Shown one piece after another: positions 1-64,000 of a stretch of 64,000 nt of DNA. The stretch comes from Hemiscyllium ocellatum (lineage: Eukaryota). Position 1 is the stretch's first letter. Every line of letters starts with the position of its first letter. Location of the stretch: positions 35,947,575 through 36,011,574 of the forward strand of contig NC_083425.1 of assembly GCF_020745735.1 (NCBI RefSeq). Reading direction: 5' to 3'. A model generated the notes under the pieces. That model was not told the origin of the DNA. It did not search any database and saw only the letters and a list, made by a program, of their open reading frames with translations. Both the position numbers and the translations under genes were made by a program.

Positions 1-700
1 ACTTACAAAATGCATTGCAGTAACTAAAGTTACTGTCCACCCAACTTTCAAACTTGTGACTCCTACTATCTAGATTGAGCAAGGCAGGTAAACAGCAAGC
101 TACACACCATCTTGACTTGGAATTACTATCACTGCTCCTTCAGTATTGCCAAGTCAAAAGCCCTGGTTTGCACAGCATTACTGTTACCATACCTTAAATC
201 ACATGGACTGCAGTAGCTCAAACAGGCAATTCACCACCACCATTTGCCATGTTTTTTTAATTAAATTCATTCAGAGTGCAGCCATCAACAGTTGAGCCAA
301 CATTCATTGCCCATCCCCAGATGGCCTTGAGAAGTTGGGGGATGAGCTGTCTTCTCAAACCACTGCAGTCCATTGGTTGTAAGTAAACCCACAATATCAT
401 GAGGGAGTGAGTTTCAGGAATTTGACCCAGCCACACTGAGGAACAGTAATGCATTTCCAAGTCAAGATGGTGAGTGGCCTGAAGGGAAGATTACAAGCAG
501 TGGTGCTCCAATGTGTCTGTTGCTTCTTCCAAATATTGGAAGGTGCTGTCCAAGACATTTTGGATGCACTTCTGCAGTGCATCATGTTGAAGGGACACAC
601 TACTGCTACTAAGCTGTGGAGGGAGTAAATTTTCTCAGTATATCAGCTGGGGAATGCATTAAAGGCTTGCTTCACCAGTGACGACAACATCCAATAAAAT
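1..700. mobile_element. Two opposed L2-like LINE 3' fragments
   Basis: 1-245 resembles 33400-33640 on the plus strand; 260-700 is the same family reversed. Confidence 0.5.
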
Positions 701-759
701 AATTTTAAGCAAGTGTATTCGTGCATCATTGCAGTAAGAATCAGTAAATAAAACAGTAA

Positions 760-1075
760 GGGCGGCACGGTGGTACAGTGGTTAGCACTGCTGCCTCACA
801 GCGCCAGAGACCCGGGTTCAATTCCCGACTCAGGCGACTGACTGTGTGGAGTTTGCACGTTCTCCCCGTGTCTGCGTGGGTTTCCTCCGGGTGCTCCGGT
901 TTCCTCCCACAGTCCAAAGATGTGCAGGTCAGGTGAATTGGCCATGCTAAATTGCCCATAGTGTTAGGTAAGGGGTAAATGTAGGGGTATGGGTGGGTTG
1001 CGCTTCGGCGGGTCGGTGTGGACTTGTTGGGCCGAAGGGCCTGTTTCCACACACTAATCTAGTAATCTAATCTAA
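760..1075 (+). mobile_element. HE1-type tRNA-derived SINE, young copy
   Basis: gggcggcacggtggtacagtggttagcactgctgcctcacagcgcc head with A/B boxes; LINE-like tail ending (CTAAT)n; CpGs intact. Confidence 0.85.
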
Positions 1076-1569
1076 AACAAATTTGCAGCAAAGAAGGAGT
1101 CCATTTGGCTCCTTGTATCAACACTAGTTGACAAGTCGCCATTGAGCCTTAGATCACTACCCAACTCTTCATCTGCCATATTGAAGATGAATAGGACTTC
1201 CAGTGCACATTCAACTGCTATTTAAATGGATAATCTCTGCTTCTTTAACACCTTCAGAGTTCCAGATTCCCACCATCTTGGGGTTAAAAGTGATTTTTAA
1301 ATCAAGTTTGACTCCTACCCTAAATGTGTCATTTGACCCTTCAGCTAAGGGGAATTTGGGCATTCTCAACTCCTCCATCCTCAGTTTTGTACAAGTCAAT
1401 CGCATCTCTCCTCCTCTGACTAGTGTTCCAAAGAGAACAAATGAATGTCAATAGACATTTTATTAGGGTAGGTAGGGCAGATGAAGAATTTAACACCAGT
1501 GTTAATTGGTGCATTGAAATGTAAACTGTTGAATCTGGCTGACTGGTGACAATTTGATGGACAAAATGG

Positions 1570-1858
1570 AGTGGCACAGTGGCTAGCACTGCTGCCTCAC
1601 AGCACAGGGTCCCTGGTTCAATTCCAGCCTCGGGTGACTGTGCAAACCCCACACACATTCTCCCCATGTCTGTGTGGGTTTCTTCCCACAGTCCAAAGAT
1701 GTGCAGGTCAGATGAATTGGCCATGCTAAAAATTGCCCATAGTGTAAGGTGCATTAGTCAGAGGGAAACGGGTCTGGGTGGGTTACTCTTTGGAGGGTCA
1801 GTGTGGACTTGTTGGGCCAAAGGGCCCATTTCCACACTGTAGGGAATCTAATCTAATC
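1570..1858 (+). mobile_element. HE1-type SINE
   Basis: Diverged copy of 760-1075. Confidence 0.8.
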
Positions 1859-1859
1859 C

Positions 1860-2745
1860 TTTAGAAGTTTGGGTTTTCAGTTTGCGTATTCGGCAGATTT
1901 TTGTATGCCTGAGGTTAATAATTAACTTAGAATTTCTGTGGCCTTGGTGATTTATTCCATAAGTGTTTCAGGCAAGGCTGCAGAGTGAATGGATTTTATG
2001 CATCACTAATTGATTCTTGTTTATCAGACTGTTTTGAAATACACCATGCAACTAATGATGCTTGCACATTAGTCAAAACACTAACGTGTTTTGGTTTGAA
2101 AAGAAAGAGCAGAAAGCAAATAGCTGAGATGGAGACATTTGGCTCCAATTTGACTTAGTGTAACAATCCAGTGAAGATGGCTGTACAGACTGGTCCTCCT
2201 GAGAAGGGAAGGAGATATTGAACTAGGCAATGTTCAAGTGAAGAGTTAGTGTTAATCCAAACTAGGTGAATGGGGGTGAAATGTCTCAAGGTTACTTAAA
2301 GCTAAGTCCATACAAACTCAGATCAAGGAAAAGAACTGGTCTCCCATTCCAATCTATTAGTTGAAATTAGAGCTGACCTAACCTGACTAAGTTCTTAGAC
2401 ACAGGAATTCAGGTGAAAAAAAGTATGGCATGAGTACTGTTTTGGGTACTATACAGTAGCTTTAAAAAGTTGAAATGAATAAAAACAGGAGTGTTCTCAG
2501 ATTATGCTTTGAGTATGTGGTTAAAAGTCTTTATTGTACAAGTAGATAGTTTGGTTTATTCAATTTCACCATTTCTATTCATAAACTTTGGTTTATTGTT
2601 AAAGCCAAAGATAAAATTTTGCACAATGTTTCAGCAAATTGATTTTGTTTTAAACAAAAAAGTGGTCATCAAAATATGATGCACCAAGCCAGATTTCAGT
2701 CTGGGATCACCAATGTCAGTAATAATGTCACCTGGGATTCTCACA
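1860..2745 (+). mobile_element. LTR-like segment (a possibly similar element lies at about 43240-43915, minus)
   Basis: Ends ctgggattctcaca, resembling shark LTR 3' ends as recalled; boundaries uncertain. Confidence 0.3.
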
Positions 2746-3715
2746 GTCAGAAGAGAAGAGTAAGGACAAACTGCACAATTCTAAACAAAAAGTCTTGAGC
2801 AAATCAGTGGTCTAAGCACAGAGAGCTGTGCATAAATTCACAAACATGACTAGCCAGGTTGAGAAAGTGTATGGAACCTATGCTTTAGAAATTAAAAAAC
2901 GGTTAAATAGGACAAAAGCAAAGAATTTGTGACAAAATGAGCCTTAAATAGAGTTGTTACTGATTTTGAAATGACAAAAGGGATCACTGAGGTCTTATGA
3001 TAAACATTTCAAGAATGACAAGCCTGTGTTGCTGAAGTCAATTGGCCAAGCTGTTATAGTTTTTAAAAGGGAAGCTTAGAAAATTTGATATTAGTGCTCT
3101 AAAACCATAACGCATCTGCACAGAATAGGTCAAGAAAAATTGGTTCCTGTTGATGAAAAGGTTGAGAAGAGATCACTAAATTAAGCTGAATGGCAAATGT
3201 TAAGGCAATGAAATAAATTATATTTGGAGCTAGAATTTGAAAGATACCGAGAACATGGTAGATTCAAATCAGAACTGCATAATCTGGAGAAAACTAAGTG
3301 AAAAAGCAGAAGTGGAGCCAACAGTATTAGACAGCCAGTACAGTCTCAGCATTCCAAATGGCTTCTTTGCTACACTCATTCTATGAGATCACTGTAGCTT
3401 AAGAGTTAGGTTAATCTTTTCTCATTCTTTTTTGGAGGATATGATCCTGTAGTTCTGAGATGATCTAGTCATTTGCCATTATCAGATAAAGAAGCAATAC
3501 TTGAATTCTGCACTGTGGGGCCCCCTTTCATTCAGCTTCTCACTGGCGAAGGGCAAAGTGTTTATTCACACCTCTTCCCCTCCACCCCATTTGTCTCTAC
3601 AATGCCCCAGTCTACTGGGGCAAGATGATTCAATTACTAATTTCAAACTTTCAAACCTAATCCTATCCTCAAATATCCTCCTACAGTTCAGTGGGCACTG
3701 GCATAATTCAACAGC

Positions 3716-3809
3716 CAGAGCTGAAAGTGTGTTGCTGGTTAAAGCACAGCAGGTTAGGCAGCATCCAAGGAACAGGAAATTCGACGTTTCGGGCCAGAGC
3801 CCTTCATCA
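3716..3809 (-). mobile_element. Penelope terminal fragment
   Basis: Same module as the 18.7-kb palindrome arm (TGATGAAGGGCTCTGGCCCGAAACGTCG on the minus strand). Confidence 0.7.
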
Positions 3810-4225
3810 CCATGCCACTGATTCTTATCCTTTACCTTGACAGCCCCTTGAAAATTTGACAATATCTTGTTCACTGCTCAGGCTGTCATTTGTAAAGCTT
3901 GAAATTAAAACAAAGAGCAGATCATTAATGTATGGAAGACAATTGACATCCTAATAATCATAACCAGGGATGAATGAATACTTCCCTCAAGTGTATGGAA
4001 ACAGCACATTTGCTATTTCTCTCCACTGTCCTTTTGCCAATTTCAGACACATGCCGCCAAAGTCCCTTCAATGCCACTAGTTTCAATTTTGTTCACAATT
4101 TATCCATATACTTATCAAATACTTTTGACATTTCGACAACCAAAATATTGACAACCTTCAATGTTACTTAAAATGAACTCAAAAGCTACTCAAATAACTT
4201 GTTTAAAAGCAAATTAAATGCTAGC

Positions 4226-5232
4226 CTGTGACAAATGGAGTGCCACAAGGACTGGTGCTGGGTCCTCTACTTTGTCATTTACATAAATGATTTGGATGCG
4301 AGTATAAGTGGTACAGTTAGTAAGTTTGCAGATGACGCCAAAATTGGAGGTGTAGTGAACTACAATGAGCGTTACCTCAGATTACAACAGGACCTGGACC
4401 AGATGGGCCAATGGGCTGAGAAGTGGCAGGTGGAGTTTAATTCAGATAAATGCTGCATTTTGGGAAAGCAAATCTTAGCAGGACTTATACACTTAATGGT
4501 AAGGTTCTCGGGAGTGTTGCTGAACAAAGACACCTTGCAGTGCACGTACATGGCTCCTTAAAAGTGGAGTTGCAGGTGGATAGGATAGTGAAGGCAGCAT
4601 TTGGTATGCTTTCCTTTATTGGTCAGAGTACTGAGGACAGGAGTTGGGAGGTCATGTTGCAGCTATACAGGACATTGCTTAGGCCACTGTTGGAATAATG
4701 CGTGCAATTCTGGTCTCCTTCCTATCGGAAAGATGTTGTGAAACATTGAAAGGGTTCAGAAAGGATTTACAAAGGATGTTGCCAGGGTTGGAGGATTTGA
4801 GCTGTAGGGAAAGGCTGAACAGATTGGGGTTGTTTTCCCTGGAGCGTCGGAGGCCGAGGGGTGACCTTATAGAGATGTACAAAATTATGAGGGGCATAGA
4901 TAGGATAAATAGACAAAGTCTTTTCCCTGTGGTGGAGTCGTCCAAAACCAGAGGGCATAGGTTTAGGGCGAGAGGGGAAAGATAGAATAGAGACCAATGG
5001 GGCAACGTTTTCACAGAGGGTGGTACATGTATGGAATGAGCTGCCAGAGGAACTGGTGGAGGCTGGTACAATTGCATCATTTAAGAGGCATATGGGGATA
5101 TGAATAGGAAGTGTTTGGAAGGATATGCCAGGCTGCTGGCAGGTGGGACTAGACTGGGTTGGGATATCTAGTTGGCATGGATAGGTTGGACCGAAGGGTC
5201 TGTTTCCATGCTGTACATCTCTATGACTATGA
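4226..5232 (+). mobile_element. HER1/CR1 LINE 3' fragment
   Basis: YINDLD...SKFADD RT motif; FSLERRRPRGDL; 3' tail tctatgactatgac. Confidence 0.9.
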
Positions 5233-6456
5233 CATGTTCTTCTCTCACCCTTCTCTGCACTACAGAAAAAAAAACATGGATTTAAGAGAAATTCCTCATT
5301 TATGGCACCTTTCTGGGAAGTGTTCTCTACACTCTCTAAAATGTGGGTACGCCATTGAATACAAGACTCCAGCTGATCTTGACCATTCAACCTTGCATAA
5401 AGTAATGCAGATTCTTTGTTTTAGTATATTCATGTCTATCTGTGCAGCCAAAGATACCACACAGGGGTCTTGGCTGTTGATACGTTCCTATACATGCAAT
5501 TTCTTGTTTGGCTTTTAATTATTCTAACTAACTATTTTGTAATAACTACTTGAACTGCTAGATAAAGAAAGCAGTATTTATTTTGTCTTCATCTTATCAT
5601 ACACTCTGGCCTTACCCATTAACTTAATACGACCTCTCACACCATTCCAACATGGATAGATAGTATTCTAGCCCTTCAAGTAAGCCAGGCGTACCTGGGG
5701 AATGGGTCAATTTTGATGTGTTCAATGTACCCAATAATGAAATATTGTTGAAGCTCAGATAGCACAGAGGTGAACAAGAGAACTGAGGGGGTAACAGTTT
5801 GTAATAGGCTAAATGGAGCAGTGGACAAGTTATGTGGACATGGTAAACTCTACCAAATTACAGTAACAGAAGATGTCATGAGTGAGGAAATTAAAGTAAT
5901 TATTATGAGCAGAAATGAGTACAGTACTGGAGAAATTCTCAAGAGCACATGGAAACACCTTAGACTGCACAAACCGTGGGTGCATTGGCTTTGATTTTCT
6001 AACATTCTTCAAACAATGAAACGGTCCCAACAGGATCCACGTCAGCAAATGTGACATCACTAATTCAAGAAAAGATAAAGCAGAACAATAGCCCAGTTAG
6101 TCTGACAGTTGTTCACAAAGTGTAAAGCCTATTAAAGGGGGTCTCATCATACCCATTATTCAAGGTGCTGCACAAAGGTTAATAGGCAACATTAGGTATG
6201 CCTCATGGAAATGGTTGGTTGACAGACAGGAAGCAAAAGCTAGAAATATGGGACATTCATCCCACAATAATCAGACCTGGGGACTCAACAATTTACAATC
6301 TTGCATTAAATTCAAATAAAGATCAAGAAGGTCATGTAACCAAATATATGGCAAGTTTACCCCATGATGACAAGCTGAATTAATTGGTGCTACACTTTGC
6401 AATTACAATAAGGGGTGTCTGAAATACTCAAAAATCCACAAGAATTTCTAGGATGA

Positions 6457-6797
6457 AGGCATAACGGCTCAGTAGTTAGTACTGCTGCCTCACAGCACCA
6501 GGGACCCAAGTTCAATTCCAGTCTCAGGCAACTGAGTGTGGAGTTTGCACATTCCTCCCATGTCTGCATGGGTTTCCTCCAGGTGCTCCAGTTTCCTCCC
6601 ACAATCCAAAGATGTGCAGGTTAAGTGAATTGGCTACGCTAAATTGCCCAGTGTTCAGGCATGTGTAGGTTAGGTGCAATAATCAGAGGTAAATGCAGAA
6701 TAATAGGGTAGGGGAAATGGGTCTGGGTGGGTTACTCTTCAGAGGGACAACATTGACTTCTTGGGCCAAATGGCCTGTTTCTACACTGTAGGGATTC
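6457..6797 (+). mobile_element. HE1-type SINE
   Basis: Diverged copy of 760-1075. Confidence 0.8.
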
Positions 6798-7437
6798 TTC
6801 AAAAGGGACAAGATGTTCACAGCTGAAATTAAGTCTCCTAACTCAAAAACCAGCATTAACACATTTAGAACCAGGAAATAAATACATTTTGGCCTCAGGA
6901 AATCAAGGAATTGAGGAAGCAAGCAAAAACAGCTGAAACCCAAGGTAGGCCTATATTTGTATTGAATGGCAGAATAGCTTTTCAGCCATAGAGTACTCCA
7001 GTTCTCGCCTGTGACAGTGAAGGGAGATCAAAGACAACAGCACAAAGCCCTAAGCATAGATACTCTACTGTACACCCCAAACCTGGTATCATATGAAGCC
7101 AATATGTAATCGGACATCGCATGAAACGCCACCCAAGTCCTACTGGCCAGTCCCAGTCACTACCTAGCAGGGGTTTGGTGATTATTGGCCAATCATAGAC
7201 CCTCTCCAGTCCATGGAAGACTCTCTCAGTCTGGGCCCCCACTCAATACTCCTGGATCCACATCACCCTCTAACTCTACTCCTGTGTCAAGAAGGAGGCT
7301 TTATGCACTGACACCCACTCCACTTCACACCAACCCACTGCCCTCCCTCGACCCCACTGCCCACCCGTGTGCCCACACAGACCATTCTCCTCCCCTCCCC
7401 TGCCCTGCCCTGCCCGAGGGTATTCCCACCTCCTCAC

Positions 7438-7620
7438 CTGGGTACCGGCAAAACGGGCACTGACAACGCCGACCATTGAGCTGCTGCTGACGTTATCACT
7501 CACGATGTCGATCACGTGACCCGGATTTTAAACGCGCGCGCAACCGCGTGAGAGCCACGCGTGCGCAGTTCTCATCCCCGATGGCGGAGTCACGTGATCT
7601 GTTCCAGTCTCGAATTCGAA
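7438..7620 (-). promoter_or_regulatory. CpG-island promoter and first exon of an unidentified minus-strand gene
   Basis: Dense CpGs; two GTCACGTGAT E-boxes (7511-7520, 7589-7598); GCGC/NRF1-like and ATGGCGG YY1-like motifs; strong donor CAG|GTGAGG at 7438/7437 followed by G-run-rich intronic sequence. Confidence 0.7.
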
Positions 7621-7968
7621 AATGTCAAATTCATTGCTATTCCACAATCAATGCACACACGCCCAACGTACAAAAATAGGTATAGATAAATATACCTAAA
7701 TGTGGGCACAGAAATATATGTAAACAATTAAGTTGTACGTAGATATGCATAAGGATACAGCATCGGACAATAGGCTTTGCTTTGTTTTGCAAGTTAATGC
7801 TGTAGATCTTGTGCCAGCAGTGACCGTTAAACCACAAGCATTCGCTGTCATTTCCCATATGAAACCGCAACAATTTCTGGAGTCTGCGCGAGCACTTCGT
7901 GCAGCAATCGATTACAGTGATTATGCAGTTCCCCACACTGCTGTAATGTTAAAATCTTTCTCTCCCTC

Positions 7969-8005
7969 AGTTCTGAAGAAGGATCACTGAACCGAAACGT
8001 CAACT
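7969..8005 (+). ncRNA. Minimal hammerhead motif in a Penelope 3' end (element extends to about 8062)
   Basis: AGTT-CTGAAGA-A-GGATC(ACT)GAACC-GAAA-CG-TC-AACT; stem I AGTT/AACT intact, one stem II mismatch. Confidence 0.5.
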
Positions 8006-8299
8006 CTGCTTTCTCTCCACAGATGCTACCAGATCTCCAGCAATTTCTGTTTTTGTTTCAAAATACTATCAGTCCTTTCGTCCTTGAACTAGGCTTCCAG
8101 TAATTCTTCTCACTATCAACAATCGTACCTTTCCTTTATTTACGACCTACCATCTTCCTATATTGCATACCCGCAAACGTGTTCCTGGAATTTAGTCATG
8201 TGGTATTGACGGACAGGATACTTGCCCACTGTTGGTAAATGTCATTGAAGTTGGGTCTCCTCTGGGCCAGCAGTCCTTTATCAGTAATTGTGAGGGAAA

Positions 8300-8490
8300 T
8301 TGAGAAGGCTTTCAATGTCTCGATTGCACCTTTCTTCGAAAAAGAGGGGACGTCTAAATGGGTTGCACTTCCTCGGGATGCACTGCAATGTACACTAAAT
8401 CTAAATTATTGAGCTTAAGTCCTGAGTGTGGGTTTTAAAATCACAACCTTCTGACTCACATGTGAACCTGCTATCCACTGAACCAAGGTA
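8300..8490 (-). mobile_element. DeuSINE/SacSINE1-like tRNA SINE remnant
   Basis: Minus strand reads ggttcagtggatagc...tgagtcagaaggttgtg...cccacactcaggactt. Confidence 0.45.
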
Positions 8491-9638
8491 AACACACCGA
8501 ATATCCACGCCAACCGTCCCTCTTGCTGAACATGTGTCTATACGAAAAGGTAGACAGCGACAATGGTGACGCTGAGTATCCATAATGCATGGCGCCAAGG
8601 AAAGTACTGTATTAATTACTGATACAGACCGCGCATGCTCATATGTCTTCTGAGGTTTCTGAGCTGCTGCAGTGAAAAGGAAAGTGTTGTTTTGAGAATA
8701 GCAGGGATATCTGGAAAACCAGCACGAGGAACTTACATTGGTGCCATGAATCTTTCCTCTGGTACTGCATTGCACAGGCCATTGCAAGCAACACTACTGT
8801 CTAATCATCCCTTTCAATCATTCCAGAGAATTGCTAATTATCAATAAATAATCCTTAATGCAGACGTCCGTGACTCGAAGACAGCTTTACCTTTCGCTCA
8901 AATGTTGATGCGGAACACCAGTTGAGGGAAATCTTGAGGGGGTAAGCAGTCCACTGGTTAAAGTCAACTCTAGCACTAAAGAAGCTAAAAACCGAAACAA
9001 CTTGGATGAGTGTATGAATAGCAAGGGTTTAGAGGGATACGGGCCAAATGTTGGCAAACAGGGCTAGATTAATTTAGAAAGTCTGTTCGGCATGGACAAG
9101 CTGGACCGAAGGGTCTGTTTCCATGCTGCATATCTATATTACTCCTATAGCTGCAGATGCTGGAAATCAGAAATAGAAAAAGAATTTTGCTGGTAAAGCT
9201 CAACAGATCTGGCAGCATCTAAGGAGAAAAGTCAGAGTTAACGTTTCAGGTGTACTGACATCGCAGAACACTAATAAAGATATTTATGGTGTTTGCAGCC
9301 AATTATCCCAAGTACGAGCACTTAGTTGCAGGTGTTCCTCAGAATGATGTCCTCAGCCCACCTACTTCCAATCATAAAGTTAGAAGTGTCAATGGTCTCT
9401 GATGATTGCACAATGTTCAATACCAAGCACAATTCCTCAGGTCACTAAATTAAAACAAGATGTGAGTAACATTCCATCTTGTGCTAACAAGTGACTTCAC
9501 ACAACACAAAACCAGACAATAAGCTTTTTCAACACTCGAGAATCTAATCATGATCTCTTGACATTCAATGGTATTCCCCATTATCAGCATAGTTGGTTCT
9601 CCGCTGAAGAAAAATAATCAGAACATGTGTAGTTTCTG

Positions 9639-9689
9639 AAACTTACCTGGCAGGGAAGATATCTTGATCTCGAAGGTGGATCCACCAGG
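9639..9689 (+). pseudogene. U1 snRNA 5' fragment (nt 1-51), head of a Tx1-type chimera
   Basis: ACTTACCTGGCAGGGAAGATATCTTGATCTCGAAGGTGG; 36/41 and 42/51 ungapped identity to vertebrate U1 as recalled; stem-loops II-IV and the Sm site are absent. Confidence 0.85.
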
Positions 9690-9879
9690 ACTGGTCTGAG
9701 CTGACAAACTTCATAATCAGAAGATTTTCAGATCATCGCTGGATTGTGATTGCAAACAGAACTTGGAGGATCATTGGTTGAGCTGAACTGCAATTGATGG
9801 ATCTTTTTGCTGGCTCTGCCCTAACGCCAATTCAGTGACCAGCCAACCAGAGCCATCGCCTCTGCTAGTGTATGTGCCC

Positions 9880-12335
9880 ATGACCAGGAGAGGCTGAACC
9901 AGCCATTATCTCTCGATGAGCTAACCAAGGCCATCGGGTCCTTAGAAAAGAATAAAACTCCCAGAAGTGATGGCTTACCAAGTTGTATTCAGCTCTGTGG
10001 GACTTAATTGGCCAGGACATGCTGGAGGTGTATGATAGTAGGCTTCTGGTAGGAAGCACGTGCCAATCCATGAGGAAAAGTATCATCACTCTCATTGCCA
10101 CACGGAAGGGGAGAGGAAAGAAATAAAAATTGGTGATCAGTTTCATTGTGGATTGCAGTCCAAAAAATTCTGTCTAAGATCATCGCCAACTGGAGCAGGT
10201 CTTCTCTGGGATCGGTGATTCACCCCAACCAGGACACGATGTATAAGACTTACATATACAAGACTATATTTACATATATTTGAGGCATCGGGAGAGACGA
10301 ATACCTGAAAGGACCCGCATTTAACTTTGACAGAAAAACCTGTCGTTCCCCACTGTGTCTTTGCAGTAGCTGCCCCATAGTCCTGGACCTCGGAACTTGT
10401 CAGTCTCTAACACTGGGTTAAGGTTAATTCCTTGCTCTGGAAGATGAAAAAGTTTTGGAAATACCAAAGAGCATCTTTCACTGCATTGGATGGGCAGGAT
10501 GATCTCTGAAAGCCTTGCATTCCTCAGGGATATATTCCCCTATGTTCAGGGCTCAGGGTGTGGACACCTCCCTCATCAGCCTGCACCAGGAAAAAACCTT
10601 TGACTGGACATTGCACATCCACTTGTGGGATGTGTTCTCCAAAATGGACTTTGGGGAGGGAATCTGCAATTTATCCAACTGCTCTACATCAACACTGTTA
10701 GTGCAGTCACAATCAATGGTGGGAATTATAAAGCTTCCAATCAGATCTGGAGGCAGACAGGGCTGCCCATCCTCTCCTGCCTTGTTTGCGTGTTGTATAG
10801 AGCACTTTACTGAGTCCATCAGGAAGGATGAGAGCATGAAGGGGGTGTCTATTCCAGGCAGAGGCTTGCAGGTCAAAGTCTCCCTGTACATGGATGATGT
10901 TACCATTTTTTGCTTGGACCAGTTGTCAGGGCATGGACTCATGAGCATCTGCAATCAGTTTGAACTGGCCTCAGGAAGCCAAGGTAAATCAAGGCAAGTG
11001 CGAGGCCATGTTTTTTGGGAACTGGGCTGACCAATCCTTTATCCCCTTTGAGGTAAAGACATTTTATCTGAAGATGCTGGAAATATGGGTTTGGAGGGAC
11101 TATGTTATACACAAAATCTTGGGGAGCAGTGCATCACTAAGGTGAGGCAGAAACTGAGCTTTTGACACAGGTCTGGCTCATTTCCTGAACCTGCATTGTT
11201 GCAGTCACCCAAGCCATCTTCCACTTCAATTGAAAGTCTAAGATGGACAGTGACCACAGGATCACCATGAATAAAGCTCTGGATTCTACGATTCAATGAA
11301 AAGATGCTACCCTCATTCTGATGGTCATCTGTGTATGGCTGCATTAAGCTGTAGAGCCTCGGTACACAAATACGAAGTGTCATAGCATATGGAGGGTCTA
11401 CCTGTGAAGGATAGGATTGGCCTTGTTGCCTTTGAACAGTCCAAGTATTTGGACCATTCTGAATCACCTGTCCTTCATGGAAATATTAGCAAAGAGAAAA
11501 CATCTTTGAGCATCAGACAGTGGACAGCACATAGTATCCTTGAGAATCTGTGGGAAAAGGAGAGGGTGCATCGTGTCAAATTGTTCCCTGAGCAAACTGT
11601 CAAAGTCATTTGGCAAAATTCCTCATCATCAAAACATTTCACCAAGCACCAAGATGTCATTTGGCCAGTGGTGAGAAGGGCATTACCTGTGAGATTCTTT
11701 TTGTACACGCAGATTCTCTACGCCATTGCATGTTGCCCTCAAAGTGGCTGTGGCTGGGTAGAAACTGTTACAAATGTCCATTTGGAATGTGCCTTTGCAA
11801 AGAAAGTCTAGAAAAAGGTGCAGTGATTTTTGGTGTGGTTCATCCCAAGCAGCTCTGTGATGCAGCACTCTTTGCTCTCTGGTCTGTTCCTCAGGATGCA
11901 GATCAAGACAAACACCAACTGTGCCTGAAAGACAATCAGGTGAAAAACACTCTATGGTATACCCAAAACTTGTTGGTCTTCCAGCGCAAAGAATTGACCT
12001 CAACCAAGTCTTGCAGACTGACAAATTCCAAGGGCCAGGACTACATACTGAAGCTGGGGCACCTGCTGGCAAGGCACAGTGGGGAAAAACAGGTTTTCTG
12101 TCAAGTTAAATGGGGTCTGTTCAGTTATTGGAACCTCCTGAGGCCTCAAATAGTGGTAAATACAGCCTTGTACAACTAAACATGCCTTTGATCTGTTTGC
12201 TGGATAGATTCAAATGCCAATGTTTTGTTTGTTTCTTTTAACGCTACTATTCAGAACCAAGCTGCTATAGTGACTATGTATCAATACAAAGTTATTTTGA
12301 TGACTCAAGTATATTTTAGAAATTTTAAAAAATGT
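9880..12335 (+). mobile_element. Degenerate Tx1/L1-clade non-LTR retrotransposon ORF2 (RT plus C-terminal zinc finger) and 3' UTR
   Basis: Frameshifted motifs KNKTPRSDGL, SLHQEKTFD, RQGCPSSPALF, YMDD and CP..C..ETVTNVHLEC; AT-rich tail at about 12300-12335. Confidence 0.9.
10235..10492 (-). mobile_element. Inverted Tx1 3'-end fragment inside the Tx1 RT region
   Basis: Reverse complement aligns by eye with 11935-12180; RT reading stops at VIHPNQ and resumes at GRMISESL on either side. Confidence 0.75.
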
Positions 12336-12336
12336 T

Positions 12337-12545
12337 CATTCCAAGGTCCAAGACTATGTGCTGAGATGCACCAAAGCTTGGGGCAGGTACTGACAAGGCG
12401 CATTGGGGAAGTCTACCATCTAGGGTTTTTCTCAAGTCAAATTGACATCTGTTCAATTATTGGACCTTTCTGGTGCCTCAAATGCATGAAAATATAGTCC
12501 TGCGTAAGTAAGAAATGCCTTGGGTTTGTTTGTTCTATATACGTA
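12337..12545 (+). mobile_element. Tandem extra Tx1 3'-end fragment
   Basis: cattccaaggtccaagactatgtgctga...gcctcaaat aligns with 12025-12205. Confidence 0.75.
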
Positions 12546-13610
12546 TAGTCCGTACCCCTCCACATTCAACACTCCCTAACTTCAAACTAATGTAATCTTT
12601 GTTTGACAGCAGCTATCTCAGTGGCTGTCAGAACATTTATATTTCAGAGCAGGGCAGTTGATGCCTATGTAAAGGGCTGTGGCTTTTCACTTCAGTTGGC
12701 TCCATATCTCTGAAGAAGACCTGATCAGTATCGCCTTTCACAAATGTGGAACTCAATCCTTTCATCGAACAAAGGGCAGGAGTTGCAGTCTGAGAGATTA
12801 TCACTCATTGGAAAAATCCAGCCTACAGTTTCTAATACTGAAATTTGATGAAAGGCTACAGATCTGAATTGTTAATACCGTTCCTTTTCTGACAGATACT
12901 GCCAGACCTGCAAGGTATTTCTAGTATTTTCTGTTTTTACTTCAGATTTTTAGCATCCATTTAGATTTATTTCAGTTCCTAAATCTAGTTTTGCTACATC
13001 TTATGACTACTTTCCTTGTCAGCAGTTCTCTCGTCTTCCACTTACTATTTTAGAACATCCTTTGGACACAAGCCAGCTCATCTGCTTTAATTTGAATTAT
13101 TTTATTCTGTCCCATCAGCTTTCTGACTTTATCACTAATCTCAGCCTATGATACTATATGTTTTGTATTCTAATTTCTGCTCAATCTCACAAAGTTTATT
13201 AATGTCTGCTCTACACTTCTGTCCCAGCAGTTTTTCTTTACATTTTATTTTCTGTGTTGATCACAGAATGATAAAAGCTTTCCAATTCAGCAGTTTAATT
13301 TGCTTTTCCTTCTGGAGCCTTTTAAAATATTCTGATATTTCTAAACAAAAAGATATGATGTTGAAGCTTTTCACCTTGCACTCATCAGGACAGATTAAGA
13401 ATACTAAATTTCAGAGGAAGCAACAACTTATATTGCATGTGTTAAAGGTGCTGATTGTTATGGCTCACCGTAAGCATATTTATATACATTTAAGTGCATA
13501 CATCATCAAGCATGTGACCTAAGGCTATGAAGACCTCATACTCCAACTTAATTTGGATAATTTAAAGCATGAAACTGTACGATAATCATGCTTCTAAATT
13601 AATGTGATTA

Positions 13611-13843
13611 CGGGGCAACTTCTTCACACAGAGGGTGGTACATGTGTGGAATGAGCTGCCAGAGGAAGTGGTGGAGGCTGGTACTATTGCAACATTTAAA
13701 AGGCATTTGGATGAATGGGAAGGGTTTGAAAGGGATATGGGTCAGGTGCTGGCAGGTTGGAGTAGATTGGGTTGGGATATCTGGTCAGCATGGACAGGTC
13801 GGACCAAAGGGTCTGTTTCCATGCTGCACATCTCTAGGACTCT
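13611..13843 (+). mobile_element. HER1/CR1 LINE 3' end
   Basis: VWNELPEEVVEAGTIATFKRHLD; homologous to 5000-5232. Confidence 0.85.
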
Positions 13844-14301
13844 GAGTATTAAGCCCAGGCACACGTCACTGAGGACTGTAGTGTTTGCAAATGATAGTTG
13901 TAATAACTGTCTGATTAATTCTTGAAAATGACAATCCAGTTTATTTTATTATGGGAGATAATAGAAGGATTGCCACATCAGGTAAATCGCCTGCTGCAGG
14001 TACCCACATTGAGTAGCTGAGAAGTTGGCTCTGATAAGTTGAGAAATCGCTATAGAATATACCAGGGAACTGCTGTCCAATGTGCTTTTGCTTAAGTCAA
14101 AAAGGCTCAATGCCTGGGCAAGTGCCTTATTCTTGTAGAGGACAGCTCCCTGAATGTGAATGCATGTAAAACAGTTGCTGGTGGAAAAGATTAATTGGGG
14201 TCCGTTTTGCATTCCAGGACCACCCGGAGTAGTAAGCAGTTTTATAAAACATAAGGAGGGTAGTCCGAGGCACTGACCAAATTATTTAAGAAATAATAGT
14301 C

Positions 14302-14307
14302 TTTATT
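14302..14307 (-). terminator. Candidate DDX41 polyadenylation signal AATAAA
   Basis: First AATAAA I find on the minus strand after the stop, about 380 nt downstream; another lies near 13945. Confidence 0.55.
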
Positions 14308-14683
14308 TTCAACAATTACAGTCACTACCTTGGTCAGTTGACTGACATACCATTGAAGATCATCACAAGCATCAGTAACCATACTGTTAATTATATAAGG
14401 CATTTATACAAGTCCAAAATTAAGGTGCAGTTGACCAAACTCGATCCTTGTTCATCAAGGTTTTAAATGTTCAAATATGGTAGCAAACTGCTCGACAAAC
14501 TGAAGTATTCTGCAACAATAACATGTTCCCTTTTAAAATAGTGGATGAATGTACTTTCAGCTGATTAAAAAAAAGAGAGAACTTTGGGAAATGCAGTGGG
14601 CTGAACAGAACTCTTCCTCCTCTCTCAATTTGCCATGCACAAATTCACTCCTAAAGCTGCCAGCTGTACTGGAATATATCAGG

Positions 14684-57228
<42,545 letters not shown>

Positions 57229-57600
57229 TGCATCCTTGCAACTATTGCTTCCGGTGTGTCCGCTAACTCCCACTGTCGTTTCCGGTCCGTGCGGCCTGTG
57301 TCCCGGAGGCAGGTCGGGGCCTGGTCGCCAGGGCCGGGGCTGCCCGACAATGACCCAGGCGATAGGTGCCGGAGGATCCCATTAACGAGGCGGCGTGTGG
57401 AGACAAAGGCATGGATTGCGAAACAATAAAGGTCAATATTCCACTTGACGAAAACAATATTGAACAAAAGACAAAAATACTATTCTCTGTAACTATGACA
57501 AACATAAACTTTCCATTTTTTCCCTCCCGGTCCTTTTCGAAATGTTCGCTCGAATTTTTTTAAAAAAGTGTAGGTGACGGCCATTCGGCCCATCAGCTCT
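57229..57600 (-). promoter_or_regulatory. CpG-rich DDX41 promoter / 5' UTR
   Basis: Local CpG/GC enrichment directly upstream of exon 1; ETS/GABP-like TTCCGG cores at about 57249 and 57280. Confidence 0.7.
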
Positions 57601-58456
57601 GTACTGCTGCCTCTCTGAATGAGTAATCATTCCAGGCCCACTCTGATTCCTCCACCTTCAACACCACGGCATATTCACAGAATAAATTTAAGAAAGAAAT
57701 GATCATGTTCCAAATTACTTCAAATAAGAGAGGAATACACTATTTACAGCTTTGGAGACTGTTCCTCAGATTCCCTTTTTTGAAAACAGGACAGAAAGGG
57801 TTGCTAGGCAACCATCACAACATCCCCCCCCCCCCCCCCCAAAGTCTCTTCCAACCAAGTTTTTCAGCAGGAAAGGGCAAATAATTCCATCTCTGATCTC
57901 ACTAAAAGCTTTGATTGCCTTTTTTTCCAAAGTCACTTGACTTTCTAAAATCAATAGGTGGAATACAGCCCACATGAAATCATTTGCCTCATTTCTTTGA
58001 AAAATCCAGTTTAATTCAGATAGTGTCAAAAGATCCAGATTCAAGTACCATTCACCTGGATATGTGCAATAATGCCGTGAAAAGCATCATATTATGCTTC
58101 AAAAGGGCATGGACAAGTTCGCTGAATGCACAGACAGATCACAGATGAAGTTCAGTGCAAAGAAATGTGAGGTGAGTCATTTTGGTAATATTATGATTGA
58201 GGCGTGAGGAATATATTTGTAATCAAACTCCATTACTTTGCAAGTCACACCATTAGAAAAATGTTTTGATTAATTATGTGGTCCCAATCATAGGAAAACA
58301 TTGAGATAGTATAAAGTAAAGGATACAATGATAAAGTGGGTGCAGAAATATAGAGAGTTTATACGTACCCATAAATTAAGTAGTTAAGGTTGAGAGATCA
58401 GTTATTGAACCATGCAGTGTCGTTGGCTTTAAAAAGTCATGCTGAACTTACATAAA

Positions 58457-59050
58457 GTTAAAAATCAAATAACACCAGGTTATAATCCAATAGGTTTATT
58501 TGGAAGTACTAGCTTTCGGAGCATTGCTCCTTCATCAGTAATAGGGCAGGATCATAAGACACAGAATTTATAGCACAAGATATAACTGCTATGATATATT
58601 GAACAAATCTAAACTGCCGTTAAGTCTTTCATCTTTTAGAATGGATTTCAGGCTTCAATTCATTAATGTGTAAATCCCAGAACTTCTTTCAAGTCACATT
58701 CCTGAGGTAACTTAAGATTTTATGAAATAAAGGTGACATCTCAGCTCAATGTATAGGTGTGAGGTTAGAGTTTGTCTGTATGCCAGTCTTGAGTCGGACT
58801 GATTCTATTTCCGAAGTAGGAATTTATAAAATATTGCATGTACTGACTGTCTGCATTGACTGCCTGTGTGCTTTTTGAGCAAAATAGAATGTGTCTGCAA
58901 ATACACATAGACTTATATGTGTGTGTACATGCATGTTGGGAGGGAGGGAGAGAGAGAGTGTGTGTGTGTGAGAGAAAGAGTGAGTGCGTGTGTCTTGTTC
59001 TTGATGTGCATGTAGGTGTTGTAGAGGTATACGTGCAAGTGTTCTGGGAA
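58457..59050 (-). mobile_element. Penelope 3' fragment with GT/GA microsatellite
   Basis: Same terminal family as the 24.6-kb and 41.1-kb elements; CTGATGAAGGAGCAATGCTCCGAAAGCTAG on the minus strand. Confidence 0.6.
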
Positions 59051-59097
59051 GAAGGCATGTGAATGGGGTTCAACAATGTATCAACCATGATCAAATG

Positions 59098-60040
59098 GTC
59101 ATAGAGTCATACAACGTGGAAACAGGTATTTTGGCCCAACTCGTCTATGCCAACCAGTTTTCTTAAACTGAACTGATTCCATTTGCTTCCATTTGAACCA
59201 TATCCCTCTAAACCTAGTTTTCTGTCCAAGTACCTGTCCAAATGTCTTTTAAGTATTGTAATTGGACCCACCTCTACCAACAGCATATTCCATATATGCG
59301 CCATCCTCTGTCTGAAAAAGTTGCCCCTCAGAATCCTTTTAAATCTTTCCCCCTCTCACTTTAAACCTATGCCCTCTAGATTTGGATTTCCTTACCTTCG
59401 GGAAAAGACCTTAGTAATTCACCTGATGTCAGCCCCTCATGATTTTATAAACCTCTATAAAGCCACCTCTCAGCCTCCTATCCTCTAGGGACAAAAGTCC
59501 CAGCCTTGCCATGCAAATCAAACCCCCCCCAGTCTTGGTAACGTCATTTTTTGTTCTCTTTCCAGTTTAATAACATCCTTCTTGTAATAGCTTGATCAGA
59601 ATTGTACACAATACTCTAAATGCACTCTCACCTATGTCGTGTACAGCTGTAAAATTGCATTTCACCTCCTGTACTCAATGCACTAACTTAAGCACCTTCC
59701 TCATCGCCCTGTCCACCTGTTACAGCACTGTCAAGAAACTATGTACCCACACTCTTGGGTCTCGCTATACAAAAAGACTGCCCAGAGCACCACCATTAAC
59801 TATATAAGTCCTGCCCTGGTTTGTCTTGCCAAAATGTAGCACCTTGCATTTATCTGGATTAAACGCCAATTGGACCAGTTGATCAAGATGGCGTTGTACT
59901 GCTAGATAATCTTCTTCATTGTCTACTACAACACCAATTTTGGTGTAATTCACAAACTTACTAAATACACTTATATTCTCATCCAAATAGTACATATACA
60001 TGATGAACAAAGTGGACCCAACACCAAATCTTGTGGAGCA
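59098..60040 (-). mobile_element. HER1/CR1 LINE 3' fragment
   Basis: Reverse complement of the 4226-5232 family; FNPDKCKVLHFG. Confidence 0.8.
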
Positions 60041-60094
60041 GACTTGATGAGCCAAATGATCTAATTCTGCTCCTGTATCTAATGGCTGTGACTT

Positions 60095-60305
60095 ATGACC
60101 AGGATAGAGAGCTTATGTAGCAAGCAGGACAGATGTAGATGACAGTGACCAAAATAGAGAGATTTCACTATGAAGAGAGAGATCTCATGATCAAGACAGG
60201 CAAGTTACACAACAACTGAGACAGAGGGGGTTCACAAAATGACCAGGACAAATAGATCACATGATTAAGACAGCAATATTGCATAGTGACCAGAACAGTG
60301 ACATC
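60095..60305 (+). repeat. Degenerate ~24-bp tandem repeat (gaccaggacagagag...)
   Basis: Recurrent tgaccaggac / gatcacatg units. Confidence 0.45.
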
Positions 60306-61059
60306 TAATTTCTTGGTCGTACAGAAATTAAACATTGAGAAAAGGAGGGCATGATGTCAAAGCTTTTATTTTTGCACTCATCATTATTGGAATGCAAGAA
60401 AAGAAACAAATCTTTGAAAGGGACAGCAATTTATACAGCAGGAGAAGGGGATGCTGATTGATTGGACTATGATTGGAATGGAAATGTAGCAGAAACTGTT
60501 AAATGTCAACTTTAGCTCGCTGATTAACCACAAAACAGGCAAATAAACTCTGATTGGTCAGGTAATTGTCATGGAAAATACAACAGGTTTCGGTATTGTC
60601 CATAATCCTTTCTCCTATTGTCCTCCTGTGTGTGAATACGTGTAACTTTGAGCACATGCAAATAAATGCCCTGCAAGTCCAGCTGGTAATCTTAAATTGC
60701 TTTCAATGTAAGTCTGAGCATAGTCAAAAGTATTTAATAAATATAGTTCAAAAGCATAAGTACATCTAATACTGGACCTGATGTTCTGAGTTTTGTACTC
60801 AGAGCCTGGTAGAGCACTTTGAGTATGCTGCCCATTGTAGACGGAAGAACATATTGTTTGATACAGTCTGCCAATCATTGAAGCATAGGCCTACATACCT
60901 GACATTATACTAGCACTGAAACTCGAGTACCCTATCACTTATTTGTATGGTTGGCAGGATGTCTTTTTGGCAAGATGGTGGGATCCTGTTAGCAGAGAAT
61001 ACTGAAAGTAAAAATAAACTAAAAGTAAACTTCAAAAAAAGTAGCAGCAGGAGTTCCAT

Positions 61060-61775
61060 TGACTAAAAGCTGAACTGGACTAGCAGCATAAATATTGTGG
61101 CAACAGGAGCAAATCAAAGGTTAGGAATTCTGCAGTGAGTAACTCACTTCCTATGTCCCTAAAACCTATCCACCACCTATATGGCACAAGTCAGGAGTAC
61201 TTCCATACTTTCCACTTGCCAGGATGAATGCAGCTCCAAGAGTACACAGGAAGCTTGACACCATCCAGGACAAAGCAGCCCACTTGATTGGAGTTCCATC
61301 CACCACATTCAACATTTATTGCCTTCACCGCCAATTACAAGATGCACTACATTAAGGCTCCCTTGAAACCTTCAAACGTACAACTTTTATCAACTAGAAT
61401 TAGAATGAGGTGTATTGTCACAAGTATGGGATACACAGAGTGAAAAGCATACCAAATTGCCATTTCCAGCACCATCTAAGGCGTAATTTAGAAAAATAAA
61501 GAAATAATATAGTCCTTATAAAGCTAGGTAAAAAAAGATATCCAGGTACAAATTTTTGAGGTATAAATTTTTTAAAAAGGATAAGCGAAGCAGTTGTGTG
61601 GGAAAATCGCCACCTACAAGTTCCCATCCAAGTCACACAACACCCTGACTTGAAGCTATATTGCTCTTCCTTCACTGTCGCTGGGTGAAAATAATGGAAC
61701 TCTCTTGCAGCAGTATGGGACGTGCTACACTATAAGGACTGCAGCGGTTAAGAACACAGCTCACCAAAATCTTGT
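61060..61775 (+). mobile_element. L2-like LINE 3' fragment
   Basis: aagcttgacaccatccaggacaaagcagcccacttgattgg; homologous to 33050-33640. Confidence 0.6.
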
Positions 61776-62550
61776 TGAGAGTGAGTTTAGGATTAGTTTT
61801 TTGATCTAGGTATAAAGCTTATCTGTTTCACCTAACCCCAGCTTTGTAATACATGATTAAAGTAGGTTAGAATGTTTGAATGGGTTAATGAGTTTAAAAA
61901 GATGATACAGTAATTGAATTGAATCAGGAGACAGCTGGTCACGCAAGAGGAAGTTTAAATCATCTTGGACATAGGAGACAAGTTGTGTAGGCAAGGGTAC
62001 ATAGGTTAGACTTTGGAGACGATCACAAGTGGTAACCTACAGCCCAACGCTTGAATGAGGAACCCGGAGTTAGGATGACAGAACCAATCAGTTTGAGACT
62101 AACTAACTTGGCTAAACACAGATAATATTGTGTGAGAATTGTGGTGTTTGCATTTTCTTTGTAACTGGTTTGAAATCTGACCTTAGTTCGATTCCAGCCT
62201 CAAGCGACTATCTGTGTGGAGTTTGCACATTCCCCCCGTGCCTGTGTGGGTTTTCTCCAGCTTCCTCCCACAATCACAAAGATGTGCAGATGAGGTGAAT
62301 TGGCCACGTTAAATTGCCCATAGTGTTAGGTGCATTAGTCAGGAGTAAAATATAGGGTAAGGGAATGGATCTGGGTGGGTTATTCTTCGGAGGGCCGTTG
62401 TGGACTTGTTGGTCCGATGGGCGTGTTTCCATACTGCAGGGAATCTAATCTAATAAGGCATATTTTACTCAGTATTGATCTGCAACACTTGCTCCTGTTA
62501 ACTTGTAGACTAATGATGCCTTCAGCCAGGAGTCATTGATCCATTTCCAG
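61776..62550 (+). mobile_element. LTR-like insertion splitting the L2-like tail
   Basis: L2 tail gctcaccaaaatcttgt resumes at gggaaatagggttggcaacaaatgctgg; internal CCAATC. Confidence 0.35.
62185..62453 (+). mobile_element. HE1-type SINE, 5'-truncated, inside an LTR-like segment
   Basis: Same core and ctaatctaat tail. Confidence 0.8.
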
Positions 62551-62759
62551 GGAAATAGGGTTGGCAACAAATGCTGGTGTAGCATATTACTGTGAATAAA
62601 TTATAAAAATAATGGCTTGGTTCGTCTCTTGTTCACATTTTTGAGGATCTTTCCCTTTTGCAGAGTAATCTGAACTCGTTTGGGCACTTTTCAGGCCCCA
62701 ACATGGTAGACCTAGGCACTTTTGTGAGTCTGTGATGTACAGTGAGGGATAGGCTGCAT

Positions 62760-63252
62760 CTAAAATATCCTGCGTGATAATGGCTACTCTGATCACTTTA
62801 AATCACACGAACTCGTGATATATCATCACAGCGGTCAGACATCTATCGACGGAGAGGGGATCGGGGGCATGGGAATTTCTGCCGGGAGTGGCAGAAGGAG
62901 GTAAGGAGGGAGTGGGAATATTTATTGTTGGGGAGATGGAGAATCTAGCAGGGAAGGGAATGTCTGTATCAGGGGATCTGTATGGTGGGAAGTCAAGCCT
63001 CTACAAAAATCCTATAGGAGGGCATGGAAAATCGATTGGAATCTATCTGCCGACGTCTGTACAAGTGTGTCTCTATCGGGGGCACAATGAGCTTTCTGGG
63101 TTGAGGGGACCTGGTCACGGTCGGGATTTTTAACTGCTGTGACAACAGGCAGGCTTTAGGACCCTGTGGCAGTGAGTGACGGGGCTTCACCAGCTGTTAA
63201 TTGAATTCTCTCTCGGTTTCTGGGCAGTTCTGTGTATGATCGGCTTCGATTG
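62760..63252 (+). promoter_or_regulatory. CpG-enriched upstream region of the TMEM35A-like gene, possibly with a non-coding exon
   Basis: CpG-rich; donor-like GAG|GTAAGG near 62900; pyrimidine tract and CAG acceptor near 63227, just before the ATG. Confidence 0.45.
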
Positions 63253-63255
63253 ATG

Positions 63256-63375
63256 ATGGTGTCGTCCAGGACAGTGACAATCGTGACTCTCTCTGTTGCG
63301 TTGGGTTTATTCTTTGTCTTCATGGGAACCATCAAATTGACGCCAAGACTGAGCAGAGATGCTTACAGCGAGATG
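63256..63375 (+). CDS. TMEM35A: TMEM35A/NACHO-like (nicotinic acetylcholine receptor chaperone), first coding exon; rest of gene lies beyond the window
   Basis: Encodes [40 protein letters not shown], 36/40 identical to the human TMEM35A N-terminus as recalled; 120 nt followed by |GTAAGC donor; alternative in-frame ATG at 63253. Confidence 0.92.
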
Positions 63376-63689
63376 GTAAGCAGCAATGGGTGAGCAGGTG
63401 TCTAACAGATACACAGTATTACTAAGCACTCAACACACAACAGCGACTGAATTAGACACGGGGCCTGTACCAACCAGCTTCTAGAAACCGCTCAGCATAA
63501 ACACAACAAAAGAGAAAAGCAGGCAGGAGAAACAGGGAGCTATCACTGCCTAGGACTCACATTAAGTGTTGTTACTTTGCAAAATGAATTATTCATTTCA
63601 GACTGGGAACAAAACAATAAATACAAAAAAAATGCTCACAGGAATTCATGTAGCCCATTAATTGTAATAAAATCCCCCAAAGTGATTCA

Positions 63690-63935
63690 CAGGAGCATTT
63701 AAAGAAATGTGTTAATCTATAGAATTCCTTGTCCAGTGAAGTAGTATTTGCTACTTCAGTAAATGTTTTTAAAGCTAAGGTAGTTTTTTTAACAATAATG
63801 GATTTAAGGGATACGGTGAGAGCACGGTTAAGTGGATCTGAGACCAGAAAAAGACGAGCCATGACCTTTTTGAATGGTGTAGCAGGCTCGAAGGGCTGGA
63901 TGGCCTACTGCTCCTAGCTCTTATGTATGTTCTTC
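63690..63935 (+). mobile_element. CR1 LINE 3' end
   Basis: gaatggtgtagcaggctcgaagggctggatggcctactgctcc. Confidence 0.65.
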
Positions 63936-64000
63936 TGAATATTTGACACTGGCACATGTAAGGCAAAGTCATCAAAAGCTTCTTCAGAGATTAGCTTGAA

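Follow-up and report, generated by a model that had tools for sequence, protein, structure and literature searches.

A U1 snRNA head on a Tx1 retrotransposon relic in a shark-like genome and related elements inside snRNA genes

In the window, by which we mean the whole 64,000-nt stretch of DNA analyzed here, a Tx1-group retrotransposon is headed by the first 51 nucleotides of U1 snRNA. This head in front of a Tx1 element is real, and the copy is a shark example of a kind known from crocodilians. Because exactly this piece of U1 lies upstream of Tx1 relatives inserted into U1 genes, the head was probably inherited from a parent element resident in a U1 gene rather than being a chance neighbor. 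The copy itself is dead, heavily decayed and without function; its value is that of a dated fossil of head acquisition in cartilaginous fishes.

The U1 head and the Tx1 relic behind it

The head occupies 9639–9689 on the forward strand and comprises the 5′ splice-site arm and stem-loop I of U1 (nt 1–51), with CCAGG at its 3′ end. The exact 15-mer ACTTACCTGGCAGGG within it (9641–9655) occurs a single time in the window. The original prediction had placed the head at the U1 5′ end with 42 of 51 matches, and the same count was obtained against the fish-like U1 5′ part of contig L007. The U1 covariance model, proposed at that stage as a check, also matches the head. Applied to 9620–9700, Rfam U1 aligned 9639–9700 to model positions 1–62 as a 3′-truncated match (26.9 bits, E = 9.7e-6), while a forced global alignment of the head region scored 19.7 bits. 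A whole-window Rfam scan had missed the head because its score lies under the gathering score (69.5 bits). The last U1-like bases are CCAGG (U1 nt 47–51); organisms B and C carry a C at 9684, and the ancestral head therefore ended in CCCAGG, as in U1.

U1 nt 1, at 9639, directly adjoins a CR1-like flank, the U1-derived sequence forming the 5′ terminus of the retrocopy. Upstream lies this LINE relic, with no snRNA promoter context in front of the head. Features of a full-length U1 gene (Sm site, stem-loops II–IV, a score at the gathering level of 69.5) were absent, the match covering model positions 1–62 only. Similarity to U1 breaks off after the head, as had been noticed originally: the region 9686–9870, searched alone, gave zero U1 matches even at E = 10. 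Likewise, the reported lack of a U1 3′ half after the tail was borne out by Rfam scans, in which none was found.

Contigs from a second sample of the same species are identical to the window over 9191–9970. Contigs of two related species span 9223–9786 and 9110–9786, and each differs from the window at ~4–5% of positions. The flank/U1 junction is spanned in all three species; the fusion is therefore real and predates their split. No second copy of the head–linker junction was found within the window, and contigs at 80% likeness over 9684 comprised only the locus's own contig, in what is a low-power test for so old a copy. The test is weak because genuine ORF2 stretches (for example, 11278–11411) are nearly as unique. 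Logan contig read depth is no measure of copy number, and a shark U1-headed family is unproven.

Between head and ORF2 lies a linker of ~140 nt (9690–9830, forward strand) with no detected homology to U1, ORF1, ORF2 or the L007 5′ untranslated region (UTR). The original estimate of ~190 nt of unassigned sequence was too long, as the ORF2 homology in whale-shark relatives reaches back to 9831. Comparison of the linker to an ORF2 sub-HMM was not significant against shuffles (p = 0.74), frameshift-aware alignment to whale-shark relatives gave p = 0.13 and 0.70, no homology to ORF1 was detected, and there was no likeness to the 5′UTR of the U1-site element on L007 (p = 0.2). A second linker copy, sought within the window, was not found.

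Several assignments of this sequence were considered and rejected. A forced global alignment hinted at an Sm-site remnant, as if the linker were the remainder of U1, but the linker alone has no U1 match at E = 10. By-eye matches to ORF2 (DLFA to FY..LF; KIFRSS to KIIFRSR) were mutually contradictory and failed shuffle tests. Hits to ORF1, the endonuclease or the L007 5′UTR stayed at chance level. The N terminus of the whale-shark gene model P0057, LTFLARYVQLEGGSS, resembles the translated head; we judged this a chance match because it lies inside an ORF1 RBD_ZCCHC3_2nd domain (E = 4e-11) and is found in no other protein.

The ORF2 relic is split in two. Part 1 (9831–10237, forward strand), identified by tblastn and HMM, lies just upstream of the reverse transcriptase (RT) and enters it. 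Searches with P0022 and P0001 using tblastn extend the homology back to 9831–9840. In a profile HMM of 1,150 positions, built from 32 full-length relatives, positions 431–554 correspond to 9864–10232, with several stops and frameshifts. Part 2 (10478–12179, forward strand) contains the RT core, with YMDD present, and the C-terminal zinc-binding region, and ends in a stop codon at 12177–12179. It covers HMM positions 580–1117, matches RVT_1 at 10503–11027 (E = 1e-10) and more weakly zf-RVT at 11386–11808 (E = 0.017), and by tblastn reaches residue 1,155 of the 1,161 in P0035.

In total, the profile is covered at positions 431–1117 of 1,150, over three reading frames across 9864–12050. Because coverage begins only at position 431, the copy has no endonuclease and no ORF1. 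Stops and frameshifts abound in it. Full-length relatives carry both, as Exo_endo_phos and an ORF1 with RBD_ZCCHC3 domains. The copy is thus a truncated or deleted Tx1 member, not a counter-example to the criterion that Tx1 elements have an endonuclease and ORF1. These results, the RVT_1 match and the HMM start at position 431, agree with the same-strand Tx1 ORF2 lacking ORF1 and endonuclease that had been described originally.

A short 3′UTR and a tail without poly(A) follow at 12180–12242 on the forward strand, the last ~25 nt being present twice in tandem. When this tail (A) was aligned three-way with those of two fragments nearby (B and C), the common sequence stopped near 12205; tail A continues to ~12242 by repeating an ATGCC..TGTTTG motif. 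The A-rich tail and the end at 12335 of the original prediction do not hold: the element ends near 12242 and has no poly(A) tail, because the A-rich run at 12320–12335 lies outside it.

Relatives resident in U1 and U2 genes

The best protein matches to the window ORF2 were EukProt gene models of Rhincodon typus, at 50–53% identity. Phylogenetic relationships were studied with a 175-residue RT piece in a tree of 94 rows with SH-aLRT support, calculated without Repbase references. The window RT groups with the whale-shark copies (support 99), and the sister clade of this group (96) comprises P0151, P0161 and a Pleurodeles protein. The enclosing 39-row clade (93) includes a U1-site lineage and a second U2-site lineage, together with a zebrafish protein named ‘transposon TX1 149 kDa protein’. 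Given this placement, the Tx1-group assignment holds: the tree supports what was first proposed from the sequence, with both the TX1-named protein and a Keno-like U2-site sister inside the enclosing clade. The window lineage is surrounded by residents of snRNA genes.

Among full-length relatives, P0151 stands closest; it is Keno-like and resides in U2 genes. On contig L002, two extra bases and U2 nt 1–28 precede a short 5′UTR and ORF1; on contig L006, nine A residues separate the tail from U2, which resumes at ~nt 39. Three P0151 contigs reach the 5′ end of the element, and not one extends >2 nt upstream of U2 nt 1. The 5′ ends of these Logan contigs would fit transcripts started at the snRNA start site. 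Keno itself is a U2 snRNA gene-specific LINE of the Tx1 clade (Kojima and Fujiwara 2004, as cited in PMC4494074 and PMC4640811), and P0151 is arranged in the same way, U2 nt 1–28 preceding it and U2 from ~nt 39 following its tail. The window copy differs from Keno in carrying U1 instead of U2 and in sitting outside snRNA genes.

A more distant relative, P0171, is encoded on the marine-metagenome contig L007, which holds a U2-U1-U6-U5 gene cluster. A Keno-like element adjoins U2 at ~nt 39 on this contig, and P0171 lies inside a U1 gene in the order U1 nt 1–51, 134 nt of 5′UTR, ORF1, ORF2, tail and U1 nt 38–164, which gives a target site duplication (TSD) of 14 bp (U1 38–51). Further insertions into U1 were found on L013, with U1 1–51/52 in front and U1 from ~nt 39 behind, and on L012, with U1 1–38 in front (5′ junction at nt 38) and U1 from ~nt 40 behind. 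These marine-metagenome contigs represent three distinct U1-resident Tx1 families in one clade. Their 3′ junctions fall at U1 nt 38–41, and the 5′ junction is at U1 nt 51/52 in two of the three. All U1-site features (a U1 5′ part, U1 from ~nt 38 and a TSD) are present in L007 and L013, and only the upstream part in the window copy.

The U1-resident elements (L007/L008/L009, L012 and L013) thus resemble the window copy in having U1 nt 1–51 upstream (nt 1–38 on L012) and in belonging to the same broader ORF2 clade. They differ in being full-length and intact with U1 on both sides, in having ~35% RT identity with the window and in sharing a common 5′UTR motif, GCAGTCGTGCGGTGTATGGGGCGC, which the window lacks. 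Identity of the window ORF2 is 34.6% to P0171 versus 40% to P0151.

These contigs suggest that U1 genes have a LINE lineage of their own, as U2 genes do. The snRNA gene-targeting elements in Kojima and Jurka (2015) are only Keno, Utopia, Dada-U1 and Dada-U6. We found no description of a U1-gene-specific Tx1 lineage in the open-access literature, where it appears to be unreported so far.

Heads of this kind are known from crocodilians, in which Tx1-Mar families with U1 or U2 heads occur along with SINEU retroposons and Tx1-Mar was placed next to Keno (Kojima 2015; PMC4494074). Tx1-2_Crp, Tx1-2B_Crp and Tx1-4_AMi bear U1-derived heads (PMC4494074), and these families likewise carry a ~50-nt U1-derived 5′ head, lie outside U1 genes and belong to a group related to Keno. 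The boundary between the U1 and U2 parts of SINEU-2 lies at consensus positions 53–58 (CAGGTG; PMC4494074), so the U1 part of this retroposon ends at about the same nucleotide as the window head. The crocodilian elements are families, whereas the window, from a shark-like genome, holds one decayed copy; the comparison is by description, not by Repbase sequence. The window copy further differs in having no ORF1, endonuclease or poly(A) and in being inserted into a CR1-like LINE, not Mariner.

Origin of the head

By a slight lean, we favor an origin in which a U1 target site supplied its upstream half, transcribed together with the element from the U1 promoter, and this half reached an off-target site as the head. 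The parent, a Tx1 element or a derivative of one with an internal deletion or 5′ truncation, would have been resident in a U1 gene at a U1-specific site, with target nicks on the bottom strand before U1 nt 38 and on the top strand after nt 51. From the upstream Pol II promoter of the U1 gene, an RNA of U1 nt 1–51 plus the element would have been made, and the Tx1 machinery would have reverse-transcribed this whole RNA into the CR1-like LINE relic, an off-target site. Such whole-RNA copying would explain why the copy starts at U1 nt 1, with no U1 promoter ahead and no U1 3′ half behind. The 140-nt linker would be the resident's 5′UTR or an internal-deletion product. Later, the copy would have decayed, been hit by another tail fragment and been inherited by three species. 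We infer a U1-resident parent of the window lineage in a shark, transcribed from the U1 promoter.

Uniform end-points along U1 would put the head end within 2 nt of nt 51 at roughly 3% chance. Three origins had been offered originally: membership in a shark U1-headed family, a template-switch chimera and a read-through product of a Tx1 element sitting in a U1 gene. Read-through gains most, as U1-resident relatives have U1 nt 1–51 upstream, and template switching is the main rival.

In a template switch, the RT would have stopped inside the Tx1 RNA, switched to U1 snRNA, whole or fragmentary, and continued to its capped 5′ end, leaving a one-off chimera like mammalian U6/L1. Mammalian snRNA/L1 chimeras have been attributed to this process (Buzdin 2002 and Garcia-Perez 2007, as cited in PMC4494074) and also combine an snRNA 5′ part with a 5′-truncated LINE in one retrocopy. 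A head from U1 nt 1 fused to a Tx1 element without ORF1 or endonuclease is the usual anatomy of such chimeras, and no further copy of the junction was seen. Kojima (2015; PMC4494074) invoked template switching for the repeated 5′ additions of U1 and U2 to SINEU, and also for 5′ extensions with 3′ truncation points up to 22 nt apart. Yet jumps normally reach the acceptor RNA at its 3′ end, and mammalian chimeras usually keep the snRNA to or near its 3′ end, whereas U1 here is cut at nt 51, the same point at which U1-resident Tx1 elements have their 5′ junction. Moreover, ~140 nt are not detectably ORF2, so U1 was not simply joined to a truncated ORF2. Template switching predicts neither the end-point at nt 51 nor a non-ORF2 linker, and we regard it as a serious but on the whole unlikely explanation.

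A number of observations run counter to read-through from a U1 gene. No second head–linker junction copy exists in the window or at 9684 at 80% likeness. The linker is unlike the 5′UTR of U1-site elements and also unlike ORF1 and ORF2, and a large internal deletion or a novel 5′UTR must therefore be assumed. The window ORF2 is nearer to a U2-site than to the U1-site lineage, a TSD around the element has no statistical support, and Kojima (2015) preferred template switching for the crocodilian heads.

The end of the head at nt 51 would be explained equally well if a short U1 retropseudogene had lain in the CR1-like relic, a Tx1 element had inserted into it at nt 38–51 and the downstream U1 part had been lost or decayed. 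A GCTGGAT right after the shared tail, a 6/7 match to GGTGGAT (U1 nt 37–43 as in the head), could be a trace of this. Against such targeting in situ, neither a U1 3′ part nor a copy of the 14-bp TSD is recognizable after the tail, the 36 nt after it resemble the terminal sequence of the element repeated in tandem, and two independent events plus a deletion are required. We consider this course of events improbable. Least probable of all, although nested repeats are abundant (three Tx1 tails in 2.3 kb), the linker is unassigned and the head is bracketed by a 5-nt direct repeat, TCTGA (9634–9638 and 9694–9698), is that an unrelated 3′-truncated U1 pseudogene came to lie beside a Tx1 remnant by chance: strand and order are as a single RNA would have them, a Tx1 target junction marks the end of the head, other Tx1 elements of this clade also bear snRNA heads (contigs here; PMC4494074) and the TCTGA repeat is within chance.

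The origin and transcription of snRNA-headed retroposons were left open when SINEU was described. That the head ends where U1-resident Tx1 elements have their junction points to a promoter borrowed from the target gene, the head being a footprint of residence. We tentatively extend this reading, with somewhat less than even confidence, to snRNA heads on Tx1 and SINEU-type retroposons in general. They may be co-transcribed upstream halves of snRNA-gene target sites, made from the snRNA Pol II promoter, and not products of random template switching. An undescribed U1-specific Tx1 lineage (nt 38–51), present in fishes and perhaps sharks, would then be the source of the recurrent U1 1–51 head from sharks to crocodilians, and the window copy an off-target escapee. 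Together, the locus and its U1- and U2-resident relatives give a testable origin for snRNA heads.

Nested fragments and insertion site

The two parts of ORF2 are separated by copy B (10238–10477, reverse strand), a nested, inverted, 5′-truncated 3′-end fragment of a related element that interrupts the reading frame after VIHPNQDT. Its sequence at 10257–10481 is 76.7% identical, in inverted orientation, to 11940–12172, and 10231–10494 is missing from a few contigs that derive from other copies of the family. Copy C (12338–12535, forward strand) is a third, direct, 5′-truncated 3′-end fragment, again of a related element, that represents a separate insertion, with 68% identity to 12025–12206. 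The three Tx1 tails A, B and C lie within 2.3 kb. Copies A and C stand ~100 nt apart in one CR1-like relic, which is suggestive of a target preference but not significant.

The insertion is hosted by the relic of a different LINE RT (9259–9638, forward strand), recognized by motifs in its translation (GVPQ..., ...DDCTMF and ...LTFNG...) and by a paralogous copy elsewhere in the window (83% identity between 9541–9582 and 32990–33030). By family name, we take this relic to be CR1/L2-like. A TSD of ~27 nt, AATCAGAAC... at 9612–9638 versus ATTCAGAAC... from 12250, was considered and rejected: its position fits the paralog, but the similarity is not significant (p = 0.37 and 0.1). A weak U6 match at 22711–22819 was likewise discarded as chance, lying inside the 3′ part of another LINE.

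Downstream of the element, 12243–12337 (no strand assigned) holds the A-rich run. To judge from a weak alignment of 12243–12288 to the paralog at 33056–33100, which includes the 10-mer TATCAATACA (p ~0.1 against shuffles), the CR1-like relic probably resumes already at 12243. It has clearly resumed at 12592–12718 on the forward strand, which aligns locally to the paralog at 33143–33257.

Tx1 elements resident in U1 and U2 genes

Three marine-metagenome contigs carry full-length Tx1 elements inside U1 genes (L007:4330-9764, L013:175-5545 and L012:98-5543), which represent three distinct families occupying one common site. The 3' junction lies at U1 nt 38-41 in all three families, the TSD corresponds to U1 38-51 in two of the three, and the 5'UTR motif GCAGTCGTGCGGTGTATGGGGCGC is common to them all. 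No paper on a U1-specific non-LTR lineage was found in the open-access literature.

At U2, a Keno-like tail followed by poly(A) joins the gene at approximately nt 39 (L007:1-3900; L006:3800-3896). Contigs of the Keno-like P0151, the closest full-length relative of the window ORF2, begin at U2 nt 1 (L002:1-110), with none reaching farther upstream (beyond ≤2 nt), as would be expected of co-transcripts initiated at the U2 promoter.

Tx1 3' ends and tail motif

In the tail of the window element (12190-12242), short tandem repeats come directly after an AAAC(AT)GCCT-like motif, and the U1-site elements (L007:9600-9636; L013 3' end) show the same arrangement in their tails. It may constitute a 3' recognition feature that members of this Tx1 clade have in common.

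Three Tx1 3' ends of the same kind (10238-10477, 11940-12242 and 12338-12535) are packed into 2.3 kb, with no further copy elsewhere in the 64-kb window. The window element and the fragment at 12338-12535 were inserted ~100 nt apart into the same CR1-like relic, a LINE remnant. A preference for certain landing sites could account for this, as could chance.

Other repeats and weak RNA-model matches

A full-length but weak U6 match (22.6 bits; 22711-22819, minus strand) falls within the 3' part of another LINE and was judged to be due to chance. The long, near-perfect hairpin at 41213-41396 weakly matches the plant-type miRNA precursor models MIR821 and MIR6135 on both strands (E ~1e-7, far below gathering threshold) and is most likely an inverted-repeat transposon. 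A repeat of extreme abundance, with a summed contig depth of ~1 million in all four runs, has its 3' end at positions 9000-9267; loose contig ends at this repeat continue into TATGACTCTA-type tandem repeats.
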